Both the position numbers and the translations under genes were made by a program. The notes beneath the pieces were generated by a model. That model did no database searches, was not told the origin of the DNA, and was given only the letters and a program-made list of their open reading frames with translations. A DNA stretch of 64,000 nucleotides from Pseudomonadota bacterium (GTDB lineage: Bacteria; Campylobacterota; Campylobacteria; Campylobacterales; Sulfurimonadaceae): positions 129,004-193,003 of the forward strand of contig JAZDQA010000001.1 in the NCBI GenBank assembly GCA_043797085.1, in the 5' to 3' direction. Positions 1 through 64,000 of the stretch are shown piece by piece. Each line of letters starts with the position of its first letter. Position 1 is the stretch's first letter.

Positions 1-398
1 TTAATAAGTTACACACTGAGGCAACGTATGGTGATGCTAGCGTAACGGTTATTGATCCTAGTACAAGTTCATCTTTACCTAATGGAACATCCACCTATGC
101 AGATGGAATTGAGACCTATAAGTTTAATCCATTTACGGTTCGCCAAGGATATAAAGCACATATTGATACTGAGGGGTGGTTGTGGAACAGCATCGCTGCA
201 AATGTTTATAAAGATCCAGTCTATCCAGTTACAGCAGCTAATGATTGCGACAACCATCCGTGTTTTAATATTACATTTGGACGGATTATTGGAAATACCG
301 GAAGTGCGAAAACAGAATCGGAAAATGCTAAAGCCAATAAAAAATCGTCTTCTGTGGGATGGAGCACTACGAACGAATATGCTCCTGCAATACGATGA
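1..398 (+). CDS. C-terminal part of a large MshQ-like / pilus-associated protein (5' truncated by window)
   Basis: Open frame from position 3 to TGA at 396-398 (NKLHTEATYG...IDTEGWLWN...YAPAIR); directly precedes three pseudopilin genes with ATGA overlap. Confidence 0.5.
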   Translation, partial: NKLHTEATYGDASVTVIDPSTSSSLPNGTSTYADGIETYKFNPFTVRQGYKAHIDTEGWLWNSIAANVYKDPVYPVTAANDCDNHPCFNITFGRIIGNTGSAKTESENAKANKKSSSVGWSTTNEYAPAIR

Positions 399-1102
399 AT
401 AGGGAGAGAAAAATGCGTTCGGCGATGGCAATGATAGAGTTGATTTTTGCAATTGTTATTATTGCGATTAGTGTGATGACAATACCCTCGATGATGAATA
501 TAGCAGATCAAGCAAGTAAAAGAATTGCGATCGATGATGATGTGATGGCACGTCTAAGTGGACAGATGATTGACAAATTTCAGGCACGATGGGGGGGAGA
601 ATATGTTGGAATAGATAATAATGAATCAACACCTGTATTTACTTCTGCTATTACGACGATGCCGGATTTGAATTGTTCTAGAATTGTAGGGACACAAGCT
701 TTTCGTGCTAATCCTGATTCATCGGTTGAGTGTAATTTAACACAAATCCCACTTGCGATCCCGGCTACAACAGGTGCTGGTGCTGATGGTAATGTTTCCA
801 AAGGTCTTGAGATGCTGAATTCAGGTACGGAGACACTCAGAGTAACATCATCGACGGGAGAAACATTTGACATTTATGCAACGTATAATGTACGATATGT
901 TCCATCTGTTTTAACAAGTCTAACGGGTAATACTGCTACAGCGACATGGCGTCTTGGCTCATCAGGAGCTATTGATCAAGATATAGATGGCTCACTAACC
1001 GCCAAAACTCATCTCAAGCGAGTAGTAGTACGTTTTTGGAATAATAGCTTGGGTGTCGATACGACACTCACCTTCTTTAAATCAAATAAAGGTAGCAACT
1101 AA
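395..1102 (+). CDS. Prepilin-type (MshD-like) pseudopilin
   Basis: N-terminal SA/MAMIELIFAIVIIAI type IV pilin-like cleavage and hydrophobic segment with E5; ATG at 395 overlaps the upstream stop. Confidence 0.7.
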   Translation: MNRERKMRSAMAMIELIFAIVIIAISVMTIPSMMNIADQASKRIAIDDDVMARLSGQMIDKFQARWGGEYVGIDNNESTPVFTSAITTMPDLNCSRIVGTQAFRANPDSSVECNLTQIPLAIPATTGAGADGNVSKGLEMLNSGTETLRVTSSTGETFDIYATYNVRYVPSVLTSLTGNTATATWRLGSSGAIDQDIDGSLTAKTHLKRVVVRFWNNSLGVDTTLTFFKSNKGSN

Positions 1103-2043
1103 TGTTAAAAGGTAAATTGCGCAGAGGATTTACGTTTATCGAGTTGCTTTTTGTGATTGTTATATTAGGAATTGTCGGAGGGATAGCCCTTGAGGCTATT
1201 CGCCTCTATTATGAGGGGATTTATCGTACTCAAACGTACGCTCAACGCGTAAATGAAGCGGACCAAATACTGGATAAACTCACGAAGTATTTTGAGAATG
1301 CTATTGAGTATTCTATTGTTAATTTAGATAAAGATAAAGTCGATACAGCTCTTGATGGCGGAGATTGTGCAGAACCTGGAGAAGAGGCAAATGAAGCTAC
1401 TGCACATGATTATACCGTGGCTTTTTTAGGAGTAGATGTTGATAGTCTGCGTACTGGGAATATCCCAGGATGGAGTGAGCAACCTAAAATAGATTTTACA
1501 GCGCTTATCTTAACCTCTAATGATGCTAACTTTACGTCAGCTGATAACGTGATTAAGGCGCTCTATCCTGCTTCTGATCTTGCAAATTCAGCAATTTACA
1601 ACCATCAGGGTATTGTTGGGTCGTGTAGCAATTTAAACTGGGATAAGGCAGGAGGATTACAGGGATATTATCCTATCACTGGGGTACCTTCTGTACATAC
1701 TTTGCCTTTGACAAATCCTGGAGGCGGTGATGATGATACTCAAAAATACCTTATTCGTACAGGATATGCTTTTCGAGTATTAAATACAGGTGATTTTATG
1801 ATGTATTCTAATTTTAGACCATGGAAAATGCCAGCTGAACCTTATAGTGGTGGTAAAAAAAGCATATTAGGTCAAAATGTTGCAAGTTTTTATGTTGATT
1901 TTAACAATACCAACTCTTATGCTGATAGAGGAAGTATATGGCGTTTAAAAGTATGTATGCGAGGAGTAGATTCAAATCTCTCGACTAGTGACATTGCGGC
2001 ATCAGCAATCTGCCGTGAAAGGAAAGTTCATGTACGCTACTAA
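1102..2043 (+). CDS. Prepilin-type (MshO-like) pseudopilin
   Basis: RRG/FTFIELLFVIVILGIVG canonical N-methylation motif. Confidence 0.8.
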   Translation: MLKGKLRRGFTFIELLFVIVILGIVGGIALEAIRLYYEGIYRTQTYAQRVNEADQILDKLTKYFENAIEYSIVNLDKDKVDTALDGGDCAEPGEEANEATAHDYTVAFLGVDVDSLRTGNIPGWSEQPKIDFTALILTSNDANFTSADNVIKALYPASDLANSAIYNHQGIVGSCSNLNWDKAGGLQGYYPITGVPSVHTLPLTNPGGGDDDTQKYLIRTGYAFRVLNTGDFMMYSNFRPWKMPAEPYSGGKKSILGQNVASFYVDFNNTNSYADRGSIWRLKVCMRGVDSNLSTSDIAASAICRERKVHVRY

Positions 2044-2500
2044 GCACAGTGGTTTTGCCATGATATTAGCGATATTTATAGTTGTACTTATTGCGTTAGG
2101 TGGGGTAATACTACTTGGTAATACATCGATAGGGGCTAAGTCAATCGGGGATAATTATCTCAAGGCACAAGCTGAGTTATTGGCAATGAGTGCTACAGAG
2201 TTTGCAGTGATGCGAGCGCAAGATTTTGATACATTAGGTGCAAATTGTCTTAATCAGCTGAATATCACCGTACAAGATGCTACTGGATCGGCTATGTTTG
2301 ATGCTAATGTTACTATAAGTTATTCTTTCAAGGGTGCAAAACCTGTAAATGGTCAATGTAATACACTGGATGAAAACGCAACTAAACCTGTTGGTGGTGG
2401 GGCTATGATGCTTATCGATACAGTAGTTACAACAACACCCGGCACAAACCTTTCTACAGAGCCGATACGAGTTTTTAAGCGGACTTGGCAGAAGCTGTAA
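2030..2500 (+). CDS. MshP/PilX-like minor pilin
   Basis: SG/FAMILAIFIVVLIALGG lacking E5, typical of the PilX/MshP/GspK class; last gene of the pilin cluster. Confidence 0.65.
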   Translation: MYATKHSGFAMILAIFIVVLIALGGVILLGNTSIGAKSIGDNYLKAQAELLAMSATEFAVMRAQDFDTLGANCLNQLNITVQDATGSAMFDANVTISYSFKGAKPVNGQCNTLDENATKPVGGGAMMLIDTVVTTTPGTNLSTEPIRVFKRTWQKL

Positions 2501-2512
2501 GAGTAAGTATTC

Positions 2513-2624
2513 TCTCGTTCTCAGGTTGCACAGCTTGGGAAAGCATATCTAAGCCAGATAATACATGTTTTTTTGTGAACTTAGAGTGATATATACTCCC
2601 AAGCTGGAGCTTTGGAGCTAGGGG
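2513..2624. repeat. Degenerate REP/REPIN-like inverted-repeat element
   Basis: Perfect 10-bp inverted repeat cagcttggga (2531-2540) / tcccaagctg (2597-2606) with degenerate extensions, between convergent operons. Confidence 0.5.
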
Positions 2625-2654
2625 AAAAGAATAGGAATGCCGTGCGAGAAGAAT

Positions 2655-3032
2655 TTATATCGTGAGTTGTGCTATTTTAGAAACAACATCTTTTTCGCGG
2701 ATAGGTTTCATTAGAAAACCGTTTGCTCCGCAATCCAGTGCTTCCCCTTTTTTAGTCTCATCCGTTGTCAGAACAATCACCGGAAGTTGACGGAGTGAGT
2801 CATCTGCACGGATGACTTTGAGCATTTCAATTCCACCCATAACCGGCATGATAATATCGAGTAAAATGATGTCAATATCATCTTGTGATTTAAGAATACC
2901 GATAGCATCCGCACCATTTTTTGCTTCAATAACTTGCGCTACATTAGGCGATTTCATAAGCATTGATTTTAGCAATTTCAAGTTGATCATATCATCATCC
3001 ACCGCTAAAACTTTGAGTTTTTTTACATCCAT
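2655..3032 (-). CDS. Single-domain response regulator (CheY-like)
   Basis: VDDD, LLDIIMP and conserved KP receiver motifs; no output domain. Confidence 0.9.
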   Translation of the reverse strand: MDVKKLKVLAVDDDMINLKLLKSMLMKSPNVAQVIEAKNGADAIGILKSQDDIDIILLDIIMPVMGGIEMLKVIRADDSLRQLPVIVLTTDETKKGEALDCGANGFLMKPIREKDVVSKIAQLTI

Positions 3033-3047
3033 TTATAGGTTCCTGCT

Positions 3048-6000
3048 TTAGATAAATTTTTCAAACACAAGTCGTAACAAGTCTTTATTAACGATGTTTT
3101 TAATCATTTCATGGACATACAGTGCATCGTTCTTATCATTATCTGCCGATGGATCAACCAGCATAATCAAAGAAATGTCACTATTATTTTCATGGATTAT
3201 ATCAGATAGTTCTTTTAGATTAAGACTTGCCAGCCCTTTATCAAACAATGCTACTTTATAATGCTTGTTTTTAAGATTTGAATAAAGCTCATCGACATTG
3301 TTGGTGCTTACATAGGTATAACCTAGATCATCAAGTATATGGGTGAAAAGTTTCATTTCGAGAGAGTTTTGTTTGGCAATCAAAATATCAGCATCGTATG
3401 CAGATCCGTGTATATCAGTGCTTTCGCTGGATACAGAAGATTCTGGAATACTTTCCTCTTCAAGAACTTCTTCGTTAGCAGGAAGTTCATCAAGTACGAT
3501 TTCATCACTCATGACTTGGGAATCGATAGATTCTTCATCGATATTTTCACTAATCTCTGATTCATCTTCTATAAGTAGAGGAGTTTCAATAAGCTCTTCA
3601 TCTGCTAGCGGTTCTATATGAACTACTTCTTCTTCAATGGTATTTTCAATGTTTGTGTCACTATCATCATACCCGACAAGTTCATCAGCTGATTTAGGAA
3701 TGATATTCAAATCAATGATCTTATGAGAAAGAAAATTATTGAGCAAAGAGATAATATCACTGCGAACCAGTGGCTTGGTTGTATATTCATCCATTCCTAC
3801 TGACATAAAGCGTTCGCGGTCGCCTTTGAGTGCATTGGCTGTAAGTGCAATGATGGGAACATGGTGTTGATCATAATCCTCTTCGAAGTCCAAAATTTCT
3901 TGTGTTGCCTCCATACCATCAAGTACAGGCATTTGAATATCCATGAAAATGAGATCGAACTCTCCATTTTTACGTTTTTCAAATGCTTCTAAACCATTGT
4001 TTGCAAGAGTTACAGTGAGTCCTAAGTCTTCAAGTGTACGTTTGATCAGTTTTTGATTAATAACATTGTCTTCCGCTACTAGTATATTGGCAGCAAAACG
4101 TGAATTTTTCTCATCGAACTTTTTACGACGGGATGTTTTTTGTTTACGAGTATTGAATGCTTCTGCATCATATGATTCCAATACAGCTCGTATTTTTGAA
4201 CTGTTTAATGGCTCATAAAGAACTTTAAATAAATCAAGACCCATGGAATCGATTTTTTTCATGTAATACGATTTGGTAATTAGAATGGTTTGCTCATTGG
4301 CCGAAGCAAATGTGATGAGATCATCATCGTTAGTGAAATCGTTGTCTACAAAGAGAAGATCATAGTTTACTTGACGTTCTAATATTTTTAACTCTTCTAT
4401 TTCAGTAAAGGTTGTATAGCTCACCCCAAGATAATCAAGATATTCTTTGAGGTACGTACTTTGTACTTTTTTCTTCGTTTTACTCTCATGTATTACGGCA
4501 TTGATGTTTGAGAATGAACCTTTGACCGGTTCATTGAGTGTTTCGATCTCGTCAAAGGATAAGGTGAAGAAGAACGTTGTTCCCTCGCCAGGTTGACTTT
4601 CAAGATCAAGTTTACCGCCCATAAGTTCAACGAAACGGCTTGAAATGGTTAGACCCAATCCAGTTCCGCCATATTTACGGGTAATGGAAGTGTCTGCTTG
4701 ACCAAATGCTTCAAAAATACGTGATTTTTGTTCACTGGTAACACCGATACCGCTGTCTTTAACTTGGAAGCGAACGCGTGCACGATTGGGTTCATCAGAT
4801 TCGATACGACGAACATCAACGTTGACACTCCCACCGCTGTTAGTAAATTTAACCGCATTACTAAGAAGATTGATAATAACTTCTTTAATTTTGGTCGGGT
4901 CTCCTTTGAGCGGACGCTCAAGACTTGGGTCGATGAAACAGCCAAGGTCAATGTGTTTTTCAGACGCACGAACTGCATAGACTTCAACAGCACTTTCAAA
5001 CTCATCCATTGGATTAAAGGCAATGTCTTCGATTTCAAGTTTATTACTCTCAATTTTAGAGAGGTCAAGAATATTATTGATAATTTCAAGAAGATTTTCA
5101 GAACTTTTTTCGATGATATCAATAAATTCTCGTTGTTCATCATGAAGGTCAGTATCTTTTAACAATTCGGTGAAACCAACGATACCATTGAGAGGCGTAC
5201 GGATTTCATGGGACATATTTGCCAAGAACATAGATTTCGCTTCACTGGCTTCTTGAGCAAATTGCTTATCACCAAGTGTCTGCTCAATGATACGTTCCAA
5301 GAGGGCATAGGCTTGGGCAGTACCCTCGGATGTGTCGAGATTGATTGATTTACTGAGGGCATCAGCCTCATTATCGTGTGTATCTTCGGCAACCCGCTTA
5401 AGAACGGACTCAAGATTTTTGATATTTTTTTCAATTTCATTAGAGAGGATGTACCCTAAAATACCTAGTAAAACGTTTACTAACCATATGGTAATCGTAC
5501 TAATAAGCAGTTGGAGAGCTTGTGTTTTAATAACACTTGCTCGTTCGTCCATACTGTCAAGGAGAATTTTTTCAGTTTCACTGATAGCATTGATTTTTTC
5601 AGAAAGCATCGCAAACCAAATTCCGGATTGCGTTTCATACTGTGCATCATTTCCTGTACGCAAAATAATACCGCGTTCGGCTGTAATGTCTTGAAATAGC
5701 TCCGTATTATCTTCAGTGAAGAGTGATGCGTTTAGTGAGTCTCTTAAGGGTTTGTTGACAATCGAATCAAAATTTAGAGCATCCGCTTTTGCAACAAAAC
5801 TAAGCCATCGGTTGAGCTCATCATCCTCTAGTACGGTTCCGCGTGAAAGGATATAGGTAATGTAATCACGCTCTAAGCTGGTTTGCTCATTGGCACGCAC
5901 AAGAGAAAGGTAGCTGTTTTCCATGGCAGAAACTTGATCGTCTAGCTGAAGTGCAGCAAGTGAGGAGAGTTCAGCAATTAATGCTGTCTGTGATTTTCCA

Positions 6001-6407
6001 TAGACATCATCAAAAATTTCATTAAAGTCAGCCGTTTGGTTATCAACGGACGGTTTTGATTGACGTCGCGCTTTTTCCAATGCAGCGATCATTTCGGTGG
6101 TTTTTGCGGAGGTATAGCTCGTATCAAATGCTTTGAGTTTTTGATCAACGATAGCGCGTTGAGCTTTAAGAGAGTTAAGGGTAGTATCAGAGGCATTACC
6201 CAAATACATTACCGTCATTCCTCGCTCACGAGAAATGTTATTGATTAGGTCATTGAGCTGTTTGTTCTCTTCAAGGCGTGATTGAAGTGTTTGGACCGAT
6301 TGTAAGCTCATGTATGACGTATAAACATAATAGCTTGCGAGTGAAAACAAAATTAGAATCGGAAGGAGACTGATCAGTCGAAGTCGATTTTTAAGTCCTA
6401 AATGCAT
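3048..6407 (-). CDS. Hybrid sensor histidine kinase with periplasmic NIT (nitrate/nitrite-sensing)-like domain and receiver domains
   Basis: Two TM helices around [19 protein letters not shown]-like motifs; H-box [15 protein letters not shown] boxes; receiver DIQMP; additional degenerate receivers. Confidence 0.85.
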
Positions 6408-6418
6408 GGTTATTCCTC

Positions 6419-8041
6419 TTAAAGTTGATCAAGATAGTTGTTAAGCCGAGCCGAGGCTTTTTTGGCTTCTTGTGCGTCGTTTGTTTTTGACAAAATTGCG
6501 AGCTCTTCAGAAATTTCACTCATACGAAGATTATCACTAATTCCTTTGAGTTTAGCTGCACTATCTCTCCATGTATGGGTGTCAAAAGCAATAATTGCCT
6601 GTGTTATTTGATTACTGATGAGATTGGCATCGTTTTTATAATCAAAAATCAGCTCATCAAAAAAGCTTTTGTCCATATCTAATTCTCTCGCTGCACGTTG
6701 TGAATCGTAGTGAAACACTGGTAGTTTTACCGCAAGATTTTCATTGATTTCCTCTTTTTCTATTACTGCGTCTGTTTCATTTTCAGCGGTAATATCTTCG
6801 AGATCAAATAACTCTTTTTTGAAGACACTTTCTTTTGGGCGGAATGATGCGAGAAGTTCTTCGGGTGAAGTTATCTCTTCCTCGTGCACTATAAGCGGTT
6901 CATTGTCGTATTGTTTAAGTCCAAAGGAGTAAATGTCTTCAACTGTTTCATTTGCAACAGCAATAGGTTTTTTATCTGGAGGGATGATTGCTGTTGCGCT
7001 GCTTTGTACGGCAGCTTCTTCGTCCATTATATCTTCTTGAACACTCTCTTCTCCCGAAAGTTTTGAAATGATATTAAAGTAATATTTGAGATTTGCTTCG
7101 ACTTCTTCAAGATCGGTTGAAGCATTGATGAAGGTCAGTGTCTCAAAAGCATCTTCAATCCTAAGATTGGCAGCTACCCCTTTTAGTTTATGGGATAAAA
7201 TATGTAAATTATTAAAATCATTTTTCAAAGCTGCTTCAAAGAGGTCTTCTTTAAAGTCGAGTGACTGCTGAATAAAATCACCGATAAACTCTTCGATAAG
7301 GTCAACCGGTAGTCCAAGTTCATTAGAAGCTACATGGGGATCATACGAATAGGTATTTTTTACTTTATGCTGAGAGAGAAATTCTTTTTCTTGAGTACTG
7401 TATTGCGCGCTTCCAAGCATTGGACGAGCTTTTAGAGGAGTGGCTTCCATCACTGGTTCTTCAAGCACTTCTTTGAAATGAGATAGTTCAGTTTTTGCAT
7501 TCAGCTCCGGATACAAATCATCAATTTCATCAAAAGAAGAATACTCTATATCGGGGATATCTAAGATGCCGGGTTCGCTAAGTTTTGTTGGGGCAATGTG
7601 AGAATAATCAGGTAAAGGAGGGGGCTCTTTTATCTGAAAAGGGTCATTTTTAGGGGCATGAAACTCATCTTTATGAGTTTTTGGAGAAATAATATGGGGC
7701 TTAATATCTTCACCGCTAATGGCTTTAATCTGGGACATTTCAATGTTATAGCCGTTTTCGGAAGGGTTTTCACAAAGATACATCTTATTAACGGTAAGTT
7801 TGCAGCTAAATACCCGTCCATTGCCGTGAACAATAGCACTGGAGGCATCAGAGTCTGCATGGAGAAGAAAATTGATCCAACCAAAATTTTTAAAATTATG
7901 GATGTATCCCGGTTCGTTTGCAAACAAATCAGCAACGTCCGAGCAAACATTTAGAAGTCCATCCAGTGATGAATAGTTAAGGAGGCGTAACCCCTCTTCA
8001 TCAACACCGATGAACTCTTGTTTGTGATTGTATAGTAACAC
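6419..8041 (-). CDS. Hpt-domain phosphorelay protein
   Basis: [11 protein letters not shown]pt motif; second Hpt-like repeat [11 protein letters not shown] at the C-terminus. Confidence 0.75.
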
Positions 8042-8052
8042 GTTTTCTCCCT

Positions 8053-8466
8053 TTAGCTTTCTTGCTCAATCATTTTTTTATAAATCTCGGCTGTTTCTTC
8101 AATATTTTTACGAGATGCAGGTTTTCGAGCGGCCATATATCCTTTGACAATACCGTTATTGTCGTATATAGGAGAGACTTCAGTATCAACCCAATAAAAT
8201 TTGCCGTCTTTACGTAAATTTTTGACCAAACCATGCCAAATCGTTCCGGATTGGATGGTTTTCCATACTTGAGCGAAAGCTGCTTTGGGCATATCGGGAT
8301 GGCGGATGATGTTGTGAGGTTGACCAACAAGTTCACTTGACGTGTAGCCGGATATTTCACAAAATCGACGATTAGCAAAAGTAATCAGCCCCTCTAAATC
8401 CGTTTCACTGACGATGGCACGCCCTTCAAAAAAGTATTCTTCATCGACTGCAACGGGTCTTTCCAT
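8053..8466 (-). CDS. Stand-alone PAS protein (Aer/CetB-like FAD-binding PAS)
   Basis: IVSETDLEGLITFAN...PHNIIRHPDMPKAAF...W...VKNLRKDGKFYWV Aer-PAS signature. Confidence 0.85.
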   Translation of the reverse strand: MERPVAVDEEYFFEGRAIVSETDLEGLITFANRRFCEISGYTSSELVGQPHNIIRHPDMPKAAFAQVWKTIQSGTIWHGLVKNLRKDGKFYWVDTEVSPIYDNNGIVKGYMAARKPASRKNIEETAEIYKKMIEQES

Positions 8467-8543
8467 AATCCATCTCCTTTTAGCTAAAAAAATACTGATA
8501 AATATAATTTAAAGAATATGGCATAAAGAAGGTAAAAGAATTC

Positions 8544-10349
8544 TTAGTTTGTCTCTGATAGGGATAAATTTTGGATAATTTTGGCATCTTTTGTTCCAAT
8601 TAGTTCAATTAGAGTCTCAAGAGCCCCATTTTGTATGGCTTCAAAAGTACCATAATAATCTAATAATTTAATGATCTTTGGGAGCGTTATCCCTTTTTGA
8701 GAGAGAAATTTTGATTCTTGGTCCTGTTTTAGTTTGGTTTTTTTGTGAAAAGTAATGGCACTTCTGTGTGCCTCGTCACGTAGATGCTGAATGAATTGGA
8801 GTCGTTTGTCGTAAGGTTCCAAAGTATATGTTTCTTCTTGTGTGTGGAGAGCGTCTCGTGCTGAACCTTTGGCCCGATGTGCTTTGGCATCTAGCTTTTC
8901 TTTGCTGATGGCAATAACATCAAGAGTAGTTCCGGATGATTGAAGTAAGTCTATTGCAAGGGTACGCAAGGTTGTACCACCGTCAAGTACCCATAAGTCA
9001 GGAGGGGGATTGGTGGAAAAGCTTTCGATACGACGCGTGAGCATTTCGCGCATTTGTCCGTATTCATCTCGTTCGTGCAGATGGTATTGTCGGGTGCTGG
9101 ATTTTTCAAACGCACCCTCCGTGTATACCACCATAGCTCCTACGGTAGCAACGCCACCTAAATGAGAGTTGTCGAAAGTTTCGATACGATTTGGGAAGTT
9201 TTGAAGAGAAAGAAGTTGTTGAAGGGAGAGTAATAAATCTGTATTATTGGGTTTATAGGTTTTTAGAAGCTCTTGGGCATTGGTGAGGGCGAGGGTTACA
9301 AGCTGTTTTTTGATCCCTTTTTGGGGAGCTTCAAGAAGGGCTTTTTTTTCAAATACGATACTGAGATGATCTTCAATCCACCCTTTTTCTTCAAAAGAGT
9401 GTGCCGTTAAAATCGGAACGATAATCGGTGGCTTGAGCGTTCCATAATAATTAACCAATGCACGCTCATATCCTTCATCCAGAGAAAAATCTTCGTGTGC
9501 TGTGAAAAAGTCATGCGAACTGGAAGCTACTTTCCCATCGCGTATAAACATCCGTACGATGCATCCGCGTTCTTTGAGCGTCGCAATGGCAAAAATATCA
9601 TACGCTACATTTCGGGCGAGATCGATGCTCGAGGTAACACAGCTTTTTTCGATGCGTTCTCGTCTGTCGCGAAGCTGCATGGCCTCTTCAAAGCGCAACT
9701 CTTCAGCATAAAACTCCATTTTTTCGGTTAGTTTTGGGAGGAGAAGATTTTTGTTTTGTATCCACAATATTGCAGTATCAACAAGGCTTCGATATGCTGC
9801 CGTATCAACGGGGAATTCACAAGGTCCGAGGCATTGGTGCATTTGATAAAAGAGACACGCTTTTTTCCCTTTTAAGCAGCTTTTTTTCTGTACCAAAGGG
9901 AGTATTTCGTACAGTGAATCGAGAATATCTCGCGCACCGGTAGAAAAAGGACCAAAATAGCGAACATTTTTACCGGTGATAATTTTTCGGGTAATGTCAA
10001 ATCGGGGGTAGGTGTCGTTTAAATCAACATAAATATAAGGGTAGGTTTTATCATCGCGTAAAAGAACATTGTACCGTGGGGCAAGCTGTTTGATAAGAGA
10101 GTTTTCAAGGATCAGAGCATCGTGCTCGTTTTCAACGACGATGTAGTGCAAAGATACGGTTTCGGAGAGCATTTTTTGGATACGTAATGAGAGAGTTGAT
10201 TTGGGTTGGAGTGTCGGAGTGAGGGTAAAATAGCTTTTGACCCGCTTTGAGAGATCTTTAGCTTTTCCGATGTAGAGAATTCGCCCTTTTGGGTCAAGGT
10301 ACTGATAGATTCCCGCAGTGTGAGGAAGGGAGCGTATTATGTCGATCAT
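8544..10349 (-). CDS. uvrC: Excinuclease ABC subunit C
   Basis: GIY-YIG N-terminus (GIYQY..LYIGKAKDL), ETFDNSH, LRDEAHR motifs. Confidence 0.97.
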   Translation of the reverse strand: MIDIIRSLPHTAGIYQYLDPKGRILYIGKAKDLSKRVKSYFTLTPTLQPKSTLSLRIQKMLSETVSLHYIVVENEHDALILENSLIKQLAPRYNVLLRDDKTYPYIYVDLNDTYPRFDITRKIITGKNVRYFGPFSTGARDILDSLYEILPLVQKKSCLKGKKACLFYQMHQCLGPCEFPVDTAAYRSLVDTAILWIQNKNLLLPKLTEKMEFYAEELRFEEAMQLRDRRERIEKSCVTSSIDLARNVAYDIFAIATLKERGCIVRMFIRDGKVASSSHDFFTAHEDFSLDEGYERALVNYYGTLKPPIIVPILTAHSFEEKGWIEDHLSIVFEKKALLEAPQKGIKKQLVTLALTNAQELLKTYKPNNTDLLLSLQQLLSLQNFPNRIETFDNSHLGGVATVGAMVVYTEGAFEKSSTRQYHLHERDEYGQMREMLTRRIESFSTNPPPDLWVLDGGTTLRTLAIDLLQSSGTTLDVIAISKEKLDAKAHRAKGSARDALHTQEETYTLEPYDKRLQFIQHLRDEAHRSAITFHKKTKLKQDQESKFLSQKGITLPKIIKLLDYYGTFEAIQNGALETLIELIGTKDAKIIQNLSLSETN

Positions 10350-10381
10350 TTAAACCACTTAATCAATAATTTATCGTAGCT

Positions 10382-10390
10382 ATTATAACA
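10382..10390 (-). promoter_or_regulatory. Extended -10 promoter (TGTTATAAT) for uvrC
   Basis: Matches the TGnTATAAT consensus about 33 nt upstream of the uvrC start. Confidence 0.55.
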
Positions 10391-10424
10391 TCACCTATAT
10401 TGTTTTAATCATCTTAGGAATTCA

Positions 10425-10535
10425 ATGAGAACCATACTATTTTTTTTAGCCCTATTTATTTTGAACGGATGCGGATACAAAGCAGCACCGTATTATGAAA
10501 AATCCTCTACAGAAGGAAAAAGCGTTGCGTTATGA
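10425..10535 (+). CDS. Small lipoprotein (36 aa, LptM/YifL-like), absent from the ORF track
   Basis: MRTILFFLALFILNGCGYKAAPYYEKSSTEGKSVAL; AGGA RBS; lipobox LNGC followed by GYK..PY; overlaps the nadB start. Confidence 0.65.
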   Translation: MRTILFFLALFILNGCGYKAAPYYEKSSTEGKSVAL

Positions 10536-11961
10536 TGTTGTTATCATCGGTGCGGGTGTTGCAGGACTCTACGCTGCCATTGGACTTCCAAAACATTTAA
10601 AAGTTCTCGTAATCAGCAAATCGCATCCGTGGGAGTGCAATACCTACTATGCCCAAGGGGGAGTGACGACTGCGTATGATGATACGGATATACCGCTTCA
10701 TGTCTCAGATACCCTTGAAGCAGGTGCGGGAATGTGCAACCGTGATGCGGTACAGTTTATGAGTGAGCAATCTCAAAAAGTGATACATGATTTGATGCAG
10801 CGGGGATTTTTATTTGATACCGACGCGCAGGGGAATCTTCTCTATACCCAAGAAGCTGCCCATTCACGTAATCGTATTTTACATGCAGGCGGGGATGCTA
10901 CGGGACGTTATTTGCATCTGTTTTTACTACAGCAAAATCCTCATCCGATGCTCTCAAATGCAACGGTAACGGATTTGTTGATGGAAGACGATAAATGCTG
11001 CGGTGTGGAAGTATTCAGTGAGGGAAACAGAAAGCTCATTTATGCCAACAATGTCATTATCGCCAGTGGCGGGGTTGGATCGTTGTATGAGTACCATACG
11101 AATTCTCATGCAATCAGTGCAGACATCCATGGTATTTGTCTTGAAAAAGGGATTGCGTTAGAGTCTATGGAGATGATGCAGTTTCATCCGACCGTTTTTG
11201 TTTCAGGTTCGGGTGCTCGTAAGCTTTTATTAACCGAAGCATTACGAGGTGAAGGTGCATGGATTGTAGATGAAAACGGATATCGCTTTTTGTTCGAATA
11301 CGATGAGCGAGGTGAAATGGCACCGCGAGACATTGTGAGTCGGGCAATTTTTGATTACAAACAGAGAACTGCCAGCCAAGTCTATATCTCATGCGCCCAT
11401 TTTGACAAAGAATATTTCCAAGGACGTTTCCCGAATATCTACAAAGCATTGCGGGATTTGGGGTATAACCTCCCCTTAGAGCGTGTTCCTATTTCTCCGG
11501 CGTTTCATTATGCTATCGGAGGAATTAAGAGCGATTTAGAGGGGCGTGTCCCCAATACCAAAGGGTTGTATGTTATCGGTGAAGCGGCATGTACCGGAGT
11601 TCATGGGGCAAATCGTCTTGCAAGTAATTCGCTTCTTGAAGGACTTGTATTTGGTAAACGTGTATCGGAAACGATCGTTGCTTCACCGGCGACACCATGT
11701 CTTGGAAAGTTTAGCCTTTCTGCTGTCCCCTTGGAGATGGAAGAGGATAAAGAGAAAAAAGACAGACTTCGTCGCATTATGTGGGATAAAGTCTCTATTG
11801 TTCGGACGCAAGAGGGATTGAATGAGGCGTTGCGCGTCATTGATGAGATGTTGAGTTCGCAAGTCGGGCGATTGTTGAAATTACGACTGCTTAGTGCGCG
11901 TGCTATTGTTCAATCGGCATTGAAACGGACGGAATCAATCGGGGTGCACTATATTGCTTAA
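10525..11961 (+). CDS. nadB: L-aspartate oxidase
   Basis: GAGVAG FAD motif, AQGG, EAAHSRNRILH, QFHPT, GVHGANRLASNSLLE; TTG start after AAGGA. Confidence 0.93.
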   Translation: MRYDVVIIGAGVAGLYAAIGLPKHLKVLVISKSHPWECNTYYAQGGVTTAYDDTDIPLHVSDTLEAGAGMCNRDAVQFMSEQSQKVIHDLMQRGFLFDTDAQGNLLYTQEAAHSRNRILHAGGDATGRYLHLFLLQQNPHPMLSNATVTDLLMEDDKCCGVEVFSEGNRKLIYANNVIIASGGVGSLYEYHTNSHAISADIHGICLEKGIALESMEMMQFHPTVFVSGSGARKLLLTEALRGEGAWIVDENGYRFLFEYDERGEMAPRDIVSRAIFDYKQRTASQVYISCAHFDKEYFQGRFPNIYKALRDLGYNLPLERVPISPAFHYAIGGIKSDLEGRVPNTKGLYVIGEAACTGVHGANRLASNSLLEGLVFGKRVSETIVASPATPCLGKFSLSAVPLEMEEDKEKKDRLRRIMWDKVSIVRTQEGLNEALRVIDEMLSSQVGRLLKLRLLSARAIVQSALKRTESIGVHYIA

Positions 11962-11973
11962 GGGATTAAAAAA

Positions 11974-13299
11974 ATGACAACTACCATTGCGCAGCACGGG
12001 GTCGATTTAGCGGTTCATCCGTTTGGATGGCTTTTACTGGCGATTTTCATCATAGGATATTATTTTATCGCGACGGAAGATAAATATCATCTTGATAAAG
12101 CGAAGCCCGCTTTGTTTATCGGGACGTTTATGTTTATACTTATCGGAGGATTTTATGCGTTTAACGGTTTGAATTTTCAGCCGTTTGAAACAGAAATTTC
12201 TCATCTGATTTTAGAGATTGCTGAGATATTCTTTTTCTTATTTGTTGCGATGACTTTTATCGAGGCATTGATCGAGCGAGGGGTATTTGATGCTCTCAAA
12301 TCGAAGCTGATTGCCAAAGGGTACAGTTATCGAGAGATTTTTTGGATTACGGGAGTTTTGGCATTTTTCATCTCTCCCATAGCAGACAATCTTACTACTG
12401 CACTTATCCTCTCGACGGTGTTGTTGACGATTGAAAAAAAGAACAAAGCTTTTTTGGTTCCCAGTGCCATCAACGTCGTTGTCGCAGCCAACGCGGGAGG
12501 GGCTTGGAGCCCGTTTGGAGACATTACAACCTTGATGGTATGGACGGCAGAAAAAGGGATTTTTACCGATTTCCTCTATCTCTTTCCGGCGGCATTTATG
12601 GGATGGTTAATAACCGCATATCTCCTTAGCCATTACGTCCCTGATTTGGATCCGTTTAAAGACGGAGATCCTGAAACGGCTGAGAAGATAGAGATTCTTA
12701 AAGGGGGGAAAGTGATTATCGCTTTGGGAGCTGCGACGATTGCTTTGGCTGTTATTTGCAAGCAGGTGATGCACTTGCCCCCGATGTGGGGGATGCTATT
12801 TGGACTCTCGCTTTTGCAACTGTACATGTATGCACTCAAAAAAAAGCATAACCAAGATGTTGACATCTTTCGCGCTATGAGTAAAATAGAGAACAATACA
12901 TTGCTCTTTTTCTTCGGTATTTTAGCGGCGGTCGGGGCTCTTCATTTTGCCGGATTTTTAGGACATGCGGCGAAGCTGTACGAACTTTTTGATCCGACGA
13001 TCGTCAATATCGGTATTGGATTCCTCTCTGCTATCGTGGATAACGTTCCGGTAATGTCGGCAGTGCTCAAAGCCAATCCCTCTATCGATCATGCCCAATG
13101 GATGCTGGTTACGATGACGGCGGGTATCGGCGGATCGCTGATCAGCTTCGGAAGTGCGGCAGGTGTTGGCGTGATGGGAAAAATGCACGGGATTTACACG
13201 TTTGCTTCGCATATTAAGCTTGCATGGACGGTGTTGGTAGGCTACATTGTCTCGGTCGCAGTGTGGTATTTCCAATTTTTGATTTTAGGATGGTATTAA
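11974..13299 (+). CDS. nhaD: Na+/H+ antiporter NhaD family (copy 1)
   Basis: ISPIADNLTT, ANAGGAWSPFGDITT, SAIVDNVP, GSAAGV motifs. Confidence 0.9.
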   Translation: MTTTIAQHGVDLAVHPFGWLLLAIFIIGYYFIATEDKYHLDKAKPALFIGTFMFILIGGFYAFNGLNFQPFETEISHLILEIAEIFFFLFVAMTFIEALIERGVFDALKSKLIAKGYSYREIFWITGVLAFFISPIADNLTTALILSTVLLTIEKKNKAFLVPSAINVVVAANAGGAWSPFGDITTLMVWTAEKGIFTDFLYLFPAAFMGWLITAYLLSHYVPDLDPFKDGDPETAEKIEILKGGKVIIALGAATIALAVICKQVMHLPPMWGMLFGLSLLQLYMYALKKKHNQDVDIFRAMSKIENNTLLFFFGILAAVGALHFAGFLGHAAKLYELFDPTIVNIGIGFLSAIVDNVPVMSAVLKANPSIDHAQWMLVTMTAGIGGSLISFGSAAGVGVMGKMHGIYTFASHIKLAWTVLVGYIVSVAVWYFQFLILGWY

Positions 13300-13330
13300 A
13301 GAAATCCGCTAGGTGCGTAAGGTCAGTTAT

Positions 13331-13339
13331 TGCTATAAT
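13331..13339 (+). promoter_or_regulatory. Extended -10 promoter (TGCTATAAT)
   Basis: Consensus match about 34 nt upstream of the DUF481 gene. Confidence 0.55.
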
Positions 13340-13372
13340 TGCATTCTTAACAATTAAAAATAAAGGGAATCC

Positions 13373-14125
13373 TTGCACTTTTTTCTCCTCCTTACGCTCT
13401 TTTTTTCATCGTCACTTTTTGCACTTATCAGTATTGCACCCGTAGACATAGGCTCCAAAAGGGGCTTCAGCGGCAATCTTTCAGGATCGCTGGGCTCTAA
13501 AAGCGGTAATACCAATAAAGATGACTACTCTCTGGGCTTGCGATTGCAGTATGATGAAGGAGAGGATTACCTGACTTGGGGGACGCTTACTTATAATTAT
13601 GGCGAATCTGAGGGGATAAAAAATGAAGATAGAACGTATGCTCACTTACGTGCTATTCACGCTTTGTATGAAAAAGATTGGTGTGGTGAACTCTTTATTC
13701 AATCTGAACAAGATGAGTTTAAAGACATCAACGAACGCTCTCTTGTCGGTGCAAATGTCCGATGGCGCTTTTTTAACTCCGAAAATTTAGTCAAAGGATA
13801 CGCCGGATTAGGTGTGTTGGCTGAAAAGATCGACTATTCTCATCCCCTTGTCAATCCTCACGAAAATAATACTCGACTCAACAGTTATATTGCCTATACT
13901 AAAACTTTTATGGCAACATCAAAGCTTAGTTATGTTGGCTACTATCAGCCTAAATTGAGTGATAATTCGGATTATATCACGGCGCATGATTTGGAATTGA
14001 TCGTGCCGATTTATGAAAAACTCTATTTAAGTGTGAGTGCTAAATACACTTATGACAGCCACCCGCCTCTTGGGATTGAAAAACAAGATACCATGTATAA
14101 GAGTGCTCTTTCGTGGGAGTTTTGA
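13373..14125 (+). CDS. DUF481 family outer-membrane beta-barrel protein
   Basis: Signal peptide, KSGNT motif, amphipathic strands, C-terminal W-E-F. Confidence 0.75.
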   Translation: MHFFLLLTLFFSSSLFALISIAPVDIGSKRGFSGNLSGSLGSKSGNTNKDDYSLGLRLQYDEGEDYLTWGTLTYNYGESEGIKNEDRTYAHLRAIHALYEKDWCGELFIQSEQDEFKDINERSLVGANVRWRFFNSENLVKGYAGLGVLAEKIDYSHPLVNPHENNTRLNSYIAYTKTFMATSKLSYVGYYQPKLSDNSDYITAHDLELIVPIYEKLYLSVSAKYTYDSHPPLGIEKQDTMYKSALSWEF

Positions 14126-14163
14126 TCATCCAGAGGAGGAATTGAATAACATTTTAGAGAGTA

Positions 14164-14553
14164 TCATTGCAAAAGAACTCTGCATACTTTGATGACTTCC
14201 AGAGAAAGGACGAGTATCCAAACAAAAATAGTGATTCCCGCTGCGGCAGCAGAAATATCTTTAATGATGCGAATTTTTTCATTAGACTTGGTTTCCATGA
14301 AGTCGCAAACCGCTTCAATCGCAGTGTTGAATACTTCTGCTGAAAGCATAACTCCTGTCGCGAGTATAATTAAGGAAGCGTCAACCCATGCATTAAAAAT
14401 AAAAACCGGGATGAGGATGAGAACCGATATAACGATTTTATACATAACACTAAAATCGTACAGTACCGCAAAACGTAACCCTGAAAGGATGATTTTAAAT
14501 TTTTGAAAAGGGTGATATCCATGCTCACCTGTGTCTAAAAATTTATTTTTCAT
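14164..14553 (-). CDS. Diacylglycerol/undecaprenol kinase (DgkA family)
   Basis: AEVFNTAIEAVCD...KDISAAA motif; three TM helices. Confidence 0.85.
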   Translation of the reverse strand: MKNKFLDTGEHGYHPFQKFKIILSGLRFAVLYDFSVMYKIVISVLILIPVFIFNAWVDASLIILATGVMLSAEVFNTAIEAVCDFMETKSNEKIRIIKDISAAAAGITIFVWILVLSLEVIKVCRVLLQ

Positions 14554-15191
14554 GTGAATACTCCTGATTTTACTACCAATATAGCAATACAGCTCCAACT
14601 AATCGCAATGAGACTACCGGCAAGGACATCCGTTGGGAAATGCACTTGCAAATACATGCGAGAGAGAGCAACTCCCAAGGCTATGAAGACCAATATTCCG
14701 CTTAACACCGTGCCAAACAGCGAAGGACCGTTATAAACAATAAGCCAGAGTAGAAGGGTAAATACCACGATTTGAGCGGTGTGGGCACTGGGAAAGGAGG
14801 GGTCGATCGGCAATTCGTTGAGAGAAGGAAAAAAATGAGGCCGTTTTCGTTCGAATTCATATTTGAGTGCATAGGTTGTCAGAACCGTCCCCCAAAATCC
14901 GATTCCTAAGAGTTTTTCAAAGTTTTCAAAATAGCCTGAAAGAAACAGTGTCAGGATAATATAAAGCGGTAATAAGACCCACAAAGAACCCAGCCATGTA
15001 ATACTCGAAAAGAAGTGATCCAGTATCGGATGTTTGATTTTATGAAACCAGTTTAGCACGGCATGATCGAATTGTACCAGATGACCGTTGCGCATCAAAA
15101 AAGTCAAAGCGACAAAGGCACTTATCGAAACAAGAAGAATTACGGTGAACAGCCATCGCTCATCCGGAGTAATTTTTTCATTAAATTGCAT
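14550..15191 (-). CDS. PAP2 family phosphatase (possible undecaprenyl-PP phosphatase)
   Basis: K...RKRP, SFPSAH, SRMYLQVHFPTD catalytic motifs. Confidence 0.9.
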   Translation of the reverse strand: MQFNEKITPDERWLFTVILLVSISAFVALTFLMRNGHLVQFDHAVLNWFHKIKHPILDHFFSSITWLGSLWVLLPLYIILTLFLSGYFENFEKLLGIGFWGTVLTTYALKYEFERKRPHFFPSLNELPIDPSFPSAHTAQIVVFTLLLWLIVYNGPSLFGTVLSGILVFIALGVALSRMYLQVHFPTDVLAGSLIAISWSCIAILVVKSGVFT

Positions 15192-15475
15192 TTTATCACC
15201 TTCATTCCATAAGATTAATTCACGATTAGTTTAACATTATTTGATTTTGTTCACTTTTTTAATTCAATCAGAAGGTGATTTTTAAAATTTCGTATAAACA
15301 TTTTAGCGTCTCTTTGAATAATAGAGCTTATGAATTAGAGAGATATACGCATTTTTATAGAGGCGAATAGGGGTGAAATTTGGTACATTTACTCTTTTCC
15401 ACTATAGTGTAAACGTTTAGTTAACCATATATTGTTCAATATTCAGAGCATAAAATTGATAAAAAGGATAAAGTT

Positions 15476-16801
15476 ATGACTACACCAGTAGCGTTAGACG
15501 GCATTGATTTGTCAACGCATCCCTTCGGGTGGATGCTTCTTGCGATTTTTGTTATCGGGTATTATTTTATTGCCAGAGAAGACAAATACCATCTTGATAA
15601 ATCGAAACCGGCCCTATTTATCGGAACGTTTATGTTTATCCTCATTGGAGGATTTTATGCGTTTTATGATCTAAATTTTATCCCGTTTAAAAGAGAAATT
15701 ACCCATTTAGTTTATGAAATAGCTGAAATATTCTTTTTCTTATTTGTTGCCATGACGTTTGTCGAAGCGCTTATCGAGAGAGGAGTCTTTAATGCGCTCA
15801 AAGGTAAGCTGATTGCCAAAGGTTACAGCTATCGACAACTCTTTTGGATTACCGGATTTTTAGCGTTTTTTATCTCACCAATCGCTGACAATCTGACAAC
15901 AGCCCTTATTCTTTCCACCGTTTTAGTGACGATTGAGCAAAAAAACAAAACTTTTTTAGTTCCCAGTGCAATCAACGTGGTCGTTGCTGCGAATGCGGGT
16001 GGTGCTTGGAGTCCGTTTGGGGATATTACAACTCTCATGGCATGGACAGCTCAAAAAGGGCAATTTGCTGATTTTCTTTATCTTTTTCCGGCTGCATTTA
16101 TCGGATGGATGGTTACGGCTTATCTGCTCGTGCACTATGTTCCTGATTTAGATCCGAATAAAGAGGGTGATCCAGAGGTTGCTGAAAAAATTAAGATTCT
16201 CAAAGGCGGAAAAGTTATTATCGCTATTGGAATTGCGACTATTGCTATGTCGGTTGTCGCAAAACAGGTAATGCAGTTGCCACCAATGTGGGGAATGCTT
16301 TTTGGACTCTCTGTCTTGCAGTTATACACGTATCGATTGAAGCGGCGACACAAGCAGGATGTCAATATTTTTAAATCCATCAGTAAAGTTGAAAACAATA
16401 CCCTTCTTTTCTTTTTTGGTATTTTAGCGGCGGTAGGAGCTTTGTATTTTGCTGGATTTTTAGGATATATCACACAATTATATGATACATACAATCCGAT
16501 TTATGTCAATATTGGAATCGGATTCATATCGGCGATTGTTGATAATGTTCCGGTTATGTCTGCTGTCTTAAAATCAAATCCGCCTATCGATCATGCCCAA
16601 TGGATGCTGGTGACGTTAACCGCAGGTGTCGGAGGCTCTCTTATCAGTTTTGGGAGTGCAGCAGGTGTTGGCGTGATGGGTAAAATGCATGGTATCTATA
16701 CGTTTTCTTCGCACATGAAATTGGCGTGGACGGTGTTGGTGGGGTATATCGTTTCTATTAGTGTATGGTATCTCCAATTTATGGTTTTGGAAATGTATTA
16801 A
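15476..16801 (+). CDS. nhaD: Na+/H+ antiporter NhaD family (copy 2)
   Basis: Same length (441 aa) and motifs as copy 1, colinear throughout. Confidence 0.9.
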   Translation: MTTPVALDGIDLSTHPFGWMLLAIFVIGYYFIAREDKYHLDKSKPALFIGTFMFILIGGFYAFYDLNFIPFKREITHLVYEIAEIFFFLFVAMTFVEALIERGVFNALKGKLIAKGYSYRQLFWITGFLAFFISPIADNLTTALILSTVLVTIEQKNKTFLVPSAINVVVAANAGGAWSPFGDITTLMAWTAQKGQFADFLYLFPAAFIGWMVTAYLLVHYVPDLDPNKEGDPEVAEKIKILKGGKVIIAIGIATIAMSVVAKQVMQLPPMWGMLFGLSVLQLYTYRLKRRHKQDVNIFKSISKVENNTLLFFFGILAAVGALYFAGFLGYITQLYDTYNPIYVNIGIGFISAIVDNVPVMSAVLKSNPPIDHAQWMLVTLTAGVGGSLISFGSAAGVGVMGKMHGIYTFSSHMKLAWTVLVGYIVSISVWYLQFMVLEMY

Positions 16802-16829
16802 AAAGAAAATTAATTTTTAGAGGAAAATA

Positions 16830-17597
16830 ATGAAACGTATCGTAATCAAAGTAGGCACTGCTGTCTTGACTGAAAATAACAACATTGCCAAAGAGCGGAT
16901 GATGAATTTGGTGACATTAATTGCAAATCTAAAAAAAATATTCGACGTCATATTGGTAACCTCAGGTGCGGTAGCTGCAGGGTATTCGGCACTAAAACTT
17001 GATAAAAGCATGCAAATAGGGAGAAAAGCATTGGCAGCAGCAGGTCAGCCTATTTTGATGTCAAGCTATAAGCGTAAGTTTGGTATTTATGATATTGATA
17101 CAGCGCAGATTCTCCTGACAGAAGATGATTTCGATTCACGAAAGCGCACTATTATGTTTCAAGAGATCATTAATACGCATTTAAACTATGATATTTTGCC
17201 TATTATCAATGAAAATGATATTACCTCTACCCCGGAGCAATCCTTTGGGGATAACGATCAGTTATCTGCTCATGTTGCTTATGCAACTAATGCCGATTTG
17301 TTAGTCATCCTTAGTGATATTGACGGGTACTATGATAAAAATCCAAGAGAATTTGTGGATGCAAAAATTATAAAAGAGATCACAGAAATCCCAGAAGAAG
17401 CTTTAGCGGATGATTCATCAGCAAACAATGCATTTGCAACAGGTGGGATTGTTACCAAACTCAAAGCCGCTGATTTTTTGATGAAACGAGGCAAGAAAAT
17501 GTTTTTGTGCAATGGATTTGATCTAAGTGCTGCAGAAACCTATTTATTTAGAGGTGAGCATACATTAGGGACAGTATTCAAACCAAAAAATAAATAA
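16830..17597 (+). CDS. proB: Glutamate 5-kinase
   Basis: RIVIKVGT, VTSGAV, INEND, FGDNDQLSA, TGGIVTK. Confidence 0.95.
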   Translation: MKRIVIKVGTAVLTENNNIAKERMMNLVTLIANLKKIFDVILVTSGAVAAGYSALKLDKSMQIGRKALAAAGQPILMSSYKRKFGIYDIDTAQILLTEDDFDSRKRTIMFQEIINTHLNYDILPIINENDITSTPEQSFGDNDQLSAHVAYATNADLLVILSDIDGYYDKNPREFVDAKIIKEITEIPEEALADDSSANNAFATGGIVTKLKAADFLMKRGKKMFLCNGFDLSAAETYLFRGEHTLGTVFKPKNK

Positions 17598-17816
17598 CAT
17601 TTATCTCATACTGCATAAAGAGGAATGACTTTTCAGCGTGTGTCATTATGGAAGCGTGTTTTACGAATGATGCAAGGATTATAAATATATAAAGAGAAAT
17701 AGAGGGACAGTTAAAGTAAGTACCCATATCCAAAATTAAACTACGATTAGGTATCATTTCATCCATACACAGGGTTTTTATTTCCCTTCAAAACATCTCT
17801 GTCCAAAGGCTCACCC

Positions 17817-19361
17817 GTGAAAGATGTCAACATAATCGTTCTTGATTTCGGTTCCCAATACACTCAGCTCATTGCTCGTCGTTTACGCGAAGATAAAGTT
17901 TACTGTGAAGTGCTCCCGTACCACACTAAAATTGACGCGATTAAAGCAAAAAATCCGCAAGGGATTATCCTCAGTGGCGGTCCTTCATCGGTCTATAATA
18001 AAGATGCGTATGAGGTAGATCAAGGGGTGTACGCTTTAGGTATTCCCGTTCTTGGTATTTGTTACGGTATGCAGCGTATTGCTGTCGACTTTGGCGGTTC
18101 AGTAATCCGAAGTGATCATCATGAATACGGTAAAGCTGAGCTTACGATCGATATGACACAACAGTCACCTTTGTTCGCACATTGTGAAGATGAGCGTGCT
18201 GTATGGATGAGCCATTCGGATAAAGTGGATGTTCTCCCTGAAGGCTTTGTTCCTATCGCCTATTCACCAAATTCTCCGTATGCAGCTATCGCTGATGAAG
18301 CGCGACAAGTATATGCAATGCAGTATCATCCTGAAGTGAACCACTCTGAAGAAGGGTATTTGATGCTCCGCAACTTTGCCCGTACCATTTGTGGTATTAC
18401 GGACAAATGGGATATGGGTCATTTCCTCAAAGAACAAATTGTCAAAATTCGTGCTCAAGTGGGTGAGGGGAAAGTCCTTTGTGCTCTTAGCGGCGGTGTT
18501 GATTCCTCTGTTGTTGCGGCACTTTTGTACGAAGCAATCGGTAATCAGTTGATTCCTGTATTTGTTGATAATGGTCTTTTGCGTAAAGGTGAACGTGAAT
18601 CAGTCGAAAACATCTTTAAAGTTCACCTCAAAGTTCCTCTCGTCGTTGCTGATGCATCAGAGAATTTTTTGGGCAAGCTCGTAGGGGTTACTGATCCTGA
18701 GACGAAGCGTAAAATCATCGGGCATACGTTTATCGAAGTGTTTGAGCAAGAAGCGAAAAAACACGATGGCATCAAATTCTTGGCACAGGGTACATTGTAT
18801 CCGGACGTTATCGAATCGGTTTCTGTCAATGGTCCATCTGTGACTATTAAATCGCATCACAACGTCGGCGGTCTTCCTGATTGGATGGATTTTGAGCTTA
18901 TTGAGCCATTACGTGATTTGTTCAAAGATGAAGTCCGTAAACTCGGGCTTGAGCTTGGACTTCCTGATTATTTGGTTAATCGCCATCCGTTCCCAGGACC
19001 TGGTTTGGGGATTCGCATCATGGGTGAAGTCAACAAAGACGATTTGTATATCCTTCGCGAAGCCGATGCGATTTTACTGGAAGAGCTAAAAGCAAGCGGA
19101 TATTACAGCAAAACATGGCAGGCATTTGCAGTACTGCTTAATGTCAAAAGTGTTGGAGTTATGGGGGATAACCGTACGTATGATAACACCGTCTGTGTTC
19201 GTGTCGTCGAAGCCGTCGATGGTATGACAGCCACTTTCGCTCATCTTCCACACACACTGTTAGAACGTATCAGCCGTCGTATTATCAATGAAGTCAATGG
19301 CATCAATCGTGTTGTTTATGACATCAGTTCCAAGCCTCCTGCTACAATCGAGTGGGAATAA
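17817..19361 (+). CDS. guaA: GMP synthase (glutamine-hydrolysing)
   Basis: [37 protein letters not shown]. Confidence 0.98.
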
Positions 19362-19372
19362 AGGGTACGCGT

Positions 19373-20020
19373 TTGCGCCCCATCTATCTCATCTCTAAAA
19401 CTTCATCCCATCAGAAGATGGGAGTCATTCATATTCCTATTCTCTCCATCCATTTTTTAACGCCTGATATTGATTTTAGTCTCTATGATGGGATTATTGT
19501 TACGTCTAAACAAGGGGCTCTTGCGCTTAATCATTATTCGGTAAATTGGGAAAAACTTCAGGTTGTCTGTGTAGGTGAATCAACGACAGAGGCGATGAAG
19601 CAGCTGGGTGCCGTTCATATTGAAAGTGCAGCTGGATATGGTGAAACTATTTTTAATGTGCTGCGACAATACAAAGGAAAATGGCTCTACTGTCGTCCTA
19701 AAATGATTGCGTCTTCATGGCCGCAACGTGCTCGTGAAGCTGGTTTGATTATCGATGAGGTGATTATCTATGAGACAACGTGCAATGAAGCCATGAAGCA
19801 GAAAGAGCTTGAGGATAATGGTGTGCTGATTTTTACCTCTCCATCGAGTATTGAATGTTTTCTGCAAAAATATCTTTTTAAACCTACGCACGACATTGTA
19901 GTTATTGGAAAAACGACACAAAATGCTTTGCCATTGGGGATTAAGTCAACTCTTAGTGAGACAACAAGCGTAGAATCCTGCGTAGAAAAAGCACGAGAAT
20001 TAAGCTTTTTGAGGTTATAA
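19373..20020 (+). CDS. hemD: Uroporphyrinogen-III synthase
   Basis: IVTSK, CVGEST, IYET, FTSPSS, IGKTT motifs; start codon uncertain. Confidence 0.85.
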   Translation: MRPIYLISKTSSHQKMGVIHIPILSIHFLTPDIDFSLYDGIIVTSKQGALALNHYSVNWEKLQVVCVGESTTEAMKQLGAVHIESAAGYGETIFNVLRQYKGKWLYCRPKMIASSWPQRAREAGLIIDEVIIYETTCNEAMKQKELEDNGVLIFTSPSSIECFLQKYLFKPTHDIVVIGKTTQNALPLGIKSTLSETTSVESCVEKARELSFLRL

Positions 20021-20027
20021 TTATTAA

Positions 20028-20217
20028 CTCTGGGCGCAGCGAGTAACCGCAATATGAGGGTTCTACATATACAACTAGTCACATCCGTAGACGTTTCGGT
20101 GTGTCGGTGGTCTTGTTTGAGCGTGTAAACGTGAGAGATTGCCGCCGGAAGAAATGCTCGATGTGGCGCAATTACAGCTTTGAAGAACCAAAGCTACTGC
20201 GAAACGCCCGCCTGGGC
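20028..20217 (+). ncRNA. ssrS: 6S RNA (overlaps the epsilonproteobacterial purD RNA motif)
   Basis: TATAAT at 20016-20021; 5' tctgggcg pairs with 3' cgcctggg to close a ~190-nt rod followed by a T-run; location upstream of purD matches the known 6S position in Helicobacter/Campylobacter. Confidence 0.75.
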
Positions 20218-20258
20218 TTTTACTTTTGATTTGTCGATAGAGGAACTTGTCCCTCCAT

Positions 20259-20304
20259 CTACGCTAGCCGCTTGGGCTACTGAAGCTGACTTCTAACGAA
20301 GCAG
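20259..20304 (+). repeat. Short dispersed intergenic repeat, copy A
   Basis: ctacgctagccgcttgggctactgaagct plus hairpin; aligns with the reverse complement of 45762-45806. Confidence 0.55.
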
Positions 20305-20378
20305 ATTTAAAATTTACTTTATTTAAAAATCCATTGGGGCTTTTAGATGAGAGAATCAACTATTTTTTGGGGCAATAT

Positions 20379-21647
20379 ATGAACATAATGATAATCGGCA
20401 GCGGCGGACGTGAATTTTCGATTGGACGGGTATTAAAACAAGACCCTGAGGTTGCCAATCTTTATTTTACTCCCGGTAATGGCGCAACCACAATGCTGGG
20501 TGAAAACGTTGCCATCAAAGATTATGAAGAATTGGCGCAATTTGCAGTGGATAATGCGATTGATTTAACCATCGTAGGTCCTGAAGGTCCATTGACCGAT
20601 GGAGTTGTCGATATTTTTAAAGCGCGCGGATTGGTCATTTTTGGTCCATCCAAAGCCGCTGCACAGCTTGAGGGTTCGAAAGTTTACATGAAAAACTTTT
20701 TGGCTAAATACAATATTCCAACCGCTCGTTATATCGAAACGGCTCATATCGGTGATGCATTTAAATTTATTGAGTCTCTTACGGCTCCTATCGTAGTTAA
20801 AGCCGATGGATTATGTGCAGGTAAGGGTGTCATTATTGCACAGAGTCACGATGAAGCCAAAGTAGCCGTGTCGGAAATGCTCAGTGGAAAATCATTCGGA
20901 GATGCAGGTTTGCGCGTCATTATCGAAGAATTTTTGGACGGCTATGAACTCTCCATGTTTGCACTTTGTGATGGAAAAGATTTTATTCTCCTCCCTGCCG
21001 CGCAAGATCATAAACGTCTTTTAGATGGCGATGAAGGTCCAAATACGGGTGGTATGGGTGCATATGCTCCGACACCGCTCGTCGATGAGATAATTTACGA
21101 AAAAGTTAAAGAACGGGTAATTCGTCCGACACTATTAGGAATGCAACAAGAGGGAGCACCTTTTGAAGGGGTTCTTTTTATCGGGATTATGGTGGTGAAC
21201 GGTGAGCCTATTACGCTCGAATTTAACGTTCGTTTCGGTGATCCGGAGTGCGAGATTTTGATGCCACTACTCAAAACTCCTGCTCGTGAACTGTTTTACA
21301 AAGCGGCAACCAAACAGCTGGATACGCTTAACGTCGAGTTTCACGATAAATATGCCGTCGGTGTAGTGATGGCAAGTAAAAACTATCCTTTTGACAACTC
21401 AGTTCCTGCTGAAATCGTGGTGGATGAGATTCATCATGATGAGATCGCTCAAAATACCCATATAGCCTACGCAGGTGTGAGCGAAGAAGATGGAAAACTC
21501 TATGCTAATGGCGGACGAGTGCTGGTGTGCGTCGGTGTGGGCGAGAGCATCAAGCAAGCACGTGATCGTGCCTATATGCTCTGCGGTCAAGTTCATTTTG
21601 CTGGTAAAAAACTTCGCACTGACATTGCATATCAAGCGTTGCGTTAA
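20379..21647 (+). CDS. purD: Phosphoribosylamine-glycine ligase
   Basis: [44 protein letters not shown]. Confidence 0.97.
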
Positions 21648-22096
21648 TGAATAACGACATCGAAAACCTCCTTAGCCGGGAAAAATTAGAACTGGCAAGC
21701 ATTCGCTCTCGTGCAGCGGCATTTGGGATTGATGAAGTGCTGTTATCGGTGATCTTGTTTGCCATTTTATGGGATTCTATTTCCAAAGCTACGACCGTTG
21801 AAGATATGATTTTAATCGTCAATACGTTTATTTTAGAATACATGGCGATTAAAATACTTTACCAAACGTTTTTTACCATGCAGTACGGAGCAACACTTGG
21901 CAAGATTGTGATGAAAATACGGGTTATTGAGATTAAAACATTGTCAAATCCGGGATTTTTGAGTGCATTTAATCGATCGGTATTTCGAGTGGTGAGTGAG
22001 ATTCTTTTTTATCTTGGGTTTGCGTGGGCTTTTTTTGACCCTTATCGTAGATCTTGGCATGATCTTAGCGCACGGACTTTGGTTATTGATGCCTAA
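21647..22096 (+). CDS. RDD family membrane protein
   Basis: LASIRSRAAAFGID, GATLGK, WHD motifs. Confidence 0.9.
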   Translation: MNNDIENLLSREKLELASIRSRAAAFGIDEVLLSVILFAILWDSISKATTVEDMILIVNTFILEYMAIKILYQTFFTMQYGATLGKIVMKIRVIEIKTLSNPGFLSAFNRSVFRVVSEILFYLGFAWAFFDPYRRSWHDLSARTLVIDA

Positions 22097-24218
22097 ACTC
22101 GTACTGCTTAGCATCATAAGTGCAAGCATATTACTCGGTGGAGAGCGCATTGAGATTATTGCTTCTCAAGTGGATGTAAACGGTTCGATAGTCCATTCAA
22201 CGACATATCCAACTCTCATTTATCAAGATCAGATTTTAAGTGCGGAAACGATGACCTACGACCGTAATAGCAGCGTCGTGGAGGCTTTTGGTCAGGTTAA
22301 CGCGTTTAAAGCAGGACAATATCATGCAATCAGTGAGTATTCACGATTAAATCTCGAAGAAGAGACCCGTTATTTGAAGCCTTATTACGCACTTGATACC
22401 AATAGTGGCGTTTGGATGAGTACGGATGAGGCAACAGGATGTCAAAATAATATTGATTTAGCGAACGGGATGGTATCGGGATGCGATTCCACGGATCCTC
22501 TTTGGACAATCCGTTTTAGCAGTGCTGATTACAATACGGAAAATATGTGGGTTAATATTTACAATGCCCTGCTGTACATCGATGATGTTCCCGTTATGTA
22601 TTTTCCTTATTTTGGATACCCTACTGATAAAACACGCCGAAGCGGATTGCTTATGCCTTCTTTTGGAATTTCCAGTTCGGAAGGATTGTATTACGAGCAG
22701 CCTATTTACTGGGCACCTACCAACTGGTTTGATGCTGATTTTCGTCCACAAATTCGTACCTCACGCGGTTCTGGAATCTATACAGACATGAGATTTGTTG
22801 ATAGCTCCTCATCAAAAGGTTCCATCAAGTTTGGATATTTTAAAGAGCAGGCTGACTACGCACAAAAATACGACTTGGCGCACAATCAGCATTATGGATT
22901 TGCTCTTGATTATCGCCATAACGATTTTTTAAAAAATTGGTTTGGTGTTGATTTGGATGGGGAATCTGGATTGTATCTTAATGGTTCTTGGATGAATGAC
23001 GTTGATTATCTCAATTTACAAGAAAGCGATGAAACCCAAAACGTTACGGATAATCAAATTTTCTCTCGTATCAATGGATATTACAGCAGTGAGGACAATT
23101 ATATCGGAGCTTATTTTAAATATTATCAATATTTAGATCCGAATATTGACAATAAGCAAACACTTCAAACCCTTCCAGCCCTTCAATATCACCGATATTT
23201 AGAGAATTTTTTTGATAATCATTTGCTTGCAAGTGGTGATATTCAGGCGAGTAATTTCTATCGTCCTGATGGTAAACGAGCGATTCAAGCGGATATTAAT
23301 GTCCCCGTGACATTGCAAACGAGTTTGTTTAATGAGTATTTGGATGCAAGCTATACCGCTAATGCAGCGACACGGGCAATCAGTTTTTACGGTAATGCTA
23401 AAACCGGTGAAAATGACAGTGCATACCCGTCAGGATACTATGCGCAGCTTGACCATACCCTTTCATTGGGGACAACGTTGGTGCGCCCTTACGAAACGAT
23501 GACGCATGTTATTTCTCCCAATATTAGTTACAGTAAAGCAGGAACCCGTCTCTATAATGGATATTATGCAAATCGCCAAGGGCAGTGTAGTTCTACCACA
23601 GTATATCCGTGTGAATTTTATACGTTAAATGAACCAAGTGATGGACTTTCATTGGGTCTGAACAACTTTTTATTTGAAGATGGAAAACAATGGCTCGTAG
23701 ATAGACTGAGCCAAAACTTTCGTTATGATGACACGGGAAGCTATTATGGAGAGTTGCAAAACGAGCTGGAATGGCAAATTACCTCAGCTATTTCGTATTA
23801 TAATCAAACTTCATACAATCATGATCGTAACCGAATTACGAAAGAGCAAAATACTCTTCGCTATAATGACAGTATCATAAACGGGAGTGTTAGCAATTAT
23901 TATACCGATCAGCTTGGAAAAATCCCACAATACGCATCGTATTGGACGGCAGATTTAGCCTATCAGTACAATCGATATACTAAAGTTTTTGGTCTTGTCG
24001 CATACGATAATCAGGAAGCTTTGTTAAAGCGAAGTGAAGCAGGTTTTCTCTATACGCAGCGATGTTTTGACTTTGGGCTTAGATTTGTTCAGAATCGTCG
24101 CCCGATTTTGACCAATACAACGGGGAGTGATTCAGTGGATGACTCTTATGTTTTCATTACCGTTATTTTAAAGCCATTGGGCGGTTCTGAATTTAACTAT
24201 AAACTTACCAAAAATTAA
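22089..24218 (+). CDS. lptD: LPS-assembly protein LptD
   Basis: Signal peptide, beta-jellyroll with SGC, RRSGLLMP motif, long beta-barrel; purD-RDD-lptD synteny. Confidence 0.85.
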   Translation: MPKLVLLSIISASILLGGERIEIIASQVDVNGSIVHSTTYPTLIYQDQILSAETMTYDRNSSVVEAFGQVNAFKAGQYHAISEYSRLNLEEETRYLKPYYALDTNSGVWMSTDEATGCQNNIDLANGMVSGCDSTDPLWTIRFSSADYNTENMWVNIYNALLYIDDVPVMYFPYFGYPTDKTRRSGLLMPSFGISSSEGLYYEQPIYWAPTNWFDADFRPQIRTSRGSGIYTDMRFVDSSSSKGSIKFGYFKEQADYAQKYDLAHNQHYGFALDYRHNDFLKNWFGVDLDGESGLYLNGSWMNDVDYLNLQESDETQNVTDNQIFSRINGYYSSEDNYIGAYFKYYQYLDPNIDNKQTLQTLPALQYHRYLENFFDNHLLASGDIQASNFYRPDGKRAIQADINVPVTLQTSLFNEYLDASYTANAATRAISFYGNAKTGENDSAYPSGYYAQLDHTLSLGTTLVRPYETMTHVISPNISYSKAGTRLYNGYYANRQGQCSSTTVYPCEFYTLNEPSDGLSLGLNNFLFEDGKQWLVDRLSQNFRYDDTGSYYGELQNELEWQITSAISYYNQTSYNHDRNRITKEQNTLRYNDSIINGSVSNYYTDQLGKIPQYASYWTADLAYQYNRYTKVFGLVAYDNQEALLKRSEAGFLYTQRCFDFGLRFVQNRRPILTNTTGSDSVDDSYVFITVILKPLGGSEFNYKLTKN

Positions 24219-24228
24219 TGAGGGCAAG

Positions 24229-25626
24229 ATGAAACTAGAAGCAAAAATCGGATTGTTTGTTGCAGTGGCTCTTGGGGCACTTTTGTTGTTGTCAACACAA
24301 GTGACCTCGCTTGGAAAATGGGGTCAAAAAGGGTACCCGATTGAAGCGTATGTGGATGATGCCTCAGGGATAGAACAACAGACGCACGTTGCGATGAACG
24401 GGGTTGTCATTGGTGCAGTAGAGGCAATTACCATCGAGAAAAAGCAGGTACGTTTAACCTTATTGATTAATGAAGGTATTTTGATACCGGATGATTCATC
24501 GGTTATTGTCGCGCAAGAATCACTTTTGGGATCCAAAGTTTTGAATATCGTAGCCGGTGATTCCTCTTCAAATCTTGTCGAAGGCGGTGTTTTAGTACAA
24601 TCAAAACAGTATGCCTCATTCGATCAAACCAGTGATTCGGTCAATGCTGCAGCAAAAGAGCTTGAGTTGTTAATGCATGATTTCCGTTCAACCCTCGATG
24701 ACGAGCACCGTAAAGCGATCCAAGATGCCATAATCGCATTTAGAGATGTTGGGGTTAACCTAAACGGAGTTGTTGTTGATAATCGCGAAGAACTGCATGC
24801 AGCCATTGCAAATTTTAAAGCCATGAGTGCAGGATTTTCTCAAACAGCCAATACGGTTAATAAAGATTTGCCTGAAATCATGGAACGGATTAGTTCATTG
24901 ACGATGAGAATGAATAATATCAGCGGTGCCGTTGAAGATTCCGTTCCGGAAGCTGTCAATAAATTTGTTGCTATTGAAGACAATATTAGTGCTATTTTAG
25001 CTGAAAATCGTTCCCCTTTGAAATCGACCGTTACATCGGCTGAGTTGTTCTTTAAAAGCGGTGAGGAAGCATTCTCGAAAGTGGATACGCTTCTAAGTAC
25101 GTTTACAACCAGTGAATTACAAGTAGCGATGCACAGCGATTATATGATTCGCGACGGATATGCAAAAATTTATCTAGGGGCTACGTATCTTCCGAATCCG
25201 GAAACGTATTATATGTTTGATTTGGTCAGTACGGATGATTATTCGATAGCGAATGTACTTCCGGCGGTACATAGCGAAGGACAAACCTATATTTCCGCAC
25301 AATACGGAAAACGTTTTGATAATACATTGCTGCGCTTCGGTGCCATTGAGTCAACGGGCGGAATCGGAATCGATTATTTTATGAATCATGATAAAGTGAA
25401 ATTCTCAGGAGAGGTTTTTGATTGGAATGCCATCAATGATGTTCGTGGAACAAGCCCGCATCTTAAGGCACAAGTGCGGTATCAAATGCTCAAACATTTG
25501 GAATTATATGGGGGATGGGATAATTTCCTTAATCCTCAATCGCAAAATATCTTTATGGGGCTAGGACTTCGTTTTATCGATAATAACATTAAGTATCTAT
25601 CTGGCGCGTCATCGTTAGCAAAATAA
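24229..25626 (+). CDS. MlaD/MCE domain protein with long helical region and C-terminal beta domain
   Basis: N-terminal TM (EAKIGLFV), MCE motif V.MNGV.IG.V...SLLG. Confidence 0.8.
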   Translation: MKLEAKIGLFVAVALGALLLLSTQVTSLGKWGQKGYPIEAYVDDASGIEQQTHVAMNGVVIGAVEAITIEKKQVRLTLLINEGILIPDDSSVIVAQESLLGSKVLNIVAGDSSSNLVEGGVLVQSKQYASFDQTSDSVNAAAKELELLMHDFRSTLDDEHRKAIQDAIIAFRDVGVNLNGVVVDNREELHAAIANFKAMSAGFSQTANTVNKDLPEIMERISSLTMRMNNISGAVEDSVPEAVNKFVAIEDNISAILAENRSPLKSTVTSAELFFKSGEEAFSKVDTLLSTFTTSELQVAMHSDYMIRDGYAKIYLGATYLPNPETYYMFDLVSTDDYSIANVLPAVHSEGQTYISAQYGKRFDNTLLRFGAIESTGGIGIDYFMNHDKVKFSGEVFDWNAINDVRGTSPHLKAQVRYQMLKHLELYGGWDNFLNPQSQNIFMGLGLRFIDNNIKYLSGASSLAK

Positions 25627-25651
25627 AACATTTTAATTTTTAAGGGAATAC

Positions 25652-27829
25652 ATGAAATACGATATTACATTGGCATTAACCAATAAAGAAGAGTCTTACG
25701 CTCTTAACCAAGTAGCGGCGCAAGCCAATGGAGCGGTATGGCTCAAATCAGGAAATACCGTTATTTTGGCAACGGTGGTTGTCGATGAGACTGATTTTGT
25801 GGATGAGGATTTTCTCCCATTGACGGTTCAATATCTGGAAAAAAGCTATGCAGCGGGTAAGTTTCCGGGTGGATTTATCAAACGCGAAACCAAACCAAGC
25901 GATTTTGAAGCACTTACATCTCGTATTGTAGATCGCTCGTTACGCCCATTGTTTCCAAAAGGATTTGCCAACCCGATTCAAATTTCTATTTTGGTTTTGA
26001 GCAGTGACAATGAATCCGATTTGCAAGTATTGGCTCTTAACGCCGCATCGGCAGCCTTGTATCTCTCTGATATTGATATTTTTACCTCGGTAAGTGCTGT
26101 GCGTATTGGTAAGATTGATGGAGAAATCATTGTCAATCCGACTTTATCGCAGTTAAAGCAAAGTACTTTAGATTTGTATCTTGCAGGTAGTCGTGATGAT
26201 ATGCTGATGATTGAGATGCAAGCCAATGGAAGTGATGAGGTTATGATTCTTGATATGGGAGCAGTTGAGCCTTTTATCGATCCTGTTCTTACAAATCAAA
26301 CGTTATTAAAGCGTCAAAGTAACGCAATGGCAGAAGATGAGTTGATCGAAGTATTGGCGTTGGCACAAGCCGAGCTCAAAACAGCGAATACAGCTTACGA
26401 GCACGCCTTTAAACCACTTGCTAAATTTGCGTTCGAATTAAAATATGTTGTGAGTGAAATCGATGCAACAATGTCTGAGTATGTACGTTCGACTCATACC
26501 GATGATTTGAAACGCGGTATCGCTGCAATGGCAAAAACAGAGCGTTCAAAAGCTCTTCGTACTATCCGTAAAACCATTATGGTTGAAAAGCCGGAGTGGA
26601 ATGAACATGAGTTGAAAAAGGCGATAGAGCAAGTCAAACGCTCGATGGTACGTGCTCAGATCTTGGATGAAAAAGTTCGTGCTGACGGACGTGCCCTTAA
26701 CGAAGTTCGCCCCATCACAATCGAAACCAATATTTTACCAAGTGCTCACGCTTCGGCATTGTTTACTCGCGGACAAACGCAAGCATTGGTGATTTTGACC
26801 CTTGGCGGTGCTAAAGATGCTCAAATGTACGAGGGACTCACCGACAGTGGGACTCAAAATGATGCCTTTATGGTTCATTACAACTTTCCGGGATTTAGTG
26901 TTGGAGAGCCTTCACCTATTGGTGCACCTCGCCGTCGTGAACTGGGTCATGGAAATCTTGCAAAACGTGCTCTTGAAGGTTCTACTGTACGTAATGGTCA
27001 AACGATTCGTCTGGTATCAGAGATTTTAGAGTCCAATGGTTCATCCTCAATGGCAACAGTATGTGGTGGCTACATGGCACTTCGTGCAGGAGATATCGAG
27101 GTGTGTGAGCCTATTGCCGGCGTTGCAATGGGTATGGTTCAAGAAGGAGATCGTCACGCTATTTTGAGCGATATTATGGGACTGGAAGATCATGACGGCG
27201 ATTTGGATTTTAAAGTAACGGGCTCTAAGTTTGGTATCACTGCAATGCAAATGGACATTAAACTGGGTGGAATTGCGTTGGATATTTTACGTGAAGCGCT
27301 TTATCAAGCTAAAGAGGCGCGAGCTCATATCATTGATATTATGATCGATGCAGAAAAAAGTATTGAACTGAACGAAGGGACATTACCAAGTACTGAGTTG
27401 TTCCATATTGACCCAAGCTTTATAGGTGATATTATCGGTCAAGCGGGCAAAACCATTCGTGAGATTATCGAAAAATTTGACGTAGCAATCGATATCGATA
27501 AGAAAAAAGGATCGGTTAAGCTTACAGGTAAAAATCGTGATGGGATCAAAGGTGCTCGTGATCACATCGAGGGTATCGTAAGCGGAATAGAGTCTACCCC
27601 TAAAGTCGAATACAAAGTAGGCGATGTCGTTAACGGAAAAGTGAAAAAAATCGTTGATTTTGGAGCATTTATTGAGCTTCCAGGCGGTATCGACGGTCTT
27701 ATGCACATCTCTAAGATTTCCGATGAGCGTGTTGAACGTGTCAGTGATGTGTTTAAAGAAGGGGATGAGCTTATGGTAGAAATCGTCGAATTCAAAGGAA
27801 ATAAGATAGGTTTGGGTCGGGCTAAGTAA
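25652..27829 (+). CDS. pnp: Polyribonucleotide nucleotidyltransferase
   Basis: FLPLTV, RIVDRSLRPLFP, RRELGHG, ESNGSSSMA, KH (IIGQAG) and S1 domains. Confidence 0.97.
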   Translation: MKYDITLALTNKEESYALNQVAAQANGAVWLKSGNTVILATVVVDETDFVDEDFLPLTVQYLEKSYAAGKFPGGFIKRETKPSDFEALTSRIVDRSLRPLFPKGFANPIQISILVLSSDNESDLQVLALNAASAALYLSDIDIFTSVSAVRIGKIDGEIIVNPTLSQLKQSTLDLYLAGSRDDMLMIEMQANGSDEVMILDMGAVEPFIDPVLTNQTLLKRQSNAMAEDELIEVLALAQAELKTANTAYEHAFKPLAKFAFELKYVVSEIDATMSEYVRSTHTDDLKRGIAAMAKTERSKALRTIRKTIMVEKPEWNEHELKKAIEQVKRSMVRAQILDEKVRADGRALNEVRPITIETNILPSAHASALFTRGQTQALVILTLGGAKDAQMYEGLTDSGTQNDAFMVHYNFPGFSVGEPSPIGAPRRRELGHGNLAKRALEGSTVRNGQTIRLVSEILESNGSSSMATVCGGYMALRAGDIEVCEPIAGVAMGMVQEGDRHAILSDIMGLEDHDGDLDFKVTGSKFGITAMQMDIKLGGIALDILREALYQAKEARAHIIDIMIDAEKSIELNEGTLPSTELFHIDPSFIGDIIGQAGKTIREIIEKFDVAIDIDKKKGSVKLTGKNRDGIKGARDHIEGIVSGIESTPKVEYKVGDVVNGKVKKIVDFGAFIELPGGIDGLMHISKISDERVERVSDVFKEGDELMVEIVEFKGNKIGLGRAK

Positions 27830-27922
27830 GTTTTTAGCTCTTTAGTTTTACAATGCCGTCCACAAAGTGATAAGTAGGGACACTATCCGAACAGACTTTG
27901 ATATTAATTACGGAGATAACCT

Positions 27923-28300
27923 ATGAAAAAAGTTCTTTTTCTTATGATCGCTCTTGTTGCTTCAGTATTTGGTGCTGAAGAAGCAGTAGCTGTTGTTGAA
28001 GCGGCTGTTGATGCTGCACCTGCTGCTGCGCCAGTTGTTGCTGACGTTGCTAACCAAACATTGAAAGCGTATTCTATGATCGCTGCTGGTGTTGGTCTTG
28101 GTTTAGCTGCTCTTGGTGGAGCTATCGGTATGGGTAGCACTGCTGCTGCAACTATCGCTGGTACTGCACGTAACCCAGGCCTTGGCGGAAAATTGATGAC
28201 AACTATGTTCATCGCTCTTGCTATGATCGAAGCACAAGTTATTTATACCCTAGTAATCGCTCTTATCGCGCTTTACGCAAATCCTTATTTAGTAGCGTAA
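27923..28300 (+). CDS. atpE: ATP synthase F0 subunit c with N-terminal extension
   Basis: GLGLAALGGAIGMG glycine motif, ARNP loop, MIEAQVIY essential Glu. Confidence 0.95.
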   Translation: MKKVLFLMIALVASVFGAEEAVAVVEAAVDAAPAAAPVVADVANQTLKAYSMIAAGVGLGLAALGGAIGMGSTAAATIAGTARNPGLGGKLMTTMFIALAMIEAQVIYTLVIALIALYANPYLVA

Positions 28301-28318
28301 GTTACTCAATAAACCTCA

Positions 28319-28346
28319 GATTAGCTTCGGCTAATCACCTTTTTTC
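28319..28346 (+). terminator. UUCG-capped hairpin / intrinsic terminator after atpE
   Basis: gattagc-ttcg-gctaatc followed by acc and a T6 run. Confidence 0.6.
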
Positions 28347-28347
28347 T

Positions 28348-28431
28348 GCGGACGTGGTGGAATGGTAGACACGCTACCTTGAGGTGGTAGTGCCAACAGG
28401 TGTGGGGGTTCAAATCCCCCCGTCCGCACCA
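28348..28431 (+). tRNA. tRNA-Leu (GAG)
   Basis: Acceptor gcggacg/cgtccgc, D-loop tggaatggtagac, anticodon stem ctacc-tt-GAG-gt-ggtag, long variable arm, ttcaaatc T-loop, encoded CCA. Confidence 0.97.
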
Positions 28432-28436
28432 TCTTT
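28409..28436 (+). repeat. attL core (tRNA-Leu 3' end)
   Basis: ttcaaatccccccgtccgcaccatcttt, identical to 39769-39796. Confidence 0.95.
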
Positions 28437-28506
28437 ACTCTTTAACCCCCTAAAATAGCCACTTTCAAAGCCTTTATCTAAAACCACTAAAAACCCCCAT
28501 ACACCC

Positions 28507-29379
28507 CTAGTACGGATTTATGTCCAATTTAAAATCAAATTTTCCGTCATTGATAAATTTAGCGTAGACCTGATGAACCATTTGTGAATCACGATGTCCG
28601 AGTATTTGAGCGAGATTGTGCGGAGTAGTGTAACCACCTGAGAGCATCATAGTAGCGAAGGTGTGTCGAGTGTTGTATAACCGTCGATATTTTATTCCAA
28701 GCTCATCAAAAATCGGCAGCCAAAACTTGTTTGAGAAAGTTTCGTTATGCTGATAGGGCTTTCCAAATTGGGTTACAAAAAGATATTCGTGATCATGATG
28801 ATCAAAGAGCTGCTGCAAGTGAGGGCGCAATAAATCTAAAATAGGGACAGAACGAAAACCGCTTTGAGTTTTGGGTGAGTTCTCCCCATGCCGTCCCCGT
28901 GTACGCTTGATCTTCATAAAACCTTTTTGAAAATCTATATCCTCTTTTTTAAGTCCCATTATCTCACCCGAACGCATACCAGTGTAAAAAGCAATGTATA
29001 GATAATGTTTGAAATTGAAATTATGAACATGATCGATGATTTGATGCATCTCTTTAACTGAAAAAGGCAAGATCTCTTTTTTCATTATTCGAGGTTTACG
29101 CAAGAATCGGCAGGGGTTGGAAGTTATAACTTCATCATAAATAGCTTCATCAAATATTCCCGTGAGCATGGAGATATAATGCGTTAATGTTTTGTTTGAA
29201 CATTGATAATTCAGCAACCAAAGACGGAGTTCACTTGCTTTAATTTCTGAAATATTACGATCTAAAAAAGATGGCATGATTTTATTGCGGATAGTGCCGT
29301 CATAGCGGTAATAGGTAGAGGGTTTTAATTCTACCTTTTTGATTTTTAGGTATGTTTCGGCGTAGTAGTTAAAAGTCAT
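28507..29379 (-). CDS. Tyrosine recombinase / phage integrase
   Basis: YTGMRSGE (R), PKT (K), YNTRHTFAT (xxxR), LGH and catalytic Y in HQVYAK; adjacent to attL. Confidence 0.95.
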   Translation of the reverse strand: MTFNYYAETYLKIKKVELKPSTYYRYDGTIRNKIMPSFLDRNISEIKASELRLWLLNYQCSNKTLTHYISMLTGIFDEAIYDEVITSNPCRFLRKPRIMKKEILPFSVKEMHQIIDHVHNFNFKHYLYIAFYTGMRSGEIMGLKKEDIDFQKGFMKIKRTRGRHGENSPKTQSGFRSVPILDLLRPHLQQLFDHHDHEYLFVTQFGKPYQHNETFSNKFWLPIFDELGIKYRRLYNTRHTFATMMLSGGYTTPHNLAQILGHRDSQMVHQVYAKFINDGKFDFKLDINPY

Positions 29380-29664
29380 TTAAAATCTTGAAAATGAAAA
29401 AGTAGGTTTAAAATAAGAAATAGACTCTAAGGTATCAAGAGACAAAGAAAGCGAATTATAACAACCAACACTAATACCATTAGTTTTACGCCACTTACGA
29501 TCAAATATATCAACATAATGATACTTAAGTTCACGAACCAAAATAAAATCTTGTAAAACCTCTTCACCATTAATATAACGAATTGGACGAACACGAAAAG
29601 AAGCTAACTTATTATTTTGAGACCATAAAACACTGTCAGGATAATCAGCAAGATTAATTAACAT
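29380..29664 (-). CDS. Prophage hypothetical protein
   Basis: AAGGA RBS; abuts the integrase start. Confidence 0.55.
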   Translation of the reverse strand: MLINLADYPDSVLWSQNNKLASFRVRPIRYINGEEVLQDFILVRELKYHYVDIFDRKWRKTNGISVGCYNSLSLSLDTLESISYFKPTFSFSRF

Positions 29665-29789
29665 TTAAAATCCTTTTTTATTTGAGAAAGCGTTAATTGC
29701 TTACAAAAATGATATTTAGCCGTTTTTTTATCATAAAAACCACCACCACAAAAACCACCGCATGAACTACATTGCCGTATCATTGTCAT
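29658..29789 (-). CDS. Small Cys-rich prophage protein (43 aa), absent from the ORF track
   Basis: MTMIRQCSSCGGFCGGGFYDKKTAKYHFCKQLTLSQIKKDFKC; GGGGG RBS; overlaps both neighbours and fills the gap exactly. Confidence 0.55.
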   Translation of the reverse strand: MTMIRQCSSCGGFCGGGFYDKKTAKYHFCKQLTLSQIKKDFKC

Positions 29790-30009
29790 ACCCCCACAAT
29801 TCAGATTCAAAAGAACGTTCTAAACATCGAAGCGAAGTAAGTTCATATTCTTCAAAATGCGTCATAGTAACAAGACGATAAAGTTCATCAATACGAAAAT
29901 CAATAAAAGAAAAATCCGTATTATCATGCATTGAAGAAACATAACTATCAGAATCAATGCCACTTTCAATCATAAGTGAATCTCTATCGTTAAATGTGCT
30001 CATTGTCAT
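29767..30009 (-). CDS. Prophage acidic hypothetical protein
   Basis: GGGGA RBS, overlaps the rep 3' end. Confidence 0.55.
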   Translation of the reverse strand: MTMSTFNDRDSLMIESGIDSDSYVSSMHDNTDFSFIDFRIDELYRLVTMTHFEEYELTSLRCLERSFESELWGYDNDTAM

Positions 30010-31372
30010 ATCCCCACAAATCAGATTCTAAACCAGCTTTTAACGTAATAGGATCAGCACGAAGCAAACCACGATCAACCATTTCGTTATGAGTATGAGC
30101 GTAATGATGAGCGTTAACGGTTTCTATGTCCATTTCTTCATGGTAATAGTTCCAAAGCTGTAAATCACTCATGCGGACGGGTTGAGGGGTGAAATTGAAT
30201 AGCTCACCATCACGGTAAAGGAAATGTTCACCGTCGATGAAAGCATCAATTGTTTTATTGGGAGTGTGAGGATCTTTCCAAATAGATGGAGTTTGTGGAA
30301 GAGTACGAGAGGTATTATCTCTTTTGTCTTTGAGTTCACCAGTTTGACGGATGATAATATTGGTGTTAATGTAGCTCAATGTCAAAACGCCCTGATCATA
30401 CTGGAGACATCTGCCCGATTGCTCAATAAACATGAAGTGATCATCTTCTTTGTTCCATTCACAAAGAAGCGGTTGAGAGCGTTTAAGAGCGGTGATGTGC
30501 AACCATGATTTTTCAATGGTGAATACTTTTTGATAAACCCATTGCGGAACGGTTGAATGAGAAGTGGTAATACGACGGATCTTATGCTTTACGTACCACG
30601 CTTGCAGATAATCAAGCTCATCATTGTTTTTGATGTCCATGAATGACTTGGTGACGTATTTCATGATGTAGCCGACGGGGTTATAGATTGCAGTTTGAAA
30701 GCCCTTTGTATCATCGGGGTTACTGTCAACGTCCGTTGATTTAACATGATTTTGAGGAGCGGGGAAGTATCGCTCGAAGTCTTTTTTAAAGGTGGGAAAA
30801 TACTCTTCAGGAATCCACAAAAGAACGTGAAAATGGGGAACACCGTCTTTGTGAGGTTCAGAAGCTTTGAGGTAAACGAAATCTTTGCCCTCTTTTTTGA
30901 GCTTTTTGAAAGCGTATCCGGCAGAGAAGCGATACCATTGATAAGAGAGCGTGTTATAGCAATCTTTGACGGTGAATTTCTTGCCCTCTTTTATCTTTTC
31001 GCGAAGAAAGCCATAAGTCTCATTATTAGGGATATGGCGCTCATAATCAATCTTGCTAGTTGCATTTAGTTTGTCCCACTTTCTGTAATCTGATTTTAAA
31101 AAGCCACGAAAGAAACCATCAAGCGTAATCGTTAAGAAAACGGGCTTTAAACCCTCATTGAAAGCTAAGTCCGCCATCGTGTTGATCTTGTTGGAAAGTT
31201 GCGCGTAATAGCGTTCTGACATATTGGCGCTGAACGAAACGTCCAGTAATGATTTAACTTGACCCGTTGCGGTGTGGAAATGGTTGTTTTCCAAATAATT
31301 ACGCTGTTTGTCGATTTTATCCCGCATCTGCTGCAAGTCATCGGCGGTTAATCCGTAGGTGTTTTTATTCAT
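29990..31372 (-). CDS. Rolling-circle replication initiator (HUH endonuclease, two-Tyr gpA-like type)
   Basis: Motif I FLTITL, motif II EPHKDGVPHFH, motif III YIMKYVTK; RBS GGAG before ATG at 31372. Confidence 0.88.
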   Translation of the reverse strand: MNKNTYGLTADDLQQMRDKIDKQRNYLENNHFHTATGQVKSLLDVSFSANMSERYYAQLSNKINTMADLAFNEGLKPVFLTITLDGFFRGFLKSDYRKWDKLNATSKIDYERHIPNNETYGFLREKIKEGKKFTVKDCYNTLSYQWYRFSAGYAFKKLKKEGKDFVYLKASEPHKDGVPHFHVLLWIPEEYFPTFKKDFERYFPAPQNHVKSTDVDSNPDDTKGFQTAIYNPVGYIMKYVTKSFMDIKNNDELDYLQAWYVKHKIRRITTSHSTVPQWVYQKVFTIEKSWLHITALKRSQPLLCEWNKEDDHFMFIEQSGRCLQYDQGVLTLSYINTNIIIRQTGELKDKRDNTSRTLPQTPSIWKDPHTPNKTIDAFIDGEHFLYRDGELFNFTPQPVRMSDLQLWNYYHEEMDIETVNAHHYAHTHNEMVDRGLLRADPITLKAGLESDLWGYDNEHI

Positions 31373-31395
31373 GGCTTTCACTCCTATTTTAAGAT

Positions 31396-33006
31396 TTATT
31401 TTTTGCTGATCTGATCGTTGTAAAGTTTTTGATAATGTCCTAGAGCGCCCAAATCCGTTTGAAGAGATGAGAGCGTTTTTGAGTCGTCTATGATGTAGGG
31501 AGTAATCACGAGAAGCAAGTTGTCTTTTTGCGTGATCGTTGATGTGTGTTCGAAGAGCTTGCCGATATAAGGAAGCTTAGAAAGAAACGGAACGCTATCG
31601 TCCACGATTGAATCATAGGACTTTACAAAACCACCCAAAACGATAGTTTCACCGTGATGAAGTATCGAATCAGTCTTAATCTGCTGTTTCGTCGTGATCG
31701 GTTGATTGTTGGTGTCAACGCTTGGAAGAATATTTTCAATAAGCGCATCAATGCTAAGGCTAAGTTTGTCTTTACTGGCTACAAGCGGTTTAATGGTGAG
31801 CGTTAAACCAACATCGGAGCGAGAAAGAGAGTTAGAGGTTCCAGATGATCCAGTAGTGTTACCCGTGAGAAAAGAGAGGGATTTACCCACAACGATTTTT
31901 GACTCTTTGTTGTTGAGACAAAGCAACGATGGATCGGAAAGCGTTTTTGATACCCCCTCACTTTGGAGAAGATCCAATGATGCGCCAATCGTTAAGAGCT
32001 GATTTACATTGCCTAACGACGCAGTGAGTTTGGTAAGAGCCAAAGTATTAACGGGAGCAATAGCGCTTCCACCGAGATTACCAGCAAAAGTGAAAAAATT
32101 ACTTGCACTAACAATTCCTCCGTCAAGTCCATATTTTACTCCTAGTTTTGAGCTTAGATCGTTGTTGAGTTCGAGAATACGCACCTGAATATAAACCTGA
32201 TATTGTTCACGATCGAGATCCGAAATCATAGACGGAACACGTTTCATAACTTCATCATCGCCCTGGACAAAAAGAGTGTTGGAGTCCGAATTTATCGAGA
32301 TTGTAATATCTGATTTATTGTTATCACTGGAGAAAATAGATCCGAGAGTTTGAGCAACAGAAGAGACATTTGAGTTCACCAAGTGAAATGATTTAAAGGT
32401 TTGATTTTTTTGTATTGGCTTTTTGTCAATGTCGTTAATGAGACTTTTAATGAGTTTAAGATTATCGGAGAAATCGGAGACGATAAGAGCGCCATTGTCC
32501 GGAACACCAAAAGCAGAACCCGAAGCAGAGAGGAGAGAACGGACCCCCTCAAGGATTGGCAGCACGTTGGAATATTTGATATGTATGACTTTAGTACCAA
32601 ATCCTGCTGATGAGCGAGAGCCAAGATAAACGCTGTCATATTGTTTTAAATCTTTAGCATTTACGACGGTGTAATAAGAGCCGTTGTTAACGAGAGCATA
32701 ACCGTTAAGTTCAAGGGCGGATTTTAACAAAGGCAAGACGTTTTTAGATCGTATATCCATGTTAGAGAGATAATCAATAGAACCATCGAGCTTTCCGGAT
32801 ACGAGGATATTTCTACCCAAAGACTTAGAAGCAAGACGGATAAATTCATTAAGGCTCATACCATCAAGAGTACTTACCATTGGAGGCGGTGGAAGCATTG
32901 GGATCATTGGGGTGTTGATGGTTGATTTAGCGATAGGTGCAGGGGCTTTTAATTCCGCAGAATTAAGAGAAAAAGCGATTAACAACGTGAGAAGTATTTT
33001 TATCAT
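31396..33006 (-). CDS. Phage-encoded secretin (pIV / GspD-like)
   Basis: Signal peptide, N0/N-domain repeats, QVYIQVRILE, DVGLTLTIKP, GETIVLGG, VPFLSKLPYIGKLF, LVITPYII. Confidence 0.9.
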   Translation of the reverse strand: MIKILLTLLIAFSLNSAELKAPAPIAKSTINTPMIPMLPPPPMVSTLDGMSLNEFIRLASKSLGRNILVSGKLDGSIDYLSNMDIRSKNVLPLLKSALELNGYALVNNGSYYTVVNAKDLKQYDSVYLGSRSSAGFGTKVIHIKYSNVLPILEGVRSLLSASGSAFGVPDNGALIVSDFSDNLKLIKSLINDIDKKPIQKNQTFKSFHLVNSNVSSVAQTLGSIFSSDNNKSDITISINSDSNTLFVQGDDEVMKRVPSMISDLDREQYQVYIQVRILELNNDLSSKLGVKYGLDGGIVSASNFFTFAGNLGGSAIAPVNTLALTKLTASLGNVNQLLTIGASLDLLQSEGVSKTLSDPSLLCLNNKESKIVVGKSLSFLTGNTTGSSGTSNSLSRSDVGLTLTIKPLVASKDKLSLSIDALIENILPSVDTNNQPITTKQQIKTDSILHHGETIVLGGFVKSYDSIVDDSVPFLSKLPYIGKLFEHTSTITQKDNLLLVITPYIIDDSKTLSSLQTDLGALGHYQKLYNDQISKK

Positions 33007-34178
33007 TGTGTGATCCCTGCTGATTTATATACATCGCTTGATGATCCAAATGTAGATTTAGATTTTTGTGTTTGCAATAATGGAACATTCCACATCGAAA
33101 AATATCTAATATCATCCGAGGGTATAGAGAAAAGACGATCATTGTATTCAACATCAAAAACGCGAACCGTAGAGCCTGCAAGCAGTTTGGAATCAATCAT
33201 TTTTAAAGCCTCTTCAAAATATAAACGCGGAATGTAGTTTGTGACAAAAGCATTATCAACACGAGAGCAGGCAATGGCATCACAGCGAACACGCAAGAGC
33301 ATGGAGGAAGAAATAGGAGATTTTTCTACTGTTATGTTTTCATCAATAGAAGCAAATTGATTAGATTGTAAATTTTCATTTTCTACTGGATCAGGAGCTA
33401 AACGACTAAATAATAAATAAATCATTATTGCAATGAGCAAAGCACCGCCAGCAATATAGCCGATGAATTTATGCAAAATCTTTTTAGGATTGTGCATATC
33501 GCCCGACTTATAAAGCTCGAAAACAGACTGATTTACAAGAATATGATCAACATGATGAAAAGGGGTAGTTTTATAATTATCAGAGGAAAAATACTTGTAC
33601 CGAAAAGTTTTATCAGAAAAGCTTTTTTTTCGTGGCTGCGCATCGATGTAGTCTTCCACATAAGGCTTATAATAGTCAGCACTCATAAGCGTAGGAAGAT
33701 GAATAATGATTAATATATCATGACCTAAGTGTCCATGATAACCATGCCACCATTTCAAAACGGGATCAACTTTTTTAGTGTAATAACGATACGCTTCATC
33801 GATCACAAAAAAAGCAGGGGTTAATTTATGATAACGTGCATAGGTTTGCAACTCTTCATCGGGTTTATCTACCATAGCCATTTCATGCAGTTTTGTTAAG
33901 TGTTTATAGAACCATTCCCAATCTAAATAAATGGACTCTTTAACAAGCATATCATCCAAGATTAAAGGATATTTTTCTTTTAATTTGTCGTCCATAATAA
34001 GTGGATTTTTTTGTAGTTGCTCATTGACTAGATCATGTTTAAAACCGCCAATATTGCAATAAAGATATTTATGTTTTGGAAAATCGGGAGATTTTGGATC
34101 AATGAAGTTTTTTTGAATGTACCAAACAGCACGATAAGATTTACCCGAACGAGGTAAACCCGTAAAAATAGAAATCAT
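33003..34178 (-). CDS. pI/Zot-like morphogenesis ATPase
   Basis: N-terminal Walker A TGLPRSGKS, Walker B FFVIDEA, HGH motif, single TM helix, periplasmic tail. Confidence 0.92.
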   Translation of the reverse strand: MISIFTGLPRSGKSYRAVWYIQKNFIDPKSPDFPKHKYLYCNIGGFKHDLVNEQLQKNPLIMDDKLKEKYPLILDDMLVKESIYLDWEWFYKHLTKLHEMAMVDKPDEELQTYARYHKLTPAFFVIDEAYRYYTKKVDPVLKWWHGYHGHLGHDILIIIHLPTLMSADYYKPYVEDYIDAQPRKKSFSDKTFRYKYFSSDNYKTTPFHHVDHILVNQSVFELYKSGDMHNPKKILHKFIGYIAGGALLIAIMIYLLFSRLAPDPVENENLQSNQFASIDENITVEKSPISSSMLLRVRCDAIACSRVDNAFVTNYIPRLYFEEALKMIDSKLLAGSTVRVFDVEYNDRLFSIPSDDIRYFSMWNVPLLQTQKSKSTFGSSSDVYKSAGITQ

Positions 34179-34477
34179 GTTGAGCGGATAAACGCAAGAA
34201 CTTGTTTAGCACCAAATCCCGCGACAATGATAGTTAAAAACAATGCAAGACCTTGCAAAACACCTAGTTGTATAGCCATAACCAAAAGACCATTAGAAAC
34301 GATGTAAGGCTTAACAAGATCAACCATGAAATGAAAAGCATAAGTGACAAGCCCAGTGAAAATAGCGAAGATCATCATTTTTAAAACAAAAGGATGTTTA
34401 ACCAAAAATACAAAAACAGAAGTTAAGAAAGAGATAACGGGGGCAAGCCAAGGGACGAAAGCAAGTAAAGCGGGCAT
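34175..34477 (-). CDS. pVI-like minor coat protein
   Basis: 100 aa, highly hydrophobic, canonical position between the pIII-like and pI genes. Confidence 0.75.
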   Translation of the reverse strand: MPALLAFVPWLAPVISFLTSVFVFLVKHPFVLKMMIFAIFTGLVTYAFHFMVDLVKPYIVSNGLLVMAIQLGVLQGLALFLTIIVAGFGAKQVLAFIRST

Positions 34478-34479
34478 TT

Positions 34480-36141
34480 TTAAACTCCTGAAAATACAAC
34501 AATAAAGCCCGCAATAGCAGACATTAAAAGAAATAAACCACGAATAAGATCAAGAGGTAATTTATTTAATAACTCTTGATCCATAATCACAAAATAATGA
34601 CCTAATATAGTGAAGCCATAAGTAGGGAGTGAAGAAGCAGAACACAAATTATTAAGACCGAGTGGATCGGTAAACACAAAACCATCAAGTGAGTTTTTAG
34701 CGTCATTGCCAAGAGCATCAAAGGTACTATGCCCGTCAGCATCCGAACCAGTAGCGCGGGAAGTATCAACACTATCAGTATTTTTAAACATTCCTAAAAT
34801 CTTGTCTAAAAAACTTGATGAATCACCCGTATTTTTCTTAATGTCATTTAAAACGCCTGTGTAATCGGGACCGTTGCCAGTAGAGCCACCAGTGCCAGCG
34901 CCAGTGCCACCAGTGCCGGAAGTTGTAGGAGAGGATACAACAGTGCCACCATTAGCACCGGAAACAGTAGGAGCAACGGTTGGATCATTTGGGGTTGTTG
35001 TTACTGTGCCGTCGGGGTTTTGAGTGACAGTAATGGGGGTTGTTTTTGTGGTAGTGATCGGGTTTGAGCTAGTGGAACCAGTAGAATGGGTTGTGGTTGT
35101 GGCGGTACCAGTATTATAATCGTATTTGGTTGTTTGAGTACCATCGAGATTAATAGGAGCCGTTAATGATCCATCAGCTGTATTGACTGAAGTAGATGAA
35201 TTTAATTGTGTCATAACAGCAGGTGGGATCGTTGATACTTCATCAACTTTACCCGTCGTTGTATCAGTTTTTGAAACAATTGCAGGAGAATTGCCATAAA
35301 AATATTCCCAGTCATGTGCAGGTTCTGTGGCAGTTGCATGAGTGAAAACAGGAGCACCTCCAGCAGAATCAGGGGCAGGAGTTGGATTGGTTTTGGTAGG
35401 AGTTGGAGCGGGAACGGGTTTGACTTTATTGTCGACAGGATCTTTAAAAGATACTTTTAATCTATTATCACCTTGAATGGTATCCATAGAAGGTGGAGTA
35501 GAAGAACCATAGTTTTGAAGAGCAGAAAATCCAACCATAGTCGCACCTAAACCAGTAGCCCAAGCTCCAGCACCAATAGCAGGATAAGACATTCCCCCAG
35601 TAAAAGGAAGAGCGAGAACCCCACCAGCAGAAAGAGCAACACCACCAATTACAGCAAGAGAACCGACAACAGCAAATGGATCTGAAGCAATTTTTTTCCA
35701 AGCCTCAGCACCACCATTACACGAACCGTCAGCAAAATAATATCCGCCCGCAGCATCACAACCCGCAGGATCGTTGTTGTAATCGTTCATAGGATCGGAG
35801 GATGGAGTAGGTGGAAAATCAGGTCCACATCCATGAGCGTTCATAGTAGTGCCAGCAGGACAAGAAGGAGGAACACAAACGTCATTATTATTTGGAGCGG
35901 TATTAGCAGGGCATACATCATCATAGCAATTTATATGCAGAGCATTACACGATAATAAAGAACCGGGTTGGACTATATATTGATCCCAATATAAAAAATT
36001 ACCATTATTATAATTATACATAGAGCATGACTCGCCCTCTTGTAAAGAGCCATAATCAATAATCATTGTTTGGTCGCAAATTGAAGAAGCAAACGCCGAA
36101 GAAGCAAAAAGCAATGAAGCAAGTATTATTGATTTACGCAT
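34480..36141 (-). CDS. pIII-like adsorption protein
   Basis: Signal peptide, Cys-rich N-domain, Pro/Thr/Gly-rich linkers (TSGTGGTGAGTGGSTG), C-terminal TM anchor. Confidence 0.78.
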   Translation of the reverse strand: MRKSIILASLLFASSAFASSICDQTMIIDYGSLQEGESCSMYNYNNGNFLYWDQYIVQPGSLLSCNALHINCYDDVCPANTAPNNNDVCVPPSCPAGTTMNAHGCGPDFPPTPSSDPMNDYNNDPAGCDAAGGYYFADGSCNGGAEAWKKIASDPFAVVGSLAVIGGVALSAGGVLALPFTGGMSYPAIGAGAWATGLGATMVGFSALQNYGSSTPPSMDTIQGDNRLKVSFKDPVDNKVKPVPAPTPTKTNPTPAPDSAGGAPVFTHATATEPAHDWEYFYGNSPAIVSKTDTTTGKVDEVSTIPPAVMTQLNSSTSVNTADGSLTAPINLDGTQTTKYDYNTGTATTTTHSTGSTSSNPITTTKTTPITVTQNPDGTVTTTPNDPTVAPTVSGANGGTVVSSPTTSGTGGTGAGTGGSTGNGPDYTGVLNDIKKNTGDSSSFLDKILGMFKNTDSVDTSRATGSDADGHSTFDALGNDAKNSLDGFVFTDPLGLNNLCSASSLPTYGFTILGHYFVIMDQELLNKLPLDLIRGLFLLMSAIAGFIVVFSGV

Positions 36142-36295
36142 GATAAGAGTCTTTTTTTAAAAGCCATTTTTGACGGCATTTTTCATCATATTCAGGGGTA
36201 TAATAAAAATCAACGAGTTTATTAATACCTTTAAAGATGGCGTAAACGCTTATTAAGAACGATATGATTATCAGCATTAAAAAGAGTTGCATCAT
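36134..36295 (-). CDS. Small membrane protein (53 aa; pVII/pIX-like candidate), absent from the ORF track
   Basis: MMQLFLMLIIISFLISVYAIFKGINKLVDFYYTPEYDEKCRQKWLLKKDSYHA; AAGGA RBS; overlaps both neighbours. Confidence 0.6.
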   Translation of the reverse strand: MMQLFLMLIIISFLISVYAIFKGINKLVDFYYTPEYDEKCRQKWLLKKDSYHA

Positions 36296-36423
36296 CTATG
36301 ATCCTTTATAACTTGTAAAGCCAAAGTGCCTATAAAAAATAATAAGCCAGCGGATGCAGTAATCGAAAAGAAAAAATCAAAAGCGGGATCACCAGTAAAA
36401 TTAAAAACTAAAAATTTAGTCAT
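36292..36423 (-). CDS. Small membrane protein (43 aa; pVII/pIX-like candidate), absent from the ORF track
   Basis: MTKFLVFNFTGDPAFDFFFSITASAGLLFFIGTLALQVIKDHR; ATGA overlaps at both ends. Confidence 0.6.
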   Translation of the reverse strand: MTKFLVFNFTGDPAFDFFFSITASAGLLFFIGTLALQVIKDHR

Positions 36424-36617
36424 TGTAATTTCCAAAGAAACAAGCCAAAAAGAAAACCAGTTAAAAGACCGGCATAAGACATAGAAGTCTCATAATTAGC
36501 AGTAGACATACCTAAATCGCTTGCACGTTGTGAAGGTTTAGTCATATCTTTATAAGCAAAAGCAGACGGAGCAAAAACCGCCCCGACGATGACAAAAGAT
36601 AAAAATAATTTTTTCAT
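36420..36617 (-). CDS. Signal-peptide-bearing small virion-like protein
   Basis: MKKLFLSFVIVGAVFAPSAFA signal peptide, then 44 aa with a C-terminal TM. Confidence 0.6.
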   Translation of the reverse strand: MKKLFLSFVIVGAVFAPSAFAYKDMTKPSQRASDLGMSTANYETSMSYAGLLTGFLFGLFLWKLQ

Positions 36618-36627
36618 TAAAAACCGT

Positions 36628-36867
36628 TCAATACTTAAATTTTTTGCCATCAATATAAAATTCTCCACTACCATCATCAGAAGTTAAAAGACGAGTAATC
36701 ATTTTATAACCAAATGAAATTATCAATACTCCCAATATGATAATAAAAACGATTGCCATATCTGTTAAAATTGATGATGAATTAACATCCGCTGAAACAA
36801 GAGCAGCAGATGCAAAAGGAGAGAAAACCGCCCCTAAAATAAAAAATGAAAGGGCAAGTTTTTTCAC
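36628..36867 (-). CDS. Major-coat (pVIII)-like paralog 2 with C-terminal extension
   Basis: GTG start; signal peptide, then ALVSADVNSSSILTDMAIVFIIILGVLIISFGYKMITR, colinear with 36872-37072. Confidence 0.7.
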   Translation of the reverse strand: MKKLALSFFILGAVFSPFASAALVSADVNSSSILTDMAIVFIIILGVLIISFGYKMITRLLTSDDGSGEFYIDGKKFKY

Positions 36868-36871
36868 GGGA

Positions 36872-37072
36872 TTAACCGATTTGCTTTTTGATCATGCGAT
36901 AACCGAAACCGATTACCAATACACCAAGAATAGCAACAAAAACGATACCCATGTCAGCAGTAGCAGAAGACATAGAAACGTCAGCAGCAGTTAGAGCAGC
37001 AGAAGCATTTTGAGCAGAAGCAACAACGATAACACCAGCGGCGATTAAGCCTTTTTTTACATTTGGTAACAT
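36872..37072 (-). CDS. Major coat protein (pVIII-like) precursor
   Basis: AAGGA RBS; ASA/A signal cleavage; 41-aa mature peptide with acidic N-terminus, TM helix and basic C-terminus (YRMIKKQIG). Confidence 0.82.
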   Translation of the reverse strand: MLPNVKKGLIAAGVIVVASAQNASAALTAADVSMSSATADMGIVFVAILGVLVIGFGYRMIKKQIG

Positions 37073-37140
37073 TTTGACATCCTTGTCAATATAAGATAAT
37101 GGGCTTACAAAAGCGCGGGGAGCGGTTAATGCCAACATCG

Positions 37141-37581
37141 TTATGACTTAGGTGTTTGAGCTTTGTTAAGCTCAACGGCGATTTTTACGTCTTGGTTATA
37201 AATCTCTTTAGCGGAATATATGGATACGCAGTTGTAATCTTCGCCACGTTTTAGGAACGGTTGACGATCTTTGATTGCTACGATATCGACATCACGGTCG
37301 GGCATTGTTGTTTCAACGAAGAACGGTGTTTTTGTGGAACGGCATTTAAGAAGATATTCTGAAAGCTGTTTAAGTTCTTCCATGTTGTCGCAGTTAATAC
37401 GGATATTAAGAGACTCAACGGTTTCTTTAAAGCCCATTTCCTCATCGGGTGTCATCATGACGTTACGGGTGTTTATTGTGACGTTGAAAGACGTTTTTTC
37501 TTTGTTACTGTAAGGTTTGATTGCGATGATTTCATCAACAACGACTTTAGGGATAAAACCTCTTGAAACTACTTGACTCAT
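37141..37581 (-). CDS. Prophage protein, possible ssDNA-binding (pV-like by position only)
   Basis: AGGAG RBS; soluble, apparently beta-rich; lies immediately upstream of the coat genes. Confidence 0.5.
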   Translation of the reverse strand: MSQVVSRGFIPKVVVDEIIAIKPYSNKEKTSFNVTINTRNVMMTPDEEMGFKETVESLNIRINCDNMEELKQLSEYLLKCRSTKTPFFVETTMPDRDVDIVAIKDRQPFLKRGEDYNCVSIYSAKEIYNQDVKIAVELNKAQTPKS

Positions 37582-37748
37582 TTTTTCACTCCTAATTTAA
37601 AAAAGTTTTTTTGCTTTGTTTCCTGATGATTAACGTCCCCGGAGTGAAAGCAAGGAGGACGGCTGACTTACAGACTCACCGAGGTGAGAAATGCAACTGG
37701 GTTAAAGAGAAAACTGCAATTGATGATTTGAATATGAGACAAATGCCG

Positions 37749-37991
37749 TCATACCGTTATGAGTAACTTTTTTTGGAATTTTCCAAGATCAATAGCAAAA
37801 TAAAGAGGTTGAAAAAAACGAACAAATTTAAATTTGATTCGTTTGAGGTTTTTAATAAACGGAGATTCGTTATAATAGATAAAAGCGTTTCCAGTACATT
37901 GAAATAATGGGGAAACGGGGAGTGAAAGACCTGCTTTATTTTCTTTAGTCGATCTACCGAGAGGTAAGGTTTGGCGAGTTTCTTTTTTCAT
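37749..37991 (-). CDS. Basic prophage hypothetical protein (first gene of the leftward operon)
   Basis: GGAGTGAAAGCCATG start context identical to that of rep; coding status uncertain. Confidence 0.4.
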   Translation of the reverse strand: MKKETRQTLPLGRSTKENKAGLSLPVSPLFQCTGNAFIYYNESPFIKNLKRIKFKFVRFFQPLYFAIDLGKFQKKLLITV

Positions 37992-38006
37992 GGCTTTCAC
38001 TCCGTT

Positions 38007-38097
38007 TTGTAAATATTACTTATTTAATCTTTTAAATGGTAACAGTTACAATATTAAAGAAAGCTGAATATTACGAGCAATTTTGTAATATTTACAA
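38007..38097. promoter_or_regulatory. Putative repressor operators in the divergent promoter region
   Basis: 13-bp inverted pair ttgtaaatattac (38007-38019) / gtaatatttacaa (38085-38097) plus partial aatatta copies. Confidence 0.5.
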
Positions 38098-38126
38098 TAA
38101 ATATTAATTTAATTGAAAGATTTACA

Positions 38127-38330
38127 ATGACAAAAGAAGAATTAGCGGATGAGCTAGGTGTATCACTGAAAACTCTTTACAATTGGGAGAAAGAAAAACC
38201 CGGACTTGTAAAACTCATAAACCTTGGTTTAACAATGGAAGACCAAATAGATGAAGCCGAAAAACACTTAGAAAAACTCAAAGCGATTAGAGACAAAGCT
38301 ACCAGTAGCAATAAATTTAAGTTGAAGTAG
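38127..38330 (+). CDS. HTH (XRE/Cro-like) transcriptional regulator, probable prophage repressor
   Basis: TKEELADELGVSLKTLYNWE helix-turn-helix; divergent from the structural operon. Confidence 0.85.
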   Translation: MTKEELADELGVSLKTLYNWEKEKPGLVKLINLGLTMEDQIDEAEKHLEKLKAIRDKATSSNKFKLK

Positions 38331-38335
38331 AGACG

Positions 38336-39055
38336 ATGGGATTTGTAATATTTTTTATCTTTGTAACTATCATCGCATCTACACTAGCAATATTACTAGC
38401 AGGGAAAAAAGAGACTTATGAAAATAGACAAATTAAAATAAAAAAACAAAATTTTACTGCACCTATCGATCGTGATAGGTATTTAAAAAATCTTGAAAGA
38501 AACAAAGCAGCAGGAAGAGAATTATTAGAAAAAAAATATCCTGATATAAAATATATTGAAACACCTATCATAGTTGATGAAAAAATACAATTTAGAGAAG
38601 TTAAAGAAATCAAAAAACAAGAATCTGAATTCAAACCATATACAGATGATGAAAAAAAAGCATGGGGAGAAAAAAAACAAGAGAAAAAAGAAAAAGGCGC
38701 ACTCTATGAAGCATTTGTCGCAGAACACTACCGATCATTAGGATATGAAGTCATAGAGCATGGAAAAATAAAAGGAAAAAAAGATGGTGGCATTGATTTA
38801 ATCGCCAAAAATATGGAAGAAGTGATTATGATCCAATGCAAGAACTGGAGAGCTGGAAGCAAATATACAATCAATCACGCAATGATAAGTGCATTTGTAG
38901 GAAATGTTGCAATGTTCATTGCAAAAAATACTGAATATGAAAAATATATGATTAAGAGAGTTTATGCAATTTCAGAAGAAATTCTAGATAAATCAGCATT
39001 GGCGCGTATCAAAGATAATAAAGAAATGGTAATGTATCAACACATACCGTTTTAA
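38336..39055 (+). CDS. Membrane-anchored Mrr-like (PD-(D/E)xK) restriction endonuclease
   Basis: N-terminal TM; YEAFVAEHY...DGGIDLIA...IQCK Mrr catalytic-domain signature. Confidence 0.8.
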   Translation: MGFVIFFIFVTIIASTLAILLAGKKETYENRQIKIKKQNFTAPIDRDRYLKNLERNKAAGRELLEKKYPDIKYIETPIIVDEKIQFREVKEIKKQESEFKPYTDDEKKAWGEKKQEKKEKGALYEAFVAEHYRSLGYEVIEHGKIKGKKDGGIDLIAKNMEEVIMIQCKNWRAGSKYTINHAMISAFVGNVAMFIAKNTEYEKYMIKRVYAISEEILDKSALARIKDNKEMVMYQHIPF

Positions 39056-39070
39056 AGATAGTAATCCAAA

Positions 39071-39085
39071 GGGGTGACTAGCCCC
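39071..39085. terminator. Hairpin between convergent transcripts (possible bidirectional terminator)
   Basis: gggg-tgactag-cccc with aaa on the left and a T-rich tract on the right. Confidence 0.4.
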
Positions 39086-39096
39086 AATGTTTTTGA

Positions 39097-39159
39097 TTAA
39101 TGAAGAATAGGCGCGAAAGCCATCAACACTAAAAAGATTACTACGACTTTGTAATTCAA
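39097..39159 (-). CDS. 20-aa hydrophobic peptide, candidate type I toxin (Ibs-like in size and hydrophobicity)
   Basis: TTG start 8 nt after AGAAGGGA; (M)NYKVVVIFLVLMAFAPILH*. Confidence 0.55.
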   Translation of the reverse strand: MNYKVVVIFLVLMAFAPILH

Positions 39160-39211
39160 GGGGAACGTCCCTTCTATGAGTTCCCACCCACCCCATCCTA
39201 GCCATGAAGGC

Positions 39212-39246
39212 AAAAAAAAAGGGAGACAGCCCGAAAGCTATCCCCC
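39212..39246 (-). terminator. Intrinsic terminator
   Basis: gggggatagc-tttcgg-gctgtctccc followed by T9 on the minus strand. Confidence 0.8.
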
Positions 39247-39294
39247 TACTCATATATTCGCTAGTCAGGCGAAAAGGTTGTTCCCTTGAATACA
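39212..39294 (-). ncRNA. Candidate ~80-nt small RNA (putative antitoxin)
   Basis: TTGATA-16-TATCAT promoter with extended TG (39301-39328), internal hairpin ttcgc-ctgacta-gcgaa, strong terminator with T9. Confidence 0.55.
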
Positions 39295-39768
39295 AGAAGA
39301 ATGATAGCAGAAAATTAGACAATATCAAAACACTCGGATTTTAATTAATGTCTGTAAACTTTTGATAATTTGACAAGGGGAGTCGGCACAGCCTCCTCCC
39401 AACCCCTAAGAATAGGGGTTTACGGCTTAGTGCTCGTGCGTCGCTAAGGCGCTCCTTTCTCGCAAAAATCGCCGCCGTTTTAGTTTTGTTTTTTGGATTG
39501 GTTTTGTGTGCTGCTAAAGTTGATTTTCTGTAGATCAGGCAGAGAGCTTGGCTCCGCTATTCGCGTCGGGAAAGTTAGAATCCTGCTACATCCATTTTTC
39601 AGTCCTTGAGAACGAAGGGTTAATTTGCCTTTTGCTGCAAAGTGTTTAGCCCTCGAAAAATCTGTGTGTGTTTGAGTAGTGCGTGAAGAGCGCAACGCTT
39701 CGCTTACTGGGGGAGACCCCAGCCCCCTAAATGCTAAAAATAGGGCTTTGTTAACAGTGGTGTAATTC

Positions 39769-39796
39769 TTCAAATCCCCCCGTCCGCACCATCTTT
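39769..39796 (+). repeat. attR core (duplicated tRNA-Leu 3' end)
   Basis: Exact 28-bp copy of 28409-28436. Confidence 0.95.
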
Positions 39797-39909
39797 TTTC
39801 TTCAATAATTTCTCAAATTTTTTACTTTTTTTTCTGAATAATCTTATTATTTCAATCCTATTTACACTTATGATAATGTATAATCCATCACTTTAGTTGA
39901 GGATATTTT

Positions 39910-42735
39910 ATGTTGTTGAACAATCTTGTTGTCTATAAAAATGATCGTTTGAATATTGAAGCGTCATTAAGTGATGCGATTGAACGTATGGAACAAGAAC
40001 GAGAAAGTCATATCGTATTGTTAGACGGTTCTATCGCTATGGGAATTTTGACCCTCAAAAATATTATAGAACTTTATGCGGCAGGGATACAGCGAGAGAG
40101 CAAGGCGATTGAGTTTGCTACTTATCCTATCATATCCATTCATGATGATCGACCTTTGGATATGGCGGTTGAAATGATGATCGATTATGAGATACGCCGC
40201 ATTGTTTTGATCGATGAAAAAGATCATTATATCGGTACGCTTACTCAAAATGACATCCTTCGATACTATGAAAACAACCTCCAAACAACCACTGAAATAT
40301 CGCAGTGTTTACACGGGCGAAACCGTGCAATAGCGATAAATGTAAATGCAACGATCGAAGAAGCGATTCATCTCATGCGGTATGAGCATCGTGATGTATT
40401 ACTGCTGATGGACGAGACTAAAACACTTGGCGTTGTGACCGAAAAAGATATTTTAGGATTTGTGTATCAAAATCTTCCAAGCAGTGAATTAGTTTCGACG
40501 TGTATTTATACGTCCATTATCAGTGTTGGGGCAGATGAGAAGATACGCAAAGCGGTTGAAATGATGAGAGAGAAAAAAATTCATCATTTAGTCGTCCACT
40601 GGGAAAATGACCTTTATATTTTGAATGAAAAAAATTTGCTATTAAGTTATACCACGACACTTGAGGTGACGCTTGAAGCGAAGCTTCGTGATGCACGGGC
40701 GACGTACAATCTTTTGGGGATTGCTTTTTGTGAGATAGTTGATTTGGGAGAAATACAAATTATCAAATGGCTAAATGCTGAGGCGATGTTGACGTTTCAG
40801 GTCAAAATAGACGATAATGTATCACGAATGCTCGGAGCAGAAAATTGGAATCGTATTATGGATTCGTTTAGAGTAAATCGAGGAGTTGAACATGAACGAA
40901 TCGAGGTGAAAGGACGGGTTTATGAGCTAACGCTGATGGAAGCTGAGGTGAATTGCAAATCTATCTTGAAACTTTTTTTGAATGATGTTAGTGATTTAGT
41001 ACGGCTTAGTGAAGAGCTTGCTCTGTCATTGACGCACACGATAGAGCTGGAAAAAGAAAAAAGCAGACTCTATTTGGATGTTACATCGGTGATATGTCTG
41101 GCGTTGGATTGGGAGGGGACGATAGTACTTCTAAATCCCAAGGGATGTGAGATATTGGGGATAACAAAAGAGGAAGCTATCGGAAAAAATTGGTTCACTA
41201 CTTTTGTGGCGAAGGAACATATCTTAGAAACCAAAACATTTTTTACCTCCATCATAGAAGGGAAAAAAGAGATAGTAGAATATTATGAAAATGAGGTATG
41301 TACGGCCAGTGGCGAAACGCGCATGATTGCATGGCACAATGCGCTACTGCGTGATTCTAACGGAGTCATTACCGGAACGTTTTCATCCGGTGAAGACATT
41401 ACCAAAATTCAAGAGTCCGAGAAAGAACTTGAACGTTTGGCGCATTATGATGTGCTTACCAATTTACCGAATCGACTTCTATTGAGTGCAAGACTTGAGC
41501 ACTCTATAGTGCGAGCACAGCGTGAAAAAACAAAGTTGATTGTGTTGTATGCGGACATTGATAATTTTAAAGACATTAATGAATCGTATGGGTATAGCAT
41601 AGGGGATTTTGTTATTAAAGAAGTAGCTTCTAAGATGAGTATGTTGATTCGTAATGAAGACACGATTAGTCGAATTGGCGGAGATGAGTTTGTAATTCTT
41701 CTTGAAGAGATTCAACAGATAAGGGAATGTGAACGGACTCTACAGCAGATTATGGAGCTTTTTAATACACCGATTGAGACATCTGAGGGTGCTTTAAAGC
41801 TCAGTGTTAGCATTGGCATCACCCTTTATCCTGACGATGGAGAAAGCGGCGAAACCTTATTGAAAAATGCAGATATCGCATTGCGTCGAGCAAAAGAGGT
41901 TGGGGAGAGTAATTATTGCTTTTTTACTCAGGATATGAGTGTAAAGTTATTGGAGAGGGTATTGATGGAGCGGGAGCTTCGACGTGCCATAGAAGATAAA
42001 GAGTTTGTTGTCTATTATCAGCCTCAAGTGAATCTATTAACCGGTGCACTTATCGGAGCAGAGGCGCTGGTACGTTGGCAACATCCTACAATGGGGATTG
42101 TCCGTCCGGATGTATTTATACCACTTGCGGAGAGTAATAATCTTATTGTCCCCATCGGGGAAGAGGTACTGTTGCAATCGTGTAAAGCCATAAAAAAATG
42201 GAAAGAATTAGGACTGTTTCTGGGAAGAATATCCGTCAATGTATCCGGAAAACAGTTTGAACGTTCAAATGCAGTTGAAACGATTCGTCGAATCATCCAT
42301 GAGAGTGAACTTGAGCCCCAATATGTTGAATTAGAGATTACAGAAAGTGTGTTAATGGGCAATCCTGTTGTACTGGGGGAGAAGCTCATTGCTTTAAAAG
42401 AATTTGGAATAGAGATTGCGATTGATGATTTTGGTACAGGCTATTCCAGTTTGAGTTATCTCAAGGCTTTTCCTATCGATAAACTCAAAATCGATCAATC
42501 GTTTGTTCGTGAGCTTCCTCATAGTGAGCGAGACAGCGCGATTGTCAAAGCCATTATTGCTATGGCAGATGCTCTTGGGTTTAAAACCATAGCAGAGGGA
42601 ATTGAAAAAGAAGCTCAGGCAAACTTTTTAAAAGAGTTTGGATGCATGCAAGGGCAGGGTTATATGTACGCCCGCCCGCTTGATGAAAAAGCGTTCGAAC
42701 TATTTTTGATACGTCATAAGAGTTCTCTCTCATAA
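39910..42735 (+). CDS. CBS-PAS-GGDEF-EAL diguanylate cyclase/phosphodiesterase
   Basis: Tandem CBS repeats, PAS/PAC, intact GGDEF, EAL and DDFGTG motifs. Confidence 0.92.
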   Translation: MLLNNLVVYKNDRLNIEASLSDAIERMEQERESHIVLLDGSIAMGILTLKNIIELYAAGIQRESKAIEFATYPIISIHDDRPLDMAVEMMIDYEIRRIVLIDEKDHYIGTLTQNDILRYYENNLQTTTEISQCLHGRNRAIAINVNATIEEAIHLMRYEHRDVLLLMDETKTLGVVTEKDILGFVYQNLPSSELVSTCIYTSIISVGADEKIRKAVEMMREKKIHHLVVHWENDLYILNEKNLLLSYTTTLEVTLEAKLRDARATYNLLGIAFCEIVDLGEIQIIKWLNAEAMLTFQVKIDDNVSRMLGAENWNRIMDSFRVNRGVEHERIEVKGRVYELTLMEAEVNCKSILKLFLNDVSDLVRLSEELALSLTHTIELEKEKSRLYLDVTSVICLALDWEGTIVLLNPKGCEILGITKEEAIGKNWFTTFVAKEHILETKTFFTSIIEGKKEIVEYYENEVCTASGETRMIAWHNALLRDSNGVITGTFSSGEDITKIQESEKELERLAHYDVLTNLPNRLLLSARLEHSIVRAQREKTKLIVLYADIDNFKDINESYGYSIGDFVIKEVASKMSMLIRNEDTISRIGGDEFVILLEEIQQIRECERTLQQIMELFNTPIETSEGALKLSVSIGITLYPDDGESGETLLKNADIALRRAKEVGESNYCFFTQDMSVKLLERVLMERELRRAIEDKEFVVYYQPQVNLLTGALIGAEALVRWQHPTMGIVRPDVFIPLAESNNLIVPIGEEVLLQSCKAIKKWKELGLFLGRISVNVSGKQFERSNAVETIRRIIHESELEPQYVELEITESVLMGNPVVLGEKLIALKEFGIEIAIDDFGTGYSSLSYLKAFPIDKLKIDQSFVRELPHSERDSAIVKAIIAMADALGFKTIAEGIEKEAQANFLKEFGCMQGQGYMYARPLDEKAFELFLIRHKSSLS

Positions 42736-45700
42736 TGACGTCGAAGCCAAGCATCCAGCGGGTACATGATACGATAAAGTATCGGAACGATAAAGAGTGC
42801 CAGTAATGTCGAGCTAATAAGTCCTCCGATGATAGCAATCGCCATAGGGGCATTGCTTTCATGACCTGCGCCACCGGCAAGGGCGAGTGGAAGCATGGCA
42901 AAGATCATGGCAAATGTGGTCATTAGAATAGGGCGCAACCGTTTTTCTCCTGCTTCCAAAAGTGCATCGTTGACCGATTTTCCATTCTTGATCGCGGTAT
43001 TGGCAAAATCGACGACTAAAATTGCATTCTTTCCGACCATCCCCAGTAACAAAATAATCCCGATCATGACAAAAATACTAAAAGGGTTCCCTGTTAAATA
43101 CAGAGCAAGGATAACACCCGTAAAACTCAGCGGCATAGCAACCATGATGATGAGAGGCTGGATAAGCGATTCATAGAGCGCTGCGAGGATAAGATAGATT
43201 AAAATGACGGCCAAGCCTACCGTAAATCCAAATGCCGAAATCGTCTCCTGCATCCGTTCAATGTCTCCTGTATAGCGATAGTGGTATCCTTCACCCAGCA
43301 TAGATGGAAGTTTCGAATCGATCATTGTGACGATGGAATCAAGTGGCGCACCGTCAAGGTTTGAGGTGACTAAAATTTTTCGTTCACGATCAAAGCGGTT
43401 GATGGATGCGGTTCCTTGAGTTGTTTCTAGATTGACCAGACCGTCAAGCGAGATCAATTCCCCTGTAGAGCTTGGGATTTGTATCTTTTTGAGATCGTCG
43501 ACGGTTTTGCGGTATTGATCTGCATTTCGAAGTGTTATATCAAATTGGCGACCTTCCTGCTCAAAATTTGAGATGGCACTGTCGCTGGAATAAGAGGCAT
43601 TAATGGCATTGGAAATCGCCTGAGCGGTAATACCAAGGCGTTGAGCGCTTTCTCGATTAATGGTGATACGAACTTCCGGTTTTCCCGGTTCAAAATCGCT
43701 GTCATTGTCGGTCGTCCCGTTACTGTCTTTTAGCAATTTCATCAGTGCGGCTGATTTGATTTCCAGAACTTTGAGATCTGCTCCCGTGAGGACAACCTGA
43801 ATTGGGGCATTACTTTCACCCGTATCGATAGGTGGGACATCTTCGACACTGATGATGAGATGGGAATAAATTTTGAATGTATCGCGATACGATGCGATAA
43901 TAGCTTCAAGCCCTTCGCGTTGTTCAACCGGAAGCAGTTTGGCATAAATCATCGCTTTGTGGGCTTCTTTCGCCGGATTGTAGCCGATAGTTAAGACGAC
44001 TGTCTCGATGCGTTTGTCTTTTTGTAATGTGCTTACCAGCGGTGCCATCTCTTTTTTCATGGCTTCTAGCGATATTCCTACCGGGGCTTTGACCATGACG
44101 CGCATTTCAGACATGTCTTCCATCGGGACAAAGGTTCCTCCTACTTTTCCTGCGAGAGAAAAAGAGAAAATAAGCACCGCAAGGACAACGATGAGCGTTG
44201 TGATTTTGAAACGGAGTAAAAAGGCTAAAAGTTTTCGGTACGCCTGATCTACTTTTTGAAACATCGGTTCCGTTTTTTCCCAAAAAGCATTTTCTTTACC
44301 GTTTAGAAGTCGAGCTCCTAGGGTAGGGATAAACATGATGGCGACAAAATAGGAGATAAGAACCCCCGATGCTACGGTCATGGCAAACGAGTTAAAGAAT
44401 TTTCCGACAATTCCTCCCATGAAAGCGACGGGGACAAATACGGCAAGCAACATCGCCGAAATCGCTAAAACTGAAAAAGCGACCTCTTTTACCCCTTCAA
44501 AAGAAGCTTGGAATGGCTCCATCCCTGACTCCATTTTTTTAGAAATATTTTCAATTATGACAATCGCATCATCGATAAAAATCCCGATAGCAAGGGTCAA
44601 ACCAATGAGAGTAAGGCGATTTAGATCATAGCCCAGTGCATCTATGAGGGCAAAGGTTCCGATGATCGAGGTAGGAATAGCAAGAGCAGAAATAAGAGTC
44701 GCTGTGAGATTACGCAAAAAGAAAAAGACGATGAGCACCGCTAAAAATGCACCGAAGAGCAGGTCAAATTTGACGTTATCGATATTGATGAGTATTTTAT
44801 TGGATTGATCTTCTACGAGCTGTAACGTGTGGTTTTTGGATGCTAACACCACCAGTTCAGGCATCACTTTTTTGACCCCTTTGATCACTTCTAAATCGTT
44901 AGCACCTGAAATCTTTTGTATTTCCAGCAGTACACCTTCATGTCCATTGTACGCGGAGTAGCTTTTTGCATCTTTGAGGCCGTCTTCGACACGGGCAACA
45001 TCTTCCAGTCGTAGTCCCGGAGCAATGAGGAGCTTTTTCAGATCATCGATGCTTGTCGCATCACTTCGGGTTTTAAGAACCAGTTCATTTTTATCCGAAA
45101 TAAGTTTTCCACCGCCAGAGCGGACATTTTCACGTGCAATAAGACGTTGGAGTTCTGCAGAGGAGATGCCGTATTTGTTGAGGAGGTATGGGTCGGTAAA
45201 GATACGGATTTCACGATCACGATATCCTACAATCTTAACATTGGCAACACCTTCAATACGCTGTAGCTTCGGTTTGATTTTTTCATCGGCTAAACGCATC
45301 AAAGCAACGGTGTCCCCTGTTTTGGTACTCACAAACAGTTTGATAGAAGCAGCGCCTGAAACACTTACTTTTTGGACAATAGGAGATTCAATATCACTGT
45401 CAAGATTGATGGTTCCTACTTTGTCGCGAACATCGTTGGCTGCTTCTTCGATGTCTTTGGTGAGCTCAAACTGAACGGTGACAACGCTTAATCCTTCGTA
45501 GCTTGTGGAGATCAGCTTGTCGATTCCATCGATTCCGGAAACGGCTTCTTCGATTTTATCGGTGACTTTGGATTCTACGGTTTCAGGATCGGCACCCGGA
45601 TACGAGGTTTGTATCGTGACAATGGGAAAATCGATATTCGGGAAGAGGGCAACGGGCATAGCACGAAATGAAATAAGACCAAAAACGATAAAACTCATCA

Positions 45701-45746
45701 CGAGCATTAACGTCGTTATAGGGCGGTTGATGGCAAATTTATACAT
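42714..45746 (-). CDS. RND efflux permease (AcrB/AcrD/AcrF family)
   Basis: FAINRP N-terminus, GIFIDDAIV, KNAILVVDF, RLRPILMTT. Confidence 0.95.
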   Translation of the reverse strand: MYKFAINRPITTLMLVMSFIVFGLISFRAMPVALFPNIDFPIVTIQTSYPGADPETVESKVTDKIEEAVSGIDGIDKLISTSYEGLSVVTVQFELTKDIEEAANDVRDKVGTINLDSDIESPIVQKVSVSGAASIKLFVSTKTGDTVALMRLADEKIKPKLQRIEGVANVKIVGYRDREIRIFTDPYLLNKYGISSAELQRLIARENVRSGGGKLISDKNELVLKTRSDATSIDDLKKLLIAPGLRLEDVARVEDGLKDAKSYSAYNGHEGVLLEIQKISGANDLEVIKGVKKVMPELVVLASKNHTLQLVEDQSNKILINIDNVKFDLLFGAFLAVLIVFFFLRNLTATLISALAIPTSIIGTFALIDALGYDLNRLTLIGLTLAIGIFIDDAIVIIENISKKMESGMEPFQASFEGVKEVAFSVLAISAMLLAVFVPVAFMGGIVGKFFNSFAMTVASGVLISYFVAIMFIPTLGARLLNGKENAFWEKTEPMFQKVDQAYRKLLAFLLRFKITTLIVVLAVLIFSFSLAGKVGGTFVPMEDMSEMRVMVKAPVGISLEAMKKEMAPLVSTLQKDKRIETVVLTIGYNPAKEAHKAMIYAKLLPVEQREGLEAIIASYRDTFKIYSHLIISVEDVPPIDTGESNAPIQVVLTGADLKVLEIKSAALMKLLKDSNGTTDNDSDFEPGKPEVRITINRESAQRLGITAQAISNAINASYSSDSAISNFEQEGRQFDITLRNADQYRKTVDDLKKIQIPSSTGELISLDGLVNLETTQGTASINRFDRERKILVTSNLDGAPLDSIVTMIDSKLPSMLGEGYHYRYTGDIERMQETISAFGFTVGLAVILIYLILAALYESLIQPLIIMVAMPLSFTGVILALYLTGNPFSIFVMIGIILLLGMVGKNAILVVDFANTAIKNGKSVNDALLEAGEKRLRPILMTTFAMIFAMLPLALAGGAGHESNAPMAIAIIGGLISSTLLALFIVPILYRIMYPLDAWLRRHYERELL

Positions 45747-45761
45747 AATGCTGCTCAAATT

Positions 45762-45806
45762 CTGTCCCAAAAGGGACAAGCTTTAGTGCCTTAGCGGCAA
45801 GCGTAG
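45762..45806 (-). repeat. Short dispersed intergenic repeat, copy B
   Basis: ctacgcttgccgctaaggcactaaagct plus tgtccc-tttt-gggaca hairpin, inside the RND operon. Confidence 0.55.
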
Positions 45807-45821
45807 TCAAATGGGTTTTAC

Positions 45822-46568
45822 TCATTTGGCGTTCATTGGTGATATGTATGCTTCACCAAAAAGCCCGGGAGCGATTTTGGAGGCGAGCACTTCGGCGGTT
45901 GCTTTACGAGTTTTTGGATCGATGGTCGGATAGAGCTTGCTGATACGTCCGTTACGCCATTGGTTCTCTCCGTCGATACGATAGCGAACGGCAGACCCTT
46001 TTTTCACACGTGAGAGATATTTTTCATCGAACCGAACCAAAAGCTTGACATCGGGGGAGCTGATGAGTTTAAACAGAGGCATTGATCCACCGCCGACGCC
46101 ATCACCCAGTTCAATGTTACGTTCGGAAATGACACCGCTAAACGGGGCACGAAGACGTGTTTTTTCGACAAGGGTGCTTTGGTAGCGTAGCTGTGCCTTG
46201 GCTTCCCCGAGTGCTGCGGAGGATTTACGATACGTGAGGGTATTTTGATCCATAAGTTCAGCGTCAATTACGCTTTCGACTTTTTTGTACCGATCGTAGG
46301 TTTGTTTTGCAAACTGCTCTTCGACTTGTGCTTTTTTAAGACTCTCTTTGGATAACTCAACGCTTGCGGTCAGATTATCATTGTCGATTTCGAGGAGAAT
46401 ATCCCCTTTTTTGACATAACTTCCGACATCGACACGCAGTGTTTTGACAACACCGGAAGTAGTGAGTGCCAGATTGGCTTCTTTGGCGGCAACAACATCA
46501 AATGTTGAATAAATCTCTTCACCCATCAAAGAGGTGATAAGGAGAAAAAAAGAAAACAGATATTTCAT
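45822..46568 (-). CDS. RND periplasmic adaptor (MFP)
   Basis: VGSYVKKGDIL lipoyl half-motif, LRAPFSGVI. Confidence 0.9.
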   Translation of the reverse strand: MKYLFSFFLLITSLMGEEIYSTFDVVAAKEANLALTTSGVVKTLRVDVGSYVKKGDILLEIDNDNLTASVELSKESLKKAQVEEQFAKQTYDRYKKVESVIDAELMDQNTLTYRKSSAALGEAKAQLRYQSTLVEKTRLRAPFSGVISERNIELGDGVGGGSMPLFKLISSPDVKLLVRFDEKYLSRVKKGSAVRYRIDGENQWRNGRISKLYPTIDPKTRKATAEVLASKIAPGLFGEAYISPMNAK

Positions 46569-47788
46569 TGTACAAACTCCTTCGGGTCTAATCCCGCATA
46601 ATAGTAATAGGTTGCATAGGCATAATTGAGAGAACGTTTGGCGCGGCTTAGTTGATTGGTGGAGTTTGTAAGTGAGCGAAGGGCATCGAGGTAGGTGACG
46701 TAATCGACAATGCGTGCTTCGTATTTTTGTTTGACCGCCTCAAAGGTTTTTTGTGAAGAATCAAAAGAGCTTTGAGCTGCGGTGATAAGAGAGTGAGAAC
46801 GGACAATATACCGTTGAGCCATTGCGAGGTTTGTTGCTGATTCTTTGGATGCGTAGGTGAGCTCATTTGTTTGTGCATTGGATTGGGCGATCAGCGCTTG
46901 CTTGGTGGTAGACATGATGTTAAAATCGAGCAGATTGACCGTCAGTGAGAGGCTTAGTTTGTTTTGATGACTGACTCTCATAGACGCCATAGGATCATCC
47001 ACATAATGTGAGAACGTGTATTGATCTGCAAGACTTAGAGTCGGGAGAAATCCCACATCACTTTGCTGTGCCTGATAGGTGGTAGCATCACGCGAATAGC
47101 GCAGAGATTGCAGAAAATCGAGTTCTTTAACGGGTGTGGATTTTGGTTCGATGATGCTGGCAGGGGAAAGTTCGGTAAAAGTGGTATTGGTGATGGTTTC
47201 CAAATCAGCTTTTTGACGATCGCTTTGATAGCCTAAATCTTCGAGCTCATAATCAGCATTGGCAAGTTCTGAACGTATCCGCATCAGGGCATCTTCGCTT
47301 GCCAGTCCGGCACTTAGAAATTTTTCAAGACGCTTTAGCTGTGCTTGGAGTTGATCTCGGGTCAGTGAATAGGTATGAATCTCTTCGAGAGTGTTTTGAA
47401 GCTCAAAATAACGTTTTATGACGTTAAGCGAAAGCTCCTTTTTTCCTGCATCGAGGTTGGAATTTACGGAATTTTTGAGGGATTTAATCTCATCCAAGCG
47501 ATTTTCACGTTTGAATCCATCAAAAAGGACGATTTCTGCCTTCACTCCTGTGTTATAACTTTGGGCGGCATCAAATCCCCCTTTGTTATCGACATAATCA
47601 CCTTTTCCAAATCCATCGACACGAGGAAGATAGGAGCTTTTGGCAGCTTGATAGTTTAAACCAGCTGCATGGGAACGTTGTTCTAGCGCTGTTATTTTTT
47701 CATTGTGTTGAGCACTTTCGATAAGAGAGAGGAGAGTCGTATCGGCATTAGCAATGAGAGACGTGAGTAAAAGTAAAAGCAATCGCAT
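46565..47788 (-). CDS. TolC family outer-membrane efflux protein
   Basis: Signal peptide, SSYLP, LFDG and FLPTLSL repeats; operon with MFP and RND. Confidence 0.9.
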   Translation of the reverse strand: MRLLLLLLTSLIANADTTLLSLIESAQHNEKITALEQRSHAAGLNYQAAKSSYLPRVDGFGKGDYVDNKGGFDAAQSYNTGVKAEIVLFDGFKRENRLDEIKSLKNSVNSNLDAGKKELSLNVIKRYFELQNTLEEIHTYSLTRDQLQAQLKRLEKFLSAGLASEDALMRIRSELANADYELEDLGYQSDRQKADLETITNTTFTELSPASIIEPKSTPVKELDFLQSLRYSRDATTYQAQQSDVGFLPTLSLADQYTFSHYVDDPMASMRVSHQNKLSLSLTVNLLDFNIMSTTKQALIAQSNAQTNELTYASKESATNLAMAQRYIVRSHSLITAAQSSFDSSQKTFEAVKQKYEARIVDYVTYLDALRSLTNSTNQLSRAKRSLNYAYATYYYYAGLDPKEFVQ

Positions 47789-47842
47789 GATTTTTCCCTT
47801 TCTTTTGCTACAATTATGACATTATACTACTAAGGAAATATC

Positions 47843-48196
47843 ATGGCTTATATTACACAACTAAAACATTTGATTCAAACCGAACTTATCCCCGATGTTG
47901 AAGATCATATTGACGAACTGTTTGAAGGAATTGCGTCGGCTAAAGATGCAACCGTGCAAGAGCGTGCAGAACTCGAAGACATGCAAGCGCTTCGTGATGA
48001 ATACAAAGAGTTGCTCAAAGAGCTCGAAAGCGGTGAGATTGACGAAGAAGAGGCTGAGCAGCTTTATACGGAACTTACGGCTATGCGTGAGGGCGGTGAC
48101 GAAGATGAGGATGACCTTGGATACGATGAAGAGGACGAAGAGGACGAAGACGATTACGACGAGTTTGATATTGACAAAGAAGATGACCAGTATTAA
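47843..48196 (+). CDS. Highly acidic hypothetical protein
   Basis: AAGGA RBS; D/E-rich C-terminal tail; stop overlaps the next start. Confidence 0.7.
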   Translation: MAYITQLKHLIQTELIPDVEDHIDELFEGIASAKDATVQERAELEDMQALRDEYKELLKELESGEIDEEEAEQLYTELTAMREGGDEDEDDLGYDEEDEEDEDDYDEFDIDKEDDQY

Positions 48197-48936
48197 TGGC
48201 TAAATACATCATTTTAGACACCGAAACAACAGGTGCCGGAGAGAATGATCGTGTAATACAGCTTGGCTTTATGGTTTTGGACGGTAAAAACGTTCAGGTT
48301 CATAATGACCTATGCTCCAGTCCTGTCCCCATCGGATGCGGTGCGATGGAAGTTCACGGTATCACCCCTGATCAAATCGAAGGAAAGCCCTCGTGCGTTG
48401 AAACGTCTGCATTTAAGGCGTTAGAAGTGTTAAATACTCCCGATAACGTGATGATTATCCACAATGCACCCTTTGATTTGGGAATGTTGGCAAAAGAAAA
48501 TTTCACCTCAAAAATGCGTCTGATCGATACTTTGCGTTGTGCTAAACACCTTTTTGATGAAGAGGAAGCGCATCGGTTGCAGTTTTTCCGTTATCGCTTG
48601 GAGTTGTATAAGCTCGAGCAAGCGGAAGCGGATGCACTGGGAATCGTTGTCAAAGCGCACGATGCTATCGGTGATGTATTGGTGTTGAAACTTTTTCTCA
48701 CGGAACTTCGCAAAAAACTCACCGAACGTTTCGGTAATGTGAATCCCATCGATAAAATGGTTGAGCTGACACAAACCCCCGTATTGATTACCCGTCCTTT
48801 AAAGTTCGGTAAACACAAGGGTAAAACCCTGAGCGAGATTGTGATATCGGATAAAGGGTACCTAGCATGGATGCTCGCCAATATGGAAAATCTTGACGAA
48901 GATATGAAGTACAGTATTGCTAAGGTTTTGGAATAA
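48196..48936 (+). CDS. DEDDh 3'-5' exonuclease (ExoX-like)
   Basis: DTETTG, HNAPFD, HDAIGD; C-terminal FGKHKGK..YLAW module. Confidence 0.88.
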   Translation: MAKYIILDTETTGAGENDRVIQLGFMVLDGKNVQVHNDLCSSPVPIGCGAMEVHGITPDQIEGKPSCVETSAFKALEVLNTPDNVMIIHNAPFDLGMLAKENFTSKMRLIDTLRCAKHLFDEEEAHRLQFFRYRLELYKLEQAEADALGIVVKAHDAIGDVLVLKLFLTELRKKLTERFGNVNPIDKMVELTQTPVLITRPLKFGKHKGKTLSEIVISDKGYLAWMLANMENLDEDMKYSIAKVLE

Positions 48937-48939
48937 ACT

Positions 48940-49617
48940 TTAGCGCAGTACGTAGCTCAAGGGAACGCTGATCCGAACCGATTTGGAAGGTTTCGGAAAC
49001 TTAGAGGCGGTTTTTTCAATCAGTGTTCGCGCATCTTCATCCAATAAATCAAACCCTGAACCCTCTATTATTTTAATATCCTCAACACTTCCATCAGCCC
49101 CCAATGTAAATGCAATCCGTACTTCCCCTTGCATTTTTAACTTTTGTGCCATTTTTGGATATTTCAGATTTTGAAGCAATAATCCTCGAATCTCTCCTAG
49201 ATGGGCGTTTAAAAATTCTTTTTCGACATTGACGGGAGGAGGCGGTGGTGCTGGAGGAGCTTTTGGAGCGTCGAGCACTTTTGGCGGTGTAACAGGTGTT
49301 GCAACAACAGTTGGAGTTTTTGCAATCGTTTGCACTACAGGTATCACGGGACGTGGGACAATAGGTGCCGGCTTGATTGGGGGAGTGAGGGCAGGCTGGA
49401 TGGGGATATTTTTAGGGACTGGGGCCGGTTCTTGTTGTTTTGGCGGTAAAGGAGTCGGCATGCTTTGTTTTACGGGTACTGCAAACGAAGAAATATGAAT
49501 TTTTAGAGGTTCAGGCGGTTTTTTTTGGACATACATCGAGACGGCAAAGAAAAAAAGCCCAAGCAATACAGCATGAAGTAAAAGGGATATTCCAAGCGGA
49601 CGGTTGTTTAAAATCAT
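48940..49617 (-). CDS. Energy transducer TonB family protein
   Basis: SLLLH TM anchor, Pro-rich linker, YPKMA..QGEV..GSG..LD TonB C-terminal domain. Confidence 0.9.
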   Translation of the reverse strand: MILNNRPLGISLLLHAVLLGLFFFAVSMYVQKKPPEPLKIHISSFAVPVKQSMPTPLPPKQQEPAPVPKNIPIQPALTPPIKPAPIVPRPVIPVVQTIAKTPTVVATPVTPPKVLDAPKAPPAPPPPPVNVEKEFLNAHLGEIRGLLLQNLKYPKMAQKLKMQGEVRIAFTLGADGSVEDIKIIEGSGFDLLDEDARTLIEKTASKFPKPSKSVRISVPLSYVLR

Positions 49618-49663
49618 AGTGGAATTATACCGCTTGGTGCTTTTGGATAGCTTGAAAAACGAG

Positions 49664-49927
49664 TTAAAAGGTTGTTTTGGTTGAGGTGGAAATTTCACTC
49701 AGACGATACGCTGCATCGACGTGACCGCTGCGCATTGCTTTTTTCCACCATGCCATTGCAGCTTCTACGTTTTTTTCAACCCCTTCGCCGTAAAAGTAGA
49801 TCATTCCAAGATAGAACTGTGCTTCACTATCACGGCTGTAGGCTCCCAGCGGATAAAGAATCTGATAGGCTTTCTCATAATCTTGTGCGTCGTAGGCGGC
49901 GATTCCATCGGCAAGAGGGTCTGTCAT
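49664..49927 (-). CDS. Sel1-repeat protein
   Basis: AQFYLGMIYFYGEGVEKN..A..WW.KA. Confidence 0.85.
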   Translation of the reverse strand: MTDPLADGIAAYDAQDYEKAYQILYPLGAYSRDSEAQFYLGMIYFYGEGVEKNVEAAMAWWKKAMRSGHVDAAYRLSEISTSTKTTF

Positions 49928-50001
49928 TGATAATCCTTTAAGTAATAGTGTTATTATAGCAATCCCCCCTATTTTTTACTCTGATGGAATATAATACGCG
50001 G

Positions 50002-51246
50002 ATGAACTACGAAGAATATAGAGGAAAATCGGTCTTATTGTTGGGGAAAACTCGCTCGCTCAATGGTGCTGAATTTGAGACACTGTTAAAACTGCACGCT
50101 ATGAGTGCGGTGAAAAGTTTTGATGACACGGTCGCTCTTATCATCGAGGGAAAGATGATGAATCCCTTGGAACTTCAAGAAAGTACACGGCTTTATGAAT
50201 CCCACACCGTACCTATCGTCGATATTGGTGCGATTGAAAAATGGCTGTGCGGTTCCATCGAACCTAACCGACTTCTTATGAGCTTGAAACTTTCACGTGA
50301 TCAAGATCGTTTGGTCGATTTTCTCCAAAATCCGTATATTAGCGATGAGCTTTTTTTTAAACTGCTGAAACTTTACGATTGGCAGGGTGAAGGGCTTTTC
50401 GATAATGATGAGAACCGCAATGTGACTGCGGCGATTATCGGGCGATTTTATCAGGATTTAGAGCGTAATCATAACGTTCAGTACGCGATGAGCGGCTTAG
50501 CTCATTTGGTCGAAAAATATGGAACTCGTGAGTTAATAACGGCTATTTCTGAGCTTTCCCCGATTGCAAAAGAGTTAAAAAATTCAAACGAATCTTCTCT
50601 TAAAGGTGTTCTTGATGCCATGGCGTTTCACAGTGCTACATCTGAATCTCTTTTACGAGTATTGCTTAAAGAGCGAGCGTATTTACTGGCACATCGAGAG
50701 CCGTTGGCATTGGAACAAGAACTTCTTGCTTTAGACGATGAGATGATTGGGAGAAGTTTGGCACAAAATAGGACGTTGTCGCCCTCAGGTGCAGATTTTT
50801 TGGAGCAAAAATATCCTGAGCTGATTGCCTCATTTTATCCGTTGGATGAGGTGCGGTTTGAGCGGTTAACAGGAAACGCAGTTGCTCTTGCTTCGAATAA
50901 TACGCTCACGGCATCAATGCAGGAGAGATTAATGGAGATGAAAGATGAGGCTGTTTTTTCGGCATTGGCTCAAAATACGGTACTCTCTTTAGAGCACTTA
51001 GAGACTCTTTTTGCTCTTAATCGATACGCAGTTGATCTTGCGTCCAATACATCGCTTGCATCCCAACATCTCGAAGCGTTATATCAAACTTCTGAACCTG
51101 AAATTTTGAAAGCGCTAGCCTCCAATACTTCTACCCCCGTAGAAATACTCTATCAACTCTCACTCGACCAACGTACCGAGAGAGCGGTAAAAACCAATTC
51201 CGCTTTTGGTAAACACATACAAACCTACAACTTAGGATGGAACTAA
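50002..51246 (+). CDS. Hypothetical protein with C-terminal leucine-rich-variant/HEAT-like repeats
   Basis: Repeated LA(S/Q)N..(L/T) units; ALASNTSTPVEIL. Confidence 0.7.
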   Translation: MNYEEYRGKSVLLLGKTRSLNGAEFETLLKLHAMSAVKSFDDTVALIIEGKMMNPLELQESTRLYESHTVPIVDIGAIEKWLCGSIEPNRLLMSLKLSRDQDRLVDFLQNPYISDELFFKLLKLYDWQGEGLFDNDENRNVTAAIIGRFYQDLERNHNVQYAMSGLAHLVEKYGTRELITAISELSPIAKELKNSNESSLKGVLDAMAFHSATSESLLRVLLKERAYLLAHREPLALEQELLALDDEMIGRSLAQNRTLSPSGADFLEQKYPELIASFYPLDEVRFERLTGNAVALASNNTLTASMQERLMEMKDEAVFSALAQNTVLSLEHLETLFALNRYAVDLASNTSLASQHLEALYQTSEPEILKALASNTSTPVEILYQLSLDQRTERAVKTNSAFGKHIQTYNLGWN

Positions 51247-52241
51247 TGCGCGTTAGCGAGACAATAGCAACAATGAGTTCGATGATAGAGTCAAAAATCC
51301 CAACGTTTTTATGGGGTCCTCCCGGTATTGGAAAATCGTCGATTATCAAACAAATCGCGCATGATGCCGGGATTGAGTGCATCGATTTGCGCCTCTCACT
51401 CATGGATCCGACGGACTTAAAAGGGATTCCTTTTTACGATAAAGAACAACACCAAGCGCTTTGGGCTCCACCGTCATTTTTACCTCGTGAAGGTCGGGGG
51501 ATATTGTTTCTCGATGAGCTGAATTCGGCGGCTCCTGCGGTACAGGCTTCGGCATATCAGCTGATTTTGGATCGAAAAGTGGGTGAATATACTCTTCCTA
51601 ATGGATGGGCGATTGTCGCGGCTGGAAACCGTGAGGGAGATCGTGGGGTTGTGTATCGTTTGCCCTCACCGCTGGCAAACCGTTTTGTTCATGTGGAAAT
51701 GGAAGTAAGTGTAGAGGATTGGAGAAAGTGGGCAATGACGCGTGGCGTAGATGCTCGAATCGTTGCCTACATCGGATTTAAAAACGAAGCACTTTTTACC
51801 TTTGACCCCACGACTAATGAGCGAAGTTTTGCAACACCTCGCAGTTGGGAAGCAGTTCATAATGTGTTACAAAGTACGCTGCCTCAAAATCTCCTTTTAG
51901 ACGCGATTGCGGGTGCAGTAGGAAAAAATAATGCAGTAGATTTCTTGGGATTTTGTAAAGTAATGAGTCTGCTTCCTGATGTTGATGCGATTTTACGGGG
52001 GGAAGAATCGGAGTATCCCAATGATATATCCGCTCTTTATGCTCTCTCATCTGCATTAGTCGGACGGATTTTGAGTGATCCTGATGAGGGAAAAATCAAT
52101 CATCTTCTTCGCTATACGTTGAAATTGCAAAGCGAGTTTGCGGTGATGATCGTCCAAGACCTCCAGCGTCAAGGAATTATAATGGATCATATCCCGGCAT
52201 ACGGCGATTGGGTTAATGCGTACGCTTATTTACTATGTTAG
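51246..52241 (+). CDS. MoxR-type AAA+ ATPase
   Basis: Walker A GPPGIGKS, Walker B ILFLDE, AAGN, LANRF, TPRSW. Confidence 0.9.
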   Translation: MRVSETIATMSSMIESKIPTFLWGPPGIGKSSIIKQIAHDAGIECIDLRLSLMDPTDLKGIPFYDKEQHQALWAPPSFLPREGRGILFLDELNSAAPAVQASAYQLILDRKVGEYTLPNGWAIVAAGNREGDRGVVYRLPSPLANRFVHVEMEVSVEDWRKWAMTRGVDARIVAYIGFKNEALFTFDPTTNERSFATPRSWEAVHNVLQSTLPQNLLLDAIAGAVGKNNAVDFLGFCKVMSLLPDVDAILRGEESEYPNDISALYALSSALVGRILSDPDEGKINHLLRYTLKLQSEFAVMIVQDLQRQGIIMDHIPAYGDWVNAYAYLLC

Positions 52242-53320
52242 ATTTTAGCCGAGTTAAATCCAAGCTTCTTGTAGAGCATCCTTATTTCGGAACGTTATCG
52301 AGCGGTTTAGAAATCGTGGTCAATGACAACATCGAGAGCTTCACCCTGCACGGCAACCGTTTCGAGTATCGTGAAGATTTTTTCAACACCCTTAGCGACG
52401 AGCAAGTGGCGTTTTCGCTCTCTAATGCCGCGCTTCACACTGTCCTCTCTCACCCTTCGCGCATCGGCAATCGTTCTCCATGGCTATGGTATACGGCATG
52501 CGAACATGCGATTAATAACATGCTTATTGACAACGACTTCACCCCTCCCAGTAAAATCACCTACGATCCGCGCTTTCAGGGGCAATACGCCGAAGAGATT
52601 TATGAAGAACTGTTAGACACCATTACCCGTGAAGATTTAAACGATAAAGATAATGATTCCAGACGCAATGATGAGAGTCTTGATCAAAAACTCCAATCCG
52701 CGCAAACCGAACAATTAGCTCAAAATGCGCTTCAAAAAGCAGAAGAGATGGGAAGTTTACCCGAAGGGTTAGAGCGCTTAATACCCATGGTATTTAAAGG
52801 TGTTATCGATTGGCGCAGTGAGCTGCGTGATTGCATCGGCGGACATTACGTCAGTGATTACGCCATGATGCCCCCTTCTAAAAAACTCCTTTATGCCGGT
52901 ATATATCTCCCCAGTGCAACCTCTCGCCATCTCGAACTGTGTATCGCTATTGACAGCTCAGGGTCGGTAGATGAAGTTTTATTGGCGCAGTTTATCGCGG
53001 AGATTGAGTTGATTTGTGAACTTTTTGGCTCGTACAGTATTGAGTTACTGGTGTGTGATGACAGGATTCGTTCACATCAGCGTTTTACGAATGGTGAGAG
53101 TATAGAATATTCTCTAGAAGGCGGTGGAGGAACGGATTTTACCCCTGTGTTTGAGTTTATCGAAATGCAGTTAACACCACCAAAACTATTGATTTATTTT
53201 ACCGATTTAGACGGGAAATTCCCACTGTACGAGCCACCGTATGAGATACTTTGGATTGCCCCTTTAAAGAGTGAAGTGCCATTTGGGAGAGTGATAGAAA
53301 TCAAGGATAGTAATGATTGA
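52235..53320 (+). CDS. DUF2201-type metallopeptidase-like / VWA domain protein
   Basis: HPYFG N-terminus, W..AC..AIN, MIDAS IDSSGS, GGGGTDF, FTD. Confidence 0.85.
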   Translation: MLDFSRVKSKLLVEHPYFGTLSSGLEIVVNDNIESFTLHGNRFEYREDFFNTLSDEQVAFSLSNAALHTVLSHPSRIGNRSPWLWYTACEHAINNMLIDNDFTPPSKITYDPRFQGQYAEEIYEELLDTITREDLNDKDNDSRRNDESLDQKLQSAQTEQLAQNALQKAEEMGSLPEGLERLIPMVFKGVIDWRSELRDCIGGHYVSDYAMMPPSKKLLYAGIYLPSATSRHLELCIAIDSSGSVDEVLLAQFIAEIELICELFGSYSIELLVCDDRIRSHQRFTNGESIEYSLEGGGGTDFTPVFEFIEMQLTPPKLLIYFTDLDGKFPLYEPPYEILWIAPLKSEVPFGRVIEIKDSND

Positions 53321-54563
53321 AACAGCCTTAAAAATTTTAGAAACCTCCAACCTTTTTATCACCGGTGGAGCAGGTTCGGGCAAAACGACTCTGACGCGTG
53401 CCATCATCGAGGATGTTAAAAAAAGAAGTTTGAAAGTAGCCTGTTTAGCCTCGACGGGAATGGCGGCGACGTTGATTGAGGGGCAGACGCTTCACAGTTT
53501 TTTTGATTTGGGGATTGCGAATTCTCAAGAGGAATTGGAGCGTAACGGCAAGCTCGATGCGGCGAAAAAAATCATCAAACTCGTGGGGAGTATGGACGTT
53601 ATCATCATTGATGAGATTTCGATGGTGAGTGCTCCATTACTGGATATGATACGGCTTCGTCTGCTGCAATCCGATTTTAAAGGCAAGCTCATCGTGGTCG
53701 GGGACTTTTTGCAGCTTCCTCCGGTAACGCGTGGGAATGAACCGATTTGTTTTGCATTTGAGTCTCCGAGCTGGGAACGGTTTGCGTTTGAAACTCTTCA
53801 TTTGGAAGGATCGTTTCGTACCCATGAAGAAGAGTTTTTAACCTTATTAGAAAGTGTTCGTCATGCGTCAATCGATGAAAATTCAGTCGATGCACTGGAT
53901 GCTCTGGTGCGACCGTTAAACGAAGATAAAAGTACCATCACATTATTGTACGGAAAAAATATCAGTGCTCAAAATCACAACCGTTCACAACTGGAACATC
54001 TAAACGGAGATTCTATAGCGCTGTCTACGTACGTCACGATTCACGATAAAAAAATGCAAGATCGTGACGTAGAGCGGTTTATGAGTGAAAGCCGTTTGGA
54101 GAGCGTGATGCTCCTTAAACTCGGAGCTCCTGTCCTTTTTACCCGCAACTCGTGGAACTACTACAATGGAGAACGGGGGCGTATTCTCTCCATCGAAGAA
54201 GAGTGTGTTTGGGTGAAAAAAGAGGATGGTAAAAGTGTTAAAGTGGATCGGGTAGAGACAGTAAAATCTCGATGGATAGAAAAAGGGAAATCTCTTAATG
54301 AGGAGAAGCTCATTACTCTGAGTCAGTTTCCGATTACTCTCGCTTTTGCGATTACTATCCATAAATCGCAGGGGATGTCATTAGCTGATTACGTCATCGA
54401 GACCAACGAAATTTTTGCCCCATCGCAGTTTTATGTGGCACTTTCTCGCTCGGTATCGGCGCATCGAGTGACCCTTACAAAACCCAATCGCTCATGGGAA
54501 AAGTTGTGTTTCGTCCATCCTAAAGCGCAAAGATTCCATTATTCAAAGAATAAAATCTCTTAA
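53313..54563 (+). CDS. Pif1/RecD-like SF1B helicase
   Basis: TGGAGSGKT, IIDEISM, GDFLQLPPV, AITIHKSQG, YVALSR. Confidence 0.92.
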   Translation: MIETALKILETSNLFITGGAGSGKTTLTRAIIEDVKKRSLKVACLASTGMAATLIEGQTLHSFFDLGIANSQEELERNGKLDAAKKIIKLVGSMDVIIIDEISMVSAPLLDMIRLRLLQSDFKGKLIVVGDFLQLPPVTRGNEPICFAFESPSWERFAFETLHLEGSFRTHEEEFLTLLESVRHASIDENSVDALDALVRPLNEDKSTITLLYGKNISAQNHNRSQLEHLNGDSIALSTYVTIHDKKMQDRDVERFMSESRLESVMLLKLGAPVLFTRNSWNYYNGERGRILSIEEECVWVKKEDGKSVKVDRVETVKSRWIEKGKSLNEEKLITLSQFPITLAFAITIHKSQGMSLADYVIETNEIFAPSQFYVALSRSVSAHRVTLTKPNRSWEKLCFVHPKAQRFHYSKNKIS

Positions 54564-55280
54564 TCAGCGCATATCAAATAGGAGGGAGCCGTTTACATCA
54601 CGAACTTCCCATTTTTCACCATTTCGAGAAATTTTGAAACTTTTTGGAAGAACATTAACCAATAGTTTTTCTTGCTCCATCAATTCGGGTGAGCATAGTT
54701 TGCGTGTCGTTGCCGGAAAACCGATGGTGATTTGATTCCCTTTGATGGTATACGATGTGGTGTACTGATTGCAGCCTGTGTCTCCAAACATTTTTCCATC
54801 CGCTTGGATTTGCATACTGATAGGTGTTTGAAGAGCGATAACAGCTTGTTTCCCATTATTGAGATGATTAATGTGATAGAGTCCCTCTTTGAGAGTGTTT
54901 GAGAGAGCTTTTAATTCAATAAGCGATTCTCCTTTTACTCCCAATAATACCAATTTTTTTCCATCATTCGTGTAGCTGTTGGCTTCTAATAATGCGTTTT
55001 TGAATGCGGTTGAATTCTGTATATCAGAACATGCCATCATTGTGGACATCATTTTATCTGAGATTTTGAGAGTGTTTCCAAGAGATGTATAGGTGCCTCC
55101 AAATCGGTTACAACCGTCATTTCCGCTGATTTTCCCTTCATCAAAACGGATTGTAGCATTGGATGCGGTTGATTTCCAATCTCCATTTAAGGTAGGATAA
55201 GAAACGATGATATGAGGCTGCGGAGTACATCCGGTTAGGATGAATGTAACGGCTAAAGCTAAGAAGAATATTGCTTTCAT
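54564..55280 (-). CDS. META/HslJ-domain lipoprotein (two META domains)
   Basis: Lipobox LTGC; GNDGCN..STMMAC and GDTGCN..TTRKLC. Confidence 0.85.
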   Translation of the reverse strand: MKAIFFLALAVTFILTGCTPQPHIIVSYPTLNGDWKSTASNATIRFDEGKISGNDGCNRFGGTYTSLGNTLKISDKMMSTMMACSDIQNSTAFKNALLEANSYTNDGKKLVLLGVKGESLIELKALSNTLKEGLYHINHLNNGKQAVIALQTPISMQIQADGKMFGDTGCNQYTTSYTIKGNQITIGFPATTRKLCSPELMEQEKLLVNVLPKSFKISRNGEKWEVRDVNGSLLFDMR

Positions 55281-55394
55281 TGAAACCTCTATAAATTTTT
55301 TTTTAAATGATAGCGGAGATTTTTTAAAGAAGGGTACTCCTTAAGAAACCTTTTGTTACTATGAGTGTCAAACTACATGTTTTTGGAGTACACA

Positions 55395-55793
55395 ATGAGT
55401 GGTGAATGGATGACTATTTTCGTGGGTATTATAGCTGTTTGTATGGTATTTATTACAGCAGTGATTATCGTAATCGGATTGCAAACTTTGAAAACGATGA
55501 AACGTGTGAACGAGTTTATAGGACTTGCCCAAAACGAGATTAGCTTTCTCTCGACCAAAGTTGCATTGACACTGCATGAAATTAATGAGTTAATCGGTCA
55601 TCTCAAAGATGAAACACGCGCACTGAGTGATAAATCGAAACTCTCACTGCATGAATTACACGATTTAATCTCCTATTTGCATGATGAAACTAAAAGTCTC
55701 GCACTCAAAGCTTCCAATGGTATTGCTAAAGTGACGCTTGGTTCACTCGCTATTGGGGCACTGTCTCAAATGTTAAAAAAGAAATCCAACTAA
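55395..55793 (+). CDS. Membrane-anchored coiled-coil protein (DUF948-like)
   Basis: GGAG RBS, N-terminal TM, helical repeats; paired with a YtxH-like gene. Confidence 0.55.
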   Translation: MSGEWMTIFVGIIAVCMVFITAVIIVIGLQTLKTMKRVNEFIGLAQNEISFLSTKVALTLHEINELIGHLKDETRALSDKSKLSLHELHDLISYLHDETKSLALKASNGIAKVTLGSLAIGALSQMLKKKSN

Positions 55794-55809
55794 ATCCAAG
55801 GAGAATATT

Positions 55810-56118
55810 ATGAACCAAAATAACACCCTCTCTCTTTTACTCGGAGCGGTACTAGGCGGCGTTGCAACGTATTATGCTATCAAGCATCAAGATGATATCA
55901 TCGATAAAATCCATGAGCTTGAAGACAATCTTAACATCGATCACAATGAGCTAATTAACAATGCAAAAGGTAAGCTCGATCAATTGACCAGCAGTTTGCA
56001 GTCTACTATCGGACGTTATACTCACAGTGATGATACGGTGGAAAAAGCGGATGAAATCGCGGCTATTACCGAAGAGTTAGATCGTCTTCGTGCAGAAGTT
56101 CAAGCCCTAAAGGTTTAA
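55810..56118 (+). CDS. YtxH-like protein
   Basis: LLLGAVLGGVA N-terminal segment followed by coiled coil. Confidence 0.55.
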   Translation: MNQNNTLSLLLGAVLGGVATYYAIKHQDDIIDKIHELEDNLNIDHNELINNAKGKLDQLTSSLQSTIGRYTHSDDTVEKADEIAAITEELDRLRAEVQALKV

Positions 56119-57176
56119 TGAACTACATGATTGCGTCGTAACATTCGCAAAAGTGTTACGGCGAATGCGACTATCGCAGGTCCCAAAATAAATCCCCAAA
56201 ATCCAAATGTCGCAAGTCCCGCAATAATCGCGAAAAAAATCAAAAAATCATTAATAGCTTTTCGCCCTTGACTCAACAGGTGATTGAGCTGTTGCAAGAT
56301 AATAAGCCGTACAATGTTGTCGATAAAAAATGAGAGCATTGCCCATGAATAGATAAAAATGATGAGGGCATTCATTGCATTACCATTGAAAAACTCATTG
56401 AGAGCAACGGGGATGAAGATCAATGCAGTTCCAACGATAGGGATGACAGAGGTTACGGCAATCATGAGTCCAAGTAAAAGTGGATCATATCCATCGAAGA
56501 AACTGATAAATATTCCAAATGCTAACCCTTGGGCAATTGCAACGCCGATGAGCGTGTAAAAGCCTGCCGATGTCGTAGAAATCATATCCATCACAAATTC
56601 CATACGAATAGAACGTTTGATGGGGATGATAGGGGCAATGGCGAGGGTAAGATCGCGTCGGTACCATGAGAGAAAAAAGAAGAAAATCACAATCATCACC
56701 ATATCACCCAATGCACTCATAAGACCAAGAACACCACTTCCTAAACCGGAAACGGCGGTGGAGACTATTTTTTCTTGATTTACACTCACTTTTGCACTAA
56801 GCATTTCAAGAGGTTTTTTAAGCCAGTCCACCGAATCGGGTGCGAGAGCGAGGATATGGACACCTTGTGCGTAAAACGTTTTCCCAATGGCATAGAGCTC
56901 TGTTGGATGTGCGACAATGTAGTAGACGAAAAAAAGTATGGGAACAAAGAGAATGGTAATTAAGAAAAGAGTCATAGCACTGGCGGTGAGAAGAGGTGCA
57001 TGAACAGCTATTCTCGGATATTTTTTGAGTTTGGTTTCAAATAGTATGTGTAATGGTGTAAAGGCGGTTACGAGCAATAAAGCCACAAAAAAACTTTTTA
57101 AAAAAGGAAAAAAAAGCCAAATAAATAACCCCATCGAGATTAATATCATCACTTTTACAAAACTGTTTCGTACCAA
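56115..57176 (-). CDS. AI-2E (PerM) family transporter
   Basis: FFFF..Y, AQG, SVIPIVG, IDNIVR, FGFWGFILGP; TTG start after AAGGGA. Confidence 0.85.
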   Translation of the reverse strand: MVRNSFVKVMILISMGLFIWLFFPFLKSFFVALLLVTAFTPLHILFETKLKKYPRIAVHAPLLTASAMTLFLITILFVPILFFVYYIVAHPTELYAIGKTFYAQGVHILALAPDSVDWLKKPLEMLSAKVSVNQEKIVSTAVSGLGSGVLGLMSALGDMVMIVIFFFFLSWYRRDLTLAIAPIIPIKRSIRMEFVMDMISTTSAGFYTLIGVAIAQGLAFGIFISFFDGYDPLLLGLMIAVTSVIPIVGTALIFIPVALNEFFNGNAMNALIIFIYSWAMLSFFIDNIVRLIILQQLNHLLSQGRKAINDFLIFFAIIAGLATFGFWGFILGPAIVAFAVTLLRMLRRNHVVH

Positions 57177-57219
57177 AATATTTCCCTTTTTTAAATTTAT
57201 ACTATTGTAGCATTTAATG

Positions 57220-58425
57220 TTAATGATTGGTAATAATGGAAAAGCAATGAAATCCGTTGTCGTAATGATAGGCAAGAGAAAATTCATGTTTTTTTATGAT
57301 TTTACTGACAATGTTAAGCCCTAATCCAAATCCTTGTGTCGTGCGTGAATGTTCTTGACGTGTAAAAGGTGTTAATAAATATTCAAACTCTTTTTCCAAA
57401 GGTTCTCCATGATTAATGACGCTGATTTTATTCAAGCTTACTTCAAGGGTAATGGGGAATTGATCGGTATATTTTAGAGCATTATCAAGGAGATTTTTCA
57501 AAGCAAGGGCGAGATATTTTAAATCACCGGTGAGTGAAAAATTGGTTTTTATTTCAATTGTTATTGCTGATTCGTCGATGAGGTGAAGTTTAGAAAGAGC
57601 TTCTAAAACGAGTGTTTCAGCACTGAATGTTTGAGTATCTATTGTATCGGTCGCTTGAAGTTTTTCGATTTCTAAGAGTTCTTGTGTCAGTTGATCGAGC
57701 TCTGCAAAAGAACGTTTGATCATCTCTTTTGCGCTTGAGGATGGAATCTGTTCCAATGCAAAGAGTCCTCGAGAGATTGGGGTACGAAGCTCATGCCCTA
57801 CGTCACGAAGTAATTCTTCTCGGGAGAGGATTAAATTTTCAATGGTGCGTGCCATCTCATTGTAGGTATGTGCAACTTCACCTATCTCATCATGAGAGTG
57901 GATATTACTGCGGTTTTGGTAGTCCCCGGTAGCAAATTTACGCATACTGGATGCAATGGAGCGCAATGGTGAAAGCATCCGTAGAATGATGAAGAAAATA
58001 ATAGCCAATACGGCGATATCCAAAGCAACAAGAGAACCAACTATCCACCCATCTTTCTTTGCCTCTCCAAGCGTCGTATCGCGAAGATACAATTCCTCAT
58101 CGATATAGCGGACATGTAGGATGTAATCGCCACTTTGCTCCTCGAAGATTTCAAATAAACCAAAGGTATGCGGCTGTTGCATGATATAGCGCTTTGGGGT
58201 GCTGGGAGAAGTTTTGGTCAGGTTTAATGTCTTGAGTTTTCCCTCCAGTTCGGTACCCGAAGTAATCGCCATCCATGCAAATATTTTACGCCCATCAAGA
58301 AGATATTTTTGAAGGACAAGAGCTTCGTATTTTTGGGTATTTATGGTGTCAATTTGATAGCCAATACCAATCATTAGGGTCAAGCTGATTAGAAATAATG
58401 ACGTTATTTTAGTAAATATGGACAT
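57220..58425 (-). CDS. Sensor histidine kinase (ArsS-like, HAMP)
   Basis: HAMP DEIGEVA, H-box GHELRTP, NLLDNA, GFGLGL. Confidence 0.92.
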   Translation of the reverse strand: MSIFTKITSLFLISLTLMIGIGYQIDTINTQKYEALVLQKYLLDGRKIFAWMAITSGTELEGKLKTLNLTKTSPSTPKRYIMQQPHTFGLFEIFEEQSGDYILHVRYIDEELYLRDTTLGEAKKDGWIVGSLVALDIAVLAIIFFIILRMLSPLRSIASSMRKFATGDYQNRSNIHSHDEIGEVAHTYNEMARTIENLILSREELLRDVGHELRTPISRGLFALEQIPSSSAKEMIKRSFAELDQLTQELLEIEKLQATDTIDTQTFSAETLVLEALSKLHLIDESAITIEIKTNFSLTGDLKYLALALKNLLDNALKYTDQFPITLEVSLNKISVINHGEPLEKEFEYLLTPFTRQEHSRTTQGFGLGLNIVSKIIKKHEFSLAYHYDNGFHCFSIITNH

Positions 58426-58428
58426 GAA

Positions 58429-59100
58429 TCACCCTGTGAATTTGTAGCCGATACCCCACACCGACTTTATGTAAAGGGGCTCTTTGGCATCGTCACCGAT
58501 TTTTTGACGGAGGTTGCTGATGTGCATGTCGATAGTGCGGTGTTTAATCTCTTCATCCAGTCCAAGCGCATGGATGATTTGATCACGCGATAGATTTTTA
58601 CCGCGATTTTTAACCAAGAGGAGAAAAATATCAAATTCTATTCGCGTTAAATCGATTCCATATCCGTCCATTGTGAGGGATTTATTGGATTCATCAATCG
58701 TAAAATCAGATACGGTAAACGTATTTTTATGACCGTAACGGCGCAGCACGGCTTCGAGACGAAGTACGAGTTCTCGCGGCTCATACGGCTTGTCTAAATA
58801 ATCATCTGCGCCAAGATCATAGCCGTAGATCTTGTTGCCCAGATCGGTTCGGGCAGAAGAGATTATAATGGGAATGTCGAGCTGTTGCTTGATTATTTTG
58901 GCGACATCGAATCCATCCATTTCGGGAAGCATAAGATCGAGAACGACGATATCAAACGGTTCTTTGCGTACCAATAAAGCATCAAGAGCTGCCTTAGGAT
59001 TACTGTACCCGACGGTGGTAAATCCAAACGGCTCAAGATACGCGATGATCAGCTCTTGCAACGCGATGTCATCTTCGATGAGAAGGACTTTTTTACTCAA
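58429..59100 (-). CDS. OmpR-family response regulator
   Basis: Receiver LDLMLP; winged helix RTIDMHISNLRQK..VWGIGY. Confidence 0.95.
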   Translation of the reverse strand: MSKKVLLIEDDIALQELIIAYLEPFGFTTVGYSNPKAALDALLVRKEPFDIVVLDLMLPEMDGFDVAKIIKQQLDIPIIISSARTDLGNKIYGYDLGADDYLDKPYEPRELVLRLEAVLRRYGHKNTFTVSDFTIDESNKSLTMDGYGIDLTRIEFDIFLLLVKNRGKNLSRDQIIHALGLDEEIKHRTIDMHISNLRQKIGDDAKEPLYIKSVWGIGYKFTG

Positions 59101-59467
59101 TTTCCCACTCCTGCATATGGCGGATGAATTTTTGTTTTTGCGGTGGAGTCAAAATCTTATGAAGGTTTTCTAGCAGCCGTATTTGAATACCTACTGAGAT
59201 TGTCTGCATCTCCATGCTTTTAGCCCGAAATGTTTTTTCATCAAAGGTTGGATTGAGAAATAGGGCATTGAGCTCTTGCTGTGTTTTAGCGTTTTGTTTG
59301 TGATAGAGGCGCGATGAACTTTGATACTCTCGCATGGTTTCTTCAATCGCTTGATGTTGTTGCTTCGTCAGCTGTAAATCATGCAAATCCATGGGGAAAC
59401 GTCGGTGATCGTCAGAATCTGCCCACACAAAACATAACAGTGAGAGTATCATTATAAATGACTTCAT
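59093..59467 (-). CDS. Spy/CpxP family periplasmic protein
   Basis: Signal peptide, LQLTKQQ and ILTPPQ motifs. Confidence 0.8.
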   Translation of the reverse strand: MKSFIMILSLLCFVWADSDDHRRFPMDLHDLQLTKQQHQAIEETMREYQSSSRLYHKQNAKTQQELNALFLNPTFDEKTFRAKSMEMQTISVGIQIRLLENLHKILTPPQKQKFIRHMQEWEIE

Positions 59468-59469
59468 TT

Positions 59470-60582
59470 TTATCCTTTTGGCAGAGCTTTTATTGCATTG
59501 TCTTCAATGGTTCCCTGTTCCACATCGCTATGACATGCCTTACAGTTGGCACGGCTTTTAACGAGGTTGCTTTTGAACACCTCAGCTGGAATATGTCGAT
59601 GGATTCGTTTCCAAAATGGTGTTTGTGTTATTGCTATGATATCGCGATTTTGGAGTGTTTGCATCATTTTAACCAACATCTCTTGTTTTGAGTTTTCAGC
59701 AGAATGGGCAAGGAGATACTCTAAAATGGAACGAGTATCCGCAGGCTCGAGCGAAGCATCGTCCCCAAAGTGATTGGAAAGCTCCCCCATCAGTTTCGTC
59801 CACGATTGTTTAGGCAAGAGTGTGGGCGGATAGAGAGTATGGCATGAAGCGCATTCGTTGACAAACAAAGGAAGCTCTTTTGTATACTCTACTTTTGGTG
59901 TGTGGGAAGCAATTAACGGGTTGTTGGGGACGCTAAGCGCATAGATTAAAATCCCGATACTTCCTCCGATACCGATGATGGCAACGATTTTTTGCAACAC
60001 AGACAGAGTCGCGCTTTCTCCCTCAATATTCTTATGACCGTCAATAATAGAGGTCAAGGTACGATCCGAAGCGTGTAAAAATCGATCGGTCATCACCCCG
60101 CCTATATGTGCTGCGATCAATACCCATAGGACATTGACGAAAAATTCATGAATCTCTTTAAAAAGATCCATTTCACTAAATGCACCCGTGTGCAAAAAAG
60201 CAAGGATTCCCCGATTTTCTTGAATCCCGTAGGCGAGAAATCCGCTGATAATTGCTAATGCCACAGTTGCGAGCATTGCGATCATGATGTAGCTCGCTGC
60301 CGGATTGTGCCCGACATACGTTCGTGAGGGGTTAAAAATCCCCAATAAATATGCTTTTAATGCACTGATACTGAAATTAAAATCGCTGAAACGGGAATAT
60401 TTCGGTCCCATTAGTCCCCATATCAGACGAAAAAGGAGAAGTCCTGCCAAGGCACTGCTTATCGCAACATGAATACTGAGCCAACGATCTTCGTTCGTGC
60501 TGATCCATGCTCCTAAAATCATTGCTACAAATAGCCAGTGAAATAGTCGCGTTGGAAGTGTCCAGACATAAACTCGTTTCAT
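59470..60582 (-). CDS. Cytochrome b fused to a diheme cytochrome c domain
   Basis: W.LPTRLFHW, GHNP, His ligands in TM helices; CASCH and CKACH heme-c motifs. Confidence 0.88.
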   Translation of the reverse strand: MKRVYVWTLPTRLFHWLFVAMILGAWISTNEDRWLSIHVAISSALAGLLLFRLIWGLMGPKYSRFSDFNFSISALKAYLLGIFNPSRTYVGHNPAASYIMIAMLATVALAIISGFLAYGIQENRGILAFLHTGAFSEMDLFKEIHEFFVNVLWVLIAAHIGGVMTDRFLHASDRTLTSIIDGHKNIEGESATLSVLQKIVAIIGIGGSIGILIYALSVPNNPLIASHTPKVEYTKELPLFVNECASCHTLYPPTLLPKQSWTKLMGELSNHFGDDASLEPADTRSILEYLLAHSAENSKQEMLVKMMQTLQNRDIIAITQTPFWKRIHRHIPAEVFKSNLVKSRANCKACHSDVEQGTIEDNAIKALPKG

Positions 60583-60598
60583 AATAATCTCCTAGTGG

Positions 60599-61126
60599 TT
60601 ATTCCCAGCGTCCATAGTTAGGAATATGTATTTCGCGTTCACGGTAGCTTCCAGCGTCGGCTTTAGTATGACAGGCAGTACAGTTAGCGATGCTTTTGAC
60701 TTCAGGCTGTTTGATCATTTTTTGGGTGATTTCACGGTGTTCTTTAACAAAATGAGGTGTTTGAGAAATACGAAGGGCAACAGCACCTTTCATATCTGTA
60801 ATACGGTTATTTTTAGAAGCATACGTCATCAAATAGTTTTGAATCGTTTTTGTATCGGCGGCATCCATGGTGGCATCCGTACCGAAATGGTTATCAAGAC
60901 CTTTCATCGTTTTGTCCCATGAGCGTTTTGGCAAAAAGCCGGCTTGATACGCCATGTGGCATGCCCCACACTCTTTTTTATACAAAGCAGCCGAAGCTTG
61001 ATCCTGTTTGCTTAGCGGTTTACTGTAGGCTGGGCGTGCATGTTCCATCTCGTCATCATCGGCATACAAATAAATTCCACCGACGAACAAAGCGGCAGCA
61101 AGAGAGATATTTAAAAATGTTTTCAT
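60599..61126 (-). CDS. Diheme cytochrome c (DHC family)
   Basis: ECGACH..LP..SW..HFG.DA, NCTACH. Confidence 0.9.
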   Translation of the reverse strand: MKTFLNISLAAALFVGGIYLYADDDEMEHARPAYSKPLSKQDQASAALYKKECGACHMAYQAGFLPKRSWDKTMKGLDNHFGTDATMDAADTKTIQNYLMTYASKNNRITDMKGAVALRISQTPHFVKEHREITQKMIKQPEVKSIANCTACHTKADAGSYREREIHIPNYGRWE

Positions 61127-61137
61127 AAAAGATCCTT

Positions 61138-61545
61138 TTAATTTTTAATAATATAGGTGAGTACATCACCTTTTTCTTGGGCAGTTCCCTCGCGAGCATA
61201 AACATCCACAAAATTACGTTTGAGCCATTTTGTAACCTCTTTTACGCTGGTGAGCCGTTGAGGATTGGCTTTAGGTGAGAGTGGTTCGATTACTTTTCCT
61301 GTAAGCGAATTCTTGCCCGAATTACTGAGATTGGTCGTATGGCACGATGTACAGGAGATCGGTTTGCCTTGTTTGCCTGTATGGGTTGAGGTGAAAATTT
61401 CTTTTCCTCTGGCGGCATCAAACCCTGCAAACGATTTGTTCTCAGTTTTAGCCACACTTGAGAGTTCATTCATGTATTGAACAACTTCGGTTGATGCTCC
61501 CATGAGAGACATAGAACCTATAAGTAAGATAGTCAGGTATTTCAT
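61138..61545 (-). CDS. Monoheme cytochrome c, SHP/DUF1924 family
   Basis: RG..F, SCTSCH, TGK.IEPL.P.ANP.R, KW.KRN, REGT..EKGD. Confidence 0.85.
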   Translation of the reverse strand: MKYLTILLIGSMSLMGASTEVVQYMNELSSVAKTENKSFAGFDAARGKEIFTSTHTGKQGKPISCTSCHTTNLSNSGKNSLTGKVIEPLSPKANPQRLTSVKEVTKWLKRNFVDVYAREGTAQEKGDVLTYIIKN

Positions 61546-61637
61546 ACCGTCCTCCTTGGTTTAGATGCTGTAATGATAGAGGAAAGGTGTGAATATGCGC
61601 AGGAGAGTTTCTTGACAGTTTATTTACTACTTCAAAT

Positions 61638-62060
61638 CTATAGTGTTACCAATTTTTTTTGATTATTGATTTTATAGCTTTCAATTGTACATTTTGGTTC
61701 ACAACCAAACATATGACATCTAGGATTATATTTCCCTTTAAGCTCAGTCAAAATATAAGTTTTAGAATCAGTTATTTTCAATTTATATGTCTCATTTCCA
61801 TAAATTATATTTTTAGTGATGTAATTTCCATCTTTCAACAAAACAATAAATTCTTCGGTAGTTTTTCTATCTTTGATATGTTGAATAATTAAAGGGTTTT
61901 GTTGATCCTCATTGCCAAATGTAAAAACTAATTCATGAAAAATATTATTTTCACAGTCATTTTTAATTTCCTTTAGTTCTTCACTATTCAATTGACCATA
62001 GCACCCTACGACTAACAAATTTATTGATATGATTAATAGAATACGACTTATTTTTCCCAA
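61638..62060 (-). CDS. Lipoprotein, candidate T6SS immunity paralog 2
   Basis: Lipobox VVGC; CENN and CHMFGCEPKCTIESYKIN shared with 62048-62527. Confidence 0.6.
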   Translation of the reverse strand: MGKISRILLIISINLLVVGCYGQLNSEELKEIKNDCENNIFHELVFTFGNEDQQNPLIIQHIKDRKTTEEFIVLLKDGNYITKNIIYGNETYKLKITDSKTYILTELKGKYNPRCHMFGCEPKCTIESYKINNQKKLVTL

Positions 62061-62527
62061 ACTTCTTTATATCCTTTTTTCTTTAGCACTATACCACCAC
62101 CTCCTCCACTAAAGGGGTTCGCACCATTTATTTTATAGTCCTTAATTATACAAGGGTACTCACATCCTTGCCATGTGCAATGTGTTTCAAGTGAAGTATT
62201 TACATCATTTAAAATGTATGATTTTTGACCATCAATAATAAACTCATAAGAATCATGGGTATAAAAGCTTTTATTTATGCTTATAAAATTGTTTTTTGGA
62301 TACACATCAAAGCTGTCAATGATAATGCCATTTTTACTATGATTTATTTTTATCCTCTTAATATCATCTTCAAATGGAAATGACAGATAAATGCGTAGTG
62401 GATTAACTATACCTTGATTTTCACATTTATCTCTCATTGTTTCCACATCTTCGCTTGTTATTGCACATCCTGTAAAATAAAAAAGTGCTCCTAAACACAC
62501 AAGTATCACCATGTTGCTTGATTTCAT
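62048..62527 (-). CDS. Lipoprotein, candidate T6SS immunity paralog 1
   Basis: Lipobox FTGC; CENQ and CTWQGCEYPCIIKDYKIN; directly after the effector candidate. Confidence 0.6.
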   Translation of the reverse strand: MKSSNMVILVCLGALFYFTGCAITSEDVETMRDKCENQGIVNPLRIYLSFPFEDDIKRIKINHSKNGIIIDSFDVYPKNNFISINKSFYTHDSYEFIIDGQKSYILNDVNTSLETHCTWQGCEYPCIIKDYKINGANPFSGGGGGIVLKKKGYKEVWEK

Positions 62528-62536
62528 ATTTTTCCT

Positions 62537-63397
62537 TTATTTTCCTTCAATATATCCGAAACATCCATCAATGAATACATCAAAGGACATTCTAAAAGGC
62601 TGATTTCTTTTATCTTCTGGATTCCAACCCCATGTAAATGATTTAATGAACACCATTTTACTTTTTGCATCATAATCCAAATCTATTATTCCAATCCAAT
62701 GATTTGGTGTAGTAAAAAATGCTTTACGATTAAAAAGCATATCCATATTGATAAGCATTGCAATACAATATCCATTTGTCAGTTTTGTTTGTATAGATTG
62801 TAAATACGAAACTATAGTCTTATCTGTAGGTACAGACACTGCTATATTTGTATCATCATATACTTCTAAGCCAATCAACCCCTTCATGAGTTTAGAGACA
62901 TCCGATGGTATACTAAATCCTGCACCACCTTCACTGATATTCCCTCCATCATCTCCATTTGGATCATAATCAAACATTCCATTTTGGAAGTCTCGTAGAA
63001 CTGTAAGTAATATAAAGTCAGCGGGTTTCATTCTAGGTGGGTATTTACCATCTCCCGGTTTATAGACTTCAAGATGTTTATCGGTATCAGTAGTTACGGT
63101 ATATTTGGCGGCGCTGGTAGCTTTACCATAGGCATGTAAATCGAGGACAAATTGTTTATAGTCTTCATATTCTTTTTTAGCATAGAAAAAAGCGACTACT
63201 GCCATACCGCACAATGAAGTGTGCGACTGATTAATTTGCCAAGGTTCTTTTTCTCTAATAGCCAAATCCTTTTTTATCTCTTCGCGCGTAAAATTGTAAA
63301 AATCGTATGTAACAACCGCTTCTGCCTTTGAAGAGCCAACATTCTCAGCAGTTGTAGTACCTGAACCGATATTTGATTTATTGTGTTTTTCACCCAT
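62537..63397 (-). CDS. Candidate T6SS effector with papain-like Cys/His motifs
   Basis: INQSHTSLCG (Q..C), NHW, FTWG; no signal peptide; directly downstream of vgrG. Confidence 0.55.
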   Translation of the reverse strand: MGEKHNKSNIGSGTTTAENVGSSKAEAVVTYDFYNFTREEIKKDLAIREKEPWQINQSHTSLCGMAVVAFFYAKKEYEDYKQFVLDLHAYGKATSAAKYTVTTDTDKHLEVYKPGDGKYPPRMKPADFILLTVLRDFQNGMFDYDPNGDDGGNISEGGAGFSIPSDVSKLMKGLIGLEVYDDTNIAVSVPTDKTIVSYLQSIQTKLTNGYCIAMLINMDMLFNRKAFFTTPNHWIGIIDLDYDAKSKMVFIKSFTWGWNPEDKRNQPFRMSFDVFIDGCFGYIEGK

Positions 63398-63399
63398 AT

Positions 63400-64000
63400 T
63401 TATTCAGCCTTGCCCAACATAATAATTTTAATATCAGCACCTTGTGCGGTGGAAAAGCGTTCAGTGTGTCCACTCTCATCACTTACTCCTTCGAGTACCT
63501 CTCCCGTGGAAGCAATCAGTTTGTATTTATGATTCACCAATATTTCACCATCTTCAAATTTGAGAATAAATGATTCGTCATGCGTTGCATCGCTCTGTGT
63601 AATAGGAGTTTTTGCCTTCGCTTTCTTCTCCCCCTCACATCCCCCATTAACACAAACCTTCTTCCCTTTGATCTCTACGTACTCACTGGATGCTACTTGG
63701 ATATTGGTTGCGGTGATCTCTATAGTCCCTTCTGCACTCATATGGATAGTACTGTTTCCGACAGTGATGGTGTATTCTTCTCCTACTATGGTTGATTTTA
63801 ATACTCCTACCTCTTCCGTACTACTGATCCCTACGGTTTCATTCTTACTAGCGCCTACTGAGACTTGATACCCTGCACCAATGCTGAGAGCTTTTGCAAT
63901 ATCAATCGTTTCGGTCTTGCTTTTGTTGACTCTCTCGGTTCGGTAGCCGTGGATGGTGACATCTTCGTTATTATCGACTGTCTCACTGCGGTCATGTTGG
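63400..64000 (-). CDS. vgrG: T6SS VgrG, C-terminal part (5' truncated by window)
   Basis: Frame open to the window edge: QHDRSETVDNNEDVTIHGYRTERVNKSKTETI..SIGAGYQVSVGA..ETVG gp5-like beta-helix repeats, then a C-terminal extension with EGVSDESGHT. Confidence 0.8.
   Translation of the reverse strand, partial: QHDRSETVDNNEDVTIHGYRTERVNKSKTETIDIAKALSIGAGYQVSVGASKNETVGISSTEEVGVLKSTIVGEEYTITVGNSTIHMSAEGTIEITATNIQVASSEYVEIKGKKVCVNGGCEGEKKAKAKTPITQSDATHDESFILKFEDGEILVNHKYKLIASTGEVLEGVSDESGHTERFSTAQGADIKIIMLGKAE

Follow-up and report, generated by a model that had tools for sequence, protein, structure and literature searches.

Three co-evolved contact points between a short RNA and the message of a small hydrophobic peptide suggest a new toxin–antitoxin layout

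The present study suggests that a small locus near the end of a filamentous prophage represents a new toxin–antitoxin layout: a short RNA is matched at three co-evolved contact points to the message of a 20-residue hydrophobic peptide, with which it apparently shares one promoter. Specifically, comparison of homologous loci combined with structure prediction makes it probable, in our estimate, that the locus is a type I toxin–antitoxin module run from that one promoter. The earlier note on this DNA had proposed a same-strand, non-overlapping RNA antitoxin module, and this is still the best reading; the ORF and the pairing are both conserved in homologous loci, whereas a lack of such conservation had been set beforehand as the refuting outcome. 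The same note had left the choice between a tandem small RNA and an attenuated leader. These are probably one and the same thing, because only one promoter is conserved.

Anatomy of the unit and its prophage setting

The window (the whole 64,000-nt stretch of DNA analyzed, to which all positions refer) carries an integrated filamentous, inovirus-type prophage of 11.4 kb at 28409–39805, assigned to neither strand and delimited from repeat, tRNA, Pfam and PHROG matches. Its ends are a 37-nt direct repeat of 92% identity, with attL (28409–28445) at the 3′ end of a tRNA-Leu gene (28348–28431) and attR at 39769–39805, and its gene set includes an integrase, a rolling-circle replication protein, a pIV secretin, a Zot/pI protein, a coat protein, an HTH repressor, and an Mrr-like gene. 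The flagged unit lies near the right end of this prophage and is the one full copy of the module in the window's genome. The host is a sulfur oxidizer that, judged from named homologues, belongs among Sulfuricurvum and Sulfurimonas. Elsewhere in its genome, another unit of ~85 nt that runs from a promoter to a U9 (L204:330–430, minus strand; G000:C4:47031–47118) matches the short-RNA model weakly (E 0.003) and is without the peptide half. The convergent neighbor of the module, an Mrr-like nuclease gene (38336–39055, plus strand; PF04471, E 7.7e-9), is given as context only. Its position looks like a variable slot for prophage cargo, because locus L170 has an unrelated gene there.

All parts of the unit are on the minus strand, and the promoter, the terminator hairpin with its T9, the Shine-Dalgarno (SD) sequence, the TTG-initiated ORF, and the 3′ hairpin lie where they had first been placed. 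The promoter (39301–39328) consists of TTGATA, a 16-nt spacer, and an extended −10 element, TG-C-TATCAT, with a predicted start at about 39294; it is the best of six promoter-like sites in 38400–40200, a region in which the number of sites alone is at chance (6 vs. 5.7 expected). The predicted short RNA of ~83–84 nt (39212–39294; fold z = −2.38) is a terminated leader and the candidate antitoxin. From its 5′ end it comprises patch 1 (39274–39294), an arm identified from cognate duplex energies as complementary to the SD, spacer, start codon, and codons 2–3; hairpin 1 (39257–39273), whose loop (39262–39268) is patch 3, the putative kissing loop, and bears a YUNR motif; patch 2 (39248–39256), a linker complementary on the same measure to the stretch just 5′ of the SD; and an intrinsic terminator (39212–39247) with a 12-bp stem (hairpin 39247–39221) and U9 (T9 at 39220–39212).

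Immediately past the U-run is a small hairpin (39201–39211; 98.1% paired), and beyond it a G-rich tract conserved in the alignment (39183–39194), which is a candidate block to 5′–3′ trimming or a candidate ribosome standby site. The target of patch 2 (39175–39181) and the SD (39168–39175) together occupy 39168–39181, within a local SD-sequestering stem; the 16S 3′ end was searched for in the assembly and not found. The 20-codon ORF (39097–39159) has a TTG start and encodes MNYKVVVIFLVLMAFAPILH, an AapC/Ibs-like hydrophobic peptide and the candidate toxin. Downstream, a 3′ hairpin (39071–39085) presents the partner of patch 3 in its loop (39075–39081), and on the plus strand this hairpin also scores as the terminator of the convergent Mrr-like gene. 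Finally, a 3′ tail (39058–39066) pairs with codons 6–8 (39136–39144) and closes a folded 3′ domain, and the unit thus reaches 39058.

The three complementary pairs described at the outset are present, and homologues keep all of them via compensatory change. Patch 1 extends on both sides of the complementarity then reported, to ~20 nt from the SD to codon 3, and is interrupted by a one-base bulge (three G vs. four C). The target of patches 1 and 2, which lie on either side of hairpin 1, is continuous, and pairing with it produces a junction that leaves the hairpin loop free. None of 200 shuffles folds as well as the 236-nt unit (39295–39060; z = −3.26); the message half alone folds no better than shuffles (z = −0.16). 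The terminator has a mean stem probability of 0.99 within the leader. In a search of Rfam over the unit, the best match reached 17.4 bits vs. a cut-off of 50 and covered the terminator only.

Several other features of the prophage were recorded. Three consecutive small coat-like genes with similar signal-peptide-like starts occupy 36423–37138 (minus strand), of which the inovirus coat profile matches the first only. A hairpin-rich noncoding stretch between the module and attR (39360–39770) is a candidate phage origin or packaging region. Owing to a 44-nt direct repeat (29780–29823 and 30000–30043), the small ORF that follows the replication gene closes with a copy of that gene's end. The repressor and Mrr-like gene (37907–38773, plus strand) are letter-identical to one contig of a groundwater metatranscriptome at a depth of 30.6, with DNA carry-over possible. 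In the same metatranscriptome, which consists of contigs only and is uninformative on short RNAs, ends, or levels, depth is zero over 38842–39258, a gap to which no weight is given, and among the records listed there is some over 39259–39675.

Conservation of the peptide and of the pairing

Homologues were found by blastn in 12 of 36 genomes of the genus, and a motif covering the last 13 codons matched in 54 of 301 genomes of the host family, from 5 of 23 genera, with no match for the reversed control. From the 77 motif matches, 75 were taken (two at contig ends were left out), giving 74 distinct copies. Separate models of the two halves agree on the genomes that they match, 21 of 66 in the genus. 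For an out-of-sample search, a covariance model made from the message half only was run over 151 genomes of the order; it matched in ten, at ten loci in five other families, one of them seen before and nine new, and all ten distant copies have an upstream promoter of 7–8 of 8 together with hairpin and terminator. In a sample of the phylum, one large family gave no match in 60 genomes and another gave one in 53, that one being AapC-type. Among viral contigs, a first DNA pattern gave no matches, and later patterns gave three true copies (L153, L170, and L171, one of them AapC-type) and two false ones. A tblastn search of plasmids with the peptide gave none, blastn against named phages gave just terminator-sized chance matches, and Pfam and PHROG yielded no meaningful match for the RNA or the peptide. 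The blast matches L019 and L002–L005 and the pattern match L147 were rejected as chance.

The order of elements is conserved: a strong extended −10 promoter, the ~84-nt RNA (5′ arm, hairpin, linker, terminator, U9), a G-rich tract, the SD, a hydrophobic ORF of 19–20 codons, and a folded 3′ domain. Promoter and terminator were parsed by script in 64 of the 74 copies; by eye, the ten unparsed ones are five intact variants, one without SD and start, two at a contig end, and two without the upstream unit. The −10 box scores 7–8 of 8 in 60 of 62 copies (two mis-picked boxes excluded), the short RNA measures 79–95 nt across the 64 parsed copies, and the U-run is 9 nt long in 61 of them.

Because the motif constrains nothing beyond the 3′ half of the ORF, the upstream start and the open frame constitute independent evidence. 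An in-frame start (TTG in 55, ATG in 10, and GTG in 6) lies seven to eight codons upstream of the motif in 71 of 74 copies, and neither of the other two frames has one there in any of the 74. The seven variable codons are free of stops in all 74 copies, compared with 63 of 74 in the only fair control frame. The 71 peptides contain no acidic residue, their core is without charged residues, glycine, or proline, and their mean hydropathy is 2.04. The TAA/TAG stop covaries with a leucine codon. This pattern points to a small hydrophobic ORF under selection, as in type I toxins. Scored against the family profile, three Helicobacter pylori peptides beat 99–100 of 100 shuffles, a result that is partly circular because they were picked by the shared motif, and E. 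coli IbsA, B, D, and E were equalled or beaten by 16–53 of 100. The likeness to E. coli Ibs is one of size and composition only, and the Ibs profile PF13956 matched neither the locus nor any of 54 peptides. Because the E. coli Ibs score is not above that of its own shuffles, toxicity of the candidate peptide is argued by analogy, with indirect hints from the resemblance to AapC/Ibs and from the way in which copies decay.

The predicted duplexes between short RNA and message are specific to each copy. Across the 64 parsed copies (two mis-cut rows being retained), the mean energy of cognate vs. non-cognate duplexes is −18.6 vs. −7.8 kcal/mol for patch 1, −8.3 vs. −4.5 kcal/mol for patch 2, and −5.7 vs. 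−4.0 kcal/mol for patch 3, and a copy's own partner comes out best in 48, 21, and 13 of the 64, respectively, a ranking in which many copies have loop types in common. For each of the three patches, not one of 10,000 permutations reached the cognate mean. The ten distant copies behave in the same way for patch 1 (−18.3 vs. −7.2 kcal/mol, own partner best in 9/10), patch 2 (−8.9 vs. −3.7 kcal/mol), and patch 3 (−7.9 vs. −4.3 kcal/mol); two of their 3′ loops were mis-picked by the script and match by eye. Where a genome has several copies, 35 of 38 comparisons show stronger predicted binding of the short RNA to its own message than to that of a paralogue. In sequence and in modeled duplex, the short RNA thus appears complementary to the translation start region of its cognate message.

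When all column pairs of 55 aligned copies were ranked by mutual information, without prior choice of sites, the two highest were loop–loop pairs. Bases of the kissing helix are paired in 94.5% of instances, and its three pairs show 24, 10, and 19 double changes. Since kin are not independent, change events were also counted on a tree built without the loop columns: the kissing pairs co-change on at least 13, at least 5, and at least 13 branches, against null maxima of 7, 2, and 6, and the intramolecular pairs, at 2–5 shared branches, do so on fewer. The loop–loop match is a perfect 6 bp in 47 of the 55 copies, in seven sequence types; the remaining loops are five misaligned matches, one single mismatch, and two poor ones (L069 and L085). 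Both kissing loops are predicted to be open (0.88 and 0.89), and the YUNR U-turn motif is found in the loop of hairpin 1 in 60 of 64 copies and in the 3′ loop in 54.

The helices within the RNA also covary. The stem of hairpin 1 is 98.6% paired with double changes at 4/4 pairs, the terminator stem has double changes at 7/8 pairs, and the small hairpin after the U-run has seven at one pair, on at least four shared branches. The helix of the 3′ tail with codons 6–8 is 98.4% paired, with double changes at 7/8 pairs and cognate vs. non-cognate energies of −10.0 vs. −6.4 kcal/mol. Pairing of the anti-SD with the SD is weak (cognate −5.2 vs. −4.5 kcal/mol). Two further pairings were rejected. For a par-like upstream helix of the G-tract with the ORF end or the 3′ arm, the cognate is no better than the non-cognate; of the pairs proposed within the ORF, 233–272, 234–271, 242–263, and 245–260 are unpaired and 241–264 is mostly unpaired, so that only short inner helices hold.

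Transcript logic and rival explanations

None of the 64 parsed copies has a box scoring 7–8 of 8 between the first start and the SD, and no conserved antisense promoter was found, including further downstream. A box in the antisense −10 register of IsoC occurs in 2 of 74 family copies and not in the window. Given that there is no conserved second promoter and no IsoC-type antisense promoter, the peptide message most likely arises by read-through, and one conserved promoter before RNA, terminator, and peptide gene is, from sequence, the most likely arrangement. RNA that runs through the small hairpin is favored because the two arms of this hairpin covary. An antiterminator in the leader is not supported, as no competing fold removes the terminator, and constitutive low read-through is favored on the same ground. 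The predicted cost of opening the message from the SD to codon 3 is 14.7 kcal/mol with the leader vs. 9.8 kcal/mol without it (17.8 vs. 8.9 in the window), and since the leader raises this cost, the read-through RNA would be a locked precursor.

These considerations lead to the following model. Most transcripts would end at the intrinsic terminator to give an abundant RNA of ~84 nt, while a minority would read through into a precursor of ~235 nt, whose leader would fold over the SD and start codon and keep it untranslated; in this lock, hairpin 1 would be enclosed by a nested junction of patches 1 and 2. As the leader is slowly trimmed away from its 5′ side, a translatable message would result, with the small hairpin and G-tract perhaps setting the new end of that message. 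Such processing is proposed because of the analogy with tisB, hok, and AapA1, as far as these are described in the relevant parts of PMC5416894. The main degradosome nuclease of H. pylori is RNase J, according to the sections of PMC8322730 on that complex, and that RNase J might process the leader here is a guess. Free short RNA would make a loop–loop kiss with the 3′ hairpin of the message and then cover SD and start, and in this way one sequence would serve two roles, as cis lock of the precursor and, in the form of the terminated RNA, as trans block of the matured message. Upon loss of the element or a stop of transcription, the short RNA would run out and the matured message would be translated, and the 20-residue peptide would damage the inner membrane, resulting in prophage or plasmid addiction and possibly defense.

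A doubtful alternative is that the short RNA is an independent gene acting in trans only, in a tandem type I arrangement whose message starts from a separate weak promoter close to where the U-run ends. A weak string, TG-C-(C/T)A(A/T)TTT, does lie 2 nt past the U-run in 37 of 64 copies, T-rich tracts upstream resemble promoters of this phylum, and L069 and L139 have a true −10 box after the same small-hairpin sequence. Yet the string, which is missing from the window and from many copies, scores 4–6 of 8 and never more. It is also part of a hairpin with covarying arms that must both be in one RNA, and relatives of the H. pylori type have a single promoter ~100–110 nt before the start. We give as little weight to a purely cis-acting device, in which terminator and self-locking leader hold a small and perhaps nontoxic membrane peptide very low, the short RNA is a by-product, and the two loops meet in an intramolecular pseudoknot of the precursor. 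In the full-length fold, patches 1 and 2 show perfect nesting and are fully explicable by cis folding, chromosomal contexts are common, and the one-promoter module itself posits its trans step. Against a cis-only device, the kissing loops change far more often than the intramolecular helices yet stay matched, paralogues are insulated, both loops bear U-turn motifs, short-RNA units persist without the peptide half, and the patchy spread over 21 of 66 genomes of the genus fits a selfish module. The one-promoter module with action in trans is further indicated, indirectly, by the 3′ loop being made last, after the cis lock has closed, and by a fast-changing loop code that insulates paralogues; the units without a peptide half also count indirectly for it.

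Two other explanations fare considerably worse. That this is an ordinary AapC/IsoC-type locus, with a cis-antisense RNA as the true antitoxin and the upstream unit a mere 5′ leader, is very improbable. The peptide and mRNA fold do resemble AapC-type loci, and a perfect antisense −10 lies in the last codons of four of seven H. pylori loci and one viral copy, with hexamers of 4–6 of 6 seen there by eye in several distant tandem copies; the antisense box is nevertheless confined to the two family-level copies mentioned, none is conserved downstream, and H. pylori-type leaders have neither the terminator unit nor the loop–loop match. We attach almost no credence to the locus being something other than an RNA module, either hairpins in the ssDNA of the filamentous phage, with a part in its origin or its packaging, or a leader peptide that controls a downstream gene. 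The unit does sit in the hairpin-rich noncoding end of an inovirus prophage, but promoter, U-run, SD, start codon, and reading frame are all conserved, and copies on a plasmid and in chromosomes, with unrelated neighbors in either orientation, largely refute this explanation; the next gene in the window is convergent.

Relation to known systems, genomic contexts and decayed copies

The earlier note had not recognized a family for this locus. It is not an orphan: peptide and mRNA fold resemble H. pylori AapC. H. pylori peptides stand among the Ibs homologues of Fozo et al. (PMC2887945, supplement file 1), and they lie at the T1TAdb coordinates of AapC/IsoC (PMC8594479, in which the family is named). 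The overlap is partly by design, since one degenerate DNA motif recovered 44 stretches from the genome collection, 3 of them from H. pylori. The likeness includes a 16–18-residue hydrophobic peptide ending in LM(A/V)x(A/T)(T/P)xL(Y/H) and, independently of the motif, a G-rich tract, an SD hairpin, leader pairing over SD and start, and a helix from mid-ORF to the 3′ tail; AapC-type leaders of H. pylori would form a cis lock similar to that of patches 1 and 2. In contrast, H. pylori-type leaders have no terminator or loop–loop match and the intact ones carry an antisense −10 in the last codons, whereas in the module the leader is cut off by a terminator, a kissing hairpin is present, and 72 of 74 copies lack the antisense box. 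The position of the IsoC promoter is our inference from the H. pylori loci and the coordinates in Table S2 of T1TAdb, as is the fit of the antisense −10 to these coordinates, because the ORF must run opposite to the direction given by Fozo et al. and the two tables conflict. Two non-Helicobacter peptide genes without a terminator unit, L114 and L153, have 5′–3′ end pairing and antisense −10-like boxes, an AapC-like layout.

Recognition is reminiscent of par (Fst/RNAII) of Enterococcus pAD1. As described in the portions of PMC7472228 on this system, par shares with the module a U-turn loop–loop kiss at the 3′ hairpin of the toxin message, two stretches at SD and start, an imperfect duplex, and an SD stem-loop in the message. 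The par RNAs, however, have convergent promoters, a shared two-way terminator, and direct repeats, while the module has both RNAs on the same strand, inverted complementarity, one promoter, and a one-way U-run, and its peptide is without the PXXXG motif, tryptophan, and charged C-terminal tail of Fst. With Ibs/Sib, as outlined in PMC8594479 and PMC8309996, the module has in common a peptide of 18–20 residues that is basic near a variable N terminus, with a hydrophobic core and an aromatic or histidine end; Sib is antisense and spans the ORF in these accounts, whereas the module has no conserved antisense promoter. AapA/IsoA, tisB/IstR1, and hok/Sok combine an inactive full-length message with activation by end processing, and AapA adds kissing recognition (PMC5416894, PMC8594479, in the parts on these systems). 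The tisB class also has a non-overlapping, 5′-located antitoxin gene (PMC8594479), as here, but the antitoxins of all three have their own promoter on the opposite strand, the orientation of tisB being taken from the strand columns of T1TAdb Table S3. Layouts in T1TAdb are overlapping, 3′-convergent, or 5′ and separate, in tables that do not name strands for every family (PMC8594479), and for none of these layouts is the antitoxin given as a terminated leader of its toxin's message.

The operon logic is that of type III (ToxIN) and AbiF/RCd22 systems, in which, according to the sections of bioRxiv 10.1101/2025.04.15.648962 on them, one promoter is followed by the antitoxin RNA, an intrinsic terminator, and a toxin expressed by read-through, and the terminator sets the ratio of RNA to toxin. 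In type III, the RNA has repeats and binds the toxin protein (same source), whereas the module's RNA would pair with the message of a 20-residue peptide. A search of the locus for a type III signature found no repeat array and no nuclease toxin protein of that size or family. Collectively, peptide and fold resemble AapC, recognition resembles par/Fst, and operon logic resembles type III. In the open-licence full-text literature, we found neither a same-transcript type I system nor a terminated toxin-message leader acting as antitoxin. On balance, we lean toward a joint reading in which the module came from an AapC/IsoC-like ancestor (or was its source) by a swap of a cis-antisense RNA for a leader-derived one, and in which the fast three-part code is an incompatibility system among prophages and plasmids of the Campylobacterales, with orphan antitoxins giving immunity.

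If the module is confirmed, then type III operon logic is joined to type I RNA pairing, and one peptide gene is able to change over between antitoxin designs that are not related. The specificity code, which can be read in more than 80 natural cognate pairs, would then provide a test of whether kissing loops evolve to insulate mobile elements from one another. Searches that rely on an antisense promoter would miss this layout. A cultured, non-pathogenic host, Sulfuricurvum kujiense DSM 16994, with a copy on a 3.4-kb plasmid (NC_014763.1), makes the module testable.

The locus is inside a prophage, as first described, but the family is not prophage-specific, occurring on a plasmid, in conjugative and defense regions, and at plain chromosomal sites. 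Copies on two viral contigs occupy the same slot as in the window and face an accessory gene. The 149 flanking ORFs include Mrr-like nucleases (6), Rep, relaxase, ParA-like, T4SS, integrases, resolvase, terminase, CI repressor, HEPN, GmrSD, and ParE, as well as many housekeeping genes, and about four in ten are without a family. These contexts are compatible with mobile addiction by a module that has also settled in chromosomes; many copies lie between ordinary chromosomal genes, and for these, mobile-element addiction would not apply. The module and its presumably toxic peptide may stabilize the prophage, as the earlier note had suggested, and abortive infection is possible, with nothing specific pointing to it.

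Broken copies mostly lose the peptide half, an observation from a handful of draft-genome cases to which no statistic is attached. Short-RNA units stand without the peptide half in L069, L179, L195, and L190, the last by a clean internal deletion, and L189 has such a unit in decayed form; in L006 and L058 the short RNA is intact and the start or SD is broken. Conversely, L067, L202, and L203 are 3′-half relics without leader and SD, and L054 has kept SD and ORF and lost the promoter and most of the short RNA. Several neighborhoods were also recorded in the scan of flanking ORFs and copies. Mrr-like genes adjoin six further copies (loci named: L026, L027, L049, L076, L092, L100, and L171), and at L013:3–1475 a Cas9-like HNH/RuvC gene ends directly at a module copy. 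One genome has the module as two head-to-tail pairs, L092 and L093, and within each pair the two copies differ in their patch codes.
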